Shown: in pieces, positions 1 to 64,000 of the stretch | Numbering within the stretch: the first letter of the stretch is position 1 | Layout of the letters: each line of letters opens with the position of its first letter | Assembly (NCBI GenBank): GCA_947588355.1 | Contig: CANPYI010000004.1 | Coordinates: forward strand, 1,244 to 65,243 | DNA: 64,000 nt | Origin: an uncultured Clostridia bacterium | GTDB taxonomy: Bacteria > Bacillota > Clostridia > Christensenellales > UBA1242 | Direction of reading: 5' to 3' | The notes under the pieces: generated by a model | The model's input: the letters and a program-made list of their open reading frames with translations, nothing else | What the model was told of the DNA's origin: nothing | Databases searched by the model: none | Position numbers and translations under genes: made by a program

Positions 1-81
1 CTCTTCGCCGACCAAAAAATTGACCAAACTGCTTTTGCCGGCATTTGGTCTGCCAAGCACGGCAACATATCCGCACCTCAT
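1..81 (-). CDS. era: GTPase Era, first 27 codons only (gene runs off the left edge)
   Basis: Minus-strand ATG at 81-79 overlaps the ybeY stop (ATGA). Translation MRCGYVAVLGRPNAGKSSLVNFLVGEE has the Era-type P-loop GRPNAGKS. ybeY-era synteny. Confidence 0.8.
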   Translation of the reverse strand, partial: MRCGYVAVLGRPNAGKSSLVNFLVGEE

Positions 82-539
82 CTGTTCACCCCAAACTGGC
101 AAAGTATTTTTTCCGCAGTGCTTTGCATCAACTTTTCATCTTGTTTGTCAATATGGTCATAACCCAAAAGATGCAAGAGTCCATGCAGTGCCAAAAAACA
201 AATCTCACGGTTTGTGCTGTGGCCATATTCCTTTGCCTGAGATTTTGCCTTTTTGTGGCAAATTACAATGTCGCCTAAAAACAAACTGCCATCAACTATT
301 TCATCGGAAAATTCTGTCAAATTTTGTGAGACAGATTTTTGCAAATTAGGAAAAGAAAGCACGTCTGTCACACTGTCTTTTCCGCGAAACTGTGCATTTA
401 AGCAAGCAATCTCGTTTTCCGAGACAAAATTGACAGAAACGTTAACGTTTGAAAAATCTTCGTTCAAAATTTTTCCGGCAAGCTCAAAAAGTTTTGTAAT
501 TTTCTTTTTATATGGAAATATCTTTCCTTCTACAATCAT
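78..539 (-). CDS. ybeY: rRNA maturation endoribonuclease YbeY
   Basis: 153 aa with the metal-binding signature HGLLHLLGYDH; AGGA RBS upstream. Confidence 0.9.
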   Translation of the reverse strand: MIVEGKIFPYKKKITKLFELAGKILNEDFSNVNVSVNFVSENEIACLNAQFRGKDSVTDVLSFPNLQKSVSQNLTEFSDEIVDGSLFLGDIVICHKKAKSQAKEYGHSTNREICFLALHGLLHLLGYDHIDKQDEKLMQSTAEKILCQFGVNR

Positions 540-550
540 TGGTTTTCCTT

Positions 551-1675
551 TTAATATCCTCCAACGTCCTCCTCAGTCACAATGCAAAAATTGACAACGG
601 TCACACCCGAAAGATGACGTAAAGTATAAAATTCTTCTTTTATTTTATCACAATCTTCGCAATTTTCCAACGCTTTTGCTTTGGCTTTTGCAATATATTC
701 ATCTTGCACATCTTCAAATTTACTTTCAATCGTCTTTTGTTGCAATTCGTAATAAATCGTTTTTCGCATTTTAAACGGCAAAAAAAAGTTTTTTGAGAGG
801 TCAATGTCCTCAAATTCCACTTCATACATTTTGAAGTTCATATCTTCTTTGAAAGTGTAGATAGAAAGTCCAAACAACCTTATGTCATCTTGCACGGCGG
901 TTTTTCCTGTGCGATTCACCTCAATAAAAGTTTCATAGTGGTCCACACTTCCCTCGTTGTAAACTTCTGCCAAAATTTGTGCCTTTGCCTCCACTTTTTT
1001 AAGTTGTCCAGAAGTGTCAATGGTGTAAGGCTCAACAAGAACATCTCCTTTTTGCACAATGTCGCCGACTTTAACGCGTAACGTTCCAGAAATAAGTGAA
1101 ATCTGTGTGATTTTTCCGTCTTTTTGTGCAACAAGCGGAGCAAATTGACCATACATTTCTTGCGGCAAAAGTTTTTCTTTGATATTTATCACAAGCGTTT
1201 GTCCCTTTATTATGCAGGAAGCAAAACTTAAGCCCGAAAAGTTGTCCAAAAGACATGTCTCAACTTGTTTTGTGTCAATCTCGCTTTTTTTTGCGGAAAA
1301 ACGCTCTTTAACAAAATCGACAATTTCAAGTTGCGACAACTTGTCCTGTCCAATCACGTCATATTGCAAAATATACTGATTTTGCAGGGCAAATAAAACA
1401 ACAAAAACAACAATGGCAGCGACAAGTCCGTAGGAGGTGAAAATTTTGCTCAATTTGTAAGCAATTCCCTCATGCACAACACTTTCTATTTTCACTCCGC
1501 TGTTTTTGAGTGTTTTTTCTATTTTGGCATGTTCAAAATAAGAGCACTTAAAACTTGTGCTATTTTTTGTATGCCTGTCAATATCAGTAAGAGTGAATTT
1601 TTTGCAAAGTTCGTTTAAAAGTTTTTCTTGATTAAGGCCACAAATATGAAAGGTTGTCAGATTTTTCAGTTTCAT
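551..1675 (-). CDS. yqfD: sporulation protein YqfD
   Basis: 374 aa with a central TM segment (GLVAAIVVFVVLFAL). 4-nt ATGA overlap with yqfC. yqfC-yqfD-ybeY order as in Bacillus/Clostridium. Confidence 0.8.
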   Translation of the reverse strand: MKLKNLTTFHICGLNQEKLLNELCKKFTLTDIDRHTKNSTSFKCSYFEHAKIEKTLKNSGVKIESVVHEGIAYKLSKIFTSYGLVAAIVVFVVLFALQNQYILQYDVIGQDKLSQLEIVDFVKERFSAKKSEIDTKQVETCLLDNFSGLSFASCIIKGQTLVINIKEKLLPQEMYGQFAPLVAQKDGKITQISLISGTLRVKVGDIVQKGDVLVEPYTIDTSGQLKKVEAKAQILAEVYNEGSVDHYETFIEVNRTGKTAVQDDIRLFGLSIYTFKEDMNFKMYEVEFEDIDLSKNFFLPFKMRKTIYYELQQKTIESKFEDVQDEYIAKAKAKALENCEDCDKIKEEFYTLRHLSGVTVVNFCIVTEEDVGGY

Positions 1676-1935
1676 ATTTGCTCCACCTTTTTTATTTGTC
1701 CAACAATCTTTATGGTGTTGTCAGAAAGTTCGGACAAAATCATGTCTTTGCCCTCAACAATAATCACCGATTTTTTCACTTTAAACGAAATAAGTTCCTT
1801 TGAAAGCGTGACAAGTCCAAGATGCCCCTCAACATACAAAAGGTGTCCAGAAAGGTTGATAATATTAAAGCCATTCAAATCCAGCCCTTGCGGATTTTTT
1901 AAATTTTGCTTGACCTCATTTAAAAAATTAAACAT
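1672..1935 (-). CDS. yqfC: sporulation protein YqfC
   Basis: 87-aa ORF translationally coupled to yqfD; size and position fit YqfC. Confidence 0.75.
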   Translation of the reverse strand: MFNFLNEVKQNLKNPQGLDLNGFNIINLSGHLLYVEGHLGLVTLSKELISFKVKKSVIIVEGKDMILSELSDNTIKIVGQIKKVEQI

Positions 1936-1994
1936 ATTTCACCTGTCGAAATATGTATATGGCAATAAATAAGATTTTTGAACATCAAATTTAA

Positions 1995-2018
1995 ATAAAA
2001 AAAGGTCGATTGACCTTT
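1995..2018 (-). terminator. intrinsic terminator after the acidic membrane protein gene
   Basis: Minus strand reads aaaggtc-aatc-gaccttt followed by a T-run immediately after the stop codon. Confidence 0.6.
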
Positions 2019-2634
2019 AATCTTCATCATCAAAATTTTTTCGCGCCAAAATGTCTGTCATCAAAATTTGTTGTGCTTTTGGCGGCAACGATTTTATGAT
2101 TTCGACAATTTCTTCCTCATTTTTTCCCTTCAAAGAATTGTAATCAAAATTTTTGAGTGCTTCCAAATCATCTTGACTTTCCTCAGAATCAGTATCTTTT
2201 TTAACTTGATCTAAAAAATCTCGCATGTCGCTTTCGTCTTCATCAAAATCGTCATCAATATTCAATTTGTTGCGCAAAAAATCTTCATACTCCTTAAATT
2301 TGTTGTCAACATCATCGTCGTCTTGCTCATCTGATTCTTCCTCGTCAGCGTAAGTTTGAAATGGATTTAAATCTATTGAAGAAGGCGGCTTTACAGCAGC
2401 AGGCTCCTCAATTTGCAAGGTATAGTCTTCAAAATTGGCGTCATCTATCTTTTGCGGCTTAATTTCCTGCACTTCTGTTTGCTCGGTTTGTTTGCCCTCG
2501 TCTTGTTGATTTTTCAATTCTTTTTCAAGCAAAATTTGTTGCTTTTTCTTTATTTTTTTGTCTCTGACAACAAAAAAGACAATAGCACAAATGCACAAAA
2601 ACACAATCACAGAAACATATATTGCTATATACAT
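2017..2634 (-). CDS. hypothetical single-pass membrane protein with an extremely acidic tail
   Basis: ORF 2017..2658; the likely start is the internal Met (MYIAIYVSVIVFLCICAIVFFVV) behind a GGTGG-like RBS. The remainder is D/E-rich (DDDFDEDESD, EEESDEQDDDDVD). Directly downstream of floA. Confidence 0.6.
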   Translation of the reverse strand: MYIAIYVSVIVFLCICAIVFFVVRDKKIKKKQQILLEKELKNQQDEGKQTEQTEVQEIKPQKIDDANFEDYTLQIEEPAAVKPPSSIDLNPFQTYADEEESDEQDDDDVDNKFKEYEDFLRNKLNIDDDFDEDESDMRDFLDQVKKDTDSEESQDDLEALKNFDYNSLKGKNEEEIVEIIKSLPPKAQQILMTDILARKNFDDED

Positions 2635-2654
2635 TTTGCCACCTGCCTTTTTCC

Positions 2655-3650
2655 TCAAAAATCAAAGTTGTCGGGAGTTTTGTTGTCGGTGCCGATCAAA
2701 TGCCTACGCATTTCGGTGTCGGCCTTAAGGTTTTCCATCTTGTAGTAGTCCACCACATCTTTCATTTTGCCATCATTTATCGCATTTATAACAGCATTTT
2801 GCACTTCAAGTTCGTTTTCAATCAACTTTGTGCGCATCGCTTCCGTTTTTGCTTTGTTTTCCTGCTCCAGTGCAACTGCAATCTGTCTGCGATGTTCCAA
2901 TTGATTGCTTTGAATGATATTTTCTTTTTCAATCTGCTCTTTTTCCACAACAAGCCCTCTGTTGTTTCCAAGGTCGATATGTATGACATCTGCCGAAACG
3001 AGTTCATATTTACAGTCCTCGTCCACTGCGGCATCAAAAATAGCCTTGTCCACAAGTTCCGGCCTTGCCACCAAGTCACTTCCTCTGGAGGTGTTGGCGA
3101 TTTTTGTGACAACTGCCTCAATCGCCCTTGCCGAAACAGTGTCCTCAGTTGTGCCGCGTAAAAAATTTTCCAAATTCACCTTAAGTGTCAGCGAAATTTT
3201 CACGTTCACTTCAAAATTGTCTTGAGCAACCGACGTGATAAGTGGCAACTCAATAGTTTTCGGGTCAATACAATCTCTGACCACACTCAAAATGTCTCTG
3301 CCGGAAATATCCACCGCTTTGGCAAAGTCAAAATCAAAATCAAGTTTGGCGGATTTTGAGGCGTTCAAGCCCTCAACGATTTTTGTTGGATGTCCGCCAC
3401 TTGTCCAAACAATTTCAAGGTCAAAAAGTGTGATTCCCAAATGACTTTTCTTTGCCAAGATGTATGCCGACAAAACCTCTGTCACGTCAACCTTGCGAAG
3501 CCTCATAGATATCAGTTTAAATGCTCCAACATAGCAGCCCGAAAACAAGGCCGTAAAATACGCATGGCACGGCAACAGCACAAAAAACACAATTGCCAAA
3601 ATCAAAGCCAAGCCACCAAAAACAACACCAACCACCGCTCCGGCACTCAT
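2655..3650 (-). CDS. floA: flotillin-like protein FloA (YqfA/UPF0365, SPFH domain)
   Basis: 331 aa with an N-terminal hydrophobic hairpin followed by an SPFH-like body; length and sequence pattern typical of FloA. GGAG RBS. Confidence 0.85.
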   Translation of the reverse strand: MSAGAVVGVVFGGLALILAIVFFVLLPCHAYFTALFSGCYVGAFKLISMRLRKVDVTEVLSAYILAKKSHLGITLFDLEIVWTSGGHPTKIVEGLNASKSAKLDFDFDFAKAVDISGRDILSVVRDCIDPKTIELPLITSVAQDNFEVNVKISLTLKVNLENFLRGTTEDTVSARAIEAVVTKIANTSRGSDLVARPELVDKAIFDAAVDEDCKYELVSADVIHIDLGNNRGLVVEKEQIEKENIIQSNQLEHRRQIAVALEQENKAKTEAMRTKLIENELEVQNAVINAINDGKMKDVVDYYKMENLKADTEMRRHLIGTDNKTPDNFDF

Positions 3651-3738
3651 AAAACACTCCTTTTCTGAGGATTATACCACAGTTTTTTGCACATTTCAAG
3701 ATGCCTTACAAAAAAAGATGCCAAAAGGCACCAATTTT

Positions 3739-5736
3739 TTATTTATAACTTGCAAGAAACGCTCTTATACCAACTTTAAAGTTGTAGTTTGTATTCATTT
3801 CGCCACTTGTTTTGTGAACAAGGAAGTAAACCTCCAAGTAATCGCAATTGTGTTCCAAGCCCCAGCACTTGTAACTGTTGTCTGCAGTGTCACCAACCTG
3901 ACCGTAAAGCGAACCAAATGTGCCATAAGCCGAATTGTTTGGCTTGTAATAGTTTCTTGCCGCGTTTGTGCCGGTTATCATCATGGAAATAGGATAGTTC
4001 AAAGCCCCTGCCCGAATTGGCGGCTCATTGACAAACTTAGTTTTCATTTTCAAGTCTTTTGGCATAGGCAAATCGACGGCTGATTGATCGTCAGAATTGT
4101 CAATAATAAGCCATGTTTCATCTGGAGAGTCAGCATTGTTCACTTCGTTGTATTTTCCGCGTTTGACGGACTTTTCAGTTTGAACATCAACCGTATAGTC
4201 CTTTGCTTCATGGTCATAATATCGCAGTCCAACGGTCAAATCAAGTTGGTCAAGCATAACCTGATTCAGCGGGTTTTCGTTGTATTCAAATGCCAAAATA
4301 AGAGTTCCTAATGCCTCCCCAATATCTTTGTCTTGTGGAAAGAAAATCATGCTTTGATACTCACCAAGTGGAACATGGTCAAGCGCATGAGCATCATTGT
4401 CATCATCATTCAGCATAAAAGTGTTGTTTGGAAAATCGGTGATTTCAGATGCCATGTATGCCTGTCCAAGTTTGACCGTTTCATTGCTGGTCTCATCAAA
4501 GCCAATCGGTGCTTGCTCGCAGGCATAGTCGATGATGTTTTTTATCACTTGGTCATAGTTTCGGTTGAATGTTTGTGACTCAGTTTCTTTTGTACTGCCG
4601 GTTGTGGTTGTAGTCGTAACCGTAAACTTTCCTTCCTTGTTTGTGTCGCCTTCCAAGAATGCACCGTCGCCAATAACCTCATCTTTGATAAATCTTGCAA
4701 CTTTGCCCTTGATTTCCTCAGTTACACCCACGATATTGCCATTTTTCTTGTAAAATTCCTTTGCAAAACCCAAAGCATCTTCCACAGAAATATTTGCCAC
4801 TGCATTTTCAAAATTCATAGTTCCATCGGCGTTCCAGCCGGCAACTTTCATTCCCGTAATGCCCTCTGTGTCTGTTTCAGTGAAGGCAAACTTAAACAAA
4901 TTTGGCACAACAGTTGTTGCCACATCTTCGCCTTTGCTCATATAGTCAAATCCCAGCACAAACATGTATGTTGCATATTCCAACGCATCTTGGAAAAAGT
5001 TTGAGCCTGTTTGTCCATAGTCTTTGTAAGGTGAAGTGAAATACTGTGTGACAGTATCGTTTTTGATTTCATCTCCAACATAAAATTCAGAGAATGAAGG
5101 AAGATATTGTCCATTACTATACATTTCAGTCCAATTAGAGTTATTTTGTAAAAAAACACTTGTTACATTGATTTTTATTGTATTTTTATTTTCGTTTTCA
5201 ATTATTTCAACCCAATTATCATGTTCTTTGGCAAGATTCTTAAAAAAGTACCCTGCCTTTGCAACCGATGTAAACGGAGAAATTGTCCATTTCCAAGAAT
5301 TTATATTTAAGCCAAGTACAACTTCTGTCGTGTTTCTTTCTTCATCTTTAGTCTCATCAACATTTGAGATCGTATATCTTAAACTGTCGTAAAAATAATA
5401 TTTTTCGGGTCCTTGTGCATCTTTTAAGTTTAGAGTTTTTGTATCTAAATTGGAGATATCGTAATTGTATAATAGTCCAGAACCTGACATGTTTTCATAA
5501 ACAAGATATAAATTATTTAACACATTCGCTGCAAAAATATTGTAATAGTTTTCTGATGCATTGTCTCCAACAATCTCCCCTATATTGTCAAAATAGTCTG
5601 CCGGTCGTGTAAGCACCTTCACTCCATCAAATGCTTTGACAGAAACACCATTGTCCTCCAAAACATTATTGCAACCTACAAGAAACAACATCAAAAAACA
5701 TAAAACAACAGACAAAAATCTTTTTTTGTTTTTCAT
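3739..5736 (-). CDS. large lipoprotein, unknown function
   Basis: Signal peptide plus lipobox MKNKKRFLSVVLCFLMLFLVGC at the internal Met of ORF 3739..5856. N/T/Y-rich extracellular body. Confidence 0.7.
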   Translation of the reverse strand: MKNKKRFLSVVLCFLMLFLVGCNNVLEDNGVSVKAFDGVKVLTRPADYFDNIGEIVGDNASENYYNIFAANVLNNLYLVYENMSGSGLLYNYDISNLDTKTLNLKDAQGPEKYYFYDSLRYTISNVDETKDEERNTTEVVLGLNINSWKWTISPFTSVAKAGYFFKNLAKEHDNWVEIIENENKNTIKINVTSVFLQNNSNWTEMYSNGQYLPSFSEFYVGDEIKNDTVTQYFTSPYKDYGQTGSNFFQDALEYATYMFVLGFDYMSKGEDVATTVVPNLFKFAFTETDTEGITGMKVAGWNADGTMNFENAVANISVEDALGFAKEFYKKNGNIVGVTEEIKGKVARFIKDEVIGDGAFLEGDTNKEGKFTVTTTTTTGSTKETESQTFNRNYDQVIKNIIDYACEQAPIGFDETSNETVKLGQAYMASEITDFPNNTFMLNDDDNDAHALDHVPLGEYQSMIFFPQDKDIGEALGTLILAFEYNENPLNQVMLDQLDLTVGLRYYDHEAKDYTVDVQTEKSVKRGKYNEVNNADSPDETWLIIDNSDDQSAVDLPMPKDLKMKTKFVNEPPIRAGALNYPISMMITGTNAARNYYKPNNSAYGTFGSLYGQVGDTADNSYKCWGLEHNCDYLEVYFLVHKTSGEMNTNYNFKVGIRAFLASYK

Positions 5737-5803
5737 ACTTATAATATAACACATTTCAACAAAAAAAAACAAGGAATTTGTCACAATTCCTTGTTTGTGT
5801 AAT

Positions 5804-7282
5804 TTACAACGATTTTGTTTCGTTTTTATGAAAATCATCTTTATATAAAACAGCATTTTCTTTGCTCATGTCTTCAATTTCACATTTTTGAACAAGCCAG
5901 TTGCTTTGATTATTGTTTAACACGTTTGTTTTGCCGTTTTCAACACGGTCAGTTGAAGAACATACATTTGCTTTGACTAATTTGTATTCATCATTCACCT
6001 TAACAATCATTGTAACATCAAATGTGGCATAATTACCTATATCATAACCGGCAGTTAACTTAGTCAAAGGTCCAATCCCACCAAAAACAACATCTCCATT
6101 TGTGAGTTCATTATATTTCACGACACCCATATCATGTTGCACACCGTAAGGTTGGATACCAATTTTATACAATCTATCTACTATATTTTGTGCAAGAATG
6201 GCAAATTCTTTTTCCTCATCTTCAGTTGCATCAATTCCCGTGGCATAATCTAAAAGTGTGGCATCACCATCTTTTGATATAGGCCACTCGTTATTATTTA
6301 AAAATTCTAACAAATCTTTCTTACTAAACTTAGTATTAAATTGTTTTAAATGTCTCGGATTAATTTTAAAAGTTTGGAAGCAATTTGTCTCACCATCACT
6401 CATATAAGCATCAAAATACAAGTTGTCTGTATATCGAACTCCAATAAGTTTCTTCATAGGAACTTTTCTACCACCGATTGCGAAATAATTATCCGCCGTC
6501 ATCCAATTTTCAATCGTATCTGCGATAAGTTTCACGTTCCAAATGCGTTCGCCGTTAACTTCGGTGTAAAGCAAGTCGCTTTGCTCAACAACTTGGTCAT
6601 TTATCTTTTCATTCGGGATTGTCACAGTTGTGCTGCCAACATGGTCGAGCGAAATTTCACGCACGGTGGTGCCTAAAAGTGTATCTTTCACCTTGACTTG
6701 AGCATTGTTGCCGGACATGCGAAAATCCACATTAAATTTTTTGTTGTCAATTGTTGCGTTTCCAAGCAAGTCGCCGTTTGCTTCAAGTTCTGTCCAATTT
6801 ACTGAATCCACGATATTTTTTGCGGAGTTTATCATGTCGTTAATGCTGAAGTCAGAAATTTCTTTGTCCCAGCCATTGCCGTTTGGAGTGTAAGAAAAAG
6901 TTTTTCCATCTGCTGTTGATTCATAAAAAACGGTTGTGCCTTTATCCTGGACTTTGACTTTTGAATTGTCAACTTCGATAATCTTCTTTAAAATTGTTTG
7001 CTCGGTGTAAGTGAAGTTTTTGCCGTCCGCAATCTCGTTAAATTTGTTTTTCAAATTTGCAACAGCATTGTTCAGTTTCTCAGTTTTATCGGTTGAGCCA
7101 GAGTCAACAGAAGGGCATGACGAGTCATTTGGACCTGTCACCGATTCATTTGGATTAACAGTCGATGGATTTTCACCAGAAGGTGTTTTTTCCTTGTTGC
7201 AACCAACCAAGCCAAAAGCAACAGATGTTGAAATCGCCGCACTCAAACCCAAAGTCAAAAGTTTTTTCAAAGTTTTTTTCAT
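5804..7282 (-). CDS. lipoprotein, unknown function
   Basis: Internal Met with GGAGG RBS. MKKTLKKLLTLGLSAAISTSVAFGLVGC lipobox, then an S/T/P/N-rich linker. Confidence 0.7.
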   Translation of the reverse strand: MKKTLKKLLTLGLSAAISTSVAFGLVGCNKEKTPSGENPSTVNPNESVTGPNDSSCPSVDSGSTDKTEKLNNAVANLKNKFNEIADGKNFTYTEQTILKKIIEVDNSKVKVQDKGTTVFYESTADGKTFSYTPNGNGWDKEISDFSINDMINSAKNIVDSVNWTELEANGDLLGNATIDNKKFNVDFRMSGNNAQVKVKDTLLGTTVREISLDHVGSTTVTIPNEKINDQVVEQSDLLYTEVNGERIWNVKLIADTIENWMTADNYFAIGGRKVPMKKLIGVRYTDNLYFDAYMSDGETNCFQTFKINPRHLKQFNTKFSKKDLLEFLNNNEWPISKDGDATLLDYATGIDATEDEEKEFAILAQNIVDRLYKIGIQPYGVQHDMGVVKYNELTNGDVVFGGIGPLTKLTAGYDIGNYATFDVTMIVKVNDEYKLVKANVCSSTDRVENGKTNVLNNNQSNWLVQKCEIEDMSKENAVLYKDDFHKNETKSL

Positions 7283-7391
7283 AACTCCTCCGTATTTATC
7301 GAGAACATATTCATAATAAATTATATCACACAAATTTGTGTTTTGCAATATCAGAAACAAAAATTTTGAGAAAAATTGCAAAATTTTACAA

Positions 7392-8237
7392 TTATTCGAC
7401 TCCCGAACGCATGAAATAGAAAAGATATTGTTGCGCATAGCCTGACAAAAATCCAAACTCGCCGGTCAAAATGTGGCGTATTTTTTCGCGATTTAAGGGC
7501 CTGTTTTCAAATTGCTTGCCGTAATATTTGAAAAACATTTTTTCTATCCAAGTGTCAACAGGAAACACATCTTTTCTGCCAAAGCCAAACAAAAGCACGC
7601 AATCTGCCACCTTTGGACCAATGCCAGCAAGAGCAATGAGATTTTTGCGAAGTTCGGCTGTTGGCAAGTCGCTCCAATCGTGCAAAGTTTTTTCGTCTAT
7701 CTGCCTGAGCACTTTCCAAAGATATGGTGCCCGATATCCCGCCCCCAACTGAGCAAAATCTTCTGCCGAAGCGCCAAGCAACTGCTCGCGGGTTGGAAAC
7801 GCATAAAAATTGCCAATTTTTGTGCCATATTTTTCACGAATTCTGCCCAAAATCAACTGGATTCGTTTGATATTGTTGTTTGCTGAAACAATAAACGAGA
7901 TGAGCGTTTCAAACAAATCTTGCTTCAAAATTCTTATACCGTGACCGAACAAAATAGGCTTTTTCAATATTTCAAATTCGGACAACTTTTGTTTTATTTT
8001 TCCGTAATCAGTTTTCAAATCAAAAAAAATTTCAAAATAGGTTGTGTCATTGGTCAAAATCAAAAAGCCGTTTTCATTTTCCTCGATTTTTGCGAATTTG
8101 TCTTTGGAAAAAACTTCCCAAGTATCTTCATTCTTTTTATATGAAAAAATTTGGCCGCATTCCAATATATCCGCCGGCAAAAAGTCGTCTTTGCCAAAAA
8201 TCTGTATGTATTTGTCCGTCTTAATTTGGTATTTCAT
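7392..8237 (-). CDS. ogg: 8-oxoguanine DNA glycosylase / HhH-GPD family base-excision enzyme
   Basis: HhH-GPD motif LIALAGIGPKVADCVLLFGFGRKDVFPVD with an N-terminal OGG-like extension. Confidence 0.75.
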   Translation of the reverse strand: MKYQIKTDKYIQIFGKDDFLPADILECGQIFSYKKNEDTWEVFSKDKFAKIEENENGFLILTNDTTYFEIFFDLKTDYGKIKQKLSEFEILKKPILFGHGIRILKQDLFETLISFIVSANNNIKRIQLILGRIREKYGTKIGNFYAFPTREQLLGASAEDFAQLGAGYRAPYLWKVLRQIDEKTLHDWSDLPTAELRKNLIALAGIGPKVADCVLLFGFGRKDVFPVDTWIEKMFFKYYGKQFENRPLNREKIRHILTGEFGFLSGYAQQYLFYFMRSGVE

Positions 8238-8304
8238 GGCTATATGATATCATTTTCGGTCAATAAAATCAAGTGAAAACTTGCACACTTTTGCATGCCT
8301 AAAA

Positions 8305-8332
8305 ACAAAAAAAAGAGACGTTGACCGCCTCT
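8305..8332 (-). terminator. intrinsic terminator after rpmA
   Basis: Minus strand: gaggcg-gtcaa-cgtctc followed by T8, starting at the rpmA stop. Confidence 0.5.
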
Positions 8333-8607
8333 TATTCTGCAACAACAGAAACAACATTCTTGCCATTGCTCTTTTCAAAAACAACTTTGCCGTCCTTGAG
8401 TGCAAATAAAGTGTAGTCTTTTCCCAAACCTACGTTTGTGCCCGGATAAACCCTTGTGCCACGTTGGCGAACAATGATTGAGCCGGCTGTCACAAATTCT
8501 CCTGCATAGGATTTGACGCCAAGACGTTTGCTTTGGCTGTCGCGACCGTTTTTGGTGCTTCCGCCACCCTTTTTATGAGCAAAAAGTTGAATATCAAACA
8601 ATATCAT
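8332..8607 (-). CDS. rpmA: 50S ribosomal protein L27 (with cleavable N-terminal extension)
   Basis: [32 protein letters not shown]; canonical L27 core preceded by a Prp-cleaved propeptide. Confidence 0.95.
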
Positions 8608-8923
8608 CTTTTCTGACCTCCAATTTTACATTTTTTGCGTAATCTTTTGCCAAATTTTCAAAAGTTTTTTCCATTGCCACAAGAATTGTCTGTGCGCCCT
8701 CGCATTCTGCCCCTTCCAAAATCTTGAAAGACAAAAAGCCTTCGCGCTGCTCAACTTCAACAGAAAGCCCAAGCACCTGTTCGATTCCGATCAACGCCAT
8801 CTGAGACGCCGTTGAAACTGCCGAACAAACGATATCTTGACCCTTGTCTGCGTAGCAACTGTGACCTTTGATTTGACAAGCGTAAATCACGCCATTTTTT
8901 TTAAACAAAAATATTTTTGTCAT
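8594..8923 (-). CDS. prp: ribosomal-processing cysteine protease Prp
   Basis: 109-aa ORF between rplU and rpmA, the conserved Firmicute arrangement. GHS...C residues present. Confidence 0.85.
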
Positions 8924-8925
8924 AA

Positions 8926-9234
8926 TTACATCTTTATTGAAACGATTTTGATTTCAGTCCAAGGCTGTCTGTGACCTTGTTTTGTGCGTTCGTTTTTCTT
9001 TGGCTTGTATTTGAAAACAACGATTTTTTCGCCTTTGCCATGTGAAAGCACTTCTGCCACAACCTCGGCTGTTTTTACAAGTGGAGAACCTGCAACAGTT
9101 TTTGTGCCGTCAGACACAAGCAAAACATCAAGTTTCACTTTGTCGCCAACAGGATTGGAAAGTTTTTCAACTTTCAACACATCGTTTTCGGTGACATTGT
9201 ACTGTTTTCCACCAGTTTGAACAACTGCAAACAT
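8926..9234 (-). CDS. rplU: 50S ribosomal protein L21
   Basis: Internal start [12 protein letters not shown] behind AGAGGAGG RBS. The annotated ORF 8926..9303 is over-extended. Confidence 0.95.
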
Positions 9235-9348
9235 AACTTTACCTCCTCTAACCAAACTCGCTGTGAAATCATAGGTGAGCATCACATGATGCTTGTTATC
9301 CAACGGATAAACTACTTAAAAAACCCGACACATGCGGATACGTGACCA

Positions 9349-9377
9349 ATTATACAATAAACAAATCCCTTTGTCAA
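9349..9377 (-). promoter_or_regulatory. sigma-A type promoter of rplU-prp-rpmA
   Basis: Minus strand TTGACA-17 nt-TATAAT, both hexamers consensus; gives a ~110-nt leader. Confidence 0.65.
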
Positions 9378-9497
9378 GAGATTTGAACGAAATTTGCTGA
9401 AATGTAGTCATTTTTTCAAAATTAACGGTTCTGCATTTTTTAACTTGATTTTAAACAAACCGCTCGACAAAAAAAGCCTGCAAATGCTATATAAGCC

Positions 9498-10406
9498 TCA
9501 ATTTTCTTTCAATTTATGTTGTTTTTTCAAGTAATTTTCAAAATATTCTGGAAGTTTTGCCTCAAAAGTCATAGTTTTGTTGGTTTTTGGATGTGTGAAG
9601 GTCAATCTGAACGCGTGCAACAGTTGACCGTCAAGACCTTTCACCTCATGACCATACAACTTGTCGCCAACAACAGGATGATGGATATATTTTGCATGCA
9701 CTCTGATCTGATGTGTTCGCCCCGTTTCAAGCGAAAACAACACCAAACAACACTTTTCAAATCTTTCAACAACTTTAAAATGCGTGATTGCCAGCCTTCC
9801 GCTATCCTGAACACTGATTTTTTTTCGTTCTTTCGGGTCACGTTTTAAAAAAGTTTCGATTGTGCCTTCACTTTCTGGCAAATTTCCTTCCAAAACAGCC
9901 AAATAATCACGCTTTGCGCTTTTTTCTTTAATTTGTTTTGCCAAAGACTGATGTGCAAAATCGTTTTTTGCAATCACCAAAAGCCCGCTCGTGTCTTTGT
10001 CAAGTCTGTGAACAATTCCCGGTCTCAAAACACCATTTATACCACTAAGATCTTTGATATGAAAAAGAAGTGCATTCACAAGTGTGCCACTTCTGGTTGA
10101 ACTGCACGGGTGCACAACAAGTCCTTGTGGTTTGTTCACAACTGCCAAGTCTTCGTCTTGATAGACAATTTCTATAGGAATGTTTTCCGCTTCAGTGGAA
10201 ATTTTTTCAGGTTCTTTTGCTTCAACACTTATTTTTTGACCAACTTTAAGCAAAAAACCGGCTTTTTTGACGCTTTTGTCATCAATTTGAACAAGTCCAC
10301 TCTCGATAAGGCTTTTTATGTGCGAACGAGTGAAATTCGGAAATTTTGACATCAAAAAAATATCAAGCCTTTCGCCCTTTTCAGTTGAAACAAAGTTTTG
10401 CGTCAT
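9498..10406 (-). CDS. rluD: 23S rRNA pseudouridine synthase, RluD/RluA family
   Basis: S4-like N-terminus plus catalytic motif HRLDKDTSGLLV. Confidence 0.9.
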   Translation of the reverse strand: MTQNFVSTEKGERLDIFLMSKFPNFTRSHIKSLIESGLVQIDDKSVKKAGFLLKVGQKISVEAKEPEKISTEAENIPIEIVYQDEDLAVVNKPQGLVVHPCSSTRSGTLVNALLFHIKDLSGINGVLRPGIVHRLDKDTSGLLVIAKNDFAHQSLAKQIKEKSAKRDYLAVLEGNLPESEGTIETFLKRDPKERKKISVQDSGRLAITHFKVVERFEKCCLVLFSLETGRTHQIRVHAKYIHHPVVGDKLYGHEVKGLDGQLLHAFRLTFTHPKTNKTMTFEAKLPEYFENYLKKQHKLKEN

Positions 10407-10418
10407 TTTTGCTCCTCG

Positions 10419-10928
10419 TCATTTTTTTTCATCTTTTGATTTGCCTTTATTCTTAAAGAAATAGATTGAAAGATAAACAACAAACAACACTACTCCGATT
10501 GTCAACGCAACATCTGCAAAATTGAAAATAGGAAAACTAGGCCAAAAAGCAAACTGAACAAAATCTCTGACATATCCAAGAAAAATTCTGTCATAAAGGT
10601 TGCCCAAACATCCGCCAATCAAAAAACCAAAAGTTATATTAAGTAGCCAAGTTTTGTTTTTTTCTTTTATATAATAGAAAATAAAAATAGCCAAAAAAAC
10701 GAAAGAAAGTGCAATCAAAAACAACTGTTTTCCTTGCAAAATCCCCCATGCAGCGCCCATATTTTTCACAAATTTAAAACTGAACAAATATGGAATGACA
10801 GTAAGCACATCGCCACTTTCAAGTCTTGCTTCAAAAACATATTTTGTCACCAAGTCCAATACCAAAATGGCAACAATAATTGCCAGCATAACAGAAAATC
10901 TTATCCAAAATTGCTTTTTCACTTTCAC
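10419..10928 (-). CDS. lspA: lipoprotein signal peptidase II
   Basis: 4-TM protein with VKNMGAAWG and FNFADV motifs. Confidence 0.9.
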   Translation of the reverse strand: MKVKKQFWIRFSVMLAIIVAILVLDLVTKYVFEARLESGDVLTVIPYLFSFKFVKNMGAAWGILQGKQLFLIALSFVFLAIFIFYYIKEKNKTWLLNITFGFLIGGCLGNLYDRIFLGYVRDFVQFAFWPSFPIFNFADVALTIGVVLFVVYLSIYFFKNKGKSKDEKK

Positions 10929-10934
10929 TCCAAA

Positions 10935-11300
10935 TTATTCCCTTTCAAGTTCCATATTTTTCGGTAAAAAGATTATCAAATTTTTGTCAACTTGTTCTTC
11001 CGAGGCGCCCAAAACATCAATCACACCATGAAAATAGTCCAAAATTTTGTTTTTTTCATATCCGCTACATGCCCTAAAATCCACAAAGAAAGGTGTATTT
11101 TTCTTCAATAATTCAATTTTATCCTTTATTTCCTCAAAAGTTTCTGGATAAAAAACTTTAACTCCATCAATTTCATCTGGCAATTTTTGTGAAATTTTAA
11201 GATTGTAAGATGCTTTTGGCGTGGTGTTTTTCTTTTTGACAACTTTCACATCGTCACCCTCAAAGCCAAAAACCCTGTAAATATAGTCCATGAAACTCAT
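10935..11300 (-). CDS. sepF: SepF-like cell division protein (DUF552)
   Basis: 121 aa. N-terminal amphipathic MSFMDYIYRVFGF and a C-terminal SepF-like core (VFYPETFEEIKDKIELLKKNTPFFVDF). Confidence 0.65.
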   Translation of the reverse strand: MSFMDYIYRVFGFEGDDVKVVKKKNTTPKASYNLKISQKLPDEIDGVKVFYPETFEEIKDKIELLKKNTPFFVDFRACSGYEKNKILDYFHGVIDVLGASEEQVDKNLIIFLPKNMELERE

Positions 11301-11447
11301 ATTTCACCTCTTGTATAAAAATATATCACAATTTTCAATAAAAAACAAAATAAAAACTAATACTTAGCAGTTATTTTTATTTTCAACTAAGTCACAGAAT
11401 AATATTTTGTGAGAATAGCGAACTCTTGCGAAATGAAATTGAGCAAC

Positions 11448-11477
11448 AAAAAAAGACTGAAATATCAGTCTTTTTTT
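11448..11477. terminator. intrinsic terminator, repeat unit A
   Basis: A7-agactga-aata-tcagtct-T7. Confidence 0.7.
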
Positions 11478-11592
11478 GTATTATTATTCGATGACAAGAA
11501 GTGCGAGTTTGCTTGCAAGAACAAGCACGACGAAGTCACGGGGAGATAATGCGTGAGCGAACTGCGAACAATTGCGAATGAAAATGAGCAAT

Positions 11593-11619
11593 AAAAAAAG
11601 ACCTTGCGGTCTTTTTTTT
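11593..11619. terminator. intrinsic terminator, repeat unit B
   Basis: A7-gacc-ttgc-ggtc-T8. Confidence 0.7.
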
Positions 11620-11731
11620 GTATTATTGTTCGATGACAAGAAGTGCGATTTTATACATTTATGCACAAGAACGAGCACGACGAAGTCATATATAACAAAA
11701 CTTTCGCGAAGTGAAAATCGCCTTTGGCAAT

Positions 11732-11761
11732 AAAAAAAGATTGCAAACGCAATCTTTTTTT
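11732..11761. terminator. intrinsic terminator directly after tuf, repeat unit C
   Basis: A7-gattgc-aaac-gcaatc-T7, 8 nt from the tuf stop. Confidence 0.8.
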
Positions 11762-11768
11762 AGTTTTG

Positions 11769-12971
11769 TTATTCTATTATTTGAGAAACAACACCAGAGC
11801 CAACTGTTCTGCCACCTTCACGGATAGCGAAACGAAGTCCTTGTTCGATAGCAATCTCTTTTGAAAGTTCGATTGTCATCTTAACATTGTCGCCTGGCAT
11901 AACCATTTCAACGCCTTGTGGAAGTTCGATTGTTCCAGTAACGTCAGTTGTACGGAAATAGAATTGTGGACGATATCCATTGAAGAATGGTGTGTGACGT
12001 CCACCTTCTTCCTTCTTCAAAACGTAAACTTCGGCAGCAAATTTTGTATGTGGGTGAATTGAACCTGGTTTGCAAAGAACTTGTCCTCTTTCGATTTCAT
12101 TTCTTTGAATACCACGAAGAAGAATGCCGACATTGTATCCTGCGATACCTTCATCAACAGTCTTTCTGAACATTTCAACACCAGTAACAACTGTTTGTTT
12201 CTTTGCGCCCATACCAACGATTTCAACAACGTCGTTGATCTTAACTTTTCCTCTTTCGATTCTTCCTGTTGCAACAGTTCCACGTCCTGTAATTGTGAAG
12301 ACGTCTTCAACTGGCATCAAGAAAGGTTTGTCAGTGTCACGAACTGGGTCTGGGATATAAGAATCAAGAGCATCAAGAAGTTGTTCGATGCATGTGCAAG
12401 CAGGGTCATTGATATTTCCAGCTTGAGCGGCTTCCAAAGCCTTCAAAGCAGAGCCTTTGATGATTGGAGTTTTGTCTCCTGGGAATCCATATTCTGTCAA
12501 AAGGTCACGGATTTCCATTTCAACAAGGTCAAGAAGTTCTGGATCATCAACTTGATCAGTTTTGTTCATGAAAACAACGATATAAGGAACGCCAACCTGT
12601 CTTGCAAGCAAGATGTGTTCACGTGTCTGAGGCATTGGACCATCAGTTGCAGCAACAACAAGGATTGCTCCGTCCATCTGAGCGGCACCAGTGATCATGT
12701 TTTTAACATAGTCAGCGTGTCCCGGGCAGTCAACGTGTGCATAGTGACGTTTGTCTGTTTGATACTCAACGTGTGCAGTGTTGATTGTGATTCCGCGCGC
12801 TTTTTCCTCTGGCGCTTTATCGATTTCGTCATATCTCATTTTTTGAGCATAACCCTTTGCAGCCTGATACATTGTGATGGCAGCAGTAAGGGTTGTTTTA
12901 CCATGGTCAACGTGTCCGATTGTTCCTACATTGACATGGAGTTTGGTGTTATCATATTTTCCAACAGCCAT
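11769..12971 (-). CDS. tuf: elongation factor Tu
   Basis: 400 aa with [17 protein letters not shown] and NKTD motifs. Confidence 0.98.
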
Positions 12972-13060
12972 TTTAAAAATCTCCTTTAATTTTATTACTC
13001 TGATAGTTTATCACATATTTTTTGAAATTCAAAACAAAATTTGAAAGTTTTTCAAAAAAT

Positions 13061-15133
13061 TTATTGTTTTTTTCTTGCTCCGACAATTCCTTCGGCGATA
13101 TTTTTTGGAACTTCGTTATATTTCAAAAATTCCATAGTGAAAGTTCCGCGTCCTTGTGTTTGAGAACGAAGGTCTGTGGCATAGCCAAACATTTCTCCAA
13201 GTGGCACTTCGGCATTGACAACTTGCACGCCTGGACGTGTTTCGTTTCCTGTCAAAATTCCACGACGAGAAGTGAGGTTGCCCATAACCGTTCCAAGATA
13301 GTCATCTGGAACTTCAACCTGCACTTTCATAATAGGTTCCAAAAGCACAGGATTTGCCTTTGCAGCGCCGTCTTTGAACGCCATAGAGCCGGCAATCTTA
13401 AATGCCATTTCAGATGAGTCGACTTCGTGATAAGAGCCGTCAATAACTGTAACTTTAAAGTCCACAGTTTCGTATCCTGCAACGACACCTGTCTTGCTTG
13501 CTTCTTGAATTCCGTTGTTGATTGGTTGAATATATTCTTTTGGAATAGAGCCACCAACGGTCTTGTCTTCAAATTGATATCCAGAGCCTGGTGCAAGAGG
13601 TTCGATGTCGATGATACAATGACCATACTGACCTTTACCACCGCTTTGACGGATAAATTTGCCTTCTGCACGAGTTGCCTTTCTGATAGTTTCTTTGTAA
13701 GCAACTTGAGGTTTACCTACATTTGCTTCCACCTTAAATTCACGCAAAAGTCTGTCAACGATGATTTCAAGGTGAAGTTCGCCCATACCGGCAATAATTG
13801 TTTGTCCAGTTTCTTGATCAGTGTAAGTTTTGAAAGTTGGATCTTCTTCTGCAAGTTTGATAAGTGCAAGCACCATCTTTTCTTGCATAAGTTTTGTTTT
13901 AGGCTCGATAGCAACGCGAATAACTGGGTCTGGGAATTCCATGCTTTCCAAAACGATAGGATGCTTTTCGTCACAGAGGGTTTCGCCGGTGATTGTGTCT
14001 TTAAGACCTACGATAGCGGCGATGTCGCCTGCTCCAACCTCTTTGATTTCTTCACGTTGATTGGCGTGCATACGAATAAGTCGTCCAACACGTTCTTTTT
14101 CGCCCTTATTTGAGTTGTAAACATAAGAGCCGGCAGTCAGTTTTCCGGAATAAACACGGAAGAACGCCAATCTTCCAACAAATGGGTCAGTCATAATCTT
14201 AAATGCAAGTCCGGCAAATGGAGCGTCCTCACTTGGAGCACGAGTTTCAGTTTGCTCTGTTTCTGGGTTTACACCTTCAATGTGGTCAATATCCAATGGA
14301 CTTGGCAAGTATTCAACCATGCAGTCCAAAAGCATCTGAACACCTTTGTTTTTGTAAGAAGAACCGCAAATTACAGGCACGATTTCACGAGAAATTGTTG
14401 CCTTGCGAAGTGCTTTTTTAAGTTCGTCAACACTTATTTCTTCGCCCTCAAAATATCTTTCAAGCAAAGCATCGTCTGTTTCAACGATTTTTTCGACCAT
14501 TTCATTGTGAAGTTGTTCTGCCTTAGCCTTATACTCCTGCGGAATTTCTTCAACATCAATTTTTGTGCCGAGGTCATCTTCATAAACCTCCGCTTTCATT
14601 GTCATAAGGTCAATAATTCCTGCAAAAGAATCTGCCTCACCAATTGGCATTTGAATTGCCAGTGGGTTTGTCTTCAATCTTTCGCGAATTGATTCAACAC
14701 AGCCATAAAAGTCGGCAGCATCACGGTCCATTTTGTTGACATAGATGATTGTTGGAACTTTGTACTTTGTGGATTGACGCCAAACAGTTTCTGTTTGAGG
14801 TTGCACCTTGTCACGAGCAGAAAGCACCAAAACCGCACCATCAAGCACTTTCAGTGAACGTTCAACTTCAACAGTAAAGTCAACGTGTCCCGGAGTGTCG
14901 ATAATGTTGATTTTGTGGCCTTTCCAATGACAGGTTGTGCAAGCAGAAGTGATTGTGATACCACGTTCCTGTTCCTGTGCCATCCAGTCCATAGTTGCCT
15001 CACCATCATGCACTTCACCGATTTTGTGGTTTTTGCCGGTGTAGAACAAGATACGTTCTGTTGTAGTGGTTTTTCCGGCATCAATATGAGCCATGATTCC
15101 GACATTTCTGGTAAGTTCAAGATTTGTAGCCAT
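13061..15133 (-). CDS. fusA: elongation factor G
   Basis: 690 aa with AHIDAGKTT and DTPGHVDF motifs. Confidence 0.98.
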
Positions 15134-15225
15134 AATATCTTTTTCCTTTTAATAAATTTGTCTATTTTTTAAGGAAATAAACATAAAAAACCTTGGTTAT
15201 TTCCAATTAAAATACTCAAGTAAAG

Positions 15226-15251
15226 TTTTGCAAGGCGAAAAGGAGTTTGTG
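15226..15251. repeat. 26-nt direct repeat, copy 1 (ttttgcaaggcgaaaaggagtttgtg)
   Basis: 25/26 identical to 15460-15485, 234 nt away. Confidence 0.8.
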
Positions 15252-15459
15252 ACATATTTTTGCTCTCAACGCCCCACTTCGCAAGAGGAGTCGCCGCAAA
15301 ACCGCCAATGAAATGCGGTTTTCGTTTGGCGGCGAAGTGGTGAGGCAAGCGTCAAGGCGATGCTTTTGTAATCCTCTTCAAAATTTTAATAGTGAAAGGA
15401 CTTTGTCCGCTCTTTAAAATTTTGAAGCCCTTTGGCCGCCAGCAAAATGTCCAGCGGAA

Positions 15460-15485
15460 TTTTGCAAGGCGAAAAGGGGTTTGTG
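15460..15485. repeat. 26-nt direct repeat, copy 2 (ttttgcaaggcgaaaaggggtttgtg)
   Basis: 25/26 identical to 15226-15251. Confidence 0.8.
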
Positions 15486-15556
15486 GGGAAAACGAATTTT
15501 AGGCGTTAGGAAAACCCTGTTTTCCGTGTCGCCGTTAAGAAATTCTAGTTGTCCCC
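15485..15556. ncRNA. conserved multi-stem hairpin motif, copy 1 (candidate structured RNA or REP-like element)
   Basis: Identical blocks TTTTAGGCGTTAGG (15497-15510) and CCGTGTCGCCGT (15524-15535) flank an inner stem ggaaaac/gttttcc. Outer pairings gaattt/aaattc and gggga/tcccc. Ends 5 nt from the rpsG stop. A second copy is at 54528-54614. Confidence 0.4.
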
Positions 15557-15562
15557 GCACGC

Positions 15563-16036
15563 TTACCACTTGTAGTGTGCAAACGCTTTGTTTGCTTCGG
15601 CCATTCTGTGCATTTCGTCACGTTTTTTGATAGATGCACCAGTGTTGTTGTATGCATCTATAAGTTCGCCTGCAAGTTTTTCGTCCATGTTGCGTTCGCC
15701 AGTTCTTTTTCTTGCATTGTTCACAATCCATCTGATTGCAAGAGTTTGACGACGTTCTGGGCGGATTTCCATAGGCACTTGATAAGTTGCACCGCCAACA
15801 CGACGACCTTTTGTTTCAAGCATAGGCTTAACATTTTCAATTGCTGTCAAACAAACATCAAGTGGTTCAAGACTTGTCTTTTCTTTTACAATATCAAAAG
15901 AGCCATAGACAATTCTTTGTGCAAGACCTTTTTTACCGCTCATCATAACTTGGTTGATAAGTTTTGTCACAACTTTGTTGTTGTAAATTGGATCTGGCAA
16001 AACATCTTTTTTGACAGCACTATTTCTTCTTGGCAT
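15563..16036 (-). CDS. rpsG: 30S ribosomal protein S7
   Basis: 157 aa, canonical S7 sequence. Confidence 0.97.
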
Positions 16037-16075
16037 TGGTTTATCTCCTTTTAAGTAAATTTATGTTAGTTGGTT

Positions 16076-16456
16076 TTATTTCCCCGATTTTGGTCTTTTT
16101 GCGCCATATTTAGAGCGTCCTTGTTTGCGGTTTGCAACGCCGGCTGTATCCAAAGTTCCTCTGATGATGTGATAACGCACACCAGGAAGGTCCTTCACAC
16201 GTCCGCCACGAACAAGCACAACACTGTGTTCCTGCAAATTGTGTCCAATTCCTGGGATATAGCAAGTTCCTTCTTGGCCATTTGAAAGTTTGACTCTGGC
16301 AATCTTACGAAGAGCAGAGTTTGGCTTTTTTGGAGTGGCAGTTCTCACTGAAAGGCAAACACCACGTTTTTGTGGGCATTCTTCCAAAAGAGGTGCTTTC
16401 TTTTTCTTTTCAAATGTTTTGCGACCATTTCTTACAAGTTGGTTGAATGTAGGCAT
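16076..16456 (-). CDS. rpsL: 30S ribosomal protein S12
   Basis: 126 aa with the [10 protein letters not shown] motif. Confidence 0.97.
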
Positions 16457-16710
16457 TTTGTACTCCTTTTAAGCTGCTTTTGCAACAAATTTCAGTTTTA
16501 AATCATGCTTGGATTTGTCTTCTTTTATAAAAAAGATGACGCGAAAATGTTTTCGCGCCATGAAAAATGCTTTTTAACGAAACATGAACAACACAATCAC
16601 TTTTGTGACTTTGAAAGAAATCTCTTTCAAATCGGTGAAACACTTTGGTCACCTGTTGTTTGTTTATGCTTTTTTCAAAGCACTGTTTCCGACAACGAAA
16701 CACAGTGCTT

Positions 16711-16739
16711 ATTATACATACAAATATCCTCTATGTCAA
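16711..16739 (-). promoter_or_regulatory. sigma-A type promoter of the str operon
   Basis: Minus strand TTGACA-17 nt-TATAAT, perfect consensus, ~250 nt upstream of the rpsL ATG. Confidence 0.65.
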
Positions 16740-16801
16740 GTGTTTTTTTTAAATCTTTTTCAAATGTTTTTATTCTTGTAAAATCCATAGAAAAAAAACT
16801 T

Positions 16802-17206
16802 TTACAGTCCGCCAGAAATTTTGAATCCAGACACATCAAAAATTGGCTTTGATTTTTTTCTTTTAACCTTGTCATTCCATTCACCACTTGCAGCAAGTGT
16901 GTGATGATTTGGACAAGGAATCATTGGAGGAGGTGGATTTTGCGGCAAATCACTCTTTTTGCCGGCAGATTTGATTGCGCCCATCAGTGTTGACTTTTCC
17001 CTGTCCTCTTTTTGTTTTTCTTTTATGTATTCCCTATATTTAGGATTTGGAATTTTGTTTGTGCATCCAAATTTGCTTGGCAACAAAATAGACTTGCCAT
17101 AAGTTTCAATCGCTTCCAAAATCACCATAAGGTTTTCGTCAAATCCAGAAGCAATCCTGTGCAATGGTTTCATCTTTTTGTGACAAACAGGACAAATTGG
17201 TGCCAT
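16802..17206 (-). CDS. hypothetical protein (N-terminal CPVC, central K/E-rich and proline-rich segments)
   Basis: Internal Met MAPICPVCHKK behind a GGAGAG RBS; follows ligA on the same strand. No family recognised. Confidence 0.55.
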   Translation of the reverse strand: MAPICPVCHKKMKPLHRIASGFDENLMVILEAIETYGKSILLPSKFGCTNKIPNPKYREYIKEKQKEDREKSTLMGAIKSAGKKSDLPQNPPPPMIPCPNHHTLAASGEWNDKVKRKKSKPIFDVSGFKISGGL

Positions 17207-17257
17207 AAAAATCTCTCCAATTATTATTGTATCATATTTTAACAAAAAACACAATAT

Positions 17258-19225
17258 TTACTCAAGCATTTTCAAAATGTCGCTTTCAGAAATAATTTCC
17301 ACGCCCAAAGTTTTTGCTTTTTCAAGTTTGCTGCCCGCTTCCTCGCCCGCCAAAACAAAGGTTGTGTTTTTGGAAACGCTTGAAGAAGTTTTTCCGCCGT
17401 TTTCCTCAATCAATTTTGTCATTTCGGGTCTGGAATAGTTTGGCAAAGTGCCCGTCAAAACAAAAGTAAGGCCTTCAAGTTTGTCCGATTGTGCATTTTG
17501 TTGTTTTTGAATTTTCACTCCAACCGACAAAAGTCGTTCAATTTCCTTCAAATTGTTTTCGTTTTCAAAATAGTCCACAATATTTTGTGCAATAACTTCG
17601 CCAATGTCCTCAATGCCGTCCACTTGCTCAAAATTTGCACTTTGCAAAGATGACAAATCTTTGAAAGTTTTTGCCAAGTCTTTTGCGGTTTTAGTTCCGA
17701 CTTCGCTTATGCCAAGAGCAAAAATAAAGCGTGAAAAATCGATGTTTTTGGAACGTTCAAGACTGTCCAAAACATTTTGTGCTTTTTTGTCTGCAAACTT
17801 TTCAAGCCCGACAAGTTGCTGTTTTGTCAAGTGATACAAATCTGAATAGTGACGAAGATTTAGGTCGTCATAAAACTGAATAATAGTTTTTTCAGAAAGT
17901 CCTTCAATATCAAACGCCTCTCGCGAACAAAAATGAGTGAGCCTTGCCACAACTTGTTGTTTGCAGCCATAGTAATTTGTGCAAAACACAAGAGGACCCT
18001 TTTTGACAAGTTTTTCGCCACAACATGGACAAAAGTTTGGCTCGTCAATCTCTTTTGAATTTTCCAATTTTTCCGCCAGTCCCAAAACCTCTGGAATCAC
18101 CTCGTTTGAGCGGCGAATAAAAACACGACTGTTAAGGTACACATTCTTTTTACGAATATCTTCAATATTGTTTAATGTCGCACGCTGAATTGTTGCCCCT
18201 GCAAGTTCCACAGGCTCAAGAATGGCAGTTGGCGAAACTTTTCCTGTTCTGCCAACCTGCCAAACAACATCTTTCAGCAAGGTGGAAACCTCTTCTGCCT
18301 CAAACTTGTATGCCACCGCCCATTTTGGAAACTTGTTTGTGTAGCCAATTTCTTCGCGCGGAGCAACTTGATTTAGTTTTATCACCACACCGTCAATCAT
18401 AACATCAAGTTTGTTTTTGACTTCATCAATATGGTTTATTATCTTCATTGCCTCATCTTTGGTTTTTACAATTTCAAAAAAATCGCCCGTTTTGAAGCCA
18501 TTTTCCGCCAAAAAATTGTGCATGTCTTGTTGTGAAGCAAATTTTTTGCCCTCGCAAAGCAAAATCGCATAGCAAAAATAATCCAAATTTCTGCGTGCAG
18601 TTTCCTTTGGATCAAGATTTCTTATCGCGCCCGCAACTCCGTTTCTCGGATTTTTAAGTGGCTCACTGGCTGTCTTGTTGTATTTTTTGAACGCCGAGTT
18701 TGTCATCATGCCCTCGCCTTGCAAAATAAGCCTGCCCTTGAAGGGGATTTCCAGCGGAACGCTTTTGATTGTCTTGACCTGCTCTGTCACATCTTCACCA
18801 ATTTCTCCATTTCCGCGAGTGGTGGCAGAAACAAATTTGCCGTTTTGATATTCAGTGACAATGGTCAGCCCGTCAAATTTGTACTCCACAGCAAAAGAGG
18901 CGTCTTTGACCGCTTTTTGCATATCGGCAAAAAAATCAGAAAGTTCTTCGTCCGAACGCACCTTGTTCATGGAATAAAGCCTGACTTCATGGCGTTTTTT
19001 GACAAATTTGTCCAAAACATCTCCACCAACACGCTGAGTTGGAGAGTTTGGCAAAATTACGCCAGTTTCTTTTTCCAAATCCACAAGTTCATAGTACAAC
19101 TTGTCGTATTCTTTGTCTGAAATTGTTGGATTGTCAAGTTCGTAATAGTTTTTGTTGTGAAAAAGCACTTCGTCAACAAGTTTTTTCATTCGCTCTAATT
19201 TTTTGTCAAGGTCGCTCATCTTCAA
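17258..19225 (-). CDS. ligA: NAD-dependent DNA ligase
   Basis: 655 aa with adenylation motif EYKFDGL, a Zn finger CPCCGEKLV...C..C, HhH and BRCT regions. Confidence 0.97.
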   Translation of the reverse strand: MKMSDLDKKLERMKKLVDEVLFHNKNYYELDNPTISDKEYDKLYYELVDLEKETGVILPNSPTQRVGGDVLDKFVKKRHEVRLYSMNKVRSDEELSDFFADMQKAVKDASFAVEYKFDGLTIVTEYQNGKFVSATTRGNGEIGEDVTEQVKTIKSVPLEIPFKGRLILQGEGMMTNSAFKKYNKTASEPLKNPRNGVAGAIRNLDPKETARRNLDYFCYAILLCEGKKFASQQDMHNFLAENGFKTGDFFEIVKTKDEAMKIINHIDEVKNKLDVMIDGVVIKLNQVAPREEIGYTNKFPKWAVAYKFEAEEVSTLLKDVVWQVGRTGKVSPTAILEPVELAGATIQRATLNNIEDIRKKNVYLNSRVFIRRSNEVIPEVLGLAEKLENSKEIDEPNFCPCCGEKLVKKGPLVFCTNYYGCKQQVVARLTHFCSREAFDIEGLSEKTIIQFYDDLNLRHYSDLYHLTKQQLVGLEKFADKKAQNVLDSLERSKNIDFSRFIFALGISEVGTKTAKDLAKTFKDLSSLQSANFEQVDGIEDIGEVIAQNIVDYFENENNLKEIERLLSVGVKIQKQQNAQSDKLEGLTFVLTGTLPNYSRPEMTKLIEENGGKTSSSVSKNTTFVLAGEEAGSKLEKAKTLGVEIISESDILKMLE

Positions 19226-21336
19226 TCCTCCAATTTTTCGAGTTTTGCTATATTAAGCATCAAACTTTTCTTTCCAACCGAGTCAAACAAAATGTCCGCC
19301 ACAAGCCCGTCCGATGATATATCTTCAATTCGGCCTTCTCCAAAACGTGAGTGAAATATCTTGTCACCAATTTCAAAGCCACTTTCAAAAACTTCCGTTT
19401 TCTCATTTTGCACAAAGTCATTTGAAATAATTTTTGTGCGTCTTCTGTCAACAATGCCAAGTTCGGACAAAAATCTGCTAGGTGCTTGCGGATTTGACTT
19501 TCCATACACATATCGCTTTGCGGTGTAGGAAAGATAAATTTTCTCCTCTGCCCTTGTGATTGCCACGTACATCAGCCTGCGTTCTTCCTCCATTTCTTCA
19601 CTTGAAAATGCGGCACGCGAAAGAGGAAAAATGCCTTCTTCCAAGCCAACAACAAACACAATCTTAAATTCCAAGCCTTTGACAGAGTGTATTGTGGACA
19701 AAGTCACAACTCCGCCCTCCTGAATCTCATCGCTGTCGGTTTTGAGCATAACCTCTGCCAAATAGTCCGAAAGTGAGGCATCTTTGTTATCTTCGCAGTA
19801 TTCCGAAACGCCGGAAAGCAAACTGCTGATATTGCCAAGCCTTTCAATAGCCTCGTCATCTTTTCCGCCATACGCGAGGTCTATTTCAAAAGACGTAATC
19901 ACTTTTTTGACAAATTCAACAAGACTCATTTTGTCAATTTTTTTCTTTAAATCAGCATAATTTGTCACAAATTTTTCAAGTTTTGCATAAAACTTTGACA
20001 ATTTGAATTTGTCCGACAAAAGATATTGTAAAAGATGTTGCTCACCTGCTTCTTGCAAAAGATTTTGAATGGCAACTTCTCCTATTCCACGCTTTGGAAA
20101 GTTTATTATCTTCAAAAGTGAAATATCGTCTTTTTCATTTACAAAAATGGAAAGATAGGACAAAATCATGCGAATTTCCGCACGGTCATAAAACTTGAAG
20201 CCGCCATACAGTTTGTATGGAATTTGAAAACTCATAAGTCCTTCTTCCAACGCCCGTGAAAGTGCATTCACACGCATAAGCACGGCAAAGTCGCTGAAAG
20301 AATATCCCTCACAACAAAGGTCCGCAATCGTCTTTGCCACAAAAAGAGCCTCGTCACGCTCATCAAAAGCCGAATAAACAACCGGCCCATCACCCTCGTC
20401 TTTTTCTGTCCAAAGTTTTTTCTCCAAACGCTCCTTATTGTTTTGAATGACATTGTTTGCCAAATTTAAGATATTTTTTGTCGAACGATAGTTGCGTTCA
20501 AGTTTAAACACTTTCACATCAGGAAAATCATTTTTGAGATTGAAAATATTGTGAAAATTTGCTCCCCGCCAAGAATAAATGCACTGGTCCTCGTCACCAA
20601 CAACAAACAAATTTCCGTGCACGCTTGCCAAAAGTTTGACAAGTTTGTATTGGACAAGATTGGTGTCCTGAAATTCGTCAACCAAAATATATTCAAAACG
20701 CTGAGCATATTTGTTTAAAACATCTTTGTAATTATGAAAAAGAAAAAGAGTTTTGTTCAGCAAATCGTCAAAGTCCAAAGCATTGTTTTTGCACAAATAT
20801 TCCTCATATTCGTGGCAAACTTTTTTGTAAATGAGCAAATTTTTGTTTCGATCAAATTCAGCAAGTGCATCAAAATATTCGTCTATATCAAGACCTTTGT
20901 TTTTCAAATTTTCGAGGTGGTTTGCAACTTTTTCTTTCTCGTCTTCATCAACGCCATTTTTTTCGAGCAAGTCTTTGAGTATTTTGTTTTTGTCATTTTC
21001 TGCAATAATAGTAAAATGTTTGTCAAAGCCGTCAAGTCTGTCGATGTTTTCTCGTAAAATTCTGACACACATGCTGTGAAAAGTGGAAATCCAAACTCCT
21101 CTGTCGCACATCGCAGAAACGCGTTCTTTCATCTCGTTGGTTGCTTTGTTTGTGAACGTTATTGCCAAAATATTGTAAGGTGATACGCCTTTTTCTTGAA
21201 TAAGATAACAAATTCGATGGGTCAGCAACCTAGTTTTGCCGCTTCCGGCCCCGGCGGTCACCAAAACAACACCCTCGGTTGAAAAAAGGGCGTCTTTTTG
21301 CTGCTGATTTAAACTATTCAAATCGTATCCACTCAT
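19222..21336 (-). CDS. pcrA: ATP-dependent DNA helicase PcrA/UvrD
   Basis: 704 aa with Walker A AGAGSGKT, DEFQDT and VGDEDQCIYSWRGA motifs; overlaps ligA by 4 nt. Confidence 0.95.
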   Translation of the reverse strand: MSGYDLNSLNQQQKDALFSTEGVVLVTAGAGSGKTRLLTHRICYLIQEKGVSPYNILAITFTNKATNEMKERVSAMCDRGVWISTFHSMCVRILRENIDRLDGFDKHFTIIAENDKNKILKDLLEKNGVDEDEKEKVANHLENLKNKGLDIDEYFDALAEFDRNKNLLIYKKVCHEYEEYLCKNNALDFDDLLNKTLFLFHNYKDVLNKYAQRFEYILVDEFQDTNLVQYKLVKLLASVHGNLFVVGDEDQCIYSWRGANFHNIFNLKNDFPDVKVFKLERNYRSTKNILNLANNVIQNNKERLEKKLWTEKDEGDGPVVYSAFDERDEALFVAKTIADLCCEGYSFSDFAVLMRVNALSRALEEGLMSFQIPYKLYGGFKFYDRAEIRMILSYLSIFVNEKDDISLLKIINFPKRGIGEVAIQNLLQEAGEQHLLQYLLSDKFKLSKFYAKLEKFVTNYADLKKKIDKMSLVEFVKKVITSFEIDLAYGGKDDEAIERLGNISSLLSGVSEYCEDNKDASLSDYLAEVMLKTDSDEIQEGGVVTLSTIHSVKGLEFKIVFVVGLEEGIFPLSRAAFSSEEMEEERRLMYVAITRAEEKIYLSYTAKRYVYGKSNPQAPSRFLSELGIVDRRRTKIISNDFVQNEKTEVFESGFEIGDKIFHSRFGEGRIEDISSDGLVADILFDSVGKKSLMLNIAKLEKLED

Positions 21337-21402
21337 ATTGATTATATTATCACATCTTGTCCAATTTTTGCAAAAGAAAAAACACGAAATTCGTGTTTTG
21401 AC

Positions 21403-21597
21403 TTATCCTCTTTTTCTTGCGCGCTTTCTTGCTTGCTCGCTTTTCTTCTTTTTTGCAACGCTTGGTTTATCGTAGGCTTCTTTCTTTCTTATATCGCCAA
21501 TAATGCCGTCTTTTTGGCATTTTCTTTTAAAACGTTTCAAAGCGCTTTCCAAACTTTCGTTTTCACCAACCTTAACTGTCGTCAACTTTCTCACCAC
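21403..21597 (-). CDS. rpsU: 30S ribosomal protein S21
   Basis: 64 aa; [19 protein letters not shown] is typical of S21. Confidence 0.93.
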
Positions 21598-21666
21598 CTT
21601 TCAAGGTCAAAATTCTTTGAAATTATACAATTTTAATGTGTTTTTGTCAAGTATTTGTCACAAAAT

Positions 21667-22920
21667 TTATTTCAAATCCACCAAAGCGCCATTTTTGAAA
21701 GGTCTGAAATTTGTAACTTCAACAATGTCGCCCGCCTTGAAATTGCCCTCAACAAAACATTTTATATAGTTTTCTGAATATCCTTCACAGTATTTTCCAT
21801 TTTTTTGTTCAATCAGCACTTTTGCCGTTTTGTTTTGCAAAATAAATTGGTTTTTAAGTTGTGTACCAACTTCTTCCAATTTTTTCAACCTTTGTGTCTT
21901 TATTTTTCCGGACAAATCTTTGTAGAGTTTTGATGCCACAGTGCCGTCACGTTTTGAATATGGAAATATGTGCAACTGTGAAAATTTGACTTTTTTGACA
22001 AAATTTAAGGTGTCCTGAAAATCTTCTTCCGTTTCGGTTGGAAATCCAACAATAATATCTGTCGTTATGCCGGCAAGCGGAAAATATTTTCGGATAAGAT
22101 TGATGCTGTTTTCAAATTCTGCCGTCGTGTAGTGTCGGTTCATTTTTTTCAAAACGCTGTCGCACCCACTCTGCAAAGAAAGATGAAAATGAGGACAAAA
22201 GTTGTTTAAAGATGCAAGTTGTTTCAAAAAATCCTCATCAATCAAACTGTCTTCAAGAGAGGAAAGCCTCAGCCTTTTGTCAAATTTGTCCAAGTGCGTC
22301 AGCAATGTTCCAAGTCCTTTTTGCCCGTCAATCTTATAGTCTGAAACATCAATGCCAACAACAACAACCTCTTTGACGCTGTCTGGCAATTTTGACACTT
22401 CATTTTCTATGCTTTGCACACTTCGAGAACGACTTCTTCCACGAAGATATGGAATGATACAATATGTACAAAATCGGTCACAACCATCTTGCACTTTGAC
22501 AAATGCCCTTGAAAGAGTTTGTGCCGAAAACAAGTCGTCTTCATATTCCTTTTTGACCTGAAAATCGGACTTAATCAATCCCTCGCCTTGCATTTTGTCG
22601 ATTTGTTCAAGCACTTTTTTCTTGCTGTATGTTCCGCCGATATAACTTACTCCTTTGCCCTCAAATTGAGCAGGCCTGTTTTGACTTGCACAACCAAGCA
22701 CAAAAATTTTTGCGTTTGGATTGAACTTTCTTGCCCTTTCAAGCATTTGGCGGCTTTTCTTTTCCGCCTCGTTTGTGACAGCGCAAGTGTTGACAATATA
22801 TGCGTCTGCAAATTGCAAACTGTCCACTGCTTCATATCCTTTTTGTTGCAATTCAAAAATGAGAGCATCGCTCTCATATTTGTTTACTTTGCAACCTAAA
22901 GTCAAAACAGCAATTTTCAT
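21667..22920 (-). CDS. mtaB: tRNA methylthiotransferase, MtaB/YqeV type (radical SAM)
   Basis: UPF0004 N-terminal domain plus radical-SAM CDRFCTYC. Synteny dnaJ-rsmE-mtaB as in the B. subtilis yqeU-yqeV region. Confidence 0.85.
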   Translation of the reverse strand: MKIAVLTLGCKVNKYESDALIFELQQKGYEAVDSLQFADAYIVNTCAVTNEAEKKSRQMLERARKFNPNAKIFVLGCASQNRPAQFEGKGVSYIGGTYSKKKVLEQIDKMQGEGLIKSDFQVKKEYEDDLFSAQTLSRAFVKVQDGCDRFCTYCIIPYLRGRSRSRSVQSIENEVSKLPDSVKEVVVVGIDVSDYKIDGQKGLGTLLTHLDKFDKRLRLSSLEDSLIDEDFLKQLASLNNFCPHFHLSLQSGCDSVLKKMNRHYTTAEFENSINLIRKYFPLAGITTDIIVGFPTETEEDFQDTLNFVKKVKFSQLHIFPYSKRDGTVASKLYKDLSGKIKTQRLKKLEEVGTQLKNQFILQNKTAKVLIEQKNGKYCEGYSENYIKCFVEGNFKAGDIVEVTNFRPFKNGALVDLK

Positions 22921-22928
22921 ACTTTTTC

Positions 22929-23633
22929 CTAATTTTCGCTTAAAATAGAAACCAAACTCATCATGGCAACACTGGCAGTTTCGGCACGCAAAATACGTTT
23001 TCCAAGGCTGACTGTTGTTGCACCGGCAGATGTGAATTTGTCTTTTTCTTTGGCATCAAATCCGCCCTCACTTCCAACAATAACAGCAATATTTTGTGCT
23101 TTTTTCAAATCTTTTGCTTTATCACTTTTTTCGGCACGTTCGTTGGCAAAAAGCACAACATCAAAATCTTTAAAAGACTGCAAAACTTCGTCAAAAGTTT
23201 TCACATTTTCAATTTTTGGAGGAATTGTGCGTTCACACTGTTTGCAAGCATTCACAGCAATAGTGTTGAGTCTGTCGATCTTGTTTTCATCAACTTTTGC
23301 AATAACATGTTGACTGACAAATGGCACAATTTTGCTGACACCAATCTCAGTGGCTTTTTGGACAATAAATTCAAATTTGTCACGTTTTGTGATTGCCTGA
23401 AAAAGCACGATATTTTTTCTTGGATTTCCAGCACAAACTTTTTTGCCAATGATTTGACAAATCGCACGACGTTTTTCCAAAGCACGCACCTCGCAAGCAT
23501 ATTCGTTTTCGTCGCCAAGCGACACCAAAATTTCTGCACCAACACCAAGTCTGAGCACATTTTTAAGATGATTGAATTCATCGCCTTCCAAAACAACTTG
23601 TCCATCTTCTTGTTTGCCAAAAAATCTTCTCAT
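22929..23633 (-). CDS. rsmE: 16S rRNA (uracil1498-N3) methyltransferase RsmE
   Basis: Internal start MRRFFG behind GGAGG. PUA-like N-terminus and SPOUT C-terminus (VIVGSEGGF, LGKRILRAETA). Confidence 0.88.
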   Translation of the reverse strand: MRRFFGKQEDGQVVLEGDEFNHLKNVLRLGVGAEILVSLGDENEYACEVRALEKRRAICQIIGKKVCAGNPRKNIVLFQAITKRDKFEFIVQKATEIGVSKIVPFVSQHVIAKVDENKIDRLNTIAVNACKQCERTIPPKIENVKTFDEVLQSFKDFDVVLFANERAEKSDKAKDLKKAQNIAVIVGSEGGFDAKEKDKFTSAGATTVSLGKRILRAETASVAMMSLVSILSEN

Positions 23634-23737
23634 AACTCCTCCGTTATATGCATTATTGTACACCAATGATTTCAAAAAAACAAATTTTTTGCAAAGATTG
23701 TCAAAACAAAAATAAAAAACAGCAAAAGAGCCGTTTT

Positions 23738-24877
23738 TTATTGTAAATTGTTCATTTTTCCTTTAAATTCCTTAACTTTTGGAAAATCATTTTCATCAAA
23801 TTTGTTGTCAAGGTCTTTCAGAATGTCGCGCGCTTTTTTGGTGAGATTTTTTGGCACTTCGCTTTTGATTGTCACCAAAATATCGCCATAAGCGTCACGA
23901 TTAAGCACTTTCACACCCTTGCCTTTCACACGCACAACTGTGCCGTTCAGCGTGCCAGGTTCAAGGTCGATTGTTTTTCTGCCTTTTGTAAGCGGAATTT
24001 CGATTTTTCCGCCCATAAGACAAGTGGTAAAAGGTACATACAAATCAAACAGCAAGTCCGTGCCGACACGCTTGAAAATAGGATGTTGTGCAACCATCAC
24101 TTTGATGTTTAAATCGCCAGCAATTCCTTGACCAGCAGGGCCATTGCCTTCCCCTCGCATACGAATAGTTTGACCGTCGTCAATGCCGGCGGGAACTTTC
24201 ACACGCACTTGTGCAGGAACTTTTTTGCAACCTTTTCCGCCACATTCTTCACAGCGCTCTTTAATCATTTTGCCTGTGCCATTGCAACGAGGACAAACAG
24301 TCTCACGAATAGTTGTGCCAAAAACGGTGTTTTGCTGAATACGTACTCTTCCCATGCCCTTACAATCAGGACAGGTGGTGAATTCTTTGCCGTTTTTCGC
24401 TCCCGTGCCATTACATTTTTTGCACGTTTCAATGCGGTTGAAGGAAATAAGTTTTTCCACACCAAAAACTGCCTCATCAAAAGAAAGACGCATGGAGATG
24501 TTTATGTCCTCACCCCTTTCTTGCACGCGAGAGCCTCTTGCTCCGCCACCGCCAAAAGCGGAAAAAATATCCGAAAAAATATCCGAAAACCCACCAAAGC
24601 CGCCGCCGGCACCATTAAAGAAATCGCCAAAGCCACCGGCACCGCCCTGAAATTGAGGGCCGTCGGCCGAGCCATATTGGTCATAATTGGCACGTTTTTT
24701 CTCGTCGCCCAAAACCTCATATGCCTCGTTTATTTCTTTAAATTTTTCAGCAGCCTCAGGTGTTTTGTTAAGGTCAGGGTGATATTTTTTTGCAAGGCGA
24801 CGATATGCAGACTTGATTTCGTCTGCATCTGCGCCCTTGCTCACCCCCAAAATTTCATAATAATCTTTGCCTGCCAT
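23738..24877 (-). CDS. dnaJ: chaperone DnaJ
   Basis: J domain with HPD, G/F region, four CxxCxGxG repeats. Confidence 0.97.
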
Positions 24878-24962
24878 GAATTTGTCCTTATTTTTTTAAC
24901 AATTTTTTTTGAAAATTTGACAAAAACACGTTTTTTTACGTTTTTTGACTTAATTTGAAACT

Positions 24963-26795
24963 TTATTCAATAGTGACATCAGGATCATTTCCGTCATTGT
25001 TTGTGCTTGTGTTGTTTCCTGATGTTTCGTTTGTGTTGTTTGCTCCGTTTGGATTGGCGTTTTGATACATCTTTGTGAACACTTCGTTGGAAACTTTTGT
25101 AAGTTCGTCAAGTTCTTTCTTGATAACTTCTATGTCGTCACTTTCAAACTCTTTCTTTGCTTTTTCAATCTCGTCTTCCAAGCGTTTTTTGTCCTCAGCG
25201 GAAAGTTTGTCGCCGTTTTCTTTCAACATCTTTTCAAGAGTGTAAACCATGTTGTCGGCATTATTTTTTGTTTCAACAAACTCTTTGCGTTTTTTGTCCT
25301 CTTCTGCGTGAGCTTCTGCCTCTTTGATTGCCCTGTCAATATCTTCCTCTTTAAGATTTGAAGAAGCAGTGATTGTGATGTTTTGCTCCTTGTTTGTGCC
25401 AAGGTCTTTGGCAGAAACTTTCACAATGCCGTTGGCATCGATATCAAAAGTAACTTCAATTTGAGGAACACCGCGTGGAGCAGGTGGAATATCAGAAAGT
25501 TGGAATCTGCCCAAAGTTTTGTTTTGAGCGGCAAATTCGCGTTCGCCTTGCAAAACGTGAATGTCCACGCCTGGTTGATTGTCGGCAGCGGTAGAAAAGA
25601 TTTGAGATTTTTTGGTTGGAATTGTTGTGTTGCGTTCGATAAGTTTTGTAAAGATTCCGCCCATTGTTTCGATACCAAGTGAAAGTGGAGTAACGTCCAA
25701 CAAAAGCACATCTTTAACTTCGCCTGCCAAAACTCCGGCTTGGATTGCAGCACCAACTGCAACACATTCATCTGGATTTATGCCCTTGAATGGCTCTTTG
25801 CCGGTGAATTTTTTGACTGCTTCAACAACTGCAGGAATACGAGTTGAGCCGCCCACCAAAATCACTTTGTCGATTTGAGATGTGGAAAGTTTGGCGTCCT
25901 TAAGCGCTCTTTCGCAGCATTCAATAGTTTCTTTCACCAAATCTTCGGTCAAAGAGTCAAATTTGGCACGAGTGAGTTCACATTCCAAGTGTTTTGGACC
26001 GTTTGCATCAGCAGTTATAAATGGAATAGAAACGTTGACCATTGTTTTTGCAGAAAGGTCAATCTTTGTCTTTTCGGCTTCGTCCTTCAAACGTTGCATT
26101 GCAAGTTTGTCTTTTGAAAGGTCCATTCCACCGTTGCGACTCTTGAATTCCTCAACAAGATAGTCAATAATACGATTGTCAAAGTCATCTCCGCCAAGAC
26201 GAGTGTTTCCGTTTGTGGACAAAACTTCAAACACATTGTCGCCGATTTCCAAAATGGAAACATCGAATGTTCCGCCACCAAGGTCATACACCAAAATTTT
26301 CTGATTTTGATTTTCACCTTTGTCAAGTCCATAAGCAAGTGCGGCAGCAGTAGGCTCGTTGATGATACGCAAAACTTCAAGTCCGGCAATTTTTCCGGCA
26401 TCTTTTGTTGCTTGACGCTGACTGTCATTGAAATATGCAGGCACAGTGATGACTGCTTGTGTCACTTTTCCGCCCAAATAACTTTCTGCATCTGACTTAA
26501 GTTTGGACAAAATCATGGCAGAAATTTCTTGCGGAGAATATTCTTTTCCGCCCATTTTTGCCTTAAAGTTTGTGCCCATTTCGCGTTTGATAGATATAAC
26601 TGTGTTTTCTCCGTTTATGATTGCTTGACGTTTTGCCACTTTTCCGACAAGACGTTCGCCCTCTTTGGTGGTTGCCACAACAGAAGGTGTTGTTCTGTCC
26701 CCCTCTGCGTTTGCAATGACTGTAGGTTTTCCACCTTCCATAACAGCCACGCATGAATTTGTTGTTCCAAGGTCAATTCCGATAATTTTACTCAT
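24963..26795 (-). CDS. dnaK: chaperone DnaK (Hsp70)
   Basis: 610 aa with [10 protein letters not shown] and DLGGGTFD motifs. Confidence 0.98.
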
Positions 26796-26839
26796 TTTTT
26801 TATTCTCCTTTTCTTGTTTTATTTATTTCTTAAGTATTT

Positions 26840-27463
26840 TTATAATTTATTTACAACAACTTTTGAATATCTAAGCACTTTGTCATTCATTGTCCAACCC
26901 GATTGATACTCTTCCAAAATAATGTCATTTTCTTTGCTTTCATCTTTCATGACTGCAATAACATTGTGTAAATGCGGGTCAAATTGCTTGCCAACTGATT
27001 CGATTTTTTGAACATTCAAAGTGGAAAGAGCGGATAAGATTTTTTCTTCTATCATGTTTATTCCCGTCAAAACTTTTTCGTCAGAAACACTTTTCTTTGC
27101 TTCCTTAAAAGCGTCCAAGCATGGCAAAAACACTTCAATCACACTTTTTATGCCCTCCTGCCTTTCTCGGTCAAGTTGCTCTGCAACTCGCTTGCGATAG
27201 TTGTCAAAGTCGGCTTGCAACCGCTGTGCCAAAGCAAGATATTCTGCCGCAAGGTCTTTTTTTGGAGGACAGCCACACGCACAACCGTCTCCGTTTTCTG
27301 CTTGGTCGTGACATGTGCATTCTTCGCATTCGCACTCATCTTCACAGCATTCGCACTCGTTTTGACAATCGCAATCTTCGTGCTGACAAGTTTCTTCTTT
27401 CTTGTCAATTTCACATTCGTGCGTTTGTTTTTCAAAGTTGTCTTGTTTTTCTTTCTTGCCCAT
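26840..27463 (-). CDS. grpE: nucleotide exchange factor GrpE with a Cys-rich N-terminal extension
   Basis: C-terminal 140 aa is a canonical GrpE (LQADFDNYRKR, FDPHLHNVI). Residues 17-65 hold 14 Cys in CxC/CC patterns. Confidence 0.93.
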   Translation of the reverse strand: MGKKEKQDNFEKQTHECEIDKKEETCQHEDCDCQNECECCEDECECEECTCHDQAENGDGCACGCPPKKDLAAEYLALAQRLQADFDNYRKRVAEQLDRERQEGIKSVIEVFLPCLDAFKEAKKSVSDEKVLTGINMIEEKILSALSTLNVQKIESVGKQFDPHLHNVIAVMKDESKENDIILEEYQSGWTMNDKVLRYSKVVVNKL

Positions 27464-27464
27464 T

Positions 27465-28448
27465 TTATTCTCCTTTTTCGTCTGAAAGTTGGTCGATCAC
27501 CACTTTAAGTGCAGAAGCAATACTCAAATAGTCCATTTTTTGCGGGCCAAACACCCCAATAGACGCCACTTGCTTGCCTCCAACCAAAATTGGTGCTTTC
27601 ACTACGGAACATTTGTCATCGTCAATTCTGGCAGAGATACCCTCGTTTTTATCCAAAACTTCAATCAGTTCGTTTTCGTCACTCAGTGTTTTAAGGACTT
27701 TTTTTGCTTCATCGGCAGAAGAATTGTCCACCAAATCCACAACACCCTCGGACTGAACATTCAAAAGTTTTTGTTTGTTTAGCCGCGAAAGTCCCACAAC
27801 AACATTGTCAACAACCGATTGAAAGGCGGAAATTTCGCCATGCATACCTGCCTTAAACTGCTGGATGTTGTCCATCAAAAAGCCCATAGTTTCGCCTTTG
27901 AAATACTTGGTCAAATAATTTGAAGCATCTTCGCAACTTTTGGCATTTGTGGAAATTTCCAACTGCTGAGTGATGTAGCCGTAGTTTGTGCCAATCAAAA
28001 CCATACATTTTTCGCCCAGAAGTGGCACAATCTTAAATTCGTCCAAAATCAAATTTTCAATACCATTCACAAGGACAACTGTCGGATAATTTGTGGCTTT
28101 GCTTATGATTTTTGCAATTCCAGAAACGATTTCGCTGAGATTTTTTGTCCTGTTTTCGATAAGTTGCCTGACCTCTTTCAGTTCGCTGTTTGTTGCTTTG
28201 ACATTTTTAAGCATGTTTTCCACATAAAACCGATAGCCTTGTGCTGTTGGCACCCTCCCGCCAGAAGTATGGAGTTGTTTCAAAAACCCCATAGCCTCCA
28301 AAGCGTTAAGTTCGGAGCGCAGTGTGGCAGTTGAGCAATCAAGAGCGGTCCTATCTTTGACAGAGCCACTTGTGATTGGAGCACTGTCCTTTATAAACTC
28401 CTCAACAGCAATGTTTAAAATTTTGATTTTCCTTTCAGAAAGTTCCAT
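27465..28448 (-). CDS. hrcA: heat-inducible transcription repressor HrcA
   Basis: 327 aa with a winged-helix N-terminus; first gene of the hrcA-grpE-dnaK-dnaJ operon. Confidence 0.93.
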   Translation of the reverse strand: MELSERKIKILNIAVEEFIKDSAPITSGSVKDRTALDCSTATLRSELNALEAMGFLKQLHTSGGRVPTAQGYRFYVENMLKNVKATNSELKEVRQLIENRTKNLSEIVSGIAKIISKATNYPTVVLVNGIENLILDEFKIVPLLGEKCMVLIGTNYGYITQQLEISTNAKSCEDASNYLTKYFKGETMGFLMDNIQQFKAGMHGEISAFQSVVDNVVVGLSRLNKQKLLNVQSEGVVDLVDNSSADEAKKVLKTLSDENELIEVLDKNEGISARIDDDKCSVVKAPILVGGKQVASIGVFGPQKMDYLSIASALKVVIDQLSDEKGE

Positions 28449-28473
28449 AATAACACAACCTTAAACAAGTTTG

Positions 28474-28502
28474 CTAGCACTCTCGACTTGCAAGTGCTAG
28501 CA
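28474..28502. promoter_or_regulatory. CIRCE operator (HrcA binding site)
   Basis: GCTAGCACTC-tcgacttgc-AAGTGCTAGC is a close match to TTAGCACTC-N9-GAGTGCTAA. It lies just downstream of the hrcA promoter -10. Confidence 0.88.
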
Positions 28503-28505
28503 TTA

Positions 28506-28534
28506 TTATATGCACATAAAAAACAAAAGTCAAA
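28506..28534 (-). promoter_or_regulatory. sigma-A type promoter of the hrcA operon
   Basis: Minus strand TTGACT-17 nt-TATAAT. Confidence 0.7.
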
Positions 28535-28686
28535 CATTTTTGCCAAAATTTTTAAAATTTTTTTTACTTTTTTTGAATGTAAAATTTATTGAGCCTAATT
28601 TTATTATTTTTTGTTGAATTATTTTCGTGACCAAAACAAACACACGTGCATATCATAATAGTGTATGGACTTTAAGGAGGTTTAAA

Positions 28687-29355
28687 ATGTCATTTTACAT
28701 CAACAACACCAACCCAAACAGACCAGGACCAATTTGCGGTAATGTTACAAATGGAATATGTGAAAAAATCTTGATTCAAACGACAAAAGTTTTTGACGCG
28801 TGCGTTTGTTCCACGACAGAAACTGGCATTGTTTTGACCGGCACTGACTTTTTCCCAGCCAATCCTGTTCAACCGCTTACATATGTGTCAGCGGAAAACA
28901 CACAAGGACAAAGTGCAACAATTTCTGACCTTGTGATTGACCGTCTTGAAAGTTGTCCAAACTATGCAAACGTTTCTTTCACTTTGACAATTCCTGTAAC
29001 AATCACCTACAGCGATGCCACTGGTGCACTTGGCTCCGCACTTTCAACAATCACAGTAACAAAATCTGTAATTTTGTTTGTGCCACAACCTGCACTTGCG
29101 CCTATTGACATTGTTGCAACAGGGATCTTCAGCAGCAGAATCGGAAGTTTCACTGCACCAAACATCTTCACTGTGACAGGGTGTATCCAAGTTATTGTAA
29201 GAGTGGTCAGCGTGGTTGATGTCCTTGTGCCATCGTATGGCTATCCTGTTTTGCCACCTTGCAAACAAGCACCACAACAAAGTGCATGTCCAGGGCTTTC
29301 GGATTTGCCAATCTATCCAACAGCGACAGCAGTTGGCACAATTCCACAAATTTAA
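28687..29355 (+). CDS. hypothetical Cys-containing beta-rich protein (possible spore-surface component)
   Basis: Start MSFYINN behind AAGGAGG. T/V/I/S-rich with an N-terminal Cys cluster (ICGNVTNGICEKILIQTTKVFDACVC) and a C-terminal P/Q/C-rich tail. Sigma-K-like -10 CATATCATA at 28649-28657. Confidence 0.6.
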   Translation: MSFYINNTNPNRPGPICGNVTNGICEKILIQTTKVFDACVCSTTETGIVLTGTDFFPANPVQPLTYVSAENTQGQSATISDLVIDRLESCPNYANVSFTLTIPVTITYSDATGALGSALSTITVTKSVILFVPQPALAPIDIVATGIFSSRIGSFTAPNIFTVTGCIQVIVRVVSVVDVLVPSYGYPVLPPCKQAPQQSACPGLSDLPIYPTATAVGTIPQI

Positions 29356-29363
29356 AAAAAATT

Positions 29364-29389
29364 CCATCAGAAAAACTGATGGTTTTTTT
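29364..29389 (+). terminator. intrinsic terminator
   Basis: ccatcag-aaaaa-ctgatgg followed by T7. Confidence 0.8.
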
Positions 29390-29390
29390 A

Positions 29391-29420
29391 TTGTCATACA
29401 AGGCTTTCGTGTGTTATAAT
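29391..29420 (+). promoter_or_regulatory. promoter of the GDPD-family gene (extended -10)
   Basis: TTGTCA-18 nt-TGtTATAAT. The -10 ends only 6 nt before the ATG at 29427, which suggests a leaderless mRNA. Confidence 0.5.
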
Positions 29421-29426
29421 GCAAAC

Positions 29427-30367
29427 ATGAGAAAGAAAATGTTGTACATATCAATTATATCTTTTACAGTATTGTGTCTTTTGTTTGAATTTTTAAAGTT
29501 TTTCACTGACTTCAATTTTTTGTACGTAAGTTTGGCGTTTGAACTTTTTTTGGCACTTTTTCTTTGTTCACTGTTATTTCACAAAAAAACAATTTGTGTA
29601 GGCTGCATTTCTTTGCTTTTAAGCACACTTTTCATCACCCCAAACTGTATAACAATTGGATACAACGATCCCACCGCCTCTCAAACCATTATACATGCGG
29701 GGGGGGGAATTTCAACCTCTCATACTTAAATTGCCAAGAAATCTTTGATGAGGCACTCGATAAAGGGCAAAATCTTATTGAAATCGATTTTTTGCTAAGT
29801 AAAGACGAAAAGGTGATATGCTCGCATCAACTTGAATACATACAAGGATACAGTTTAAATAATCGCCCAACATACCAACAATTCAACTCTTCAATTTTGC
29901 TTGATAAATATCACCCTTTGACTCTGGAGCATATTTTTGAGCAACTGAAAAGCCACAAAAACGCAAAAATAATTTTTGATAGCAAAGAGAATGATAAAAC
30001 AAAAATACTCAGTAAAATTGTTGAAAATGCCAAAAATAACAATTTTGATATTTTTGACAAAATGATTGTCCAAATATATAGCGAGAAAAATTATCAAAAC
30101 ATAAAATCTGATGTCAATTTGTCGCAATTTAAAGAATTTTGGTACACCAATTATGTTTCAAATTTGCTTCCCTCAACTATAAATGCTATATTTGCTGACA
30201 AAAAAGACGTAAGCACTTATGTAATGAACAAACAATTTTGGCTATTTTTCACGCAATTAGGCATGAAAACAAACAAACACATCGCAGTGCATACAATAAA
30301 TGACATGGAAAGTGTGAAATTTTTAGAACAAAAAGGTGTAGACTTAATTTTCAAAGATTATTTTTAA
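29427..30367 (+). pseudogene. membrane-anchored glycerophosphodiester phosphodiesterase family protein, frameshifted at a G9 tract (phase-variable candidate)
   Basis: Frame 1 (MRKKMLYIS..., 3-4 TM) ends IIHAGGG then ISTSHT*. The frame of ORF 29564..30367 continues NFNLSYLNCQEIFDEALDKGQNLIEIDF... (GDPD-like H-x-G-G ... IE-x-D). Ten or seven G would fuse them into one 313- or 312-aa protein. Confidence 0.75.
29699..29707 (+). repeat. homopolymeric G9 tract inside a coding sequence
   Basis: gcGGGGGGGGGaattt read directly from the sequence. Confidence 0.95.
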
Positions 30368-30394
30368 AAAAAAGAGGCAAAAGCCTCTTTTTTG
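30366..30394. terminator. bidirectional terminator between the GDPD gene and rpsI
   Basis: A8-agaggc-aaaa-gcctct-T6. Confidence 0.8.
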
Positions 30395-30406
30395 TTGATA
30401 AACCAA

Positions 30407-30814
30407 TTATCTCTTTGAGAATTGTGATGCTTTACGTGCTTTCTTCAAGCCATACTTCTTTCTTTCCTTCATTCTTGGATCACGAGTGAGAAGTCCTGCA
30501 TCTTTGAGTTCTTTTTTGTAAGTTTCGTTTGCTTTTACAAGTGCGCGAGAAATTCCGTGACAAATTGCACCTGCTTGGCCGGCAATTCCGCCACCTTCAA
30601 CAACAACAGTGATGTCAAACTTGTCAGCAGTGTTTGTCAAAGTCAAAGGCTGTTTTGCAATCAAAAGCAGTGTGTCGCGTTGAAGATATTCGCCAATCTC
30701 CCTGCCGTTGACTGTGATTTTTCCGTTGCCTGCACTCATGCGCACACGAGCAATAGAACTTTTTCTTCTTCCTGTTGCAACAAAGCAACCTGTTTTTGTC
30801 TTTTTCTCAGCCAT
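30407..30814 (-). CDS. rpsI: 30S ribosomal protein S9
   Basis: 135 aa ending ...[12 protein letters not shown]. Confidence 0.96.
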
Positions 30815-31257
30815 TATTCTCTAACTCCCTTTAATGTAACTGCTTGTGGATTTTGTGCTTGTTGATTGTGCTCCGCACCCTTGTAAACATGAAGTCTTGT
30901 GATTTGCTTTCTGCCTAAGGATGTTTTTGGAAGCATACCTTTCACGGCCTTTTCAACAACTTTGTCGCTGTTGTTTGCCATAAGTGTGTCGTATCCAACC
31001 TCTTTAAGACCACCAATAAATCCAGTGTGCCAACGAGATTTTTTCTGTTCCAATTTTTTTCCTGTCAAAACAAGTTTGTCAGAATTTATAACCACAACAA
31101 AGTCTCCTGTGTCAACATGAGGAGTGTAAATGGTTTTATTTTTTCCTGTCAAAAGATCAGCAACCTGGGATGCAAGACGGCCAAGAGGCATATTTGTTGC
31201 ATCGACAAGCCACCACTTTCTTTCAACAGAGTTTGTGTTTGCCATGTAAGTTTTCAT
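30814..31257 (-). CDS. rplM: 50S ribosomal protein L13
   Basis: 147 aa; RKWWLVDA and [14 protein letters not shown] motifs. Confidence 0.96.
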
Positions 31258-31347
31258 TATTTTCTCCTAAAATATTTTGTTTTTTGTTTCAAAAACGACT
31301 TTCATGGGGCTAACAATAAAAATCGCCTTGAAACACAAGACGAATTT

Positions 31348-31376
31348 ATTTTAAACAATTTTTGTACACTTGTCAA
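31348..31376 (-). promoter_or_regulatory. sigma-A type promoter of rplM-rpsI
   Basis: Minus strand TTGACA-17 nt-TAAAAT; ~85-nt leader (possible L13 leader). Confidence 0.55.
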
Positions 31377-31425
31377 GTATTTGAAACAAATTTTTCAAGA
31401 ATTTTAAACAATGTGCAGCAGTTTT

Positions 31426-31998
31426 TCATCCAGCCTTTCCAACTGGTTGTTTGAAAGTGTTCACATCTTCGCGAACATTTTCTGCGGCGTTTACAAGGGC
31501 ATTGTATTTGATGAGTTCTTTAAAAAGTTTGCTTTTGCTTTCTTTTGTTTGCGGCTGACTTTTCAGTTGTTCCGCTTTGCTGAGAACTTTGCTTGATATA
31601 ACTGTCATTATGTATTCAAGTTGCAGATGATTTTTTGCTTCCTTAAACTTGTCCGCAAATTCCAAATCATACGCAGAAGTGCTTTTCACAAGTGCCAAAA
31701 TTATGTCTTTTTCATTTTGATTTGCCAAAGCAGAAACTTGTGGCAAACAATTTGACAAAACTGTCTTTTTGGCAGTTGCAAAATCCTGCCCTTTTTCGAC
31801 GTTTTCAAGCACCGATGAAAGTTCTTCCTTAAAAAACTCAGGGACTGGCAAACCTTTTTCCTTCAAAAAGTTTTGATTAAATTTGCAAACCAAATACAAA
31901 AAGTTGGACTGTGCCTGTGGCAAACTTGTCTCCTTGGTTTCTTTCACTTTTCCTTGGCTGTCAAAGTCCAAAAGATTGAGCATATACAAAAAACACAT
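31426..31998 (-). CDS. hypothetical protein
   Basis: 190-aa ORF with GAGGTG RBS; helical, K/E-rich. No recognisable family. Confidence 0.55.
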   Translation of the reverse strand: MCFLYMLNLLDFDSQGKVKETKETSLPQAQSNFLYLVCKFNQNFLKEKGLPVPEFFKEELSSVLENVEKGQDFATAKKTVLSNCLPQVSALANQNEKDIILALVKSTSAYDLEFADKFKEAKNHLQLEYIMTVISSKVLSKAEQLKSQPQTKESKSKLFKELIKYNALVNAAENVREDVNTFKQPVGKAG

Positions 31999-32086
31999 AA
32001 TTCACCTCGCATAAACCAATTCCCCAAGTTGATTCGAAAATGATTATATCACAACTTTTTGCATAAACCAAACAATTTTTGAATAT

Positions 32087-32956
32087 TTATTCATTTTTTT
32101 CATATTTGGCAAAAAAACTTACTGCAATTGCGCCCGGTCCAACATGCGTGCCAATAGTGCTTCCAATCATATATTTTGGTATATTTTCGCAATCAACTTT
32201 GCCTTGCCACAGCAACTTGCTGTCTTGAAGATATTTCTGCAAAAATTGGTCACTCAGTCCCGAATATGCCAGAGCAAAAGGCATATCAAAGTCAATTCCA
32301 CCACATTTTTCCACCAATTGCATCAACAAATTGTTGCCTTTTTTTGAGCCCATTGCTTTGCCAATCAACTTGACCTCTCCATTTTGTAGACAAACAACAG
32401 GTTTTATTGACAAAAGTTCGCCCGTGAATGCCACAACAGACGAAATTCTGCCGCCCTTTTTAAGATATTTCAAAGTGTCCAACACCGCCAAAAGTTGAAT
32501 ACTTTTCTTTTTTGTTTCAAGTTCGGAAACAATTTCTTTGACGTTCAAGTTTCCCTCTTTGATCAATTTTAAGGCATATTCGCACAGCACACGTTCTCCG
32601 ATTGTTGCTTGCAGACTGTCCACCACAAACACACTTCCTTCAAACTTTTTTGCTGCACTTTTTGCACTGTTGTATGTTCCAGAAAGTTTTGAAGATATCG
32701 TGATACACACAACTTGATCGCCATTTTTAGTTAAATTTGCAAAGCATTCTTCAAAACGATAACTGTTTATTTGGCTTGTCTTTGGAAGTTGGTCGCTTTC
32801 AATCAATTTTTCAAAAAATTCTCGATGCGACAAATTGAAGCCATCAAAATATTCTTCTTCTCCAAAATTAACCTGCATTGGAAGTAAAAACACTCCAAGT
32901 TTTTCTCCTTCGTTTTGCTCTATATCACTTCCCGTGTCCACAACCAATTTAATCAT
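32087..32956 (-). CDS. DegV family fatty-acid-binding protein
   Basis: 289 aa with a typical DegV N-terminus (IKLVVDTGSDI) and length. Confidence 0.88.
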   Translation of the reverse strand: MIKLVVDTGSDIEQNEGEKLGVFLLPMQVNFGEEEYFDGFNLSHREFFEKLIESDQLPKTSQINSYRFEECFANLTKNGDQVVCITISSKLSGTYNSAKSAAKKFEGSVFVVDSLQATIGERVLCEYALKLIKEGNLNVKEIVSELETKKKSIQLLAVLDTLKYLKKGGRISSVVAFTGELLSIKPVVCLQNGEVKLIGKAMGSKKGNNLLMQLVEKCGGIDFDMPFALAYSGLSDQFLQKYLQDSKLLWQGKVDCENIPKYMIGSTIGTHVGPGAIAVSFFAKYEKNE

Positions 32957-32959
32957 ATT

Positions 32960-33400
32960 TCACTCTCCATATTGCTGACAAGTTTGTTGCAACTTTTCCG
33001 ACAATTCTTGCAAAGTTTCGTAAAATTTGTCACGATCTTTTTTCACGCCGACAAAGTTTAAAATTTTTTCAACTTTTTTCGAAACAATTTCAGCAATTCC
33101 GTTACCCTTTGGTGTCAGCCTAATCTTGTTTTTGTATTTCTTATCGCCCAAACTGTCAATGAAAACATATCCACTTGTTTCAAGTTCTTTGACAACACGA
33201 GAAGTGGCTGCCTTGTCTTCATCGCATGCCATACTAAGTTCCCCCGATGTCATGCCATCTTTACTGCAATATAACTGAAAAAGTGCCGAAGCCTGCTTCC
33301 CCTTCAACCCCAATTCTGCCATTTCTTCGTTCTTAATCTTTTGAATACATCTTGATATGTTTAATATCAAACTAGTGAACTTTCCAAAACGGTCTTCCAT
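32960..33400 (-). CDS. MarR family transcriptional regulator
   Basis: 146 aa with a winged HTH (MTSGELSMACDEDKAATSRVVKELETSGYV). GGAGG RBS. Confidence 0.85.
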   Translation of the reverse strand: MEDRFGKFTSLILNISRCIQKIKNEEMAELGLKGKQASALFQLYCSKDGMTSGELSMACDEDKAATSRVVKELETSGYVFIDSLGDKKYKNKIRLTPKGNGIAEIVSKKVEKILNFVGVKKDRDKFYETLQELSEKLQQTCQQYGE

Positions 33401-33420
33401 ATGTCCTCCAAATCAACCAT

Positions 33421-33450
33421 AATAATATCACAAAATTTGTTGATTTGTCA
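33421..33450 (-). promoter_or_regulatory. promoter of the marR-degV operon
   Basis: Minus strand TTGACA-18 nt-TATTAT. Confidence 0.5.
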
Positions 33451-33453
33451 ACA
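33436..33453. promoter_or_regulatory. inverted repeat TTGTTGA-tttg-TCAACAA overlapping the marR -35 (probable MarR operator)
   Basis: Perfect 7-bp arms read directly; they overlap the -35 and spacer of the marR promoter. Confidence 0.55.
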
Positions 33454-33486
33454 ATTTTACACTTATGCAAAAATTTTAAAAATTTA

Positions 33487-33515
33487 TTGCAAAACTGCGA
33501 AAAAGATGCTATACT
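33487..33515 (+). promoter_or_regulatory. promoter of tRNA-Arg
   Basis: TTGCAA-17 nt-TATACT, ~22 nt upstream of the mature tRNA 5' end. Confidence 0.6.
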
Positions 33516-33537
33516 TCATCCGTGCAATCTCCGACCC

Positions 33538-33613
33538 GACCTCATAGTAAAACTGGATATTACGGCCCCCTCCTAAGGGGTTGTTCTGGGTTCGAGTCCC
33601 GGTGGGGTCACCA
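33538..33613 (+). tRNA. tRNA-Arg (anticodon CCU), CCA encoded
   Basis: Hand-folded. Acceptor gacctca/tggggtc (one G-U), U8, D stem gtaa/ttac with a GG loop. Anticodon stem gcccc/ggggt, loop cTCCTaa. T arm ctggg-TTCGAGT-cccgg, discriminator A plus CCA. Confidence 0.88.
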
Positions 33614-33615
33614 GC

Positions 33616-33651
33616 AAAAAAAACTTGTCAGGTTTTGACAAGTTTTTTTTT
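33616..33651 (+). terminator. intrinsic terminator after tRNA-Arg
   Basis: A8-cttgtca-ggtt-tgacaag-T9. Confidence 0.85.
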
Positions 33652-33664
33652 AATTTGAAAAGTA

Positions 33665-33781
33665 TTTGAAGTCTGTTTAATTTAATCTGTTTATTGTTTA
33701 TTTACTTCACTTAGGTCTGTTTATTTAAACATCACTTAAGTTTTTTTTGTTTATTCACTTGTTAAGTTTGTTTAAGAACAT
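33665..33781. repeat. degenerate tandem repeats (TGTTTATT ... CACTTARG), 4-5 units
   Basis: gtctgtttaattta / atctgtttattgtttatttacttcacttag / gtctgtttatttaaacatcacttaag / ttttgtttattcacttgttaag / tttgtttaag. Confidence 0.55.
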
Positions 33782-36331
33782 TTAGTCTTGTTTTTCAACA
33801 ACCTCATAAACATTTCCGTTTCCGCCCTTAACTTGAGACTTATAACCATCCTTCAAGTAAGATTGTCTGTCATTTGTGTTTGGATGTTCTGGGTTAAAGC
33901 CTGTAAATTCGCCGCCGCTAACTTCAATTTTGGCTTGTGTTTCATTTGCTTCGTCATAAATGTTTAAAGTCCACTTGCCACTATCATTTGTTGATGTAAA
34001 CTTACCGTTTGCGATTTCCACTGTTCCATTATTTACCAAAACAATAGGCGCTTTAGTTTCAAACACACCACTTTCAATCACAAGATGTCCAGCACGTTCT
34101 GGTTCCATGAATAATTGAGAACCAACATTGATTAGTGCAAGGGTGTTGCTTTTAGAAACAAATTTGCCATTTTCTTTGCTATCTTTGATTGTTAATTTTG
34201 CATTAAACACAATGAATATTGCAGAGTAGTTTGTTGTCAAAGTGTGTCCGTTGAGGTCAAGAGTGATTTGGCTTTTGGCATTTTCAAGTTGAATGTACTT
34301 TCCATCGAAAGTTATATCACTGTCCAAAACAACAGTTTGAGTTTTGGCTGCAGTCAAAGCCGTTCTGAAACTTTCTGCTGTTTTAACGTGAACATTTCCG
34401 TCTGTATATGCCTTTACAGTGTAAGTGTCACTACTTTCTTCTGCATAGAAGCCTTCTGCAACATATGATTCTTTTCCGTCATCGTTTTTAAGTTCGTCAG
34501 GATTGAATCCATGGAACTTTCCGCCCTTTACAATGATGTTTGCAGTTCCGTTTTGAGCATTTGCATTCAAGCAGTTCAAAAGGAAGTTTTTGTTTCCATT
34601 TGTCGTTTGTTTAATATCAAATTCGCCGTCGTTGATTGTGCAAATTCCATGATGAACATATACCGCATGAACATTTCCTTTGAAAGTTCCGTTTTCAATC
34701 GTCAAAGTTCCGCCATAAACGTCCAAAGCATACACATCATCTTGTTTTGCGTCAAATGTGCCATTGCCTGTAACTGTCAATTCTCCACCGTCTCTGACAG
34801 ACACAAGTGACCATCTGTCATTTTCGCCGTATCCTTCTTCGCCATCGTTACTCCAAACATCAACTGTGTTTGAGATTTTGTGTCCAGCAAGGTCAAGTGT
34901 AACATTTTTGTTTGTAACTTTGAAGATTTTTGCAGTATCCAAGGTTATGTCGCTTGTAAGAACGACATATGAATTGTCGTGTTTAAGTGCGGCTGTGAGA
35001 GTGTCAACATCTTTTGCGTAGCGATAATTTTCAGCTTCAGAAACAGTCCAAACCTGCAATTTTTCGTCTGCATTATCAGTGGTTTTTTCAACTTTATATC
35101 CATCATCAACAAAGTTTATTCCGCCAGTCAAACTTTCTGCTTTGTTGTTTGCTGGATTAAATCCGTGGAAAATTCCGCCCCTTACAATAATGTGGGCTGT
35201 TCCGTTTTTATAATATGCATCTTCACAATTCAAAAGATATCTCTTGTCGCTGTGCCCATCTGACAGTTGTTGCATGTCAAATTCTCCACCTTCAACAATA
35301 AGTGTGCCAGTTCTAACATAAACAGCATCAGCATTTCCGTTGAATTTTCCGTCTTTAATGGTCAATTCTCCGCCTTTAACTACAAACACCCAGCAATCAT
35401 CTTTCAAAGCGGTCATTTCGCCAGTTCCTTCAACTGTCAATTTTCCGTTTTCTTCCACAGAAATGAGTGCAAGTTTGTCTTGGCTTCCGTTCCAAATTGG
35501 AGTTTCGTTTTTGATTGTATGACCGCCCAAATCAAGAGTGAATGTTTTTGCCACTTCAATTTGTTTTGTCAAAACAACATCGCCATTGAGTTTTGCTGCT
35601 GAATAATGCTCAATTGCTTTTTCAAGGTCTGCCTCGCTGCCAACAAGAGCAACACCGCTTTCCTCATTCAAGTATGTCACTGTGACATTGTAAGTATCTT
35701 TAAAGAATTTGCCTTCTTCATACTCATAACTTACAGTTACTGTGTATGTTCCTACTTCACTGAAAGCAGCACCAACTGCAACTTTTGTTTCGCCTTTCAC
35801 GGCTTCTGCAGTCACCTTTTGGTAATCTGCTTGTGCAAGATCTTTCTTAGAGTCGTTTTCGTACACGCCCTTCACCTTCAATCCTGTTGTTGTGAAGTTT
35901 TCGCCAACGAGGAATGCGGTGTCAGCACCTTGCGTGTCAAGTTGAATGCCAGTAAGTTCCGGTTCTGCAACTGTGATGTCATAAGTATTTTTGAAGAATT
36001 TGCCATCTTCATATTCATAACTTACATTGACAGTATAAGTTCCTGCTTCAACAAATTCACTGCCCTCGGCAACTGTTGTTTGGCCTTTCACGGCTTCTGC
36101 GGTCACCTTTTCATAGTCTTTTTGTGCAAGTTCCTTTTCAGACTTGTTGTCATACACGCCTTTCACCTTCAAGCCTGTTGTATTAAACTCTTCGCCGGTG
36201 ATGAATGCGATATGAGCATCTTGCGTGTCAAGTGTAATGCCGGTAAGTTTTGGTTCTCCGCACGCAGTGAGCAGAACGCCGCCTACCAAAAGAAAACAAA
36301 AGCAAGCCAAAATTGATAGAATCTTTTTCAT
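33782..36331 (-). CDS. large repetitive surface lipoprotein (2 Ig-like repeats plus 3 beta-helix-like modules)
   Basis: Lipobox GGVLLTAC. Two ~97-aa repeats (LTGI.LDTQ...GTYTV.VSYEYE.GKFFK.TY). Three ~200-aa modules sharing LDL.GH, GG.LTI..G.F.GN..AVYV, GEFD, LLNC, GG.FHGFNP. Confidence 0.85.
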   Translation of the reverse strand: MKKILSILACFCFLLVGGVLLTACGEPKLTGITLDTQDAHIAFITGEEFNTTGLKVKGVYDNKSEKELAQKDYEKVTAEAVKGQTTVAEGSEFVEAGTYTVNVSYEYEDGKFFKNTYDITVAEPELTGIQLDTQGADTAFLVGENFTTTGLKVKGVYENDSKKDLAQADYQKVTAEAVKGETKVAVGAAFSEVGTYTVTVSYEYEEGKFFKDTYNVTVTYLNEESGVALVGSEADLEKAIEHYSAAKLNGDVVLTKQIEVAKTFTLDLGGHTIKNETPIWNGSQDKLALISVEENGKLTVEGTGEMTALKDDCWVFVVKGGELTIKDGKFNGNADAVYVRTGTLIVEGGEFDMQQLSDGHSDKRYLLNCEDAYYKNGTAHIIVRGGIFHGFNPANNKAESLTGGINFVDDGYKVEKTTDNADEKLQVWTVSEAENYRYAKDVDTLTAALKHDNSYVVLTSDITLDTAKIFKVTNKNVTLDLAGHKISNTVDVWSNDGEEGYGENDRWSLVSVRDGGELTVTGNGTFDAKQDDVYALDVYGGTLTIENGTFKGNVHAVYVHHGICTINDGEFDIKQTTNGNKNFLLNCLNANAQNGTANIIVKGGKFHGFNPDELKNDDGKESYVAEGFYAEESSDTYTVKAYTDGNVHVKTAESFRTALTAAKTQTVVLDSDITFDGKYIQLENAKSQITLDLNGHTLTTNYSAIFIVFNAKLTIKDSKENGKFVSKSNTLALINVGSQLFMEPERAGHLVIESGVFETKAPIVLVNNGTVEIANGKFTSTNDSGKWTLNIYDEANETQAKIEVSGGEFTGFNPEHPNTNDRQSYLKDGYKSQVKGGNGNVYEVVEKQD

Positions 36332-36397
36332 AAAACCTCCTATATATTTTCTTGTGTGAGTGAGTTTGATCGTTTTGATTTTTCACTCTCGAAAGAG

Positions 36398-36428
36398 AGT
36401 TTATCATGTGGGGGGGGGAATTTGTCAA
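36398..36428 (-). promoter_or_regulatory. promoter of the surface lipoprotein gene with a C9 tract in the spacer
   Basis: Minus strand TTGACA-aattCCCCCCCCCacaTGa-TAAACT. The spacer is 19 nt in this sequence, with an extended -10 TG. Confidence 0.6.
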
Positions 36429-36605
36429 ATGATTTTTCAAAAAAAATCAAACTTTTTCTCTTTCGACAAAAAACGCCAAATCTCACGCGCAAAATCATGA
36501 AAAAGCATCAAAAATCAGTTGTAGTTTGTGTGAAAATAAAAAATCTATTCAGCCACAAAAAAACTTGAAAGTCAAAATAATAAAAAACTTTTGATTGAAA
36601 AAGGT

Positions 36606-36634
36606 TTGACTTATCCAAAATTATCCTATATACT
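36606..36634 (+). promoter_or_regulatory. promoter of the GT8 gene
   Basis: TTGACT-17 nt-TATACT. Confidence 0.55.
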
Positions 36635-36662
36635 AAGCCTAGAACAAACGATAGGAGAAAAA

Positions 36663-37490
36663 ATGATTTCAATTTGTTACAGCGGAAACAGAGCAATCTT
36701 TGAAGGTTTGCTGATGTCGGTTATGTCGGTGGCAAAACAAACAAAGGACTCTGTGAGTATCTATGTGCTTACAATGGATTTGCATGATGAAAATCCAAAA
36801 TTCTTGCCTTTCAGCGACCAACAAATCGCACTTCTTGACGATATAGTCAAACAAAAAAACAAGGAAAGTAAAGTTGTGAAATGTGACGTGACACAACTTT
36901 ACAAAACACACCTTATTGGTGGCAAAAATCACGAAAGTGGCTACACGCCGTACTCCTTGCTTCGACTTTTGATGGACTTGGTGCCAGAAATTCCTGACAA
37001 GATTATTTATTTGGATATCGACACAATGTGCTGCTCGGATCTTAAAGATTTTTGGGACATAGATGTTGAAAATGTTGATATGGCGGCTTGCAAAGACTAT
37101 ATGGGCAGATTTTGGATAAGAACGTCATATGTCAATTCCGGAAGCATTTTGATGAACATGAAAAAAATCAAAGAAGACAATCTTTTGGAAAAATGCCGTA
37201 AAAAAGTTTACAAAAACTTTATGTTGATGCCAGACCAAACCGCATTAAACAAGTATGCAAAAATAAAACATATTCCTTTCCGTTTCAACGAACAGCGAAA
37301 GATAAAATCCGACACGGTTGTAAAACACTTTTGCAAAGGTGTTGTGTTTTTCTTGCCTTTTGGCCTACATGTTTACAACATAAAACAATGGCAAAGAGAA
37401 AAAGTTCACAAAAGTTTGAAAATCTTTGTGTTTGATGACATCTATCAGCAAGTGGACAAACTGAAAGAAAGCAGGCCAGAATGTTTTTAA
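36663..37490 (+). CDS. glycosyltransferase family 8
   Basis: Internal start MISICYSGN behind GGAGAA. GT8 features include the DxD motif (YLDIDTMC) and PDQTALN. Confidence 0.8.
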   Translation: MISICYSGNRAIFEGLLMSVMSVAKQTKDSVSIYVLTMDLHDENPKFLPFSDQQIALLDDIVKQKNKESKVVKCDVTQLYKTHLIGGKNHESGYTPYSLLRLLMDLVPEIPDKIIYLDIDTMCCSDLKDFWDIDVENVDMAACKDYMGRFWIRTSYVNSGSILMNMKKIKEDNLLEKCRKKVYKNFMLMPDQTALNKYAKIKHIPFRFNEQRKIKSDTVVKHFCKGVVFFLPFGLHVYNIKQWQREKVHKSLKIFVFDDIYQQVDKLKESRPECF

Positions 37491-37518
37491 AAAAAAACAC
37501 GAAAATATCGTGTTTTTT
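37489..37518. terminator. bidirectional terminator
   Basis: A9-acacga-aaata-tcgtgt-T6. Confidence 0.75.
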
Positions 37519-37624
37519 CATTTCCTTTCATTTTTCAATTTTTGAAACTTTTTGTTTGTTTTCAAATAATCGCAATAGGCATCTATTTTTTCATTCAAAA
37601 AGTCAAAGGCTTTTTGCGTGCTTG

Positions 37625-38584
37625 TCATTGTTTGCCTCCAAGATTCAATTTGTCGATTGTGGAGTTGACATTATCAAATTCTTTATCAACGCGTTTTGCT
37701 TCAAGTTTTTCTTGAAATAATTTTGCTTGCTCCACAATTTCATTATTGAGTGCCTTTGCTGTCTCAACACTTGCACCTTGTTTTGCTCTTTCTGAGGCAA
37801 CAATTTCTTTCAATCCTTTTCGCAAACCTTCTTCATCTATCTTTCCAGCAAACAAATCGTCAAACAAACTTTCAACTGAACTCTTTTTCTGATTTTGTTC
37901 TTTGCTTTTTTCTTTTTTCAAAATTGGCTTTTCTTTTTCATATCCGTCTTTTTCAGAAAGTTTCACTTTCACAAGCAGTTTCTTTTCTTCTTCAGTGGCA
38001 AATTCAAATGCTTCATCTTGGCATTGTTGTCTTAATTTTTTTGCCTCTTCACTGCCATAGTCATTTGTATCTCCATCTTTGTCAAATGGTTTTGCTCTTG
38101 CAATAAGTTCAAGACTTACAAGTCTCATTGACTTTTCTTTGCCATTTTCACATTCATCTTTGTTCAGCCAGATGTAGTCTTTCTTTCCGAATGTCACAAC
38201 TGGTGTTTTGCTCGTTGTTTTGACTGCTTTTCTTTTTTCTTTGTCCCAAATTTCAGCAGTTCTGGAAACTTCCTTGCAACCTTTGACAAGGTTGCATTCT
38301 GGATTGTAGATTGTTTGCAAAGCGACGCGCAACCCGGCGCCAATGCCGTCACCGATGTCCCAGAACAGGTCGCCGACATCGTTCACAAACATTACTATGA
38401 TGGACGAGCCAGGCAACGCAGTGCGGGTGAAGTAGTATCCTGCTTTGTAATCACTGTTTTCACATGCCCCGTCTTTCTTTGCTTTTTCTGAAAGTGACGC
38501 ACTTGCAAAAGCAGGGAATTTTTTGATGATTTCTTGATAATCTGCCTCACTTGGCAAATTTACAAAGTTTTCTATTGTTGCCAT
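37625..38584 (-). CDS. hypothetical protein, paralog A (MATIEN family) with a coiled-coil C-terminal extension
   Basis: Start MATIENFVNLPSEADYQEI behind GGAGAT. Alignable over ~230 aa with 52881..53600. Motifs YYFTRTALP and GLRVALQ. Confidence 0.7.
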   Translation of the reverse strand: MATIENFVNLPSEADYQEIIKKFPAFASASLSEKAKKDGACENSDYKAGYYFTRTALPGSSIIVMFVNDVGDLFWDIGDGIGAGLRVALQTIYNPECNLVKGCKEVSRTAEIWDKEKRKAVKTTSKTPVVTFGKKDYIWLNKDECENGKEKSMRLVSLELIARAKPFDKDGDTNDYGSEEAKKLRQQCQDEAFEFATEEEKKLLVKVKLSEKDGYEKEKPILKKEKSKEQNQKKSSVESLFDDLFAGKIDEEGLRKGLKEIVASERAKQGASVETAKALNNEIVEQAKLFQEKLEAKRVDKEFDNVNSTIDKLNLGGKQ

Positions 38585-38610
38585 ATTTTTTATCTCCTTT
38601 TGATGCAAAT

Positions 38611-38639
38611 ATTTTAACACACTTTTTGAAAGTTGTCAA
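38611..38639 (-). promoter_or_regulatory. promoter of paralog A
   Basis: Minus strand TTGACA-17 nt-TAAAAT. The region is near-identical to the one upstream of paralog B. Confidence 0.6.
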
Positions 38640-38883
38640 TACCCTTTTTTGAACAATTTTCCACGCCCAATTTTGTCATTAAAAAGATGTATTCCTCAAA
38701 TTTATGCTGCCGAATAGGAAAAATTTTGTCATCGTCAAAATAAATCAAAAGGCAGGGGCGAATGTTGTGATATTCTTCCACTATTTCCCATGTTGTTGCA
38801 TGCCCCTGTTCAATCAAATGTTTCACTTTTGCATGATAATTGAAATACACAACTCTATTGTGCGAAAATTTGAAATAAAAATC

Positions 38884-38913
38884 AAAAAAACCGCAATTTT
38901 GCGGCTTTTTTTT
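38884..38913. terminator. intrinsic terminator after spoIVA
   Basis: A7-ccgca-attt-tgcgg-cT8. Confidence 0.8.
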
Positions 38914-38920
38914 GTGTTTT

Positions 38921-40399
38921 TTAAAGCAAAATGCAAAGCACTCCGCCCTTGCCTTCATTGACAATTCGGCCGAGGGTCTTTTTCATCTTTCTTTGAGCAT
39001 CGGCAGGCATTGAAACTATCTTTGCACCAATGCTGTCGTCAATCAAAGAAAACAAACTTTTGCCAAAAAGGTTGGTCTCCCAAATGCCATCTGGGTCTGC
39101 TTGAAAGCGTTCGGAAAGATAACTTACCAAATCTTGACTTTGACTTTCGTTGCCAACAAGCGGAGTTACCTCTGTTTCAACATCAACCTTTATTATGTGC
39201 AAACTTGGTGCAGTGGCCTTTATTTTCACACCAAACTTGCCACCTTGTTTGACAACTTCTGGCTCTTGCAAAACATATTCGTTTTGTCGAGGCACAACAA
39301 CGCCATATCCGGTTTCGGAAACTTGGTCAAGTGCATCTTTCAGTTTGTCATACTCTTGTTTTGCAACTGCCAAATTTTTGATATATGAAACAAGTTGAAA
39401 ATCATCGTTAATTTCAAATCCACATTCGTCAGAAAGCACCTTGTAAAACAAATGTTCTTTTGGAATGACGTTAAATCGTATCACGCCCTCGCCCATTTCT
39501 ATGTTTGTGAATGTGATAGGGTCAAAACTGTCACTTTCAGTAAACACAACTGTATCTTTTTTGGCGTCGCCAATTTTTCTGACATCATCGGCAAATTTTT
39601 TTATTTCGCTGACAACTTCGGATATGATCGGGCTTGCATATGAAAGTGCCTGCATCCATTTTGGCATTCCAACCTTGATGCTTTTGACAGGAAATTCCAA
39701 AAGCACTTTTTCAAAAATCTTGTCAACATCTTCCTCTTTCATTGCTGCCACATTCATTGCCACAACTTGCGCCTGATATTTTTCTGCCAAGTTTGAAGCA
39801 AGTTTTTTGCTTTCCGCAGACGCAGGATTTTTGCAGTTAAGCACCACAACAAAAGGTTTTCCGCATGCTTTCATCTCGGCAACAACACGTTCTTCTGCAC
39901 TGACATAGTTGGCACGCTCAATATCGGTCACACTGCCATCGGTGGTCATCACAATGCCTATTGTGGAGTGGTCCTCAATCACCTTTTTTGTGCCAAGTTC
40001 TGCCGCTTCCTCAAAAGGCATCTCTTGTTCCGACCACGGAGTTTTGACAAGTCTTGGCTTGTCGTTTTCAGTCACACCCATTGCTCCAGAAACAAGAAAT
40101 CCAACGCAATCAATCATTCGCACTTTCAAATTCACATCGTCTGCCACGCAAATCGACACTGCTTCGTTTGGCACAAATCGTGGCTGAGTTGTCATGACAG
40201 TTTTTCCGTCTGCACTTTGAGGCAATTCATATTCCGCACGCTCACGAGCATTTTTGCTTGCGATGTTTGGCAGCACAAGTTTTTTCATAAACTCCGAAAT
40301 AAAAGTGGATTTGCCAACTCTTACTGGTCCAACCACGCCAACATATATATCCCCGTTTGTGCGAGTTTTAATGTCCTCATATATTTGATATTTCTCCAT
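38921..40399 (-). CDS. spoIVA: stage IV sporulation protein A (coat morphogenetic ATPase)
   Basis: Internal start MEKYQIYEDIKTRTNGDIYVGVVGPVRVGKSTFI (Walker A); 492 aa, C-terminal ...GGVLCILL. Confidence 0.95.
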   Translation of the reverse strand: MEKYQIYEDIKTRTNGDIYVGVVGPVRVGKSTFISEFMKKLVLPNIASKNARERAEYELPQSADGKTVMTTQPRFVPNEAVSICVADDVNLKVRMIDCVGFLVSGAMGVTENDKPRLVKTPWSEQEMPFEEAAELGTKKVIEDHSTIGIVMTTDGSVTDIERANYVSAEERVVAEMKACGKPFVVVLNCKNPASAESKKLASNLAEKYQAQVVAMNVAAMKEEDVDKIFEKVLLEFPVKSIKVGMPKWMQALSYASPIISEVVSEIKKFADDVRKIGDAKKDTVVFTESDSFDPITFTNIEMGEGVIRFNVIPKEHLFYKVLSDECGFEINDDFQLVSYIKNLAVAKQEYDKLKDALDQVSETGYGVVVPRQNEYVLQEPEVVKQGGKFGVKIKATAPSLHIIKVDVETEVTPLVGNESQSQDLVSYLSERFQADPDGIWETNLFGKSLFSLIDDSIGAKIVSMPADAQRKMKKTLGRIVNEGKGGVLCILL

Positions 40400-40463
40400 A
40401 AAAACCTCCCATGGAACACCATATATTATGTGAGAAACATCAAATCTAGAACATGTCACAAAA

Positions 40464-40488
40464 AATAAAAAAATCCGAAAACGGATTA
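40464..40488 (-). terminator. intrinsic terminator after yjbR-like gene
   Basis: Minus strand atccg-tttt-cggat followed by T7. Confidence 0.7.
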
Positions 40489-40836
40489 TTTTTTTGTTAA
40501 ATCAAAACTTATTTCCAACAATGTTTCCAAAGTTTTGTCGTCAATCTCGTCCAAAATCACAGATATCCAATGCACTTTGTTCATGTGATAGCACTCATAA
40601 ACGCCTTTTGTTTGCATAAGTCCCTCTCGCAAAAGCGGGTCACATTTCAGATTCAAAACTTCGGCAATTTCATCTCCGCCAAGCCCCATGCGACACTTTG
40701 GCACTTGCATCAAAAGAGCAAACCACTTTCTGTTGCCTTTGTGCCTAAAAACAGCCGCATCAGTGTTTTCAAAGGGGTTGTCCGGCTTTACAGCAAACAA
40801 ATCTTCAATCAAATCAAACAGTTGTTGTTTTGTCAT
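40486..40836 (-). CDS. MmcQ/YjbR family DNA-binding protein
   Basis: 116 aa with the pattern FRHKGNRKWFALL...YHMNKVHWISV. Confidence 0.8.
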   Translation of the reverse strand: MTKQQLFDLIEDLFAVKPDNPFENTDAAVFRHKGNRKWFALLMQVPKCRMGLGGDEIAEVLNLKCDPLLREGLMQTKGVYECYHMNKVHWISVILDEIDDKTLETLLEISFDLTKK

Positions 40837-41554
40837 TGCTTTCTTCCTTTGTTTTGTTTTTCTTTAAAAGTTTTCCAAACACTTTTTCGCGAAAATTCAC
40901 TTTGTTTTCTGTGCCATTAAAAAGTCTGACAATGTTTTGTCTGTGACAGAAAACAACAAGAAGTGCCACCGCCCAAATGACAATGATTGGCACAAAAAAC
41001 AGATTTTGTGGACTTGGCTCAAAAAACAGGAATGGTTTGTTTATGGCAAACAAGCAAGTTGAATAAACGGACATCACAAGTATAAACAGAAAATTTATCA
41101 CAAAGCCGTAATGTACAAACATAAACAACACAAAACAGAAAGCAAACATAATCAGTGACAGCCACCAAAACTGAGGACTAAACACAAACATTCCAAATGT
41201 GCTGGCAACACCCTTTCCGCCCTTAAATTTGTAGTAAATCGGAAAACAGTGAGCAAAAATTCCAACAAACGACACCAAATAATATGCCACATTTTCATAT
41301 CCCGGAAAATATTCGCGGAAAACGAAATACAAAGCAAGTGCAATTCCTCCAACCTTAAGAGCATCAAAAAACAGCGTCAAAAGTGCTTCCCCCATTCCGC
41401 GTGTGCGCAAAATATTCATTGTGCCAGGATTGTTGCTCCCCTCTTTTGTGATGTCCTTATGAGCAAAATGCCAAGTGAAAATTCTTGCAAAACTCAAACT
41501 CCCCACAAAATATTCGCAAACAAGTGCAAGACAGATGTACAGCCAAACCATCAT
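40814..41554 (-). CDS. plsY: glycerol-3-phosphate acyltransferase PlsY
   Basis: Multi-TM protein with GSNNPGTMN and FKGGKGVA motifs; ~45-aa basic C-terminal extension. Confidence 0.9.
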   Translation of the reverse strand: MMVWLYICLALVCEYFVGSLSFARIFTWHFAHKDITKEGSNNPGTMNILRTRGMGEALLTLFFDALKVGGIALALYFVFREYFPGYENVAYYLVSFVGIFAHCFPIYYKFKGGKGVASTFGMFVFSPQFWWLSLIMFAFCFVLFMFVHYGFVINFLFILVMSVYSTCLFAINKPFLFFEPSPQNLFFVPIIVIWAVALLVVFCHRQNIVRLFNGTENKVNFREKVFGKLLKKNKTKEESNDKTTTV

Positions 41555-42855
41555 TCCTCCTCCTTTCCCTTAAACATCAACAAAATTGGCGTGCCCGAAA
41601 AATCAACGCGCTCTCGCAAGCGATTTTCCAAATATCTTTCGTATGCAAAGTTGATAAATTGCGGCTCTTTGCAGAAAAAAACAAATTTTGGCGGATTTGT
41701 TGCCGCTTCCGTCACAAACATGATTTTGCATTTGCGACCCCCTTTTGAAGGAGGCTCGTGATTTAAGATTGCATCATGCAAAATGTCATTCAAAACACCT
41801 GTTGTAATTCTGCGAGAAGCATTTTCATAAACTTGGTCCACCGTTGTCATAATCTCCGACAAGCCTTTTCCGGTCAGCGCTGACACAAAAAGCACCTTAA
41901 AATAAGACATAAACGAAAGTTTTTCTTGCAAAGATTTAAGATAATCCTCTTTTGTGGTGCGTTTTTCGTCCCACTTGTTGACAATCACCACACTCGGTTT
42001 TCCTGCCTCGTGCACAAAGCCAGCAATTCGCACGTCTTGTTCAGAAATTTCTGCGGTGCCGTCAAACACAATCAGCACAACATCGCTCATCTCAATGGCG
42101 GACATGCTTCGCAAAACTGAATATCCTTCCACTGACTGTTTCTCAACCGAGCGTTGCCTCCTAAGTCCCGCCGTGTCAATCAAATTGTAGTCCTTTTTGT
42201 TGCACCTGAATGGCACAATCACACTGTCACGAGTTGTGCCTTCCACATCGCTGACCACAACGCGTTTTTTGCCTAAAAGACGATTTATGATCGAACTTTT
42301 GCCAACATTTGGTCTTCCAACAAGGCTGATCTTTATCCCAGCAACGTTTTCGTCCAAACAATCCTCCGGAAAATAAGAGATCACCTTGTCAAGCACATCG
42401 CCAATTCCTTTGCTTTGTGCACAAGAAATCGGCATAGGCTCACCAAGGCCAAGCGAGTAAAATTCATATGTGGAGGAAATATCAAAAGTGTCAAGTTTGT
42501 TGACAACAAGCACAACCGGTACGTTTTGCTTTCGAAGAAGTTTTGCCACATCTTCGTCACTTTGTGTGATGCCGGTTTTTCCGTCAACAAGAAAAACAAT
42601 AACTGTGGCGTTTTCTATTGCCGCCATCACCTGCTCGATTATTTCCTTCTGAAAAACATCTTCCGAAGATAGTTCCACACCGCCGGTGTCCACAACAGTA
42701 AATTCGTGCCCACTCCAAGTGGCGTCAGCATAAAGTCTGTCACGGGTCACACCCGCAACGTCGTCAACGATAGAAATTCTTTTGCCGCAAATTTTGTTAA
42801 AAAAAGTGGACTTTCCAACATTTGCTCTGCCGACAATTGCAACGATAGGTTTCAT
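41551..42855 (-). CDS. der: ribosome-associated GTPase Der/EngA
   Basis: Internal start MKPIVAIVGRANVGKST. Second GTPase domain GRPNVGKSS and a KH-like C-terminus. Confidence 0.95.
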   Translation of the reverse strand: MKPIVAIVGRANVGKSTFFNKICGKRISIVDDVAGVTRDRLYADATWSGHEFTVVDTGGVELSSEDVFQKEIIEQVMAAIENATVIVFLVDGKTGITQSDEDVAKLLRKQNVPVVLVVNKLDTFDISSTYEFYSLGLGEPMPISCAQSKGIGDVLDKVISYFPEDCLDENVAGIKISLVGRPNVGKSSIINRLLGKKRVVVSDVEGTTRDSVIVPFRCNKKDYNLIDTAGLRRQRSVEKQSVEGYSVLRSMSAIEMSDVVLIVFDGTAEISEQDVRIAGFVHEAGKPSVVIVNKWDEKRTTKEDYLKSLQEKLSFMSYFKVLFVSALTGKGLSEIMTTVDQVYENASRRITTGVLNDILHDAILNHEPPSKGGRKCKIMFVTEAATNPPKFVFFCKEPQFINFAYERYLENRLRERVDFSGTPILLMFKGKEEE

Positions 42856-42897
42856 GTCAAAATTATAACACATAAAGCCAAAAACACAAAACAAAAT

Positions 42898-44874
42898 TTA
42901 TTTCAACTTGCAATTCTTTTTGCAGATGTCACAATGGGGGCAAAGTTTTTTTCGTTTTATTTTCAAAAAAACTGACAAAAAGGCAATAAAAACACACAAA
43001 AAGGTCAAAATAATCGCAAAAACACTCCAAAAGCCAAAAATTTCACATGCAAAACAAATCTGATAAACCACAAATGCCACGACATATGCCGTCACAAGTT
43101 GAATGGCAACAGAAATAAATGTCCATTTTTTGCCGACCTCTTGCAAAAGCATCGAGATTGACGCCATGCACGGCGTGTACAAAAGACAGTACACCAGAAA
43201 GGAAATCACACTTGCTTTTGTGGCGAAATACACCACACTTGTCGGCAAAAGAATGGAAGCGGACAACAGTTTTGTGGCACTTGAGTCAATTCCGTTAAAC
43301 ATGGCAATCGAGGACACCACCACTTCTTTTGCCACAAGGCCGGCAAGCAGTGACGAAACAATTGCCCAATTGTTGAAGCCAAGTGGTGAAAAAATCGGTG
43401 CAAGGAATCTGCCTATTGTTTCCAACATACTTGTTCCGCCACCTTGTGAAACGTAAGAAAAATTGAACGAAAATGATGACAAAAGCCAAATAATAATGTT
43501 CATTGACACCATGACTGAGCCAACTCTTATCAAAAATTCACAAACATTTTTCCATAAAATTTTTCCAACTCGTTTTAATGACGTTGTGCGATAAGGTGGA
43601 AATTCCAAAATAAAACTTTGTTTTTTACTTTTAAGCAAAGTGATGTCCAAAATCTTTGAGATAGATATTGCCACAACAACGCCAAGAATATAAAGTCCCA
43701 TTATCACAAGGATATTTTTTGCACCAAAAAACGCACCACCGATGACAGTGTAGATAGGAATTTTTGCAGAGCAACTCATGTAAGGGCAAAGAATTGCCGT
43801 TTTTATTTTGGCATTTTTGTCGTCCATATTTCGCGAGGTCATAATTGCCGAAGTGGAGCAACCAAACCCCATCAAAAGGGTGTAAACGCTCTTTCCGGAA
43901 AGACCAATCCTGCCCAAAATATCCTCAAAAATAAAGGCTATGCGTGACATATAGCCGCTGTCTTCCAAAATCGACAAGAAAAAGAAAAGCAAAACAACCT
44001 GAGGCAGAAAGGAAAGCACCGTTCCAACCCCGCCAAAAATGGCAACATTAAAAAGGTCGTACACAAAGTTTTGCCCAAAGGAGTTTTCAATAAAGTTTAA
44101 GATTGGAGTTGTGACAAGCCCAAGCAGTTTGCTCAGCGAGTCCGACAAAAATGCCCCGAAAGAGAAAAAAGTGAGATAAAAAATGCCCGCCAAGACCAAA
44201 AGAAAGACCGGAAATGCCAACCATTTGTTTAAAAAAATTTTGTCAAGTTTACTTTGACCATACACAGCATGTGTTCGCACTGCACACATGCCAAGTATTT
44301 TGTCGATATAATCATATCTAAGATTTGACAATGTTTGTATGTCTTGGATTTGTTCCGCCTTGATTGTTTTCACATAATCGGGAGGTTTTGGACTTTTTTT
44401 CTGCAAAAGCAATCTTTCTTTAAGTTTGTCGATGCCAACTTTCTTCTCTGCATCAATCAAAACAACATCAATGCCAAGAGTTTCTGCCAACTTTTTTGTG
44501 TCCACCTTGAAAATAGGCTTTTTGTCAATTTGATTTATTGCCAACACAACATCAAAGCCTTTTTCCAAAAGGCAAAGTGTCAAGTAAAGATTTCGCTGCA
44601 AATTGTTTTGGTCACAAATGTTTATAATTTTTTTGTCCTTGTTTTCCTCAATTTTTTGCACTGCAACCGCCTCTTCAAACGAGAGTGGTGTCAAAGAGTA
44701 CAATCCGGGCGTGTCCACCAAACAAAATTCTTCTTTTCCGACAAAAAAAGATTTGTCTTTCGTGTCCACCGTAACACCGTGCCAATTGCCCACATGCTCA
44801 TTTGACCTTGTAAGACTGTTGAAAAGAGTTGTTTTTCCTGAGTTTGGATTTCCAACCAACAAAACCTCTTTCAT
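42898..44874 (-). CDS. feoB: ferrous iron transporter FeoB
   Basis: Internal start MKEVLLVGNPNSGKTT, polytopic membrane domain, Cys-rich C-terminus CPHCDICKKNC. Confidence 0.93.
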   Translation of the reverse strand: MKEVLLVGNPNSGKTTLFNSLTRSNEHVGNWHGVTVDTKDKSFFVGKEEFCLVDTPGLYSLTPLSFEEAVAVQKIEENKDKKIINICDQNNLQRNLYLTLCLLEKGFDVVLAINQIDKKPIFKVDTKKLAETLGIDVVLIDAEKKVGIDKLKERLLLQKKSPKPPDYVKTIKAEQIQDIQTLSNLRYDYIDKILGMCAVRTHAVYGQSKLDKIFLNKWLAFPVFLLVLAGIFYLTFFSFGAFLSDSLSKLLGLVTTPILNFIENSFGQNFVYDLFNVAIFGGVGTVLSFLPQVVLLFFFLSILEDSGYMSRIAFIFEDILGRIGLSGKSVYTLLMGFGCSTSAIMTSRNMDDKNAKIKTAILCPYMSCSAKIPIYTVIGGAFFGAKNILVIMGLYILGVVVAISISKILDITLLKSKKQSFILEFPPYRTTSLKRVGKILWKNVCEFLIRVGSVMVSMNIIIWLLSSFSFNFSYVSQGGGTSMLETIGRFLAPIFSPLGFNNWAIVSSLLAGLVAKEVVVSSIAMFNGIDSSATKLLSASILLPTSVVYFATKASVISFLVYCLLYTPCMASISMLLQEVGKKWTFISVAIQLVTAYVVAFVVYQICFACEIFGFWSVFAIILTFLCVFIAFLSVFLKIKRKKLCPHCDICKKNCKLK

Positions 44875-44875
44875 A

Positions 44876-45100
44876 CTACTCCACCTGCACTCTTGAAAGT
44901 AGTGAAGCACGCACGCTCAAAAGATAACCTCTTATTTGCACCAAAAAAACTTTTTTTTGCAAAGAAGTGGAAACAATCTTGACATTTTGCCCGCGAGTGA
45001 AACCAAGTTCCAAAAAGCGTCTTGAAATGTCGTCAAAATTTTTGTCAAAGCCAACAATCTTGTAAACTTTTCCATGCTTGCCATTGTTTAATGTAATCAT
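44876..45100 (-). CDS. feoA: FeoA family protein
   Basis: 74-aa SH3-like protein immediately upstream of feoB. Confidence 0.85.
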   Translation of the reverse strand: MITLNNGKHGKVYKIVGFDKNFDDISRRFLELGFTRGQNVKIVSTSLQKKVFLVQIRGYLLSVRASLLSRVQVE

Positions 45101-45248
45101 ATTATTTTTTATGGCACATGGTGGACAAGTATGCCAAAGCGAAAAATAAAAATTTCAAGTAATTGTGCAAAAATATTTGTGAAAACACAAAATGTTGTGT
45201 TATAATCAATTTTGACAGAGAATTTTTTGTTTGCAAAGGAGAAGGATT

Positions 45249-45692
45249 ATGAAATGTATTTATTGCGGACATGAAGAAAGCAAGGTTTTGGACAGCCGAA
45301 GCGTTGATGAAACAAATTCCATTCGCCGTCGCCGTGAATGTTTGAACTGCGGAAAGCGTTTCACCACATATGAAACAGTTGAAACTGTGCCAATTTTGGT
45401 GGTCAAAAAGGACGGCAGCCGCCAACCATTCAATATAGAAAAGATTCGTGCCGGAATGATAAAAGCATGTGAAAAACGTCCGGTTTCCATCACACAAATC
45501 GACCAAATGGCAGCGGATATAGAAAAACAAATCCAAAATTCCTTGCGACAAGAAATTTCATCTCAAGAAATTGGCGAGATGATTATGGCAAAACTGAAAT
45601 CTGTTGACGAAATTGCATATGTGCGCTTTGCTTCAGTTTACAGACAGTTTAAAGATGTGACAAACTTCATAAAACTTATCACAGAAATGTAA
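45249..45692 (+). CDS. nrdR: transcriptional repressor NrdR
   Basis: [17 protein letters not shown]...[12 protein letters not shown] zinc ribbon plus ATP-cone. AGGAGAAGG RBS. Confidence 0.95.
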
Positions 45693-45693
45693 C

Positions 45694-45724
45694 AAAAAAA
45701 TAGAGGTTCTTCCTCTATTTTTTC
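45694..45724. terminator. bidirectional terminator between nrdR and ylmC
   Basis: A7-tagagg-ttctt-cctcta-T6. Confidence 0.7.
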
Positions 45725-46011
45725 TTTTTTCCACTCATAAGATACGCCGTAGGTTGAGGATTTTGCCCATCATTAGAAAAAAGTTCCACCAAAACGGCAT
45801 CTTCGCCAACTTTGACAATTTGACAAACCGGAATAAAAAGTTCGGGTGCATTTTTGAAAATGTTCCACGAATTTTTTTCGCCTGGCACCACAACACCCTG
45901 CAAATATCCGCTTTCCAGATTGAAAATCACATCAACAATATGCCCGAGTCTGCGCCCGTCAACCACATTGACGACCTCTTTGCACCTAAGTTCCAGAAAT
46001 GAAGTATCCAT
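45715..46011 (-). CDS. ylmC: YlmC/YmxH family sporulation protein (PRC barrel)
   Basis: From MDTSFLELRCKEVVNVVDGRRLGHIVDV...IVKVGEDAVLV, which aligns with the YlmC pattern. Confidence 0.85.
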   Translation of the reverse strand: MDTSFLELRCKEVVNVVDGRRLGHIVDVIFNLESGYLQGVVVPGEKNSWNIFKNAPELFIPVCQIVKVGEDAVLVELFSNDGQNPQPTAYLMSGKKKK

Positions 46012-46053
46012 ATGGCAATATATGTCGCAATTTGTCAAATCATGCGAAAAAGT

Positions 46054-46251
46054 TTATAATCCTAGCAAATATCTGGCAGAAACATTAAAAAATAAACAAA
46101 TTCTTATAAAAGTATTTAAATTTGGAATAGTTTTGCCTTGTTCGTAAGAAATAACCGTTTTCACACTTATATTAAGTACTTTTGCTAGTTGACTTGTAGT
46201 CATTCTATTTCTTAAACGCAATTCTTTAAATCTTTCTGAAAAAATGCTCAT
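46054..46251 (-). CDS. XRE family HTH transcriptional regulator
   Basis: 65 aa; FKELRLRNRMTTSQLAKVLNISVKTVISYEQGKTIP, C-terminal YLLGL. Confidence 0.8.
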   Translation of the reverse strand: MSIFSERFKELRLRNRMTTSQLAKVLNISVKTVISYEQGKTIPNLNTFIRICLFFNVSARYLLGL

Positions 46252-46483
46252 AATTTCTTCTCCAAAAGCATTTTAACACAATAAAAATCAAAAAAAATCT
46301 TTTAACAATATCTTGTTAACAATATATTGATATATCATTTTATCTCAAATACATATGAGACTAAAAAAAATTAACAAAATGAGTTTTTTTATTCTATTTT
46401 TGTCGTTTTTTGGCGAATTTGAATGGCTGTAGCATACAAATCAACCTCAACGGGCAACATATTTGTTGTTATGAGGTGAAAAA

Positions 46484-47257
46484 ATGTCAAACAGAGTTGT
46501 AATTGCCGGTATCAACACTGCCACTTTGCCAAAACTTAAAAATGCAGAGATTATGGAACTTTTAAAGTCTGTCAAGGCTGGCGACGAATTTGCTCGTGAC
46601 AAGTTTGTGGTTGCTAATTTGCGGCTTGTTCTTTCTGTTGTGCAACGTTTTGGCGGACACAGTGACAAGGCTGACGACATGTTTCAAGTTGGTTGTGTCG
46701 GCCTTTTGAAAGCCATTGACAACTTTGACGAAACTCTTGGTGTCAGATTTTCGACCTATGCCGTGCCAATGATTGTCGGAGAAATTCGCAGATATTTGCG
46801 TGACAACAACTCCGTGAGAGTCAGTCGTTCGATTCGTGACACTGCCTATCGCTCGTTGCAGGCAAAGGAAAAATATATAAAGGAAAACAATGCCGAGCCT
46901 TCTTTAGAGCAAATTGCAAAACTTGTTGATTTGCCTCTGAAAGAAGTGACTTTTGCACTTGATGCAATTTCCGAAACAGTTTCGCTTTCCGACCCTATCT
47001 ACAACGACGGCAACGAAACAATTCGTATCGCTGACCAAATTGCAGATGAGAAAAATTGTGATGAAGATCTTGTGGAAAAACTTTCGCTCAGAGACGCCAT
47101 CAAAAACTTGTCCGACCGCGAAAAAGAAATTTTGCTTATGAGATATTATGTCGGCAAAACGCAGATGGAAGTCAGCGAAGAAGTTGGCATTTCACAAGCA
47201 CAAGTTTCAAGATTAGAAAAAAATGCTTTAAAAACAATAAAAAGTTTTATTGAATAG
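46484..47257 (+). CDS. sigG: sporulation sigma factor SigG
   Basis: Collinear by recollection with B. subtilis SigG (LPKLKN.E, NLRLVLSV.QRF, FQVGC.GL.K.IDNFD, FSTYAVPMI.GEIRRYLRDN, GISQAQVSRLEK). Confidence 0.92.
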   Translation: MSNRVVIAGINTATLPKLKNAEIMELLKSVKAGDEFARDKFVVANLRLVLSVVQRFGGHSDKADDMFQVGCVGLLKAIDNFDETLGVRFSTYAVPMIVGEIRRYLRDNNSVRVSRSIRDTAYRSLQAKEKYIKENNAEPSLEQIAKLVDLPLKEVTFALDAISETVSLSDPIYNDGNETIRIADQIADEKNCDEDLVEKLSLRDAIKNLSDREKEILLMRYYVGKTQMEVSEEVGISQAQVSRLEKNALKTIKSFIE

Positions 47258-47258
47258 G

Positions 47259-47981
47259 TCAAAATTCCTTTTCCAATCTCTTGCGAAGTTTTGAAAGAAT
47301 TTTCTTTTCAATGCGTGAGATATAACTTTGGCTGATTCCCATCAAATCGGCAACTTCTTTTTGCGTTTTTTCTTCGTTTCCAGCAAGTCCAAAACGCAAA
47401 TACATAATCATCTGCTCCTTTTCGTCAAGTTTGGACACAACGTCCATCAAAATCTGTTTTTCGGCAGAGTTTTCTATGTTTTTGGAAACGCTTTCTTCGT
47501 CAATAGGTATAATGTCGGCAAGCAAAAGTTCGTTGCCCTCGCCGTCAGACGACAAAGGCTCGTCCAAGGACATTTCATTTTTTATGCGGGTGTTTTTGCG
47601 AAGTTGCATAAGAATTTCATTTTCAATGCAGCGGCTGGCATATGTTGCAAGTTTGATATTTTTGTCCAAACTGTAAGTTTTCACCGCTTTGATAAGCCCT
47701 ATAGAGCCTATAGAGATAAGGTCCTCAAGTTCTATGCCCGAAACTTCAAACTTTTTTGCAATATACACAACCAATCTTAAGTTGTGTTCAATAAGTTTGT
47801 CGCGTGCTTCGCTGTTTCCGCTTTGCACCTGTTCCAAAAGCCAATTCTCTTCTTCGGCAGGCAAAGGCTGCGGAAGGGCCTTATTTCCGCAAATATATGC
47901 CATTATTTGTTCTGTATGTTTTGCACTTTTGCGATTAAAAATTTTCCACAGCCAAAGTTTTATCTTGAAAAATATCTCCAT
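47259..47981 (-). CDS. sigE: sporulation sigma factor SigE (pro-sigma-E)
   Basis: Pro-sequence plus YICGNKALPQPL, NLRLVVYIAKKFE, KLATYASRCIENEILM, GISQSYISRIEK; follows spoIIGA. Confidence 0.93.
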   Translation of the reverse strand: MEIFFKIKLWLWKIFNRKSAKHTEQIMAYICGNKALPQPLPAEEENWLLEQVQSGNSEARDKLIEHNLRLVVYIAKKFEVSGIELEDLISIGSIGLIKAVKTYSLDKNIKLATYASRCIENEILMQLRKNTRIKNEMSLDEPLSSDGEGNELLLADIIPIDEESVSKNIENSAEKQILMDVVSKLDEKEQMIMYLRFGLAGNEEKTQKEVADLMGISQSYISRIEKKILSKLRKRLEKEF

Positions 47982-47982
47982 A

Positions 47983-48795
47983 TCACACCTCCTTGCTCAC
48001 AAACATATTGTTGTGCAAAATTATGTCGCTTCCAAAAGCATCATCAAAATTTTTCAGACACAGTCCCAAGGTTGGCTTTTCCAAAACTTGCCCCTCCAAA
48101 CACAGTTTGTCAACCTGAAAGACCAAAATTTTATTGTCACTGCCAAGTGTGTTGAAATTGATGTAATGCGCATGTTTCAAATTCTTCAGTTTGTCAGTAT
48201 GTCGCAAAATATCCTCCAAATCAACCTCCTTAAACAATGCCGAAAAAACACGAAAATTTATCAAACTGACCGGTTTGTCCGTGATAGGATCAAAAAGCAT
48301 GTTGCCGCTGTCCAAAAATGCCCGCCATTTGCCTTTGTTTCCGCTTGCTTCAATCTCCACATCAAAACAAAAGTTGTCCACCGCTCTTTTTCGTGCATAC
48401 ACTTTTGCCAGACCTTTGACGATGCAAAATGTTGCCACAACAACGCACAAAATCAGCAAAAATGAGCGTGTACCAAATAGCCCTTCAAAAAAGTAGCATG
48501 CCCCTCCGTACAAAAACGTGACGGCAAAGTGACAGCAAAAAATTTGAATAAATTTTTTCAATTTCTTGAATTTAAAAGAGATGCAAATGCACAAAACAAC
48601 TTGCCCAATTTCCACCAAAAGCCAGCCGAAAGAGGAAAGATAAAATGCCGGCATCACAACGGTGAAACACGCGCCCAAAAATGCCGACAGAAAAAACAAT
48701 CTGCCCTTTTCATGCAACAAAAATTTTGTTGTTTGCAAAATGACAAGGTTGATTAAAAAATTTTCCAGCAAAACATATTCCACAACGATTTGCAT
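47983..48795 (-). CDS. spoIIGA: sigma-E processing peptidase SpoIIGA
   Basis: 5-TM N-terminal half and a C-terminal aspartic protease motif FLDSGN. Confidence 0.9.
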   Translation of the reverse strand: MQIVVEYVLLENFLINLVILQTTKFLLHEKGRLFFLSAFLGACFTVVMPAFYLSSFGWLLVEIGQVVLCICISFKFKKLKKFIQIFCCHFAVTFLYGGACYFFEGLFGTRSFLLILCVVVATFCIVKGLAKVYARKRAVDNFCFDVEIEASGNKGKWRAFLDSGNMLFDPITDKPVSLINFRVFSALFKEVDLEDILRHTDKLKNLKHAHYINFNTLGSDNKILVFQVDKLCLEGQVLEKPTLGLCLKNFDDAFGSDIILHNNMFVSKEV

Positions 48796-48842
48796 AGACC
48801 AATTTTACGAAAAACAAACCATATAAAAGTAGAAAAAAAATG

Positions 48843-48874
48843 AAAAAAAGAGCAAATTTTGCTCTCTTTTTGTC
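48843..48874 (-). terminator. intrinsic terminator between ftsZ and spoIIGA
   Basis: Minus strand gagagcaaa-at-ttgctct followed by T7. Confidence 0.65.
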
Positions 48875-48884
48875 AAATTGATTT

Positions 48885-50087
48885 TTACTTTTTGTTTTTG
48901 TTTCTGATTTTTTCAATCCAAGGTGGAATGCTGTTGATGTTTGGATTTACATCAACGCGAGAAGTTTGATTGTTTTGTTCCACATGCACATTGTTTTGTT
49001 GTTGTGGCTGAGGGTTGTATCCAAAAGGATTGAAGCCGCGGAACTTGTCTTCTTCGGCTGGCTCTTCTTCCTTGACAGGTTCTTGCTCAACCTCTTCTTG
49101 TTGTTGCTCGGCAGCAAGTTCTTCAGGACTCTTAAAGCCGGTTGCGATGATAGTGATTTCAACCTCATCTCTCATTTCAGGGTCTATACTACTTCCAAAA
49201 ATAAGGTTGCAAGATGGATCAATAACCTCTTTGACCATATTTGCTGCCTCAGAAACTTCACGCAAAGTTATGTCACTGCCACCTTTGATGTTGAGCACAA
49301 CACCTGTTGCGCCCTCGATTGTTGTTTCAATAAGTGGAGATGCAACTGCTTGACGAACGGCCTCCAAAGTTTTGTTTTCGCCTTTGCCGTGACCAACGCC
49401 CATGTGAGCAAGTCCGCGATTTTTCATAACTGTGCCGATATCTGCAAAATCCAAATTTATCATGCCCGGGAAAACGATAAGGTCGGCAATTCCTTGAATA
49501 CCTTGACGCAAAACGTCATCAGCATATCTGAATGCTTCCACAAGAGTTGTTTTTTCTGGCAAAATTGTCAGCAATCTTTCGTTTGGAATGACAACGATAG
49601 TGTCAACATATTTTTTGAGTTCTTGAATGCCCTTTTCAGCGTTTTCCATACGCTTTTTGTTTTCAAATTGAAAAGGTTTTGTCACAATACCAACTGTCAA
49701 AATGCCAAGTTCTTTGGCAATCTGAGCAATGACAGGAGCAGCACCTGTACCCGTTCCGCCTCCCATTCCGGCAGTGATAAACACAAGGTCGCTGCCCTTA
49801 AGAATTTCGGTGATAGATGCTTTGCTTTCTTCTGCCGCCTTGCGTCCGATTTCAGGAACGGCACCTGCGCCCATACCTTTGGTCAAACGTTCACCGATTT
49901 GCAAACGCTTGTCTGCTTTTGAAATCAAAAGTGCTTGTTTGTCGGTGTTTATTGCAACAAATTCTGCAGATGCAACGCCGGCATCAATCATTCTGTTGAC
50001 AGCGTTGTTTCCGCCCCCGCCTACGCCCAACACTTTGATTTTGACGATGTTTGTTGAGTTTGTTGGATTTGTGTTATTGTTTTCCAT
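48885..50087 (-). CDS. ftsZ: cell division protein FtsZ
   Basis: Internal start behind AGGAG; [13 protein letters not shown] and [10 protein letters not shown] motifs. Confidence 0.96.
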
Positions 50088-50208
50088 ATTTGCTCCTTTT
50101 TTGTGTTGAAAACCCAATATATAGTTTCATTTTAACTCAATTTTTTTGTTTTTGCAAGAATTTTGTAGTTGTTGTCACATTTTTTTGTCAATAATTGCAT
50201 TATTTTTG

Positions 50209-51330
50209 TTATTTTTCATTCAGTGCTTGATTCAAAAGCCCAAGCATAGCAGCATTTTCGGGCTTGTTCATGGCAGGAATTGGAGGCACTCCGTACGAAA
50301 TGTTTCTGTTTATGCACTTTGCAAAATAGTCTTTTCCGCCCTTGATTTTGCTCACCCCTGCGCCGCAAAGATAGATTGGATAATATGGCACATATTCTTT
50401 GGCAAAAAGCCTTATGCATTCGTTGACCGTCTTTGCAATCAAATTCAGGCGATACATAACCACCTCGTTGGCATATGAGAGTGGAATTTTGACAACGCGC
50501 CCTCCAAATGTCATCAAGTCATAAAAATCGCCGTCCTCGCCCTTAAGCGACAGCACAATTTGTTTTTTCAGCGAGCGTGCATCGTTGTAGGATATTCCGC
50601 ATGCTTCCGACAGGTCGCTTGTCACATGACTGCCGCCCATCGAAAAAGATGTAAGATTTGTCAAGCCCTCTCCCTTCACAAATGCCACACTTGTGGTGCG
50701 AGCACCCACATCAATCACGATACAAGTGCGTTCACGCTCCTCTTCCTCCAAAATAAGCATTGCTTGAGAAAGTGGCTCGCAAAGATATTCCACTTGTTCA
50801 ACGCCCATGTCGGTGAAAATTCTGTTGAAAGACGAAATAAACGAACTTTGCGCCAAAACAACCGAAAGTTCTGCGCCAATTTTTCCAGCCTTTATGCCAA
50901 TCGGTGAATTTGTTTTGCGGCTGTCATCAGCCTCAAAATAGATAGGATTTATGCACAAAACCTCCATATTGTCTTCCACAATATCCCTTGAGGCTTCCTG
51001 CAAAAGAGCATCTATATCACTTTGTTTAACCGCACGTTTGAAGCGAAAATTTATTTGCTCTTTTGCTGACGCAACTTTTGAAAATTCAGCCGGAACACCT
51101 ACAAAAATTTTTCTGATTTTTTTCTTGTAAACGGACTGCACTTCTGTGAACAAACTTTTGAGTGCGTCTTCCAATAGTGACGGCTCAACAAAAGCGCCCT
51201 CCAAAAAACCTGCATATTCACGCGTTGCGTGTGCTTTGATGTTGAAAGTTCCATTTATGCCCTTTTGAGCGGCAATGCAAGACAGTTTTGAAGAGCCTAC
51301 TTCCACCACAATAACATTCTGTTCCACCAT
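50209..51330 (-). CDS. ftsA: cell division protein FtsA-like (actin/ASKHA fold)
   Basis: 373 aa immediately upstream of ftsZ; VVEVGSSKL and IDVGARTTS phosphate motifs. Shorter than typical FtsA. Confidence 0.8.
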   Translation of the reverse strand: MVEQNVIVVEVGSSKLSCIAAQKGINGTFNIKAHATREYAGFLEGAFVEPSLLEDALKSLFTEVQSVYKKKIRKIFVGVPAEFSKVASAKEQINFRFKRAVKQSDIDALLQEASRDIVEDNMEVLCINPIYFEADDSRKTNSPIGIKAGKIGAELSVVLAQSSFISSFNRIFTDMGVEQVEYLCEPLSQAMLILEEEERERTCIVIDVGARTTSVAFVKGEGLTNLTSFSMGGSHVTSDLSEACGISYNDARSLKKQIVLSLKGEDGDFYDLMTFGGRVVKIPLSYANEVVMYRLNLIAKTVNECIRLFAKEYVPYYPIYLCGAGVSKIKGGKDYFAKCINRNISYGVPPIPAMNKPENAAMLGLLNQALNEK

Positions 51331-51543
51331 ACAATCCTCTTTTCAGAATTGATAATACAACAAACTTCGACAAAAAGTCAATTAAATTTCATAATTATTT
51401 GAAAAAATTTATATTTATGCAAAAATTTGAATAATCTTGTTAAATCCAACATAAACGGCTTTAATTTGCTCATTTTGTTGACAAAAGTGTGAAAAAAGTG
51501 CAAAAATATATGCCAAGAAGATATTTTGTAAAAGGACAAAAAA

Positions 51544-52830
51544 ATGATTGACATAAATCTTATTCGCACAAACAAAGAATTGGTCAAAGAAAATATTCGC
51601 AAAAAGTTTCAAGACAGCAAACTTGCGCTTGTTGACGAGGTGGAAGAACTTGACAAAAAATCTCGCGCCTTAAAGCAAGAGGGCGACCAACTTAGGCAAA
51701 GCAGAAACACTCTTTCCACGCAAATAGGTGCCCTTATGAAGGACAAAAAGATTGCCGAGGCGGAACAAGTGAAACAACAAGTTCGCAAAAACAACGACCG
51801 CATTGCCGAAATCGAAAGGGAAGAAGAAGTTTTGTCAGAAAAAATTCGCAAAATTATGCTGACAATTCCAAACATAATTGACGAAAGTGTGCCTATCGGA
51901 AAAGACGACAGCGAAAATGTTGAAATAGAGCGATTTGGTCAGCCAAAAGTTCCAGATTTTGAAGTTCCGCATCATGCGGACATTTTGGACAGCATAAACG
52001 GTCTTGACAAAGAAAGCGCCGGCAGAACATCTGGAAACGGCTTTTATTATCTGCTTGGTGATGCCGCCCGCCTTGAAACTGCGCTGATAAACTTTGCACG
52101 TGACTATATGATTGCACAAGGGTTCACATATGCAATTCCGCCATTTATGATTCGCTCAGATGTTGTTGACGGTGTTATGAGTTTTGCCGAAATGAACGCC
52201 ATGATGTACAAGATAGAGGGCGAAGATTTGTATCTTATTGGCACAAGTGAACACAGCATGATAGGAAGATTTAAGGACCAAATCATAAAAGAACAAGACC
52301 TTCCTGTCACAATGACTTCATACAGTCCATGTTTCAGAAAAGAAGTTGGCAGTCACGGAATTGAGGAACGCGGAGTTTATCGCGTACATCAATTTGAAAA
52401 ACAAGAGATGATTGTGATATGTCGCCCAGAGGACAGCATGACATGGTACAACAAAATGTGGAAATACACCGTTGACATCTGTCGTGCCTTGGAAATTCCG
52501 TGTCGTACTTTGGAATGTTGCAGCGGAGACCTTGCCGATTTGAAAGTGAAAAGTTGCGATGTCGAGGCATGGAGTCCAAGACAACAAAAGTATTTTGAAG
52601 TTGGCTCTTGCTCAAACCTTTCAGACGCACAAGCGCGTCGACTTGGCATTCGTGCCAAAGGCGAAAAAGGAACATACTTTTTGCACACCCTCAACAACAC
52701 AGTGTTGGCATCACCCCGCATTTTGATTGCTTTTCTTGAAAATAACTTGCAAGCAGACGGAAGCATAAAAATTCCAACCGCCTTGCGCAATTATCTTGGC
52801 GGCATGGAAAAAATTCTGCCAAAAAAATAA
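51544..52830 (+). CDS. serS: seryl-tRNA synthetase
   Basis: 428 aa with a coiled-coil N-terminal arm and class II motifs (FRKEVGSHG, YRVHQFEK). Confidence 0.95.
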   Translation: MIDINLIRTNKELVKENIRKKFQDSKLALVDEVEELDKKSRALKQEGDQLRQSRNTLSTQIGALMKDKKIAEAEQVKQQVRKNNDRIAEIEREEEVLSEKIRKIMLTIPNIIDESVPIGKDDSENVEIERFGQPKVPDFEVPHHADILDSINGLDKESAGRTSGNGFYYLLGDAARLETALINFARDYMIAQGFTYAIPPFMIRSDVVDGVMSFAEMNAMMYKIEGEDLYLIGTSEHSMIGRFKDQIIKEQDLPVTMTSYSPCFRKEVGSHGIEERGVYRVHQFEKQEMIVICRPEDSMTWYNKMWKYTVDICRALEIPCRTLECCSGDLADLKVKSCDVEAWSPRQQKYFEVGSCSNLSDAQARRLGIRAKGEKGTYFLHTLNNTVLASPRILIAFLENNLQADGSIKIPTALRNYLGGMEKILPKK

Positions 52831-52831
52831 C

Positions 52832-52864
52832 AAAAAAAACACCACTTACTGTGGTGATTTTTTA
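52832..52864. terminator. bidirectional terminator between serS and paralog B
   Basis: A8-caccac-ttact-gtggtg-aT6. Confidence 0.8.
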
Positions 52865-52880
52865 TATCTTTATCAATCGA

Positions 52881-53600
52881 TTATTTCGAAATATTTCTGC
52901 CGTTTTCTTTAATAACAGTTTTCAAAATTGGCTCTGCTTTTTCATATCCGTCTTCTTTGGAAAGCCTCACTCTCACAAGCAGTTTCTTTTCTTCTTTGGT
53001 GGCAAACTCCAGTGCTTCGTCTTGGCATTGTTGTCTTATTTCTTTTGCAGCCTCGCAGCCGTAGTCGTTTGAGCATCCGGTTTTGTCAAATGGCTTTGCA
53101 CACGCGATGGATTCAACGCTGACAAGTTTTGCGATGGCAAGATTGCCCTTGCTATGCTGCTCAATGCATTCTTCCAAGTTAAGAACGATATAAGGTTTTT
53201 TCCCAAACATAACAACCGGTGCAACACTTGTTGTTTCCATCACTCTGCAAGTCTCGTAACTATAAACTTTGGCAGTTCTAGAAACTTTCTCACAACTTTT
53301 CATAACACAACTGTCTGGATCGTATTTTACTTGCAAAGCGACGCGCAACCCAGCATGATCGTTGTAACTGTCGTCCCAGTGAAGGAAGCCTTCTTCACGT
53401 ACAGACTCCACTTTGGAGAACGAAGCCGGCAATGCAGTGCGCGTGAAGTAATATCCTGTATTATAATAATATTCTTCACTAGCCCCTTCTTTTTTGGCTT
53501 TTTCTGAAAGCGGAGCGCTTGCAAAAGAAGGAAATTTTGTCATAATTTCTTTCCAATCCGCCATACTCGGCAAATTTACATAGTTTTCTATTGTTGCCAT
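52881..53600 (-). CDS. hypothetical protein, paralog B (MATIEN family)
   Basis: Start MATIENYVNLPSMADWKEI behind GGAGAT; alignable with 37625..38584. Confidence 0.7.
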   Translation of the reverse strand: MATIENYVNLPSMADWKEIMTKFPSFASAPLSEKAKKEGASEEYYYNTGYYFTRTALPASFSKVESVREEGFLHWDDSYNDHAGLRVALQVKYDPDSCVMKSCEKVSRTAKVYSYETCRVMETTSVAPVVMFGKKPYIVLNLEECIEQHSKGNLAIAKLVSVESIACAKPFDKTGCSNDYGCEAAKEIRQQCQDEALEFATKEEKKLLVRVRLSKEDGYEKAEPILKTVIKENGRNISK

Positions 53601-53625
53601 ATATCTATCTCCTTTTGATGCGGAT

Positions 53626-53654
53626 ATCTTATCATACATTTTGAAAGTTGTCAA
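53626..53654 (-). promoter_or_regulatory. promoter of paralog B
   Basis: Minus strand TTGACA-17 nt-TAAGAT; -35 and flank identical to paralog A (tgaaagttgtcaatac). Confidence 0.6.
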
Positions 53655-53701
53655 TACGATTTTTTTGAAAAGGTCAAAATGAGATGGCAAAAAAACAAAA
53701 C

Positions 53702-53926
53702 CTACTCCCCGCACAAAACCTCAAGGATATATTCAAACACGCTCATTTGTTCATTTGTGACAAGTTGCATAATTTCAGACTCATAATCCAAAAACATCTG
53801 ATATTGCTCCTTGCTTAAAGTGGCAAGCAATTTTTTCTCTACATCAAAATAGGCTTCTGGAAAATTTGGCTTTCCGCCCTCCCGATGCGCATACATCTCA
53901 AACATAATCTTCACAATGTCTTTCAT
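53702..53926 (-). CDS. hypothetical small helical protein
   Basis: 74 aa with a strong AAGGAGAG RBS; divergent from the XRE pair. Confidence 0.6.
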   Translation of the reverse strand: MKDIVKIMFEMYAHREGGKPNFPEAYFDVEKKLLATLSKEQYQMFLDYESEIMQLVTNEQMSVFEYILEVLCGE

Positions 53927-53943
53927 ATTTTTCTCTCCTTTTG

Positions 53944-53973
53944 TATAACTATTGTAATATAACCATAGTTATA
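53944..53973. promoter_or_regulatory. 9-bp perfect inverted repeat TATAACTAT-N12-ATAGTTATA in a divergent promoter region (operator candidate)
   Basis: Read directly; lies between the 74-aa gene and the first XRE gene. Confidence 0.5.
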
Positions 53974-54023
53974 TGTCAAGTATTTTTATTACTATTGCAA
54001 TAAAATTTAAAAGGATATTAAAT

Positions 54024-54227
54024 ATGAACAAATTTGCAGAAAGATTGAAAGAATTGAGAATAGAAAAAGGGTTAACTCAAAAGCAATTGGCTGACGAAGT
54101 TGAAATAAGTCAGGCTATCATTTCTCTGTATGAGAAAAATGTCCGCACACCAACTATAGATATTATAATAATTTTATGCAATTATTTTAAAGTTTCATCT
54201 GATTATCTTATAGGTTTGGAAGACTGA
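54024..54227 (+). CDS. XRE family HTH regulator (tandem copy 1)
   Basis: MNKFAERLKELRIEKGLTQKQLADEVEISQAIISLYEKNVRTP...DYLIGLED. AAGGA RBS. Confidence 0.85.
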   Translation: MNKFAERLKELRIEKGLTQKQLADEVEISQAIISLYEKNVRTPTIDIIIILCNYFKVSSDYLIGLED

Positions 54228-54228
54228 T

Positions 54229-54432
54229 ATGAACAAATTTGCACAAAGATTGAAAGAACTTCGCCTTGAAGAAAATTTAAGCCAAACAGAACTTGCAAAA
54301 AGAACAGGCTTGACACAAACGGCGATAGGAAAATGGGAACAAAACAAACGCACCCCTTCAATTGAAGTGCTTTATGTTTTGTGTCGATACTTCCATGTCT
54401 CCGCCGACTATCTTATAGGTCTGGAAGACTAA
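54229..54432 (+). CDS. XRE family HTH regulator (tandem copy 2)
   Basis: MNKFAQRLKELRLEENLSQTELAKRTGLTQTAIGKWEQNKRTP...DYLIGLED; starts 1 nt after copy 1. Confidence 0.85.
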   Translation: MNKFAQRLKELRLEENLSQTELAKRTGLTQTAIGKWEQNKRTPSIEVLYVLCRYFHVSADYLIGLED

Positions 54433-54456
54433 AAAAAGAGCATGATGCTCTTTTTA
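54431..54456 (+). terminator. intrinsic terminator after the XRE pair
   Basis: A7-gagca-tga-tgctc-T5. Confidence 0.75.
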
Positions 54457-54527
54457 TTTTTTTTATGGAATAAATTTTCAATTTTGCACTAAGCACAAAT
54501 TGAAAATCACCAATGCTGGAGAAGGCT

Positions 54528-54614
54528 TGGGAGAAGAACCAAAGTTTTAGGCGTTAGGCTTTTTTAAGCCGTGTCGCCGTCAAAAACTTTGGTGCGTCAC
54601 CAGTTTGTCCCCGT
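54528..54614. ncRNA. conserved multi-stem hairpin motif, copy 2
   Basis: The same blocks TTTTAGGCGTTAGG (54545-54558) and CCGTGTCGCCGT (54569-54580). The inner stem is now ggctt/aagcc and the outer stem aaagtttt/aaaacttt. Ends 4-5 nt from the yloV stop. Confidence 0.4.
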
Positions 54615-54617
54615 GTT

Positions 54618-56249
54618 TTATTCCAAACTCACCAAATAATAATACACAGGTTGTCCGCCATTGGCAACAGTCACTTCACAATCAGGGTATTTTTTTGCAA
54701 TGGTTTCCTGCAATGCATTTGCTTCGTCCTCGCGAATATCTTCGCCATAAAACAAAGTGATGTTCATTACACTGTCGTCAAACATGGCGTCAATAAGTTT
54801 TTCAGTTGTTTCGCTGACAAGATTTCCTTTTGCCAAAATTGCTTTGTCATCAAGGCCGATAATCTCACCTTTTGCAAGGTCAAATCCGTCAACATGAGTG
54901 TCACGAACAGCATAAGTCACACTGCCCGAGCGCACACTTTTGATTGCCTCCAACATGGCGGCTTGATTTTCCTCCACGCTGGCATCTGGATTGAATGTTA
55001 TCGCTGCGGAAATGCCCTCCGGAACACTGCGAGTTGGAATGATAATGAGGTTTTTGTTGGTCACTTCATTGGCTTGCTCGGCAGCAAGTTGAATGTTTTT
55101 GTTGTTTGGAAAAACAAACACATTGCGTGCTGGCACTTTGTCCGCTGCAGTGGCAATATCCTCCGCGCTTGGATTCATGGTTTGTCCACCCACAATAATT
55201 TCATCAACAGTAAGTTCTTTGAAGATTTGTGAAAGCCCATCGCCCGGTGCAACCGCAATCATGCCAAGTTCTTTGGTTTCCTCAACCGCTTGTGCTTTCT
55301 TTTTAAGTTCACGATTTTGCTCGCGCATGTTTTCTATCTTCAAGTTGTAAAGTTCGCCAAGTTCAAGTGCATATCCAAGTGCCTTGTTTGGCTCGTTTGT
55401 ATGAACGTGCACCTTTACAAGTGACAAGTCACCAATACAAATCACACTGTCTCCAATTTCCATAAGTTTTTCGCGCAGTTTGGTGATGTCAACCTCTGTT
55501 GTCTTTTTGTACATGTTTATAATCATGTACTCGGTGCAATAGCCGTACTCGATATCGCCCAAATTGTTGATGTCGGCAATCACATCGTCAACGGTTTGAG
55601 GCTTTGTCTCGTCTTCAAACGAATATTCAAGTTCTTCGCCCATAAGGAAACGATAAAATCCGGTGAAAATCACCAAAATACCGCGTCCGCCACTGTCCAC
55701 AACACCCGCTTTTTTCAAGACAGGCAACATTTCTGGAGTTTGCTTTAAGATTTCCTCGCCAGTGTCCAAAACTTTTTTCAAAAACAATTCAAAATCATCA
55801 TGACGCTTTGCAAGGCTGACAGCATTTTCCGCCATAACGCGAATAACTGTCAGGATTGTGCCTTCTTTTGGCTTTGTCACGGCTTTGTAGGCGATTGTTG
55901 CCCCTTCTTGCATGGCCTTGGCAAAGTCCTTTGTGGAAATCTCTTTGCAATTTTTCGTCACCGAGCAAAAGCCTTTAAAAATCTGCGATGTAATAACGCC
56001 TGAATTGCCTCTTGCGCCGCGCAAAGCACCTTTTGCAAACGCCTCCGAAAGTGACGCAAGGTCGGTGTTCATGCATTTGTTTATCTCGCCAACAGCCGAT
56101 TTCATAGTCAAAAACATATTTGTTCCCGTGTCACCATCTGGAACAGGAAAAACATTAAGGCTGTCGATATATTCTTTGTTTTGTTCAAGCAGACTTACGC
56201 CCGCAAGGACCATCTTTTTAAAGGTCGCTCCACTAATCGTTTTTTGCAT
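54618..56249 (-). CDS. yloV: DAK2 domain fusion protein YloV
   Basis: 543 aa with an N-terminal Dak2 motif (NVFPVPDGDTGTNM) and a C-terminal DegV-like half; follows asp23/yloU. Confidence 0.9.
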   Translation of the reverse strand: MQKTISGATFKKMVLAGVSLLEQNKEYIDSLNVFPVPDGDTGTNMFLTMKSAVGEINKCMNTDLASLSEAFAKGALRGARGNSGVITSQIFKGFCSVTKNCKEISTKDFAKAMQEGATIAYKAVTKPKEGTILTVIRVMAENAVSLAKRHDDFELFLKKVLDTGEEILKQTPEMLPVLKKAGVVDSGGRGILVIFTGFYRFLMGEELEYSFEDETKPQTVDDVIADINNLGDIEYGYCTEYMIINMYKKTTEVDITKLREKLMEIGDSVICIGDLSLVKVHVHTNEPNKALGYALELGELYNLKIENMREQNRELKKKAQAVEETKELGMIAVAPGDGLSQIFKELTVDEIIVGGQTMNPSAEDIATAADKVPARNVFVFPNNKNIQLAAEQANEVTNKNLIIIPTRSVPEGISAAITFNPDASVEENQAAMLEAIKSVRSGSVTYAVRDTHVDGFDLAKGEIIGLDDKAILAKGNLVSETTEKLIDAMFDDSVMNITLFYGEDIREDEANALQETIAKKYPDCEVTVANGGQPVYYYLVSLE

Positions 56250-56266
56250 AACTTATTTCTCCGTCT

Positions 56267-56617
56267 TCACACGCATACGCCAACAACATGGACATTGACC
56301 GTGTCAACAATCATGCCTGTGAAATTTTCTACTGAATACTTTACTGTTTTTTTTAAACTTTCTGCCACCGCGCTGATAGAAACACCGTACTTGAGAATGC
56401 AGTGTATGTCGATAAAAATACGGTTGTCAATGTGGCTTATGGTCACACCTTTGGAATAATGCTCCTTATGAAAAAGTTCGCGGGCGCTCTCTCGAAAATT
56501 TTTTGAGACAAGGTCCACAACACCATAACAATCCAAAGCAACAAAACCAGCAACAGTGCGAATGGCATTGTCGCTGATTGAAATATTTCCATAATAGTTG
56601 TTTGTGTCAACGGTCAA
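56267..56617 (-). CDS. Asp23/Gls24 family envelope stress protein (YloU)
   Basis: 116 aa; ISDNAIRTVAGFVALDCYGVV and VNVHVVGV are typical of Asp23. Confidence 0.88.
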   Translation of the reverse strand: MTVDTNNYYGNISISDNAIRTVAGFVALDCYGVVDLVSKNFRESARELFHKEHYSKGVTISHIDNRIFIDIHCILKYGVSISAVAESLKKTVKYSVENFTGMIVDTVNVHVVGVCV

Positions 56618-56861
56618 AGGAATTATCCTCCAAAGGATTTAATGAATTCAAAATCTTGCATGGATACAAAAAGAGAATGCTCCCATGTTGAGATAATGAT
56701 ACAACATTTGAAAAGTTTTGACAAGCAAAATGGCAACAAAAATGAAAAATTTTGGCACAGACATTTGACTTTCGTTATATGATATGAAAGATCTGCCAAA
56801 AGATATGTCCAACAAAAACAGGCATAAGTTTGTCATTGTGACAAAAAAGATTTCAAAATCG

Positions 56862-56890
56862 CTTGCAATTTGAAAAGAGGTGTGATATAA
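56862..56890 (+). promoter_or_regulatory. promoter of rpmB (extended -10)
   Basis: TTGCAA-17 nt (ending TGa)-TATAAT. Confidence 0.6.
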
Positions 56891-56951
56891 TTTGCCAAGA
56901 AAAAATCCAAAGTGCCATAGTTGGCGCGGAACAATAAAAGGAGAATGTGTG

Positions 56952-57122
56952 ATGAGCAAAGTTTGTGAAGTTTGCGGCAAAGGAAAGATGGCAGGAAACA
57001 CAGTAAGCCACTCCAACCGTAAAGCGCCAAGAAAATATGATGCCAACCTTCAAACCACCGAAATCAATGGCAAAAAAGTGAAAGCTTGTACAAAGTGCAT
57101 CAAAACAGCAAAGAAAAAATAA
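56952..57122 (+). CDS. rpmB: 50S ribosomal protein L28
   Basis: Internal start MSKVCEVCGKGKMAGNTVSHSNRK behind AAGGAG. ORF 56892.. is over-extended. Confidence 0.93.
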   Translation: MSKVCEVCGKGKMAGNTVSHSNRKAPRKYDANLQTTEINGKKVKACTKCIKTAKKK

Positions 57123-57144
57123 GAGGCCGCTGCCTCTTTTTTTT
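57122..57144. terminator. terminator between rpmB and the Mur ligase gene
   Basis: agaggc-cgct-gcctct-T8. Confidence 0.8.
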
Positions 57145-57152
57145 GTTCCAAT

Positions 57153-58553
57153 TTATCTAAAATTGTCGGGAAGGTCGTTTTCAAAAAGCACAGTGTCGCC
57201 AACTTTAAGAAGAGATTTGAGAATTGTTTTCTGCTCGTCGCGAGTTTTGGCGCAGATGATTTTACATTTGCCCTCTGCACCCTGCATGAGGGCTTTTTTG
57301 TTGACCTCGTTCATAAGCACAAACACGTCGGCAACTTTTGAAACCTCTTGCCCTGCAACAACATTGGTGTCAAATTGACTTTTGCCAAGTTCCACGATGC
57401 CGGGCGAAACAACAATCTTTCTGCCCTCAAAAGTGGCAAGCACCGACAAAGCCTCTTTAAAGCCGGAAAGATTGCTGTTGTAGGAATCGTCAATCACACT
57501 GACAAAACCCTTTATAAGTTGCAAGCGATGTGAAGTTTGTTTCAGTTTTTCGATAGCGCGCACAATGTCAAAATCACTTTCACCCAAAAGATGTGCCATC
57601 GCCGAGGCCACAACAATATTGTCTATGTTCGCTTTACCCAAAAGCGATGTTTTGCAAAAAAGTTCCTTTCCGTCAAGCACAAGTGTAAACTCACTGCCAC
57701 TGCCATCAAACTTTATGCCTTTTGCATAGGCAAACGAATTTTCCTCGCACACCAAATACTTTTTTCGGGGATATCTGTTGAAAAGTTTTTTACTCCCCTC
57801 ACTTTTGCCATTGAAAACAACCACATCTTTTGCACCCTCACACAACTCATATTTTGTGTTCTGCAAATTTTCCAACGAGCCAAAAGTTTCCAAATGGCAA
57901 TTTCCAAGTGGTGTGATTATTCCAAAATCAACACCAACAAGTTTGCAAAGTTGTTCAATATCCCCCTTTCGCCTGGCACCAAACTCCACAATCAAAAAAT
58001 CGTCAGTTTCTTTCAAATTTTCCAAAATAGTTTTACAAATTCCCATCGGAGTGTTGAAACTTTTTGGCGAAGCGCAAACATCAAACTCCTCACTCAAAAT
58101 TTGATATAAAATTTCCTTTGTCGAAGTTTTTCCAAAACTGCCTGTTATAGCAATAGTTTTGCAAGAGCATTTTTTAAGTTTGTTTTTTGCTTTGTTGACA
58201 AAATTTTGCCTAATCTGTTTTTCAATCGGCATCATAATCAAAAAAGGCACAATTGCCCAGAACGGCAAAAACAGAACAAACAAAATGACAAGCACAAAAT
58301 TTACCCAAAAACTTGGAATAACTCCAAAAAAGAAAACAAAAACAACAAAATTTAATAAAAAAGTGCAAACAAAAAGCCTTTTTATGCGATTTGTAAAAAC
58401 AAGAGGTGTTTTTTTGCCAAAAGCAAAATCAAGTTTTTTCACCTTGTGCCAATAGTTGTCAACACGATAATTTTCAAGTTGAAAAGTTTTTATGTAAATA
58501 CATGAAACAAACAAAATCAAAATTGCTATCAAAAAAGCGTACAAAACAAACAT
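57153..58553 (-). CDS. Mur ligase family protein (MurF-like) with an N-terminal polytopic membrane domain
   Basis: Residues ~1-125 are 3-4 TM helices. These are followed by AITGSFGKTSTKE (P-loop), EFGARRKGDI, and DDSYNSN in the C-terminal domain. Confidence 0.8.
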   Translation of the reverse strand: MFVLYAFLIAILILFVSCIYIKTFQLENYRVDNYWHKVKKLDFAFGKKTPLVFTNRIKRLFVCTFLLNFVVFVFFFGVIPSFWVNFVLVILFVLFLPFWAIVPFLIMMPIEKQIRQNFVNKAKNKLKKCSCKTIAITGSFGKTSTKEILYQILSEEFDVCASPKSFNTPMGICKTILENLKETDDFLIVEFGARRKGDIEQLCKLVGVDFGIITPLGNCHLETFGSLENLQNTKYELCEGAKDVVVFNGKSEGSKKLFNRYPRKKYLVCEENSFAYAKGIKFDGSGSEFTLVLDGKELFCKTSLLGKANIDNIVVASAMAHLLGESDFDIVRAIEKLKQTSHRLQLIKGFVSVIDDSYNSNLSGFKEALSVLATFEGRKIVVSPGIVELGKSQFDTNVVAGQEVSKVADVFVLMNEVNKKALMQGAEGKCKIICAKTRDEQKTILKSLLKVGDTVLFENDLPDNFR

Positions 58554-58566
58554 ATTCCCTCCACAA

Positions 58567-59289
58567 TCAGTCTTTCAAAAATTTTTCAAGTGCCAACAAA
58601 AATTGCAATCTTTTGTCCAAAAAGCAAAAATGTCCAGCATTTTCCAAAATCAACAACTCGCTGTTTTTTATTCTTCTATGCAGTTTTTTTGCCATGTAGA
58701 TCGGCGTTTCTTGGTCATTTTTACCATAAATAATCAGTGTTTTTGCACAAATAAACGGCAAAAAATCCTCCAAATAAGTGTTTACAACACTTTTGAATAT
58801 TTTTTTCATGTTTTCGTCAAGAGCCAAATAATCTGCACTGCCATATTTTGAAACATCACAGCCAAAAAATTTTTTAATGTTGTAGACAAGTTTTTTAAAG
58901 TAAAAAACAACACTTCTGCGAGGCTTTAAACCGGCACTGTCCACAAGCACCACCTTTTGCGTTTCTTTTTTACACAAAACAGCCAAAATAATGGCAACTC
59001 TGCCACCAAAAGAATGTCCAATAAGGTTAAACTTTTTTATGTCCAACTGCGAAAGTAAAGATATGACCATGTTTGCATATGTGAAAATTGTCCAATCCTT
59101 GATCTTTTTGCTGCTCTCTCCAAAAGGCGGAAAGTCAATAAACAAACTACTTTGATTGTGCAAAAATTTGTGACAAAAAACAAGCATTTTGTGGCTACAA
59201 CCCCAGCCATGCAAATAGACGTTCACAACTTCTGTCTTCTTGTCAAAAAATCGATAAAACACTTGCGCATCGCGAAATTTTTTTATCAT
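58567..59289 (-). CDS. alpha/beta hydrolase
   Basis: Nucleophile elbow GHSFGG and a C-terminal ...NAGHF motif. Confidence 0.8.
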   Translation of the reverse strand: MIKKFRDAQVFYRFFDKKTEVVNVYLHGWGCSHKMLVFCHKFLHNQSSLFIDFPPFGESSKKIKDWTIFTYANMVISLLSQLDIKKFNLIGHSFGGRVAIILAVLCKKETQKVVLVDSAGLKPRRSVVFYFKKLVYNIKKFFGCDVSKYGSADYLALDENMKKIFKSVVNTYLEDFLPFICAKTLIIYGKNDQETPIYMAKKLHRRIKNSELLILENAGHFCFLDKRLQFLLALEKFLKD

Positions 59290-59320
59290 ATTTACATTCT
59301 ATGTGACAAAAAATTTTGTG

Positions 59321-60628
59321 TTATTTAACAAACTTGTTTTTCTGTGCGATAGTTGGCAGATCCCCAGCACCGACAAAAAGCAGAATCGTATTTTTTGAGG
59401 AAAACCCTTTCAAATAGGTCTGCAAATTTGAAAAATTGTCGAAATATCTGGCATTTTTGTTGTTTTTTTGCAATATTTTTGCCAAATCTCTGCCCGAAAG
59501 ACCATCACTATGTTCTTCACGTGCAGAATATGTTTTGAAAATTATTGGATACTCCACCGTTTCAAACACTTTGACAAATTCTGGCAAAAGTGTTTTTGTA
59601 CGCGAAAATGTGTGAGGTTGAAAAATCACCACAAGCGTTTTTTCTTTAAAAATTTTCTTGGCAGACAAAATAGCCTTGGAAATCTCTGTTGGATGATGCG
59701 CGTAATCAAAAATGACATTTTCAAAGAATTTACTTTCTTTTCGCTCAAAACGAGTTTGCACGCCCTTAAATTCTTGCAGACCTTGTTTGATAAAGCAATC
59801 AGAAATTCCCAACTTTTTTGCCACCAAAAAAGCATTGACGCAGTTTTGCGTATTCACTTCTTCACATATGTTCAGATGTAAATTCATTATCTTTTGCCCA
59901 TCTTGAACGAGTGAAAATACAAGTCGACCTTTTCTGTCATGGCAGACATGTTTTGCTTGTAAGTTTTGCAAATTTTCAACCACTTGACAAGAATTTTTGC
60001 GGAATTGCTCAAATGATTTTTTTTCATTTTCAAAACTTTTAAAATAGTCCAAATGCTCCGGCTCAACATTGGTTATTAAGGCAACATAAGGTCTCAAAAA
60101 CAAAAAATTGTCATGATATTCGCATGCCTCAGTGATAAAAAACTCTTTTTCTCCGATTGCAAAATTCAGTCCGTCATCTATTTTGTATCCTCCAAGATGT
60201 AATGTTGGCTGTTTTCCAGAGACACGCAAAATGTTGTAAATCATTGCGGTTGTGGTGGTTTTTCCGTGCGACCCTGCCACCGCCACCACTTTTTCGTAAT
60301 TTTGGCTTATCTGTCCCAAAATCACACCCCGTGGAACAATCTTTTTGCTCATTTTTTTTGCAAAAAGCATAAGCGGGTCGTCATTTTTTATTGCCGAAGA
60401 ATGCACCACCAAATCGCAATTTTCTATCTTTTGAAAAGTTTTTTTTGGAATTTTTTTAGTTTTTGTCGGCAAATCAACTTCAATATTGTTGTCTTGCAAA
60501 ATTTGCACGCCTTTGCCCGTATTTTCGTCCCAGCCACTCACCTGATATCCTTCCGCTTTAAGCATCACTGCCAAAGCAGACATGGAAACACCGCCTATTC
60601 CAAGCATATACACTTTTTTCATTTGCAC
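59321..60628 (-). CDS. murC: UDP-N-acetylmuramate--L-alanine ligase
   Basis: GIGGVSMSALA Rossmann N-terminus, GSHGKTTTT, DYAHHP. The start is either GTG at 60628 or ATG at 60622. Confidence 0.92.
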   Translation of the reverse strand: MQMKKVYMLGIGGVSMSALAVMLKAEGYQVSGWDENTGKGVQILQDNNIEVDLPTKTKKIPKKTFQKIENCDLVVHSSAIKNDDPLMLFAKKMSKKIVPRGVILGQISQNYEKVVAVAGSHGKTTTTAMIYNILRVSGKQPTLHLGGYKIDDGLNFAIGEKEFFITEACEYHDNFLFLRPYVALITNVEPEHLDYFKSFENEKKSFEQFRKNSCQVVENLQNLQAKHVCHDRKGRLVFSLVQDGQKIMNLHLNICEEVNTQNCVNAFLVAKKLGISDCFIKQGLQEFKGVQTRFERKESKFFENVIFDYAHHPTEISKAILSAKKIFKEKTLVVIFQPHTFSRTKTLLPEFVKVFETVEYPIIFKTYSAREEHSDGLSGRDLAKILQKNNKNARYFDNFSNLQTYLKGFSSKNTILLFVGAGDLPTIAQKNKFVK

Positions 60629-60788
60629 CTACTTCAAGTATCTTGTATGCTTTTGACTATCGTCATGTGACCTGTCAAAAAAGATATTTTTTTAAAAACA
60701 CCTAAAAATATTTTGAAAAAGACTGAAAAAGTGATATACTCTATATTGACCGAGTACGGTTAGACTAAAAAAAGGAAGGTATAAAAAC

Positions 60789-61061
60789 TTGAACATTACG
60801 GACATTAGAGTAAGAATTGTCAACAACAGCAACGACAAACTCAAGGCAGTGGCTTCAATCACAATTGATGATGAACTTGTTGTACACGACATCAAAATCA
60901 TCAATGGCGAAAAAGGATATTTCCTTTCAATGCCAAGCCGCAAGACAAGTGAAGGAGAATTTAAGGACATTGTTCACCCAATCAAAACACAAGTGCGTGA
61001 AGAATTGAAAGAAAAAATTCTCAAAGCATACGAAGATGCTCTTGCTGCAAACAATCAATAA
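60789..61061 (+). CDS. spoVG: septation/sporulation regulator SpoVG
   Basis: TTG start behind GGAAGG. ITDIRVRIVNNSNDKLKAVASITIDDELVVHDIKII.GEKGYFLSMPSRK. Confidence 0.93.
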   Translation: MNITDIRVRIVNNSNDKLKAVASITIDDELVVHDIKIINGEKGYFLSMPSRKTSEGEFKDIVHPIKTQVREELKEKILKAYEDALAANNQ

Positions 61062-61074
61062 AGAGTTTTAAATA

Positions 61075-61107
61075 ATAAAAAAATAGGCATTTTTGCCTAT
61101 TTTTTTA
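61075..61107. terminator. bidirectional terminator between spoVG and ypeB
   Basis: A7-taggca-tttt-tgccta-T7. Confidence 0.8.
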
Positions 61108-62568
61108 CATCAATTTTGACCCGTCATCTGTTTCGACAACTTTGAGGATATTTTCTTCAAGTCCGGTCTGTGCATTCAAATAAATATAATATGTCGCACC
61201 ATTTCGCTCGGCCTCAAACTCATAGCAAAGCACCTCGCGGTTGAAATCAAGCGGTGCAAGCACAAGCCTTTGACCTACGATATTGAAACTTTTGTCCACT
61301 CTTTCACGAGCAAGGTCAACGCCAATGCCACCTTGCTTTATATCTCTGTTTGTGTGATTTGTGAAGTATGAAATGGCATCATAGCCAATCACGTCGCCGT
61401 GTTCAAGATCCACTTTCACTTTCACAAGGTCGGGATAAAGGACCACATCACCTTGTTTTGGCGTGATATTGAAGTATGCCTGACTTTTCAGTTCTTGTTT
61501 CCAAACAATGCTTGCGTTTTCCACACCGTTTGCTTTGGCAAAATCCAATGCGATTTTTTCCGCTTTTGCCATGTCAATATTGCGTTGGTCACTGTCCAAA
61601 TTTCCGCTGACTGTCAGCACATGACCGCCAATTTTTGTCACCTGAACAAACAATTTTTGGTCGTCACTGTTTGAAAGTGTAAAGTTGTATGTGGCAAATT
61701 TTCCGTCAGTTTGATTGTCATATTTCAAATTTGCGGTGTTTTTAAACAATTTGTCCACTTTTTCATACGCTTGTTCTTTGGGAATTTCATTTCCAGAAAG
61801 CCCCTTCACTTTTGCATTGACAACGCTGTCCGAAAATGGCCCGTCATATATCATTGAAGGATAGTCTGTGTCGTCGGTTTTTATTTGAGCGAAATCCAAC
61901 GAAAATTCGTCATAGTCGCCATTCATCCTGTTGGAGGCTTCCAAAATACTGTAGCCGTCAAGCATTTTTTGTGACATGCGGTTGAGATATCTCTTCATTT
62001 CGGTCAAACTTTCATGCATTTCGTTTAATGTTTTAAGGTCACTTTCTGACAAAGAGCCGCCCTTTGCAAGTTTTTCCTCCAAAGTTTGAGTGTAGCCCGA
62101 CATCTGATTGATAAATTTGACACTTTCCATAATGTTCTCGCCCGTGAGAGGCAGTGCGGCAACATTGTTTTGCATGTCGTATGATGCTTGTGCAATTTCA
62201 GTAAGCATTTTGGCTTGATAGTTGTCGTCCTTAGATGCCAAAAGTTTGCTTATTTTCATGTCAGCATTGTTGGCGTTGTCCACAAGTTCGTAATAATTCT
62301 TCTTGTAAATGTTTTCAATCTGCAAGCCATAACTGTTTGCCTGACTTTGTGTTATGCCATAGGCAATGCCAAGCCCCAAAGTGCTTGCTCCCAAAATGCT
62401 TGTGGCAATTGTAAGCCCGACAACCGCACCAGAAAGAGCACGAATTTTTTGCGGTCTGTTTTTGTTTTCTTTTTTATTTTTCATGCTTTTAGGATTATTA
62501 TTTTTGTCAGACTTATTCATATTTTCGTCTGCCATAACTTTTTTCAAATTCACATCTTGCTTTTTCAT
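61105..62568 (-). CDS. ypeB: germination protein YpeB
   Basis: 487 aa with an N-terminal TM and PepSY-type C-terminal repeats; immediately downstream of sleB. Confidence 0.88.
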   Translation of the reverse strand: MKKQDVNLKKVMADENMNKSDKNNNPKSMKNKKENKNRPQKIRALSGAVVGLTIATSILGASTLGLGIAYGITQSQANSYGLQIENIYKKNYYELVDNANNADMKISKLLASKDDNYQAKMLTEIAQASYDMQNNVAALPLTGENIMESVKFINQMSGYTQTLEEKLAKGGSLSESDLKTLNEMHESLTEMKRYLNRMSQKMLDGYSILEASNRMNGDYDEFSLDFAQIKTDDTDYPSMIYDGPFSDSVVNAKVKGLSGNEIPKEQAYEKVDKLFKNTANLKYDNQTDGKFATYNFTLSNSDDQKLFVQVTKIGGHVLTVSGNLDSDQRNIDMAKAEKIALDFAKANGVENASIVWKQELKSQAYFNITPKQGDVVLYPDLVKVKVDLEHGDVIGYDAISYFTNHTNRDIKQGGIGVDLARERVDKSFNIVGQRLVLAPLDFNREVLCYEFEAERNGATYYIYLNAQTGLEENILKVVETDDGSKLM

Positions 62569-62577
62569 GCTGCCTCC

Positions 62578-63261
62578 TTAGACCGCAAACACATGTTTGC
62601 CGATCGTTACAGTGGTCTTTCTGCTCCAAATCCATTTGCTTGTGGCAGTGGCAGGATTGTAGTAGTAAATTGCTCCATATGTAGGATCCCAGCCGTTTAG
62701 TGCATCTCGTGCAGCATTGTAGGCAGTTTGATTAGGCTCCAAGTTTATCTGTCCGTCACTGACAGCAGTGAAAGCATAAGGCTGATAAATCACTCCAGCA
62801 ATTGTGTTTGGAAAAGATGGACTTTTCACGCGGTTTAATATCACCGCTGCAACTGCAACTTGCCCAGTGTAACTCTCTCCACGTGCCTCTGCATGCACAC
62901 ATTTTGCCAAAAGATATAGGTCGTTGTTTGAGGTGCTGCTGTCGTCACTGCCTCCGCCAATGCTCATGCCAAGTGCCGCGGCTGTTTTTGGACCAACAAT
63001 GCCGTCAACTGCAAGACCATTTTTTTGTTGAAACAATCTGACCGCTTTTCGCGTAAGGTTGCCGTAAATCCCGTCAACTTTGCCGGTATAGTAGCCCCAG
63101 CGTTTAAGTTTTGTTTGCACAGTTCTTGTTTGACTTGTTGTCAAGGCCGCTTCCACAACAAGCGGCTGATTTTGCGATATGTAATCACTTGCAATTGCCG
63201 CCGTCACGGGCAGAAAGGCAAACACAACTGCAAAAACTGCCGCAATAATTCGTTTTTTCAT
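62578..63261 (-). CDS. sleB: spore cortex-lytic enzyme SleB
   Basis: Signal peptide, PG-binding domain (GIYGNLTRKAVRLFQQKNGLAVDGIVGPKT), and a hydrolase-2 domain (CVHAEARGESYTGQVAVAAVILNR). Confidence 0.92.
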   Translation of the reverse strand: MKKRIIAAVFAVVFAFLPVTAAIASDYISQNQPLVVEAALTTSQTRTVQTKLKRWGYYTGKVDGIYGNLTRKAVRLFQQKNGLAVDGIVGPKTAAALGMSIGGGSDDSSTSNNDLYLLAKCVHAEARGESYTGQVAVAAVILNRVKSPSFPNTIAGVIYQPYAFTAVSDGQINLEPNQTAYNAARDALNGWDPTYGAIYYYNPATATSKWIWSRKTTVTIGKHVFAV

Positions 63262-63262
63262 C

Positions 63263-63796
63263 TTATCCTCCAATTTTGTTTGTTACAGAGTATATTATCT
63301 CCCAAATTTTTGAAATATACTCCACATTGGCAGGATTTTTTGTGTTTACAAAGCATACAGCAGGAAAAACAACACACCACCAATTGTCGCCTTTCGCCTG
63401 ACCAAGACTTATTTGCACAACATCATAAACTCCCTCCTCCAAAACAAGATCGCCATATGCACGAGTTGGCATATCTTCAGATGTGATTTGCACCTGTGCA
63501 CCATAGTTTGCCCCCTCACGCTCAAGAGCGGTGTTTGCAACCTGTTGCAAAAGGTTTTGGTTGTTTGAAATTATCTCAAGTGCCTCTTGCTTTGTTTTCG
63601 CTTCAGACAAATATGGAATCAAAAATTCCACAACGGCGTCTTTGACGACATATTTCACATTCTGGTCAAAATTGGAATTGGAGTTTGCCACAACATGAAT
63701 GCGCATATACTCCTCCGTTTGAGGTTTTTGACCACCAAAAACAAAAATTCCAACACAAATAGCAACAACTCCAAAAAATGCCAGAATATATTTCAT
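63263..63796 (-). CDS. spoIIR: stage II sporulation protein R
   Basis: Signal anchor, MRIHVVANSNS, and GDNWWCVVFPAVCF signature. Confidence 0.92.
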   Translation of the reverse strand: MKYILAFFGVVAICVGIFVFGGQKPQTEEYMRIHVVANSNSNFDQNVKYVVKDAVVEFLIPYLSEAKTKQEALEIISNNQNLLQQVANTALEREGANYGAQVQITSEDMPTRAYGDLVLEEGVYDVVQISLGQAKGDNWWCVVFPAVCFVNTKNPANVEYISKIWEIIYSVTNKIGG

Positions 63797-63901
63797 AACT
63801 CACCTCAAAAGCATTTTTGACGGAAAAACAATAAAAAAACCACAAAAATTGTTGTTTTTATGGCTTTTTTATTGAAAGAGGATTTAAGGCTTTTTATTTT
63901 T

Positions 63902-64000
63902 TTATTTCAAATTGTAAAACACAACAACATTTTCGTCTTTTTCAAGCGGGAATGAAAGTTCTGGATTTTGGAAGACGACAGTTTCTTCCTTCACGCGAAT
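63902..64000 (-). CDS. 3' end of an unidentified gene (runs off the right edge)
   Basis: In-frame minus-strand reading ...IRVKEETVVFQNPELSFPLEKDENVVVFYNLK* ending at 63902; no function assignable. Confidence 0.35.
   Translation of the reverse strand: MRVKEETVVFQNPELSFPLEKDENVVVFYNLK

What the first reader, a model, noticed from the sequence alone, without database searches (positions are those of the whole stretch)
11405..11768. Tandem ~140-bp repeat downstream of tuf, each unit carrying its own bidirectional intrinsic terminator
Three strong A-run/hairpin/T-run terminators (11448-11477, 11593-11619, 11732-11761) are spaced 145 and 139 nt apart.

The sequence between them is repeated:
- gtattattRttcgatgacaagaagtgcga ... 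gcacgacgaagtca
- ttgcgaaRtgaaaWtgagcaaY-A7

The hairpin stems themselves differ (agactga / gacc / gattgc) while the flanks are conserved. The units have therefore diverged under a constraint to keep a terminator.

The segment gcgaactcttgcgaaatgaaattgagcaacaaaaa (11418-) also resembles the reverse complement of 15258-15295 in the rpsG-fusA spacer (ggcgactcctcttgcgaagtggggcgttgagagcaaaa). This suggests one dispersed element family present in both orientations.

Possible roles are a triple fail-safe terminator after a very strong operon, a pair of small terminator-bounded transcription units (sRNAs) on either strand, or decayed copies of a mobile miniature element. ORF 11484..11678 reads across the repeats and is not credible.
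Basis: seen in the sequence. Interest (0 to 1): 0.55.

Follow-up and report, generated by a model that had tools for sequence, protein, structure and literature searches.

The report
Stacked tuf terminator modules before sepF
The spacer after the elongation-factor gene tuf holds three diverged tandem copies of one module (a decayed tuf end, a transcription terminator and a short spacer); it is confined to this locus, which varies between related bacteria, and is an ordinary though tidy case, not a mobile element or small-RNA gene.

Summary
The core observation holds. Three perfect A7-hairpin-T7 terminators (11448-11477, 11593-11619, 11732-11761) lie 145 and 139 nt apart in the 468-nt tuf-sepF spacer. 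Repeated flanks of 36, 23 and 26 nt are 92-97% identical. The claimed link to 15258-15295 is only a 13-nt match at chance level.

No other copy exists in the window. The conserved blocks have no real match in the genome, metagenome or viral collections, so this is not a dispersed element. No Rfam family, convincing promoter, Shine-Dalgarno site or frame-consistent ORF supports small RNAs or peptides.

Relatives (uncultured Clostridia, Caccovivens-like) explain the array. Their tuf-sepF interval carries variable cargo, often a convergent M18 peptidase gene that is absent here. Window T3-Y-X-T2 is colinear with a relative's two-terminator spacer. Hairpins T1 and T3 nearly match single terminators of different relatives. 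Block X looks like a decayed tuf 3' end.

One relative has a 47-nt tuf-end direct repeat flanking a 1.3-kb insertion. A same-species contig is 100% identical until 22 nt before the tuf stop, then switches allele.

Best reading: stacked tuf-end/terminator modules at a recombination-prone border, probably acting as tandem terminators that shield sepF. Termination itself is untested. Low-to-moderate interest.

The parts
11769..11790 (-). Last 22 nt of tuf (…GVVSQIIE*). This is the left border of the variable region.
   Evidence: Same-species contig L023 is 100% identical to the window for 2183 nt and diverges abruptly from this point, with 4 synonymous changes followed by another terminator and spacer allele. 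In relative L024 a 47-nt copy of this tuf end flanks a 1331-nt insertion.
11732..11761 (.). T3, the terminator next to tuf: A7-GATTGC-AAAC-GCAATC-T7, symmetric.
   Evidence: (-14.9 kcal/mol on the tuf strand, z = -5.65). Same stem as the displaced terminator of L024.
11689..11731 (-). Y_C, the spacer segment after T3.
   Evidence: Colinear with and similar to L024 5069-5130. Aligns with the L019 spacer, with which it shares a 9-column gap relative to Y_A and Y_B.
11620..11688 (-). X_C, a relatively G+C-rich block holding both conserved sub-blocks (11620-11648 and 11666-11688). It looks like a decayed tuf 3' end, ending in …GTCATCGAACAATAA on the minus strand.
   Evidence: Global alignment to the last 77 nt of tuf was equalled by 154 of 5000 shuffles. 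Shares CTTCTTGTCATCGAA with L024 5153-5167.
11593..11619 (.). T2, the middle terminator: A7-GACC-TTGC-GGTC-T8.
   Evidence: (-12.6 kcal/mol, z = -5.2). It occupies the position of the second terminator, T(b), of the L024 tuf/M18 spacer.
11539..11592 (-). Y_B, the spacer segment after T2.
   Evidence: Paralogous to Y_A; together with the adjoining A-run, 11432-11457 = 11577-11602 at 92%.
11478..11538 (-). X_B, the second copy of the tuf-end-like block, ending in …GTCATCGAATAA TAATAC on the minus strand.
   Evidence: 36-nt and 23-nt blocks are 96-97% identical to X_C. Global alignment to the last 77 nt of tuf was equalled by 17 of 5000 shuffles, and no other of 376 sampled tuf windows scored as high. 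Its end plus T1 is 84% identical over 58 nt to the L023 tuf end plus terminator.
11448..11477 (.). T1, the terminator farthest from tuf: A7-GACTGA-AATA-TCAGTC-T7.
   Evidence: (-18.6 kcal/mol, z = -7.2). One loop mismatch from the only tuf terminator of L019.
11389..11447 (-). Y_A, the last and partial unit. Unit homology ends at …GTGACTT.
   Evidence: (family D5).
11301..11388 (-). Unduplicated AT-rich remainder with the probable sepF promoter (extended -10 TGTGATATATT, + strand 11320-11330) and the sepF ribosome-binding site.
   Evidence: Together with the promoter-proximal part of Y_A it is orthologous to the L019 post-terminator spacer (z = 5.3, 0 of 1000 shuffles) and to the sepF-proximal region of L019 and L020. 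The promoter assignment is read from the sequence and was not reported by the consensus scan.

Best explanation
**What it is.** The 468-nt tuf-sepF spacer is a locus-bound stack of three paralogous modules. Read in the direction of tuf transcription (minus strand), each module is a decayed copy of the last few dozen bases of tuf (block X), then a symmetric A7-hairpin-T7 intrinsic terminator, then about 45-60 nt of downstream spacer (Y) ending at GTGACTT.

**How it arose (inferred).**
- The stack sits at a recombination-prone border. In related uncultured Clostridia the interval between tuf and sepF carries varying cargo, most often a convergent M18 aminopeptidase gene.
- In this genome the cargo is absent and only the stacked modules remain.
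- The first two terminators with the Y and X between them (T3-Y_C-X_C-T2) correspond to the two-terminator spacer that separates convergent tuf and M18 in a relative.
- The third module (…X_B-T1-Y_A) resembles the tuf-downstream module of another lineage. It was added by duplication or by recombination at the tuf 3' end.

**How it probably works (inferred, not shown).** T3 ends the rpsL-rpsG-fusA-tuf transcript. T2 and T1 catch read-through. The sepF-lspA-rluD operon, whose own promoter lies about 120 nt beyond T1, is thereby insulated from one of the most strongly transcribed operons now that no convergent gene lies between them. Blocks X and Y have no demonstrated function.
For: **Structure**
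- Three perfect hairpins with repeated flanks.
- Units align with each other and with the L019 tuf-end/terminator/spacer.

**Locus-bound**
- No other copy in 64 kb.
- One conserved block has one chance hit each in the genome and viral collections and none in metagenomes; the other block has none in metagenomes.

**Real, not an assembly artefact**
- The identical 468-nt spacer occurs in two independent assemblies, and partly in two more.

**Variable interval in relatives**
- tuf-M18(-)-sepF in L007. M18 directly upstream of sepF in L005, L012 and L019.
- tuf-AP_endonuc_2-M18 in L024-L026. tuf-190 nt-sepF in L027 (L029 appears the same). tuf plus three small genes then sepF in L028 and L031.
- M18 is absent from the window.

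**Colinearity**
- Window tuf-end-T3-Y_C-X_C-T2 aligns with L024 4985-5240 (fossil tuf end-T-Y-X'-T(b)) at 80% column identity. BLAST gives 72% over 165 nt, E 3.6e-19.
- The promoter-proximal part of window Y_A plus the stretch beyond it aligns with the L019 post-terminator spacer at z = 5.3.

**Hairpin kinds recur in relatives**
- T1 matches L019 and L010, and T3 matches the L024 fossil, far better than they match each other.

**X is tuf-end-like**
- Global alignment to the last 77 nt of tuf gives p about 0.003 for X_B and 0.03 for X_C, and no other sampled tuf window scored as high for X_B.
- The multi-locus alignment puts X-T modules in register with tuf-end-T modules.

**Recombination at the tuf 3' end**
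- A 47-nt direct repeat of the tuf end (89% identical) flanks a 1331-nt insertion in L024.
- L023 is 100% identical to the window for 2183 nt and then switches allele 22 nt before the end of tuf.

**Terminator style**
- Symmetric A-run/T-run hairpins recur in this window; six more lie elsewhere in it.
Against: - No transcript data, so termination at any of the three sites and the insulation of sepF are inferred only.
- The stems are short and G+C-poor, with 4-6 pairs between the A and T runs, so their efficiency is unknown.
- The similarity of X to the tuf 3' end is modest (p 0.003 and 0.03). A local-alignment test was not significant (72 of 1000 shuffles).
- Similarity between the units is patchy. 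X_B and X_C are 96-97% identical in two blocks, whereas the hairpins and parts of Y are far more diverged. I attribute this to mosaic unequal crossing-over or gene conversion, but selection on the X blocks for an unknown function is not excluded.
- The match of T2 to a relative's terminator is weak.
- L023 is a 2.3-kb contig at about 2.7x coverage that ends 98 nt after tuf. Its module number is unknown and a chimeric assembly cannot be ruled out.
- Only 64 kb of this genome could be searched for further copies.
- The order of events (duplication, import of an allele, loss of M18) cannot be resolved.
Confidence: 0.62

Rival explanations
1. A simple, recent tandem duplication within this species. 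Unequal crossing-over or replication slippage between the short repeat GACTTCGT inside tuf and GACTT(T/A)GT in the spacer produced the copies. Neutral decay followed, and the hairpins stayed perfect through quasi-palindrome template switching rather than through selection. The extra copies have no function.
For: - Head-to-tail arrangement with a period of 139-150 nt.
- GACTTCGT occurs in tuf 66-73 nt before the stop, and GACTT(C/A/T)GT marks the end of every Y segment, including the one in L019.
- X_B and X_C are nearly identical in two blocks.
- The array is unique to this species among all sequences retrieved.
Against: - T1 and T3 each nearly match a terminator of a different relative and are much less like each other.
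- T3-Y_C-X_C-T2 is colinear with a two-terminator spacer already present in L024, so at least two modules predate this species.
- Divergence between units is strongly non-uniform.
Confidence: 0.22
2. The units are small genes: terminator-bounded sRNAs on either strand, or a type I toxin-antitoxin-like pair with small peptides. The + strand peptides would be MKLSNKKRLKYQSFFVLLFDDKKCEFACKNKHDEVTGR (11430-11549) and its paralogue at 11578-11733. The shared bidirectional terminators would end convergent transcripts.
For: - On the + strand, ATG-initiated reading frames run through T1 and T2. The 3-nt length difference between T1 and T2 keeps the frame (read from the sequence; ORFs listed).
- The two X blocks can form UGAC/GUCA and GUGC/GCAC stems around a variable apical hairpin in both units.
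- Unit B on the + strand folds better than shuffles (z = -3.1).
Against: - No Shine-Dalgarno site lies before any ORF (best 4 of 6, for a 13-aa ORF), whereas real genes here have AGGAG or AGAGGTG.
- The two conserved blocks are out of frame with each other between units because of an 8-nt indel, on both strands.
- The peptides are charged rather than hydrophobic.
- No protein homologues for the minus-strand frame.
- No Rfam family at gathering score or with E below 0.3.
- The only promoter-like hit inside the units is a 9-of-12 match at chance frequency.
- Three of the four inter-terminator segments fold like shuffles.
Confidence: 0.06
3. Decayed copies of a dispersed miniature mobile element (MITE- or REP-like), also present in the opposite orientation in the rpsG-fusA spacer.
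For: - Palindromic cores with conserved flanks.
- A 13-nt match to the rpsG-fusA spacer.
Against: - No other copy in the window.
- No match to either conserved block in the metagenome collection; the block also searched in species-representative genomes and viral contigs gave one chance hit in each.
- The 13-nt match is at chance level (92 of 2000 shuffles).
- The units are orthologous to the tuf-downstream spacer of relatives at the same locus.
Confidence: 0.03
4. Tandem transcription attenuators or riboswitch-like leaders that control read-through from tuf into sepF.
For: On the minus strand each unit ends in a terminator upstream of sepF, like tandem leader-terminator units.
Against: - No Rfam family.
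- No conserved alternative (antiterminator) pairing was found between units.
- A sepF-proximal promoter region conserved with relatives lies downstream of T1, so sepF does not depend on read-through.
- Relatives have a convergent gene in this position instead.
Confidence: 0.03

Closest known systems
Tandem (back-to-back) intrinsic terminators after highly expressed operons, for example rrnB T1-T2 of E. coli (own knowledge)
   Same: Several Rho-independent terminators in series downstream of a very strongly transcribed operon. The expected effect is cumulative termination.
   Different: Here the terminators belong to homologous ~142-nt modules that also carry decayed gene-end sequence. Their activity is untested.
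Bidirectional intrinsic terminators between convergent genes (own knowledge)
   Same: A perfect A-run/hairpin/T-run symmetry, so the site can terminate from either side. In relatives the homologous sites lie between convergent tuf and M18.
   Different: In this genome no convergent gene remains, so the second direction has no obvious client.
Direct repeats of a gene's 3' end left by integration of genomic islands or integrative elements into the 3' end of a conserved gene (attL/attR; tRNA genes and housekeeping genes; own knowledge)
   Same: Relative L024 has a 47-nt direct repeat of the tuf end flanking a 1.3-kb insertion. The window's X blocks look like older copies of the tuf end, each with its own terminator. 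Allele switching starts inside the last 22 nt of tuf.
   Different: No integrase or other mobility gene was seen in any of the retrieved intervals. The repeats in the window are decayed, and no cargo lies between them.
Dispersed intergenic palindromic repeats (REP/BIME in enterobacteria; BOX and RUP in Streptococcus pneumoniae; Correia elements in Neisseria; own knowledge)
   Same: Short intergenic repeats containing hairpins, some of which affect termination or mRNA stability.
   Different: Those families are present in many dispersed copies per genome. This one is confined to a single locus.

Membership tests
Rho-independent (intrinsic) terminator | Stem-loop immediately followed by a run of at least 5 U | tested here: met
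   All three sites have perfect stems followed by T7-T8, and A7 on the other side. Folding energies are -12.5 to -18.6 kcal/mol with z = -3.9 to -7.2.
Rho-independent (intrinsic) terminator | Position just downstream of a stop codon or operon end | tested here: met
   T3 begins 8 nt after the tuf stop codon. T2 and T1 lie 139 and 284 nt further downstream.
Rho-independent (intrinsic) terminator | Transcript 3' ends map to the U-tract | not testable with these tools
   No RNA-seq or Term-seq data are available.
Dispersed miniature repeat or mobile element (MITE/REP-like) | Multiple copies at unrelated loci | tested here: not met
   No further copy in 64 kb. The 20-mer has one chance hit each in species-representative genomes and viral contigs and none in metagenomes; the 23-mer, searched in metagenomes only, has none. 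Limit: the rest of this genome could not be searched.
Dispersed miniature repeat or mobile element (MITE/REP-like) | Terminal inverted repeats and target-site duplication bounding each unit | tested here: not met
   The only inverted repeats are the terminator hairpins themselves. Units abut head to tail without bounding inverted repeats.
Small regulatory RNA gene | Own promoter plus terminator | tested here: inconclusive
   Terminators are present. The only promoter-like match inside the units is 9 of 12 (CTGAAA-16-TATTAT at 11457-11484), in a region where the number of hits equals the chance expectation.
Small regulatory RNA gene | Match to a described family, or a stable conserved fold | tested here: not met
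   No Rfam hit at gathering score, and the best E-value is 0.36. Inter-terminator segments give z = -3.1, 0.1, -1.0 and -1.0.
Type I toxin-antitoxin or small-peptide gene | Translatable small ORF (ribosome-binding site, frame conserved between copies, hydrophobic peptide) | tested here: not met
   No Shine-Dalgarno site. An 8-nt indel puts the two conserved blocks out of frame between copies. The peptides are charged. No homologues for the minus-strand frame.
att-type scar of integration into a gene's 3' end | Direct repeat of the gene's 3' end flanking inserted DNA | tested here: inconclusive
   Met in relative L024 (47 nt, 89% identical, flanking 1331 nt). In the window the X blocks resemble the tuf end only modestly (17 of 5000 and 154 of 5000 shuffles), and no cargo lies between them.
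att-type scar of integration into a gene's 3' end | Associated integrase or recombinase | tested here: not met
   The precomputed Pfam labels of the called genes in the tuf-sepF intervals of the retrieved loci show no integrase or recombinase. They show M18 peptidase, AP_endonuc_2, or small genes without domains; L010 (whose upstream gene was not identified as tuf) shows Flavin_Reduct and YjbR. No dedicated search was made.

The most novel reading that the evidence does not exclude
The last ~20-50 nt of tuf act as a specific recombination or integration site in this clade of uncultured gut Clostridia. Each event brings in a replacement tuf end with its own terminator and pushes the old one downstream. 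The three modules in the window would then be a stack of successive att-like scars left after the cargo was lost. In that case the different hairpins are imported alleles, not the products of divergence in place.
Probability: 0.25. Interest if true: 0.45.

Novelty: new member of a known kind. Interest (0 to 1): 0.25.

Why it matters
The array gives a concrete example of how an intergenic region downstream of a core, highly expressed gene is built up: by stacking old gene ends and terminators at a variable-gene border.

It shows that apparent compensatory evolution of terminator stems can instead reflect hairpin kinds that also occur in other lineages.

It flags the tuf-sepF interval as a strain-variable spot in a poorly known group of gut Clostridia.

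In practice such repeats break short-read assemblies; three of the retrieved contigs end inside the array and a fourth ends just after tuf. Gene callers also mistake them for ORFs.

None of this changes what is known about termination, and no new type of element is involved.

Tried and rejected
- **Tandem Repeats Finder** on 10500-12500 found nothing relevant.
- **Rfam**, in permissive mode on the region and at gathering score on the whole window, gave only chance-level hits and one tRNA elsewhere.
- **Remnant of the M18 peptidase gene?** tblastn of three M18 proteins against the spacer gave nothing better than E about 0.4 in a 700-nt database. M18 is also absent from the whole window.
- **Coding on either strand?** The + strand frames through the hairpins looked tempting. 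They fail on the ribosome-binding site and on frame consistency between copies.
- **Protein search with the 91-aa minus-strand frame** gave no hits.
- **Exact-pattern scans.**
  - The 20-mer hit one Chloroflexota contig in the genome collection.
  - The 20-mer hit one high-GC phage terminase gene in IMG/VR, where it encodes FDDKKCE.
  - I judged both to be chance matches, given about one expected hit in the genome collection and the unrelated base composition of the phage hit.
  - Neither the 20-mer nor the 23-mer hit anything in metagenome contigs.
- **Similarity to the rpsG-fusA spacer** is not significant on either strand.
- **Local alignments** were individually not significant for L019's spacer against units C' and B', nor for X_B against the last 150 nt of tuf. 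Only the anchored global test of X against the tuf end and the L024 and L019 comparisons were.
- **Tandem attenuator reading** was rejected because a conserved sepF-proximal promoter region lies downstream of T1.
- **Literature search** on tandem terminators returned nothing specific to tuf.

Full report
**1. What is in the sequence**

tuf (11769..12971) and a SepF-family gene (10935..11300, PF04472) both lie on the minus strand. They are separated by 468 nt.

The spacer holds three perfect palindromic sites of the form A7-stem-loop-T7/8:
- T1 at 11448-11477, stem GACTGA.
- T2 at 11593-11619, stem GACC.
- T3 at 11732-11761, stem GATTGC.

They are spaced 145 and 139 nt apart. Each folds far better than shuffles on either strand, at -12.5 to -18.6 kcal/mol with z = -3.9 to -7.2.

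The sequence between them is repeated:
- 11471-11506 = 11613-11648 (36 nt, 97%, E 1.7e-12).
- 11516-11538 = 11666-11688 (23 nt, 96%).
- 11432-11457 = 11577-11602 (26 nt, 92%).

Both conserved blocks occur exactly twice in the window, where shuffles give about zero. Tandem Repeats Finder misses the array, because the units differ by indels and are only about two-thirds alike column by column.

Symmetric A-run/T-run hairpins recur in this window. There are nine perfect ones, three of them here.

The core observation is therefore correct.

The added claim of a related copy in the rpsG-fusA spacer is not. The similarity is a 13-nt match that 92 of 2000 shuffles equal, and BLAST does not report it.

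**2. Anatomy in the direction of tuf transcription**

On the minus strand the order is: tuf end, T3, Y_C, X_C, T2, Y_B, X_B, T1, Y_A, then an AT-rich stretch with the sepF ribosome-binding site.
- Y is the 45-60 nt after a terminator. It ends at GTGACTT.
- X is a relatively G+C-rich 60-70 nt that ends in GTCATCGAA(T/CAA)TAA just before the next terminator.

**3. Not a dispersed element, an RNA gene or a coding repeat**

- *Dispersed element.* No other copy exists in the 64-kb window.
  - The 20-mer of one conserved block has a single hit in one genome per species (a Chloroflexota contig) and a single hit in IMG/VR.
  - The IMG/VR hit is a high-GC phage terminase gene in which the 20-mer encodes FDDKKCE.
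  - I judged both to be chance matches.
  - The 20-mer, and a 23-mer of the other block, have no hit in metagenome contigs.
- *RNA family.* Rfam gives nothing.
- *Promoters.* Promoter-like matches are at chance frequency.
- *Fold.* Three of the four segments between terminators fold like shuffles.
- *Coding.*
  - Reading frames run through the hairpins on the + strand and through the units on the minus strand.
  - None has a Shine-Dalgarno site, unlike the real genes nearby.
  - An 8-nt indel puts the two conserved blocks out of frame between copies.
  - The 91-aa minus-strand frame has no homologue.

**4. What relatives show**

SepF and EF-Tu homologues place the window among uncultured Clostridia; some sources name a relative Candidatus Caccovivens.

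Two independent assemblies carry the whole 468-nt spacer without a single difference, and two more carry part of it. The array is therefore real and stable in those samples.

In related species the tuf-sepF interval is variable:
- tuf, M18 peptidase (convergent), sepF in L007 and L008.
- M18 directly upstream of sepF in L005, L012 and L019; L016-L018 and L021 also have an opposite-strand gene there, but its family was not recorded.
- tuf, AP_endonuc_2, M18 in L024-L026.
- tuf, 190 nt, sepF in L027 (L029 appears the same).
- tuf, three small opposite-strand genes, sepF in L028 and L031.
- Other genes in L010.

M18 is absent from the window, and the spacer holds no recognisable remnant of it.

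**5. Homology of the modules**

- *L019* (SepF 84% identical).
  - It has one tuf terminator whose hairpin differs from window T1 by one loop base.
  - Its following spacer aligns with the promoter-proximal part of window Y_A and the unduplicated stretch beyond it (z = 5.3, 0 of 1000 shuffles).
- *L024* (tuf 90.6% identical in DNA).
  - It has a 1331-nt insertion carrying AP_endonuc_2 just after tuf, flanked by a 47-nt direct repeat of the tuf 3' end at 89% identity.
  - Behind the displaced tuf end come a terminator with the same stem as window T3, a Y segment, an X' segment that shares CTTCTTGTCATCGAA with the window's X blocks, and a second terminator.
  - This stretch is colinear with window tuf-end-T3-Y_C-X_C-T2 at 80% column identity (BLAST 72% over 165 nt, E 3.6e-19).
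- *Hairpins.* T1 and T3 are each much closer to a terminator of a relative than to each other. T1 scores 16 against L019 and L010, T3 scores 16 against the L024 fossil, and T1 scores 7 against T3. T2 scores 8 against L030, which is weak.

The two-terminator module is therefore older than this species. The differences between hairpins need not be the product of divergence in place after a recent duplication.

**6. X looks like an old tuf end**

- Anchored global alignment of X_B to the last 77 nt of tuf is equalled by 17 of 5000 shuffles. For X_C the figure is 154 of 5000. No other of the 376 sampled tuf windows scored as high for X_B.
- In a ten-sequence alignment the X-T modules fall in register with the tuf-end-T modules of six loci.
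- The end of X_B plus T1 is 84% identical over 58 nt to the tuf end plus terminator of L023.
- This evidence is moderate, not strong. A local-alignment test was not significant.

**7. The tuf 3' end as a border**

L023 is a contig from a sample that also yielded a window-type contig. It is 100% identical to the window over 2183 nt (the end of fusA and nearly all of tuf). It then diverges abruptly 22 nt before the end of the tuf stop codon (window 11790), with four synonymous changes, a different terminator and a different spacer.

With the 47-nt repeat in L024, this marks the last few dozen bases of tuf as the left edge of a region that is exchanged or rearranged.

Caveats: L023 has low coverage and ends 98 nt after tuf. 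Its module number is unknown and a chimera cannot be excluded.

**8. Best explanation**

The array is a locus-bound stack of paralogous tuf-end/terminator/spacer modules at a recombination-prone border. Part of it is inherited from the spacer between convergent tuf and M18, one more module was added, and the cargo gene was lost.

The mosaic pattern fits unequal crossing-over or conversion among tandem units:
- X_B is close to X_C.
- Y_B is close to Y_A.
- T1 is of the L019 type.
- T3-T2 is of the L024 type.

The order of events cannot be resolved.

Functionally, all three hairpins are perfect and of the kind seen elsewhere in the window. The most likely role is tandem termination of the very strongly transcribed rpsL-rpsG-fusA-tuf operon. 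That would insulate the sepF-lspA-rluD operon, which has its own proximal promoter region conserved with relatives. This functional step is inferred and untested.

**9. Verdict**

This is a real and neatly structured feature, but of a known kind: tandem intrinsic terminators carried on a local repeat. It is neither a mobile element nor an RNA gene.

The most novel reading still open is that the tuf 3' end is a specific integration site and the modules are stacked att-like scars. I give that about 0.25 probability. No recombinase was seen in any retrieved interval.

Noticed in passing
window 15134-15562 (rpsG-fusA spacer, minus-strand mRNA): The spacer is unusually long at 429 nt; three relatives have about 200-230 nt. 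It is richer in G+C (43-46%) than neighbouring spacers. It folds at -128 kcal/mol with z = -5.2 on the mRNA strand. It contains a 26-nt direct repeat, TTTTGCAAGGCGAAAAGG(A/G)GTTTGTG, at 15226 and 15460, and a perfect 14-nt inverted repeat at 15376-89/15414-27. There is no Rfam match at E<=1. It may be an undescribed structured leader or an insertion.
   Followed up: partly
L024 3664-5041 (also L025, L026): A 1331-nt insertion directly after tuf carries an AP_endonuc_2 (PF01261) gene. It is flanked by a 47-nt direct repeat of the tuf 3' end (89% identical). Within it, 41-nt direct repeats rich in TTTTGACCAC motifs lie on both sides of the gene. It looks like an integration scar without a recombinase.
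   Followed up: partly
L028 2184-4007 and L031 3797-5619: In two relatives the tuf-sepF interval holds three small opposite-strand genes (159/169, 133 and 199 aa) without Pfam domains. Their function is unknown.
   Followed up: no
L001, L002, L023 (contig ends): Three short-read contigs of this species end inside or just before the repeat array. The repeat, or strain heterogeneity at it, seems to break assemblies. In L001 a gene caller called a 75-aa ORF across the repeats.
   Followed up: partly
L022 326-345 (IMGVR_UViG_3300035696_000044): The 20-mer TTCGATGACAAGAAGTGCGA occurs once in a high-GC phage contig, inside what reads as a terminase gene. There it encodes FDDKKCE, the same residues as the + strand frame of the window's block. 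I judged it coincidental because of the unrelated base composition and flanks.
   Followed up: yes
window 30366-30393, 33616-33650, 37489-37518, 45694-45723, 54431-54455, 61077-61106: Six further perfect A-run/hairpin/T-run sites. Symmetric, potentially bidirectional terminators recur across this AT-rich window.
   Followed up: partly

Follow-up and report, generated by a model that had tools for sequence, protein, structure and literature searches.

The rpsG–fusA junction examined here raises the question of why a highly structured sequence of 429 nt should separate two genes of a core operon in an uncultured Clostridia bacterium. In the 64,000-nt stretch of DNA that was analysed (the window; WIN in sequence comparisons), the str operon occupies the minus strand and runs from rpsL through rpsG, the 429-nt spacer (15134–15562) and fusA to tuf, with other gaps of 39 nt (rpsL–rpsG) and 89 nt (fusA–tuf). 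The preliminary description of this DNA had considered a regulator of EF-G/EF-Tu expression, a processed small RNA and a nested insertion of miniature repeats. We favour, with a probability of about 0.7, a mosaic of mobile structured intergenic repeats comparable to REP, BIME, BOX and ERIC elements, carried as passengers in the str-operon transcript.

Modular organisation and conserved pairing of the spacer

The spacer is a four-part mosaic. From rpsG towards fusA, the parts are element A, element B, a 26-nt partial duplicate of the start of hairpin H2 and an AT-rich fusA leader, where element A denotes the hairpins H1, H2 and H3 together and unit X denotes H2 and H3. The features of the operon and its spacer are as follows.

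16076–16456, minus strand: rpsL
15563–16036, minus strand: rpsG, encoding ribosomal protein S7 (157-aa ORF; Pfam Ribosomal_S7 on the identical protein)
15483–15558, minus strand: H1, multi-tier hairpin of the H family (nhmmer E = 1e-17; fold; covarying inner stems)
15428–15478, minus strand: H2, hairpin with the conserved tip UUCC-GCU-GGACA (folds in four species; covariance model and pair counts)
15376–15427, minus strand: H3, 14-bp perfect AT-rich stem around GGAC-AAA-GUCC (stem search; pair changes)
15243–15367, minus strand: element B, with a three-tier hairpin at ~15275–15340 (nhmmer matches in relatives; fold)
15226–15251, minus strand: second copy of the 26-nt direct repeat, a renewed H2 start fused to the 3′ end of B
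15134–15225, minus strand: module C, AT-rich fusA leader with Shine-Dalgarno sequence (core 15141–15193 conserved in relatives)
13061–15133, minus strand: fusA, encoding EF-G (690-aa ORF)
11769–12971, minus strand: tuf

H1 starts 4–6 nt past the rpsG stop codon and has the layout GGGGACAAC..GAATT..TTA-AC-GGCG-ACAC-[tip hairpin]-TAA-CGCC-TAA-AATTC..GTTTTCCCC. Element B is recognisable by its CCAAACG bulge, which is conserved, and by a tail reading ACUC(C)UCUUGCGAAGU. The 26-nt direct repeat first occurs as the 5′ half of H2 (copy 1, 15460–15485). Because an H2 start can follow either H1 or B, we read this repeat as a junction between modules rather than a target-site duplication; in strain L087 (L numbers designate loci of relatives) the same sequence connects B straight to a complete H2–H3. 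The core of module C is 92% identical over 53 nt to L005 (3926–3978) and also matches L010 and L012. The ~55 nt upstream of the fusA ribosome-binding site are 86–92% identical to L005 and L012 and ~78% identical to L010, and synonymous-site identity for the sharers L005 and L012 is ~57–61%. Module C showed no significant fold and no sigma-70 match, and sequestration of its Shine-Dalgarno sequence was rejected, the fold being non-significant and variable between species. A pseudoknot proposed by RNAalifold, in which the H2 loop would pair with the tail following H3, was dropped because the H2 tip closes locally when single sequences are folded (4/4 species).

All hairpins and repeats given in the preliminary description were recovered, among them the 14-bp perfect stem (15376–15389 / 15414–15427), the tiered hairpin at ~15275–15340 (repeat search and fold) and the pair of 26-nt direct repeats (15226 and 15460; 234 nt apart, 25/26 matching), whose equivalents appeared in 0 of 100 shuffled spacers. 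The spacer as a whole folds far more stably than shuffled sequence (z = −5.2 on the transcribed strand and −5.7 on the opposite strand). The visibly higher GC content that had been claimed holds modestly against the window and rpsG (0.41 versus 0.386 and 0.395) but not against fusA (0.427), and the excess is confined to the repeat modules (element A 0.43, element B 0.52, last 92 nt 0.20); the spacer nevertheless lies well above the module-free spacers of relatives (0.10–0.35).

Comparison of aligned copies shows that the stems of the elements are kept by compensatory changes, as expected of structured elements. The inner stems of H covary across copies (GGCG/CGCC, GCGG/CCGC, GCTG/CAGC, GCCA/TGGC), with double changes in 4/7 pairs, and the covarying rpsG-proximal hairpin noted earlier has a second copy in the window (54532–54613) whose stem sequences differ yet stay complementary. 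Across species, H3 has changed on both sides in 8/14 stem pairs and 4/7 tip pairs, and the stems of B differ among WIN, L087, L012 and L054 with complementarity kept. In an X alignment of eight copies (about five independent sequences), which was fitted to the model and so leans towards it, 89.5% of cells were paired versus 42–59% in slid controls, with 14 versus 2–6 pairs showing double changes. A test for the functional strand gave G-U versus A-C counts of 17 versus 10. The loops UUCC-NNU-GGACA and CGGRCAAAGYCC are conserved in element A, and WIN is 67–72% identical over this element to L014, L019 and L020, compared with 46–50% at four-fold degenerate sites of rpsG and fusA, so that either element A is under constraint or it arose after the species had split.

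The spacer holds no credible ORF, as had been stated, since the sense strand has only an ORF of 59 aa that starts with TTG and one of 51 aa that starts with GTG; neither is kept in homologous modules of other species, where indels are not multiples of three. Neither a sigma-70-type promoter nor an intrinsic terminator was predicted on the sense strand within the spacer, and a promoter candidate after repeat copy 2 (TTGCAA-16-TTTAAT) was rejected because its −10 box has no A at position 2. With no predicted promoter or terminator inside it, the insert is probably co-transcribed with rpsL-rpsG-fusA-tuf. The transcription of the spacer asserted in the preliminary description is plausible, and fusA and tuf would presumably be expressed by read-through from upstream. 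Downstream of tuf, the window contains a ~470-nt non-coding stretch (11301–11768) with direct repeats spaced ~142–150 nt apart (11471–11510 with 11613–11652, 95%; 11516–11538 with 11666–11688, 96%).

Turnover of the rpsG–fusA junction and dispersed copies

An RpsG search restricted to one genome per species returned 80 loci (S7 71–99% identical) from uncultured gut Clostridia labelled Clostridia, Christensenellaceae or Christensenella. The rpsG–fusA gap ranges from 21 to 2387 nt over ~75 related species, with unrelated contents that include small ORFs; outgroup species have gaps of 21–44 nt, the expansion being limited to the clade of the window. In the nearest species by RpsG identity (L001–L004 and L064; 96–99%), the gap consists of 111–224 nt of unrelated AT-rich sequence. 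Sharing with the nearest species is limited to the last ~55 nt of the spacer (module C). Element A occurs in 5 of ~75 species, and the elements are scattered on the protein tree, so neither presence nor position upstream of fusA is conserved as would be expected of an operon-specific fusA leader.

Many relatives carry sense-strand ORFs of 50–300 aa between rpsG and fusA. Among the cargo are a DHH/DHHA1 phosphoesterase in L015 and, in L027, a protein resembling nucleoside 2-deoxyribosyltransferase; the L059 spacer holds three ORFs. A family of ~100–130-aa proteins, several of which start MF[IV]E[KRS]L, lies between rpsG and fusA in five species (L007 3604–4002; L008 4122–4424; L010 3481–3843; L054 3491–3805; L080, two ORFs) with pairwise blastp E values of 1e-5 to 1e-18. 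Pfam gave no match above cut-off for four members (L007, L008, L010, L054), the L010 protein having only a sub-threshold HEXIM match, and the family may represent an unrecognised small protein riding in the str operon. Because both the length and the contents of the gap vary (repeats, ORFs, cargo genes), we regard the junction as an insertion hot spot. Another family of structured repeats, with motifs such as CGTTTCTG...AGTCAYTTAGG...CTAAGCTCCT...GCCGAGCCTTG, occupies the spacers of L006, L017, L018 and L038, where several copies stand in tandem or dispersed.

Turnover extends to closely related strains. Among contigs with identical RpsG, three (L084–L086) share the 429-nt spacer, L084 with a single SNP. 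In L087 (identical RpsG; rpsG DNA 98.9% identical), a B paralogue of ~80% identity follows the rpsG stop codon and is joined directly to an identical X, which is followed by a different ORF.

The profile of H found two copies within the window, one after rpsG and one after fakA, the latter at the following position.

54467–54617, minus strand: second H + H3-like element (nhmmer E = 2e-14), directly after the fakA stop codon and before the fakA terminator
54618–56249: fakA

This second copy has the same layout of H and an H3-like hairpin as the two reversed H copies of L012, next to each of which the H3-like hairpin was identified with the covariance model of X. The fakA site also provides a comparison of a filled with an empty site: in L099 (FakA 97% identical, same downstream terminator and HTH gene), 8 nt replace the 151-nt element of the window, and no target duplication was evident at this one site. 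H, X and B were all absent from ~160 kb around fakA of three further relatives. Elsewhere in the window, a ~750-nt segment with a 277-aa ORF (52881–53714) is present in two diverged copies, 37915–38650 and 52919–53665 (71–87% identical); one copy adjoins tandem XRE-type HTH genes (53973–54432) beside the second H element, and the region of this segment pair may be a small variable island.

In the loci of relatives, H copies were detected in L005, L012, L014, L019, L020, L040, L046 and L081. Both L012 copies are reversed and end ~10 nt ahead of a ribosome-binding site, that of rpsL in one case and that of rpsG in the other. There are two copies in L019 and two in L020 (one reversed), whereas the L040 copy lies directly after rpsG and the L046 copy is reversed in the fusA–tuf spacer. 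In the rpsG–fusA spacer of L081, an L019-like metagenome contig, element A is followed downstream by a tandem array (506–1031, minus strand) of ~2.5 units of ~245 nt, each of which opens with an H-type hairpin. At their start, H copies read (C)TGGGGAGGCACC or GGGGACAAC, and their tips vary from ~10 to ~120 nt. Homologues of B were found with nhmmer in L087, L020, L005, the rpsL–rpsG spacer of L012 and, reversed, an unrelated locus of L054. Counted over distinct species, ~8 copies are in sense and 4 in antisense orientation, and the complete H1–H2–H3 form was seen only directly after rpsG, at an equal distance from the stop codon, in four species. Matches to TCGCCTTGCAAAA at 18714, 24788 and 25542 lie inside coding sequence (ligA, dnaJ and a dnaK-like gene) and are therefore not element copies. 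The sampled density is ~1 per 30 kb, and copy number is poorly known because only ~64 kb of this genome and short loci of relatives were searchable.

The elements are thus families with copies at non-homologous loci and in both orientations, and they are insertions relative to close relatives, in which they may be present or absent, as expected of dispersed mobile repeats. The nested insertion of miniature repeats suggested in the preliminary description is borne out by this recurrence, by presence and absence in close relatives and by rearrangement between strains. Beyond the relatives, blastn of the spacer in distant mode against plasmid and phage collections gave no match, and the H2+H3 and H-core patterns each had 0 matches in viral contigs. 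In metagenomes, the H2+H3 pattern had one real match, again after rpsG, and two chance matches in coding sequence.

Alternative explanations and a proposed mechanism

The spacer does not look like a conserved regulatory RNA, and a dedicated regulatory role is not supported, although the conservation of element A leaves it some probability. A scan against Rfam, which the preliminary description had proposed, matched no family at gathering threshold: with Rfam 15, the whole window gave only a tRNA outside the spacer, the spacer at E ≤ 10 had only two hits, both far below threshold (csRNA, 20.5 versus 57 bits; L31 leader, 13.2 versus 33.3) and six related loci at E ≤ 1 gave nothing over the elements. 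Together with the nearest species lacking the insert and the modules lying beside unrelated genes, this leaves the operon-specific regulator and the processed small RNA that had been put forward without support; both keep some probability because element A is more conserved between species than synonymous sites.

The main rival reading holds that element A by itself has been selected in some lineages as a str-operon RNA acting in cis, to which the other modules were added later. It might bind S7 or another protein, or determine processing or stability so as to uncouple fusA–tuf from rpsL–rpsG. In favour of this reading, element A sits at the same position (4–7 nt past the rpsG stop codon) in WIN, L014, L019/L081 and L020, is more conserved than synonymous sites, combines conserved loops with covarying stems, was seen in its full three-hairpin form only after rpsG and, in metagenomes, was matched by the H2+H3 pattern only in rpsG-linked copies. 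However, it is missing from the spacers of most relatives, including those nearest by RpsG, is degenerate in the sister species L005, has no Rfam match and is separated in WIN from the fusA ribosome-binding site by ~230 nt of B and C, while H + H3 composites also occur at other loci and reversed. On balance we consider a selected cis-acting element A unlikely, though worth keeping in mind. The prospect of a discrete trans-acting small RNA, derived from the rpsG 3′-UTR or independently transcribed, is poorer still: strong local structure and conserved single-stranded loops that could serve as seed regions would suit it, but no promoter or terminator is predicted to flank any module on the sense strand, no U-tract follows any hairpin and the modules occur in both orientations relative to host genes, which makes it very unlikely. 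That the spacer is the decayed remnant of a small gene of the type found here in relatives is highly improbable. Such ORFs are common at this junction, and L046 retains only the first ~19 nt of H1 ahead of one, but the best tblastn match of relatives' spacer ORFs to the 429-nt spacer had E = 0.01 over 34 aa, and covarying hairpins and repeat families account for the sequence.

Under the preferred reading of a mosaic of mobile repeats, the elements are, or recently were, mobile, and a composite would have accumulated at the rpsG–fusA junction. Points that count against this reading are the low sampled density with no copy in ~160 kb of relatives, the lack of an identified transposase, terminal inverted repeat or target duplication, the full H1–H2–H3 form being seen only after rpsG, and the excess of sense over antisense copies; the conservation of element A would suit a selected function at this locus equally. 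We infer that they spread as DNA through a putative enzyme recognising conserved bulges and loops of the hairpins; the conservation and asymmetry of these bulges and loops, as seen in the sequences, suggest recognition of a folded single strand. The whole insert would be transcribed with the operon, and any effect on the operon would be a by-product. Stable intercistronic hairpins could act as exonuclease barriers or endonuclease sites and may therefore shift the ratio of S7 to EF-G/EF-Tu, an effect through RNA stability or processing that we propose by analogy with suggestions made for REP and BOX elements (PMC3733652, PMC3049150) and for ERIC elements.

A broader combined reading, which we hold to be decidedly doubtful, would take H, X and B to be mobile and sequence-constrained structured RNAs or single-stranded DNA hairpins, serviced by a hypothetical enzyme rather than passive. 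In highly expressed genes, these would home to the first few nucleotides past the stop codon or to positions immediately ahead of the ribosome-binding site. Several lineages would have recruited element A to adjust how much S7 is made relative to EF-G/EF-Tu, and the junction would be a landing pad within the operon that captures small ORFs, including the ~100-aa family of five species.

If the spacer is a mosaic of mobile repeats, a highly conserved and highly expressed core operon tolerates several hundred bases of structured selfish DNA between its cistrons, at a junction that in this clade of gut Clostridia turns over rapidly even within one species. For annotation, H, X and B are three unnamed repeat families that could be mistaken for riboswitches or small RNAs in scans of gut metagenomes for structured RNA. 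Natural strains with and without the insert offer a test bed for the influence of intercistronic hairpins on the ratio of ribosomal protein to elongation factor.

Comparison with known systems

In Escherichia coli, the autoregulatory site for S7 in the str operon lies between rpsL and rpsG. The insert resembles autoregulatory ribosomal-protein leaders in being structured RNA within the str operon and adjoining rpsG, but unlike the S7 leader it follows rpsG, is absent from most relatives, recurs by unrelated genes and matches no Rfam leader. Integron attC sites and kink-turns were also considered and dropped, as the core-site features of the former and the tandem G-A features of the latter were not consistently present in the sequences read by eye.

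The REP and BIME elements of Enterobacteria and Pseudomonas include REPINs, which are associated with RAYT (Y1 transposase) genes. REPs are palindromes of 20–40 bp that bear an unpaired tag, GTAG or CGTC, at one end and are present in high copy number, and mRNA stabilisation and supercoiling are among the roles proposed for REP/BIME (PMC3733652). The elements share with REP/BIME imperfect palindromes, intergenic and co-transcribed positions mostly just 3′ of coding regions, occurrence in both orientations, mosaics with other motifs and an apparent lack of target duplication (PMC3733652). They differ from REPs in their multi-tier structure with conserved internal bulges (AC, ACAC/UAA, CCAAACG), their low sampled density and the lack of sequence similarity. 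Assignment to REP/REPIN was rejected on length (70–200 nt) and on the missing GTAG/CGTC end tag; GACG is internal in some copies, but in the sequences read by eye none of these is placed, in the orientation required, at the end of a hairpin.

A second parallel is offered by the BOX elements (with RUP and SPRITE) of Streptococcus pneumoniae, which are likewise modular structured intergenic repeats of one species group with a variable number of modules. BOX elements are co-transcribed with their neighbours and judged parasitic, and their secondary structure can affect expression (PMC3049150). Sequence and host are unrelated to those of the present elements, which have no boxA-boxB-boxC organisation and apparently a much lower copy number. 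ERIC/IRU and Correia/NEMIS-type MITEs offer a further parallel, being imperfect palindromes of ~70–150 nt in transcribed intergenic regions, in either orientation and with size variants from internal insertions, comparable to the H tip of ~10 to ~120 nt. The defining marks of a MITE are target-site duplication and terminal inverted repeats that match an insertion sequence (IS), whereas the single filled and empty site available here has no clear duplication. For the present elements we identified neither a transposase nor terminal inverted repeats nor a target duplication, and we know of no parent IS. Our literature search found no paper on such repeats in Christensenellales. The elements are best described as a new family of a known type, larger than REPs and specific to a clade of uncultured, Christensenellales-like gut Clostridia.

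Follow-up and report, generated by a model that had tools for sequence, protein, structure and literature searches.

A modular, strand-specific structured repeat near the stop codons of core genes in uncultured gut Clostridia

How do two unrelated genes of one bacterium come to be followed, within a few bases of their stop codons, by hairpins that share two exact sequence blocks and differ in stems that still pair? The question is raised by a stretch of 64,000 nucleotides from an uncultured Clostridia bacterium, called the window throughout, in which one such hairpin (H) adjoins rpsG (copy 1) and another adjoins yloV (copy 2).

The hairpin and the element around it

The two shared blocks described in the initial annotation, TTTTAGGCGTTAGG (15497-15510 and 54545-54558) and CCGTGTCGCCGT (15524-15535 and 54569-54580), each have exactly two occurrences in the 64-kb window, on the + strand and in the same order at the rpsG and yloV sites; further matches to either block there carry two to three mismatches, which is chance level. 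Minimum-free-energy folding returns the pairings that had been predicted. The middle stem, GGCG/CGCC, is common to both copies. The apical stem differs yet pairs in each (GGAAAAC/GTTTTCC in copy 1, GGCTT/AAGCC in copy 2), as does the next stem outward (GAATTT(T)/(G)AAATTC and CCAAAGTTTT/AAAACTTTGG, respectively). The outermost pairing holds in copy 1 (GGGGA/TCCCC), whereas the version proposed for copy 2, GGGA/TCCC with an inserted GGTG-CGT-CACC hairpin, is possible and uncertain in its detail, because in relatives GGTGC..CC-AGTTTG forms the 3′ strand of the outer stem. Both copies carry the gtccccg near their ends, at 15551-15557, 5 nt from the rpsG stop codon (15563-15565), and at 54607-54613, 4 nt from the yloV stop codon (54618-54620). 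An ordinary intrinsic terminator had been discounted, and a terminator scan agrees: it detects no hairpin with a T-run at copy 1, and at copy 2 only a weak 5-bp hairpin with a T-rich tract on the - strand.

The limits of H required revision. Its location at 15485-15556 is correct, but pairing continues outward for 3 bp more, to 15482-15559, and the hairpin is not self-contained: it makes up the 3′ third of an element of 140-190 nt. H is thus one module of a larger composite element, which the earlier reading overlooked. On the + strand the order of this modular non-coding element is P1 hairpin, linker, block R and H, the last forming its 3′ domain (Table 1). The element is regarded as non-coding because its reading frame is broken by differences in loop length; a 20-aa ORF starting from the linker and ORFs of 49-51 aa over H were considered and found to be unconserved.

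Table 1. Coordinates of the element, its modules and the neighbouring genes in the window.
Feature	Position	Strand	Basis and remarks
Long form, copy 1 (rpsG)	15376-15559	+	About 185 nt
P1 hairpin, copy 1 (5′ domain)	15376-15427	+	14-bp perfect arms 15376-15389 and 15414-15427; apical GGAC/GTCC mini-hairpin
Linker, long form	15430-15481	+	Near-invariant in 8 long-form copies; sequence GCCGCCAGCAAAATGTCCAGCGGAATTTTGC
Linker, 4-bp helix	CTTT 15430-15433 / GGGG 15476-15479	+	G-U pairs required; RNAalifold
Linker, possible pseudoknot	CCGC 15436-15439 / GCGG 15454-15457	+	Invariant
Linker, 7-bp hairpin	GCAAAAT 15442-15448 / ATTTTGC 15459-15465	+	
Block R, TTTTGCAAGGCGAAAAGGGGTTTGTG	15460-15485	+	Links 5′ domain to H
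H domain, copy 1	15482-15559	+	Folding, alignment pair counts, covariance-model match of 101 bits
H copy 1, P0	15482-15484/15557-15559	+	Outermost pairs
H copy 1, stems inward of P0		+	GGGGA/TCCCC, then AAC/GTT, then GAATTTT/GAAATTC
H copy 1, P3	GGCG 15502-15505 / CGCC 15530-15533	+	
H copy 1, internal loop		+	TTA / GTGT
H copy 1, P4	15509-15515/15519-15525	+	
R′, second copy of R	15226-15251	+	96% identity; followed by module B, not H
Module B	15252-15372	+	Alternative structured partner of R; arms 15291-15302/15324-15335, loop CAATGAAAT, bulge CGTTTG
Short form, copy 2 (yloV)	54474-54613	+	About 140 nt
P1 hairpin, copy 2, ATTTTCAATTT / AAATTGAAAAT	54474-54507	+	Homologous to P1 of other short and long forms
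H domain, copy 2 (short form)	54525-54613	+	Covariance-model matches of 54.7 and 71.4 bits
H copy 2, P3	GGCG 54550-54553 / CGCC 54575-54578	+	
H copy 2, other stems		+	P4 GGCTT/AAGCC; outer stems partly degenerate
rpsG (ribosomal protein S7)	15563-16036	-	Pfam PF00177; stop codon 3-5 nt from end of H copy 1
fusA (EF-G)	13061-15133	-	
yloV-like DAK2/FakA-like gene	54618-56249	-	Pfam PF02734, PF21645, PF13684; stop codon 4 nt from end of H copy 2
Bidirectional intrinsic terminator	54433-54455		Beyond copy 2; terminator scan

The modules are combined in different ways among related loci (numbered L004 to L034). The short form recurs in L010, L014 (two copies) and L030/L031, and in degenerate form in L022/L023. 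The linker of copy 2 differs from that of the long form, and both long and short linkers occur among the copies. Module B, which shows compensatory changes in L004, L024, L030 and L022, resides in the rpsG-fusA spacer of several relatives and is also found elsewhere, alone or inverted. The module order reads H-R-A-B-R′ in the window and B-R-A (the B-R-P1 region) in L004. Since R is joined to either H or B, and in varying order, these spacers are mosaics assembled from a small set of modules. The loops of the element harbor other repeats, and partial duplicates exist. The P1 loop accommodates insertions of 45-120 nt in L009 and L006, P4 of the second L014 copy (L014b) contains about 45 nt of another repeat, and a hairpin is inserted at a junction in L015. 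Alignment of the flanks shows that homology beyond H runs for 60-110 nt on one side only; the 3′ boundary is sharp and the exact 5′ (left) boundary is uncertain.

Copy 1 lies within the rpsL-rpsG-fusA operon, where the rpsG-fusA spacer measures 429 nt in the window versus 134 nt in L026. Copy 2 lies between the yloV stop codon and the bidirectional terminator, and is therefore inside the yloV transcription unit; as it begins only 18 nt past this terminator, there is no room for a + strand promoter. Upstream of the element, no convincing sigma-70-like promoter was found on the + strand; a recurrent A/T-rich hexamer resembling TAAAAT stands 4-10 nt before P1 and lacks a -35 partner.

Covariation and strand preference

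The proposal that the structure is under selection is upheld, as the covariation seen between two copies extends over 12-13 copies that include other genomes. In an alignment of 12 copies to covariance model R1, 95.3% of cells pair, and double-sided changes affect 19 of 28 pairs. Sliding the 3′ partner columns by 1-3 positions lowers the proportion of paired cells to 48-60%, and none of 500 shuffles reaches the observed values. The alignment was fitted to R1 and its counts are hence biased towards the model; the slid controls and independent minimum-free-energy folds agree with them. The seven long forms taken alone give 95.9% paired cells, with 8 pairs changed on both sides. Covariation also reaches P0, in which the segment 5′ of the outer stem pairs with the bases of the 3′ boundary as TGT/GCA, CGC/GCG or AGT/GCT. 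P1 has undergone compensatory changes among relatives. The 4-bp helix of the linker is found by RNAalifold at columns 119-122/167-170 of the long form, where UG alternates with CG. The candidate pseudoknot of the linker is invariant.

The unpaired bases behave in the opposite manner. The internal loops, UUA and GUGU, are near-invariant across copies, and they are retained even in the two most divergent and most telling cases, L014b (L014:1738-1864) and L030:10475-10561, in which P3 is flipped to GCGG/CCGC and P4 is entirely different; here TTA still lies opposite GTGT (GTGC in L014b). Such a combination of covarying stems and conserved unpaired bases typifies a folded nucleic acid that a partner recognizes. 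Judged by eye, the conserved loops do not fit the consensus sequences of a K-turn, T-box, SECIS or CsrA site.

The strand on which this structure has been selected is antisense to both rpsG and yloV. Of 14 copies, 13 have the more stable fold on the + strand, termed the display strand, and the difference is often near 10 kcal/mol; copy 1 folds at -36.1 kcal/mol on the display strand and at -25.9 on the other, and the corresponding values are -43.7 and -32.0 for L030, -31.9 and -18.5 for L010, and -24.4 and -13.8 for L022. The sole reverse case, L009, is marginal. For the whole long-form consensus the energies are -55.0 (display) and -46.0 kcal/mol. The aligned helices contain 14 G-U pairs on the display strand against two A-C mismatches, the latter being those that would read as G-U on the other strand, and the 4-bp helix of the linker (CUUU or CUCC with GGGG) is possible on the display strand only. 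The - strand also folds, with z-scores of -2.4 to -4.9. Deamination of cytosine on an exposed sense strand would be expected to produce the opposite asymmetry, so that mutation bias probably does not account for it.

Across the 13 independent copies, the favored strand is antisense to the neighboring genes in 11. The two exceptions, L010 and L022, are co-directional with their neighbors and favor the same strand of the element. As the preference holds regardless of the orientation of the neighbor, the fold appears to serve the element and not the host mRNA. At 9 of 11 loci the display strand shows negative GC skew, which fits a position on the leading-strand template, a relation that is confounded with gene orientation.

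Copies, genomic sites and turnover

Eleven copies were found beyond the two in the window, all in other genomes and with the pairing kept, which brings the independent copies to 13; the bacteria that carry them are some ten related Clostridia, uncultured and from the gut of rabbits and mice. When the exact pattern was scanned against 185,579 species-representative genomes, nine true copies outside the window turned up in seven assemblies of uncultured Clostridia, one of them labelled Christensenella sp., with one to two exact cores per assembly. Assemblies with the element include GCA_947625515.1, GCA_947629145.1, CAJTYR01 and CAMRSX01. A general covariance model (R2) detected no copy beyond the 13 in 305 kb comprising the window and related loci. 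The distribution of the element is limited to one small group of related uncultured Clostridia of the gut. An exact-pattern match in a member of the Dehalococcoidia (L013) is a chance match, and so are the only three matches in JGI metagenomes, all in contigs of 61-64% G+C. Viral contigs gave no match to the hairpin core or to the linker block, and blastn against plasmid and phage collections gave none to the element.

Comparison with Rfam 15 matched the element to no family. At gathering thresholds the whole window yielded tRNA only, and at E≤10 the best hit in 15100-15620 was csRNA, at 20.5 bits versus a threshold of 57 (E = 3.3); five related loci yielded nothing at E≤1. A literature search found no description of the element.

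Copies are dispersed over unrelated sites of a similar kind. In 11 of the 13 independent copies, H reaches the end of an opposing gene: its display-3′ end overlaps the stop codon or is 0-8 nt away from it, and in L006 and L014 the host ORF terminates within the element. According to Pfam, the host genes encode S7 (rpsG) in two lineages (window and L030), YloV (window), RpoB (L009, L012), YchF (L008, L014), HPF (L007), a class II aminoacyl-tRNA synthetase, probably lysS (L011), GlnS/GltX (L014) and a GyrA/ParC-type protein (L006). At the co-directional sites, the element ends 5 nt before tRNA-Gly(CCC) in L010, the only locus where a tRNA adjoins it, and 6 nt before the fusA ribosome-binding site in L022/L023.

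Presence varies between orthologous sites. At rpsG, the window carries H as part of the long form and L030/L031 as part of the short form; it is absent from L004, whose rpsG DNA is 98.9% identical to that of the window, from L024/L025 and from L026. At yloV it occurs in the window lineage only; in L032/L033 and L034, where YloV is 95% identical, its place is taken by a plain terminator or by unrelated sequence, and L034 comes from the same assembly as the rpoB copy L009. The rpoB (L009/L012), ychF (L008/L014) and rpsG (window/L030) sites are each occupied in two species. Copies at non-orthologous sites of different species are 82-92% identical, and the flanking housekeeping genes 71-82%.

The boundaries bear no mark of a familiar insertion. 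Among ten copies, no terminal inverted repeats were found, the longest end-to-end inverted match being 5-6 nt of A/T. There is no target-site duplication, the longest direct match between flanks being 4-7 nt and different in every copy, and the flanks share no target sequence. An inverted copy of the gene's last bases beyond the element, present at both window copies (7-8 nt), was followed up and is absent in eight others. In the absence of terminal inverted repeats, target duplication, shared target and flanking inverted repeat, no known transposition chemistry is indicated. No transposase or recombinase is encoded by the ten window ORFs tested (Pfam) or in about 200 kb of annotated related loci (Pfam labels), where one unrelated rve integrase occurs, and no Y1, tnpA or tnpB genes are among the called genes of the related loci examined.

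Readings of the element and its relation to known systems

The best reading of this element, to which we assign a probability of roughly 0.45, is a new low-copy, non-autonomous, strand-specific structured mobile (selfish) element. This is the most economical account of a strand preference that is independent of orientation, of turnover among close relatives, of unrelated insertion sites and of copies more uniform than the genes nearby. Under this reading, the folded single strand, either ssDNA or a + strand RNA copy, would be the form recognized, and the near-invariant internal loop between the covarying stems, UUA opposite GUGU, would provide the recognition site. We infer that the recognizing enzyme is encoded elsewhere and acts in trans. 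Copies would insert into, or persist in, the short neutral stretch that separates a stop codon from the signal after it; their position might reflect targeting, or survival where compact spacers offer their sole neutral bases. The antisense orientation may prevail because host operons tolerate it, the mRNA carrying the weaker fold. Several observations count against mobility: the lack of a visible transposase near the copies, boundaries that point to no known transposition chemistry, the very low copy number, and occupation of the same sites in different species, which fits vertical retention under constraint at least as well as repeated insertion. Nearly all host genes serve translation or transcription, a preference not required of an element that is purely selfish. 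Finally, at 9 of 11 loci the favored strand lies on the presumed leading-strand template, the opposite of the pattern of IS200/IS605 elements relative to replication.

Some of the same observations suit a + strand RNA that is useful to the host, be it a structured RNA gene or module, a cis-antisense regulator acting through run-on, or a family of trans-acting sRNAs. This is a possible but unlikely explanation. The transcript would consist of the scaffold (P1, linker, H) followed by run-on into the 3′ end of the neighboring gene. In its favor are the + strand fold, with the helix that needs G-U pairs, loops and a linker that are near-invariant across species, and the low copy number; retention of the same sites with compensatory change in different species, the bias towards translation and transcription genes, and variable hairpins at junctions, as in functional RNAs, point the same way. 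However, neither a recognizable + strand promoter nor a terminator accompanies the element, the bidirectional terminator leaves no promoter space at copy 2, presence differs among very close relatives, and two copies face the start of a gene and not its end. Less probable still is a cis element of the mRNA (- strand), such as a 3′-UTR or intercistronic stabilizer, an RNase processing site, or a modulator of termination or translational coupling. Both window copies are certainly transcribed in that sense, the - strand does fold, and 11 of 13 copies sit within 8 nt of a stop codon; REPs at most 15 nt from a stop codon are said to affect translation in E. coli. Against this, pairing is worse on the - strand in 13 of 14 copies, with A-C mismatches where the + strand has G-U, the same strand is favored where L010 and L022 are inverted relative to genes, and orthologous sites are empty in close relatives. 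The suggestion that H stabilizes or processes the 3′-UTRs of rpsG and yloV is therefore unlikely, and a mobile element is more likely than a 3′-UTR signal.

An equally doubtful candidate is an IS200/IS605 derivative with an omega-RNA-like scaffold, in the manner of PATEs, where P1 would be the subterminal hairpin of the left end and H that of the right. The + strand RNA would stop at the edge of the element, and the adjoining gene end would serve as the guide for a TnpB-like nuclease encoded elsewhere. The length of about 140-190 nt, the one-strand hairpins near both ends, the sharp 3′ boundary and the lack of terminal inverted repeats or target duplication are in keeping with such an origin, and the covariation of P0 with the 3′-boundary bases recalls the pairing of guide and cleavage site. 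On the other hand, the left flank has no conserved motif of 4-5 nt and the right end no fixed motif, P1 and H have no sequence relationship, the related loci examined have neither tnpA nor tnpB among their called genes, and the structured strand is mostly found on what is presumed to be the leading-strand template. Rfam, which includes IS605-orfB and HEARO-type models, has no match over the element even at E≤10. A broader variant is no more probable: a portable RNA scaffold that would take its specificity from the adjoining DNA, with a + strand transcript that stops within the final bases of the neighboring gene or continues into them, and act as an omega-RNA-like guide or a cis-antisense RNA against the 3′ ends of core translation and transcription genes, with its protein encoded elsewhere. 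The last alternative, an ordinary intrinsic terminator or a chance likeness of two AT-rich spacers, has next to no probability. It would fit the position just downstream of genes and the weak - strand hairpin with T-rich tract at copy 2, but the exact 14-mer and 12-mer blocks are found at these two sites only in the window, copy 1 lacks a U-run, the true terminator lies beyond copy 2, and eleven further copies in other genomes covary. The genome-scan copies, the terminator scan and the covariation together refute it.

Whichever reading holds, a well-supported and uncatalogued family of structured nucleic acids, with unusually clean covariation, is added from bacteria known only through metagenomes. 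It unites traits that the classic repeat families do not show together: very low copy number, modularity, a fold opposite the host operon, and placement a few bases from the stop codons of essential, highly expressed genes. If the element is mobile, it moves by a mechanism outside those of the textbooks. A functional RNA would suggest control of the antisense or guide type over genes for ribosomal proteins, RNA polymerase and aminoacyl-tRNA synthetases, and if the element should prove to be a guide scaffold, a new protein-less class of guide-bearing mobile element would exist in gut Clostridia. The family also explains the oddly long str operon spacers (370-850 nt) of the clade, and in genome annotation it can produce spurious ORF calls and contig breaks.

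Comparison with known systems places the element among structured interspersed repeats, without the defining features of MITEs and without the copy number and size of BOX or REP. The initial suggestion of a REP/MITE-like element thus stands as far as a dispersed repeat is concerned; REP-like abundance and a classical MITE do not, the latter because terminal inverted repeats and target-site duplication are missing. The attC sites of integrons are defined by RYYYAAC/GTTRRRY core sites in a cassette array beside intI. They resemble the element as imperfect hairpins conserved in structure and not in sequence, directly after the stop codon of an ORF, functional on one strand and placed on the leading-strand template. 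However, the element has neither RYYYAAC/GTTRRRY motifs nor a cassette array, no integrase is nearby, and its hosts are core housekeeping genes.

PATEs share with the element the lack of proteins, the lack of terminal inverted repeats and target duplication and a similar length (about 150-250 nt); hairpins near both ends on one strand would be a further parallel. Their scaffold likewise ends exactly at the element boundary beside flanking DNA, and action in trans would apply to both. They are described as protein-less, "often encode omega RNAs" and are acted on in trans; IS200/IS605 elements carry two related motifs, a conserved 4-5-nt TAM beside the left end and a TEM where the right end meets its boundary (Meers et al., 2023, bioRxiv 10.1101/2023.03.14.532601). 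In contrast, no conserved TAM or TEM was found for the element described here: its right flanks vary (GCAC, TTAA, GCTA, ACGC, GCGA and others), and its left flank shows only a loose AAWCC that runs on into further homology. Both P1 and H fold on the + strand; their sequences are unrelated, and the left boundary is undefined. The Rfam result is negative, the strand bias runs opposite to the expected direction with respect to replication, and the neighborhoods lack tnpA and tnpB.

REP, BIME and REPIN sequences are proteobacterial repeats of 20-40 nt with a conserved GTAG-type foot, which are mobilized by RAYT (Y1) and reach hundreds of copies; the transposase is encoded by a single-copy Y1 (RAYT) gene flanked by repeats in the same genome. 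Like them, the element is extragenic and often lies just 3′ of genes within operons, it forms imperfect palindromes with compensatory stem changes and mosaic combinations (BIME), and a single-strand hairpin would be the substrate. It differs in that H is a 78-nt, five-tier stem within a unit of 140-190 nt and has no GTAG at its foot, in that there are two copies in the 64 kb of the window and one to two exact cores per assembly versus tens to hundreds of REPs per genome, and in that no RAYT gene was seen in the loci examined. The BOX repeats of Streptococcus pneumoniae are reportedly built from boxA, boxB and boxC modules and present in more than 100 copies per genome. They differ from the element, with its few copies, in this abundance; there is no sequence similarity, and the element is strand-biased, mostly antisense to the host operon, near-constant in its placement at stop codons and invariant in its internal loops. 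Common to both are a Firmicutes host, a non-coding and strongly folded unit of 100-200 nt, an intergenic position in transcription units, the lack of a transposase of their own, and interchangeable modules, here P1, linker and R combined with H or B. In build and habitat, the element is most like pneumococcal BOX and the enterobacterial BIME/REP mosaics.

Module B and the end of rpsG

A second structured repeat, module B, partners the R block in the rpsG-fusA spacer and contains the hairpin CGCCGC-AAAACCGC / GCGGTTTT-CGTTTG-GCGGCG with the loop CAATGAAAT. The module is retained in this spacer, with compensatory changes, in at least five lineages, and is also found outside it in both orientations. 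A comparison with Rfam gave no match. It may serve as the leader of fusA or represent a further mobile module.

The final codons of rpsG, together with its stop codon, are complementary to module B's 5′ arm in the mRNA sense. The match is 9/10 in the window (15335-15344 versus 15562-15571) and 12/12 in L024 (AAGTGGTGATGC versus GCATCACCACTT; 10466-10477 versus about 10530). This complementarity would allow an alternative long-range pairing, which translating ribosomes could open.

Other repeats and duplications

Among human-gut relatives (L019, L021), rpsG-fusA spacers measure 571-845 nt and the rpsL-rpsG spacer 371 nt. Directly 3′ of both stop codons these relatives carry a different repeat, AACTTTTCTA-TGC-TAGAAAAGTT ... 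GGGGAG-TTTCGATT-CTCCCC-AAACCCC, which has the frame 'GGGGA..TCCCC-A(C)AAACCCC' in common with the outer stem of H, the multi-stem hairpin domain. A further family of short repeats, (G)TCATYCTGAGCRAAGYCGAAGRATCTC-like, is dispersed in the repeat-bearing spacers, and one copy interrupts the loop of P4, the apical stem, in the H copy at L014:1738-1864.

Two relatives (L032, L033) have ftsA directly after yloV; an intervening block of about 3.3 kb occupies this position in the window, and H copy 2 sits at its yloV-side edge. The window also contains a paralogous pair 15 kb apart, with 71-87% DNA identity across three segments, upstream region included. Its products (331 aa and 277 aa) matched no Pfam family. 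Elsewhere, an 849-aa ORF, whose sole match is a weak one to a pectate-lyase-like adhesin, contains a tandem duplication of 291 nt (79% identity).

Locations of repeats and associated features
Feature	Location	Context
Module B	window 15252-15372 (+ strand)	rpsG-fusA spacer
Module B	L004:701-838	
Module B	L024:10509-10722	
Module B	L022:19088-19140	
Module B	L022	rpsG-fusA spacer
Module B	L030	rpsG-fusA spacer
Module B	L007:5860-5975	
Human-gut spacer regions	L019:9627-10003, 10472-11322; L021:10472-11048	
(G)TCATYCTGAGCRAAGYCGAAGRATCTC-like repeats	L006:6050-6200; L008:2340-2420; L014:5600-5700, 1780-1820; L024:10620-10850	
Region with interposed block	window 50209-54617	after yloV
serS	51544-52830	interposed block
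277-aa ORF	52881-53714	interposed block
74-aa ORF		interposed block
Two tandem XRE-type HTH genes	53973-54432	interposed block
Paralogous pair	window 37625-38650, 52881-53665	
849-aa ORF	window 33782-36331	
Tandem duplication	window 35679-36257	849-aa ORF

Possible rearrangement and partial duplication

The rpsG DNA of L004 (Logan contig DRR855156_455651) is 98.9% identical to that of the window as far as the stop codon, past which the sequence changes to modules in the order B-R-P1 (P1 being the 5′ hairpin domain), 78-96% identical, and the gene downstream in L004 (MKKQYSKWLK...) is not the one found in the window. The switch is either genuine, marking a rearrangement at the repeat, or a chimera that assembly created through the repeat. 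At L014:5419-5650, the 5′ half of mRNA-sense H (GGTGGCAACAAAGTTTTAAACGGCGACAC) recurs about 190 nt downstream. This partial duplicate recalls the R/R′ pair of the window, in which block copies are joined to H and to module B, respectively.

Follow-up and report, generated by a model that had tools for sequence, protein, structure and literature searches.

A GrpE co-chaperone of uncultured gut Clostridia with a metallothionein-like, cysteine-rich N-terminal tail

A 64,000-nucleotide stretch of DNA from an uncultured Clostridia bacterium (the window) encodes a protein that family, predicted fold and composition identify as a true GrpE carrying a metallothionein-like extension at its N-terminus. 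The evidence is in favour of this tail binding metal, and it is plausible that metal or redox status would feed into the DnaK cycle. GrpE is among the most studied of the co-chaperones, and it is under debate whether its N-terminal tail serves as a pseudo-substrate that aids client release from DnaK (PMC12915176, PMC12987570). A search of the open-access full-text literature returned no account of a GrpE that is Cys-rich or binds metal, and neither metal nor zinc comes up anywhere in a 2025 review of GrpE-like factors (PMC12987570). Both agree with a preliminary description of this DNA, which did not recognise the extension as a described GrpE architecture and whose central claim, a metallothionein-like extension on GrpE, is borne out by composition and motif grammar.

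The GrpE core and its tail

The core matches Pfam PF01025 (E 5.9e-33; score 114 bits, cut-off 25.8), 26 GrpE models of NCBIfam (best E 8.5e-30, each match lying under the model's own equivalog cut-off) and the PDB GrpE 4ani (E 1.5e-19). AlphaFold2 (AF2) returns a confident GrpE fold for residues 71–207 with pLDDT above 90, comprising helices at 71–125 and 129–148 and six beta strands at 151–205. This is the canonical coiled-coil and beta domain that had been described behind the tail. From family, fold and operon, the protein is predicted to be a working GrpE nucleotide-exchange factor. The positions of its parts and of the neighbouring genes are collected in Table 1.

Table 1. Features of the grpE locus (window coordinates)
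Feature	Position	Strand	Basis and remarks
grpE CDS	26840..27463	-	207 aa + stop; ORF list, Pfam PF01025, NCBIfam GrpE models, PDB 4ani
N-terminal leader, residues 1-16 (MGKKEKQDNFEKQTHE)	27416..27463	-	Sequence; Lys/Glu-rich
Cys/Glu/Asp-rich metallothionein- or (Glu-Cys)n-like module, residues 17-65	27269..27415	-	Translation; homologue composition; AF2
PPKKD hinge, residues 66-70	27254..27268	-	Sequence; joins Cys module to long helix; AF2 helix from 71
Canonical GrpE core, residues 73-206	26846..27247	-	Pfam and AF2; long helix, helical bundle, beta domain
Shine-Dalgarno AGGAG	27470..27474	-	6 bases 5' of grpE ATG, within hrcA 3' end
hrcA, 327 aa	27465..28448	-	PF01628, E 2.5e-24
CIRCE-like inverted repeat CTAGCACTC-N9-AAGTGCTAG	28474..28500	+	Upstream of hrcA; presumed HrcA operator
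dnaK, 610 aa, GrpE partner	24963..26795	-	Directly downstream; PF00012, E 4.8e-251
dnaJ, 379 aa	23738..24877	-	Zinc-finger domain intact; PF00684, E 2.6e-16

Exact translation of the module gives CEIDKKEETCQHEDCDCQNECECCEDECECEECTCHDQAENGDGCACGC. It confirms the 14 Cys originally reported for residues 17–65 (14/49, or 28.6%), their CxC/CC/CxxC spacing amid acidic residues and the three nearby His. Here, CxC occurs six times, CC and CxxC once each, and Cx3C twice; the 18 acidic residues are 12 Glu and 6 Asp, and two His lie inside the module with a third at residue 15. The module has no aromatic residue, and residues 1–66 hold a single Phe, F10, which is also the sole hydrophobic residue of the leader past Met1. 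Together, F10 and I19 are the only hydrophobic residues in 2–66. The tail has 22 acidic versus 6 basic residues, and AF2 assigns it a pLDDT of 40–60 with no secondary structure and no fold. The module alone has a mass of ~5.5 kDa and is covalently part of the 207-aa GrpE.

Long ORFs in the window have a background of 1.9% Cys. At this frequency, the probability of at least 14 Cys in 49 residues is 3e-13, or ~4e-8 when corrected for all positions and strands. The densest 40-aa stretch contains 13 Cys in the GrpE tail versus 6 in the best other real gene of the window; these 6 lie in the zinc finger of a 653-aa ORF at 17258–19219 that we take, from its sequence, to be a DNA ligase. Among the genes around grpE in 19 related loci, Cys-dense stretches occur in GrpE only.

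Translation start

The Pfam GrpE model starts only at residue 73. This is compatible with an annotation artefact, in which GrpE would begin further downstream and the Cys-rich stretch would be an untranslated leader or a separate small gene. However, the upstream ATG is the sole usable start: no other in-frame start occurs before TTG78, and this first alternative lies inside the conserved GrpE helix, within invariant residues, and has no Shine-Dalgarno (SD) site. A search for a short GrpE isoform or an alternative grpE start gave no candidate with an SD site. At M1, an SD sequence and the hrcA stop codon adjoin the start, with the stop codon 1 base ahead of the ATG, which suggests translational coupling at the hrcA-grpE junction.

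This junction is kept in relatives. The nearest long upstream ORF, called hrcA by its position, ends at or over the grpE ATG in 19/19 related species-representative loci; the junction has the form GGAGA(A/T)TA(A/G) followed by ATG in 16 of the 19, and that of the window (AAAGGAGAATAA followed by ATG) recurs in most of the related loci. Relatives' GrpE proteins have a comparable MKKK...E leader at the N-terminus, and the reading frame is open and the composition conserved in more than 230 homologues inspected. The artefact is thus effectively refuted and has next to no probability; on this genomic evidence, the Cys-rich tail is translated from the annotated ATG. A true start downstream of the Cys-rich region, raised as a concern in the preliminary description, is not what the sole start, its SD and the adjoining hrcA stop indicate.

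Conservation of the tail

The nearest homologues come from uncultured animal-gut Clostridia (titled in GenBank as Catabacter, Christensenella and Clostridia MAGs; sources deer, rabbit, goat, human, mouse and rumen). A tail with 6–35 Cys (median 15) is present in 113 of the 120 nearest, collectively known here as lineage 1. Across these 113 tails the median length is 69 aa; pooled, they contain 21% Cys, 21% Glu, 11.5% Asp, 9.4% His and ~4% hydrophobic residues, with up to 27 His in relatives' tails. The commonest pooled spacing is CxC (772), followed by Cx3C (351). In addition, a second GrpE lineage, with 35% core identity to lineage 1, has the tail in 120/120 top matches. The lineage 2 sequences have 28% GC and come from samples named STEW19-1, and the motif NCGCAEGKECTCG(D/E)xCxCGDSCTC is common to the tails of both lineages. 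The proposed search for N-terminal Cys-rich extensions in homologues therefore finds them in close relatives, where their absence had been a second concern, and in a second deep GrpE lineage as well.

In an alignment of 115 sequences, conservation reaches 90% or more in four Cys columns of the tail. Among 35 sequences that form a subgroup with tails of one length, it is 98.9% in the Cys columns, equal to the core, and 91% in the spacer columns. To look for recent lateral transfer of the module between lineages 1 and 2, their genes were compared at the DNA level: the tails share 78% identity over 74 bases and the cores only ~45-base patches, a pattern that either such transfer or restricted codon choice could explain. 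A hydrophobic E-D-F-x-L motif ahead of the Cys module was considered as a possible DnaK-binding element and dropped; it is found in 19/115 lineage 1 and 0/120 lineage 2 sequences.

A tail of this kind could have arisen by neutral low-complexity expansion, in which the position tolerates any composition and a slippage-prone GA(R/Y)-TG(Y) repeat has drifted in without a role. Consistent with this, tail length ranges from 35 to 131 aa, relatives' tails contain DNA tandem repeats with 12- and 18-base periods, and no tail fold is predicted by AF2. Furthermore, the module is gone altogether from one clade member (L017), whose GrpE core is otherwise normal, and the tail is therefore dispensable for GrpE function. 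Against drift, Cys is costly and reactive and has a 1.9% background, yet it makes up ~21% of the tail across two lineages that share 35% core identity, and conservation of the Cys columns equals that of the core, with spacers that vary. Neighbouring genes have no Cys bias. A DNA tandem repeat was looked for in the window tail and none was found, so that this copy is not a recent microsatellite expansion. A neutral origin is, on balance, quite improbable. Instead, the alignments indicate that Cys content and the CxC/Cx3C grammar are maintained across hundreds of relatives, and that tail length and spacer residues change fast, partly via expansion of the 12- and 18-base repeats.

The CxCG(D/E)xCxC module, which the window tail lacks and ~60% of relatives have, is not confined to GrpE. 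It is also inserted in DUF1292 proteins and occurs in one uncharacterised protein. A tail profile run against 5.8 billion and 1.84 billion proteins gave 19 and 11 matches, respectively, at E ≤1e-3 (chiefly GrpE, the remainder being DUF1292 proteins and one or two uncharacterised ones), and as the profile is weak owing to the low-complexity sequence, these few matches do not mean absence elsewhere. The presence of the module in these other proteins points to a generic property and away from a mechanism specific to GrpE. The window has no Cys-bearing DUF1292 gene; a weak tblastn match at 61111–61161 is spurious and lies within ypeB.

Heat-shock operon

The gene order is a CIRCE-like repeat followed by hrcA-grpE-dnaK-dnaJ-rsmE-mtaB. 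The repeat has 3 mismatches to the consensus, and 100 shuffles gave 0 matches. From operator and gene order, grpE is predicted to be under HrcA/CIRCE control of the Firmicutes type together with dnaK and dnaJ. The idea that the tail compensates for a degenerate DnaJ zinc finger was rejected, as all four CxxCxGxG motifs are present in DnaJ. The organism carries ypeB and spoVG. Despite these two genes, nothing was found in support of the spore-coat link that had been suggested for the tail.

Relation to metallothioneins and other metal-binding sequences

Operationally, a metallothionein has about 15–35% Cys with CxC, CC and CxxC spacing, aromatics that are absent or scarce, and exists as a free protein of less than about 10 kDa. 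The tail has the first two properties and, being fused to GrpE, not the third. In searches of the window tail, no Pfam metallothionein family (PF00131, PF01439, PF02069 and others) matched at E up to 10, and no NCBIfam metallothionein model matched. The tails of 2/5 relatives match PF00131 with 16 bits, which falls short of the cut-off of 23 (best E 0.01), and PDB metallothioneins give sub-threshold matches only (E 0.6–9), the best of which include the Cd-metallothionein 6qk5. Membership of a metallothionein family was rejected on the basis of these Pfam, NCBIfam and PDB searches. The tail is, by its composition and motif grammar, metallothionein-like and not a family member.

Eukaryotic metallothioneins are the closest in character, having 20–30% Cys, no aromatics and a CxC / CxCG(D/S)xCxC grammar; like them, the tail is predicted (AF2) to be disordered in its apo form. 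The snail Cd-metallothionein 6qk5 has CQCGSKCQCGEGCTC, including a CxCGxxCxCGxxCxC motif, and relatives' tails have CTCGDDCQCGDSCTC. CxCGxxCxC motifs are also found in plant type 1/2 and fungal metallothioneins. In contrast to the eukaryotic proteins, to which it has no significant sequence relation (E 0.01–2.6), the tail is attached to a 15-kDa folded protein and has a strongly acidic composition where theirs is Lys/Ser/Gly-rich; the window copy is without the Gly motif. The acidity of the tail far exceeds that of classical metallothioneins, which is a point against a metal-binding role.

The bacterial metallothioneins SmtA/BmtA and MymT are similarly small, cytosolic, Cys(/His)-containing metal-buffering sequences. 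However, the tail matches neither PF02069 nor the NCBIfam models even at E up to 10, and SmtA folds in a zinc-finger-like manner and keeps to a fixed Cys/His pattern, whereas the GrpE module is repetitive and variable in length. The run ECECCEDECECEEC of the window tail also resembles phytochelatins and the synthetic (Glu-Cys)n-Gly peptides EC11 and EC20, in being close to an alpha-peptide (Glu-Cys)n. Alpha-linked (Glu-Cys)n peptides have been designed and expressed in bacteria as heavy-metal binders (PMC4292183, PMC4611968). Phytochelatins, in contrast, are gamma-linked and made by an enzyme, and the EC peptides are engineered, whereas the window run is ribosomal, natural, irregular and part of a chaperone cofactor.

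Hsp70 systems participate in Fe-S assembly in other organisms. With a Cys-rich tail and an anaerobic host, the tail could be an Fe-S cluster domain connecting GrpE/DnaK with the maturation of Fe-S proteins or with oxygen sensing. This is very improbable: usual spacings such as CxxCxxCxxxCP are absent and CxC dominates, a Cys number of 6–35 among relatives is incompatible with a fixed cluster site, and no Pfam or NCBIfam Fe-S domain matches. Because the usual spacings are absent, Fe-S binding becomes the least likely of the options listed in the preliminary description.

Discussion

We consider it somewhat more likely than not that a thiolate- and His-based metal-binding tail makes this HrcA/CIRCE-controlled co-chaperone double as a metal buffer. 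Here, the usual acidic, disordered GrpE tail has been replaced by a low-complexity module of Cys, Glu and Asp (with His in relatives), which the PPKKD hinge joins directly to the dimer-forming long helix. A GrpE dimer would then hold two tails, with 28 Cys, side by side. When empty, the tail may be disordered and fold around soft or borderline metal ions via thiolate and imidazole groups, the candidates being Zn(II), Cu(I), Cd(II), Ni(II) and possibly Fe(II). As grpE is in the HrcA/CIRCE heat-shock operon, more of the metal sponge would be made exactly when proteins misfold, as metal stress makes them do. The abundant co-chaperone could in this way buffer or store metal in the cytosol inducibly, a part that the His/Cys tail of Helicobacter pylori HspA plays for nickel.

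HspA, the GroES of H. pylori, has a His/Cys-rich C-terminal tail that binds metal and serves as store, detoxifier and donor (PMC3856676). As with GrpE, where L017 has no tail, this is a dispensable, low-complexity His/Cys tail on an essential heat-shock co-chaperone, and many relatives of the window GrpE are also His-rich. The differences are that HspA is a GroES and not a GrpE, and that its tail is C-terminal, dominated by His, restricted to Helicobacter and of demonstrated nickel function. In contrast, the GrpE tail is N-terminal, dominated by Cys and acidic residues and found in gut Firmicutes, with metal binding that is predicted.

The tail of E. coli GrpE (residues 1–33) has the same position, is likewise disordered and net negative, and precedes the long helix. 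It differs in that its hydrophobic 17-IIM-19 is needed for binding to the DnaK substrate site (PMC12915176), whereas the window tail has only F10 and I19 and a module of 29% Cys. As it is nearly devoid of hydrophobic residues, the tail is probably no longer a pseudo-substrate for the DnaK substrate-binding domain, and the role of the E. coli tail has probably been lost.

The same thiols are equally suited to redox chemistry, and the tail could be a redox switch or sacrificial thiol buffer, which we think rather unlikely. In such a scheme, O2, H2O2 or HOCl would oxidise the 14 thiols (28 per dimer) of these strict anaerobes to disulfides within or between chains, perhaps with release of bound Zn as in Hsp33, and a cross-link at the helix base or collapse of the tail would alter nucleotide exchange or substrate release, tuning DnaK under oxidative stress. 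The hosts are gut anaerobes, the dense, conserved Cys adjoin the dimeric helix (in E. coli GrpE the thermosensor region), and Cys-based regulation is reported for vertebrate GrpEL2, where Cys chemistry modulates Hsp70 binding (for review see PMC12987570). On the other hand, one or two Cys suffice for a switch, 14–35 Cys in CxC grammar with abundant His are the signature of metal clusters, and the module also occurs in the unrelated DUF1292 proteins. The Cys87 disulfide of GrpEL2, the E. coli thermosensor helix and Hsp33 all place a stress input inside an exchange factor or chaperone, as proposed for the window GrpE. However, GrpEL2 and Hsp33 rely on a single Cys, or on four Cys and one Zn, within a folded context and not on 14–35 Cys in a disordered tail.

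It is similarly doubtful that the tail is a regulatory switch. In this view, the two tails would fold or become cross-linked, at the base of the long helices of the dimer, once metal is bound or the thiols are oxidised, thereby changing helix stability, tail reach, and DnaK exchange and release. This would be a metal- and redox-gated Hsp70 system, evolved in or exchanged between at least two deep GrpE lineages.

A large uncultured part of the animal-gut Firmicutes has swapped the GrpE tail for a polycysteine, metallothionein-like module, in two lineages with a core identity of only 35%. If the tail binds metal, GrpE would be the second natural heat-shock co-chaperone that doubles as a metal store, after Helicobacter HspA, and a candidate for the metallothionein function that is largely missing in Firmicutes. 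It would also hint at how gut anaerobes might handle dietary Zn and Cu loads. If the tail gates nucleotide exchange, it would provide a new route by which metal or redox status enters the Hsp70 cycle.

GrpE and its heat-shock operon

The GrpE of the window is a 207-aa protein in which a tail, residues 1–70, precedes the core. Only residues 73–206 are covered by Pfam GrpE (PF01025, E 5.9e-33), and the alignment to the nearest solved structure, Geobacillus GrpE (4ani), spans residues 80–204. Within the tail, the Cys module (residues 17–65) contains 14 Cys, 12 Glu, 6 Asp and 2 His, and residue 15, just ahead of it, is another His; the module's Cys are spaced as CxC (six), CC (one), CxxC (one) and Cx3C (two). 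Translation reproduces exactly the 49 residues and 14 Cys of the preliminary description. Background Cys in the long ORFs of the window is 1.9%, at which the probability of at least 14 Cys in 49 residues is 3e-13, or approximately 4e-8 when corrected for all positions and strands. Nowhere else in the 64 kb does an ORF approach this density.

The operon is ordered CIRCE-like repeat, hrcA, grpE, dnaK, dnaJ, an RsmE-type methyltransferase and a MiaB/MtaB-type radical-SAM enzyme, and is a classical Firmicutes class I heat-shock operon. The repeat has three mismatches, both outer bases among them, to the consensus HrcA operator CIRCE (TTAGCACTC-N9-GAGTGCTAA); a match of this kind occurred in 0 of 100 shuffles. 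Judged from its sequence and its place in this heat-shock operon, the protein is a genuine GrpE. The same species carries, in another locus (L081), a 222-aa gene with no Pfam match at the place matching the 242-aa ORF beyond hrcA. The suggestion that the organism is a spore-former is reasonable, because YpeB and SpoVG homologues are encoded in the window.

Coordinates of the features discussed (in the window unless a locus is named)
Feature	Position	Strand	Remarks
dnaJ	23738-24877		zinc finger intact, 4x CxxCxGxG
dnaK	24963-26795		after grpE
DnaK C-terminus	24963-25060		Asn/Thr/Gly-rich low-complexity tail, in contrast to the typical acidic or Gly-rich end
grpE	26840-27463	-	ORF list and Pfam GrpE
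Cys module	27269-27415	-	residues 17-65
hrcA	27465-28448		after CIRCE-like repeat, before grpE
CIRCE-like inverted repeat	28474-28500		CTAGCACTC-N9-AAGTGCTAG, 5' of hrcA
242-aa ORF	28627-29355	+	between hrcA and a GDPD-family gene; no Pfam match
tRNA gene	33538-33610	+	sole Rfam match at gathering threshold in the 64 kb
SpoVG homologue	60789-61061	+	
YpeB homologue	61105-62568	-	PF14620, PF20769, PepSY
77-aa ORF	L084 and L085, 6620-6853		no Pfam match; overlaps grpE stop, between grpE and dnaK
P0123 gene	L086, 1220-1639		DUF1292 with Cys module

Translation start

The grpE start is placed upstream of the Cys module because no other in-frame ATG, GTG or TTG lies between the ATG at 27463 and codon 78, because AGGAG stands six bases 5' of this ATG, which one base separates from the end of the hrcA stop codon, and because relatives share the arrangement. 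Codon 78 has no ribosome-binding site and falls inside residues that are invariant among relatives (Y75, L76, A79). Nineteen related species-representative genomes were compared, and in all of them the first long ORF upstream, hrcA by position, runs up to or across the grpE ATG: 14 loci have a gap of 0 and five have overlaps of 4, 8 or 35 bases. The junction form GGAGA(A/T)TA(A/G)|ATG occurs in 16 of the 19. This context shows that the tail is translated; a mis-called start, which the preliminary description had named as grounds for rejecting the feature, is scarcely credible.

The tail in close relatives

A homologue search over 5.8 billion proteins gave 767 matches at E ≤1e-5, and the best 120 were inspected. 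Ahead of the GrpE core, 113 of these 120 have at least 6 Cys (median 15, range 6–35), in tails with a median length of 69 aa; the others are five N-terminally truncated fragments and two proteins with 4–5 Cys. Pooled, the tails consist of 21% Cys, 21% Glu, 11.5% Asp, 9.4% His and 9% Lys, and only about 4% of their residues are hydrophobic. Their Cys are most often spaced as CxC (772 cases) and next as Cx3C (351), and the most frequent words, ECTCGD, CGDEC and CGDDC, correspond to a hexapeptide C-x-C-G-D/E-x repeat. That such Cys bind an Fe-S cluster is very unlikely.

Of the 19 closest species-representative loci, 18 have 5–24 tail Cys; by record title, these are MAGs of uncultured Catabacter, Christensenella or Clostridia, obtained from the gut of deer, rabbit, goat, human and mouse. 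Absence from close relatives, the other ground for rejection, is thus not what is seen. In the flanks of the 19 loci, 15 of 99 ORFs contain Cys-dense stretches and every one is a GrpE. Four loci (L014, L015, L016, L011) have tails of 121–133 aa that are dominated by His (23–27, e.g. HEHKHKHHHDHECHCHKHDH...HKHHHEHEHDKHH) and carry 14–23 Cys; these resemble the nickel- and zinc-binding His-rich proteins Hpn, HspA and SlyD. One clade member, rumen MAG RUG14149 (L017, from 1276), has a GrpE with a normal core and a 28-aa, Cys-free tail with hydrophobic residues (IEDVDPAEIF); it has either lost the module or kept the ancestral state. The GrpE N-terminus has 4–6 Cys in a few Clostridiales MAGs, two labelled DTU, and no Cys tail was found in the more remote GrpEs of Bacillus, Acidobacteriota, archaea and further MAGs labelled Christensenella.

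Evolution and predicted structure

The DNA of the window tail contains no tandem repeat. That of relatives has 18-base and 12-base periodicities, and large insertions separate the tails of close relatives (e.g. homologues P0075 and P0094); the tails therefore lengthen and shorten as repeats are gained and lost. Four Cys columns of the tail reach at least 90% conservation when 115 sequences are aligned. In a 35-member subgroup of equal length, conservation is 98.9% for the Cys columns and for the core, and 91% for the spacers. Constant Cys between variable spacers are what selection on ligand residues, and not on a fold, would be expected to leave; neutral low-complexity drift is an unlikely origin of the tail.

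AlphaFold2, run with the 115-sequence alignment, gives pLDDT >90 for residues 71–207, with helices at 71–125 and 129–148 and a beta domain, and agrees with PF01025 that a canonical GrpE follows the tail, as first proposed. Residues 1–70 have pLDDT 40–60 and no secondary structure, which fits, but does not prove, a region that is disordered without ligand, like apo-metallothioneins. PPKKD (residues 66–70) connects the tail to the dimer-forming helix. Alignment offsets suggest that the Cys module takes the place of the disordered tail and first long-helix turns of E. coli and Geobacillus GrpE.

Other carriers of the module

A profile built from 30 tails matches mostly GrpEs, among them a second Cys-tailed lineage represented by P0142, whose core is 35% identical to that of the window and ≤42% to any named locus. 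In this lineage, the best 120 of 5115 matches at E ≤1e-10 all have 7–21 Cys in a 42–82-aa tail, and hrcA and grpE overlap by 8 bases. The one locus read (L084, 28% GC) has the operon hrcA-grpE-(77-aa ORF)-dnaK-dnaJ; an M3 oligopeptidase gene lies between its dnaK and dnaJ. Both lineages contain a near-identical stretch, NCGCAEGKECTCG(D/E)xCxCGDSCTC, which is 78% identical in DNA over 74 bases; the cores match in short patches alone. Common descent under constraint, module exchange, or convergence under restricted codon choice could each account for this likeness. The Cys/acid/His composition is maintained across two deep GrpE lineages of gut Firmicutes.

The module is enriched on GrpE and is not exclusive to it, because it is also present in DUF1292 (PF06949) proteins and in P0126. 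Four DUF1292 proteins from gut metagenomes (P0123, P0131, P0132, P0137) carry CxCG(D/E)xCxC as an internal insertion of 35–55 residues. P0126, a 194-aa Logan-contig protein without a Pfam domain, has Cys modules of like grammar at both termini, with an uncharacterised centre between. The P0123 gene adjoins genes for an FtsK/SpoIIIE-type ATPase (1536 aa) and a WXG100 protein, in what looks like a type VII secretion locus.

Comparison with known systems

The tail has the Cys content, motif grammar and scarcity of aromatics by which metallothioneins are defined operationally, but is not a small free protein. The window tail has no match at E ≤10 to Pfam metallothionein families and none to the NCBIfam models; two relatives' tails reach 16 bits on PF00131, below its cut-off of 23, and the best PDB matches are Cd-metallothionein 6qk5 (E 0.6–2.6) and 1qjl (E 9.4). 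As no family threshold is reached in Pfam, NCBIfam or PDB, the tail is metallothionein-like and not classifiable as a metallothionein. In grammar, the copy in the window, ECECCEDECECEEC, stands nearer to alpha-linked (Glu-Cys)n peptides, which serve as engineered metal binders (PMC4292183, PMC4611968).

The closest functional precedent is HspA of Helicobacter pylori, a GroES with a dispensable His/Cys-rich C-terminal tail that binds nickel, serves in nickel storage and detoxification and supports hydrogenase maturation (PMC3856676). The E. coli GrpE tail binds the DnaK substrate site via the hydrophobic motif 17-IIM-19 (2026 study, PMC12915176). In contrast, the sole hydrophobic residues of the window tail are F10 and I19, so this role is probably lost or weakened. 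Known regulation of GrpE-like factors includes the thermosensor helix in E. coli and, in vertebrate GrpEL2, a disulfide at Cys87 (PMC12987570). A redox switch or thiol sink is a possible but doubtful role for the tail.

Proposed function

On balance, we lean slightly towards a tail that binds soft or borderline metal ions. These would be held in thiolate and imidazole clusters, so that the abundant, stress-induced, dimeric co-chaperone would buffer or store metal in the cytosol. Being induced under HrcA control, it would add buffering capacity at times when metals or other stresses make proteins misfold. The most interesting further possibility, though a doubtful one, is that ligand state feeds back on nucleotide exchange.

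Full-text searches of the open-access literature turned up no GrpE described as Cys-rich, metallothionein-like or metal-binding, and a 2025 review of GrpE-like factors (PMC12987570) contains neither "metal" nor "zinc" and presents the N-terminus as no more than a variable disordered region; both agree with the initial impression of an undescribed architecture. Where the sources name the carriers, they go no further than "nucleotide exchange factor GrpE", from Clostridia MAGs. Every Cys-tailed carrier found comes from an uncultured organism, a probable reason for the lack of description. The sequences point to a known co-chaperone with a previously undescribed, widespread tail of metal-binding type, whose function we infer throughout; it is notable to specialists and easy to test.
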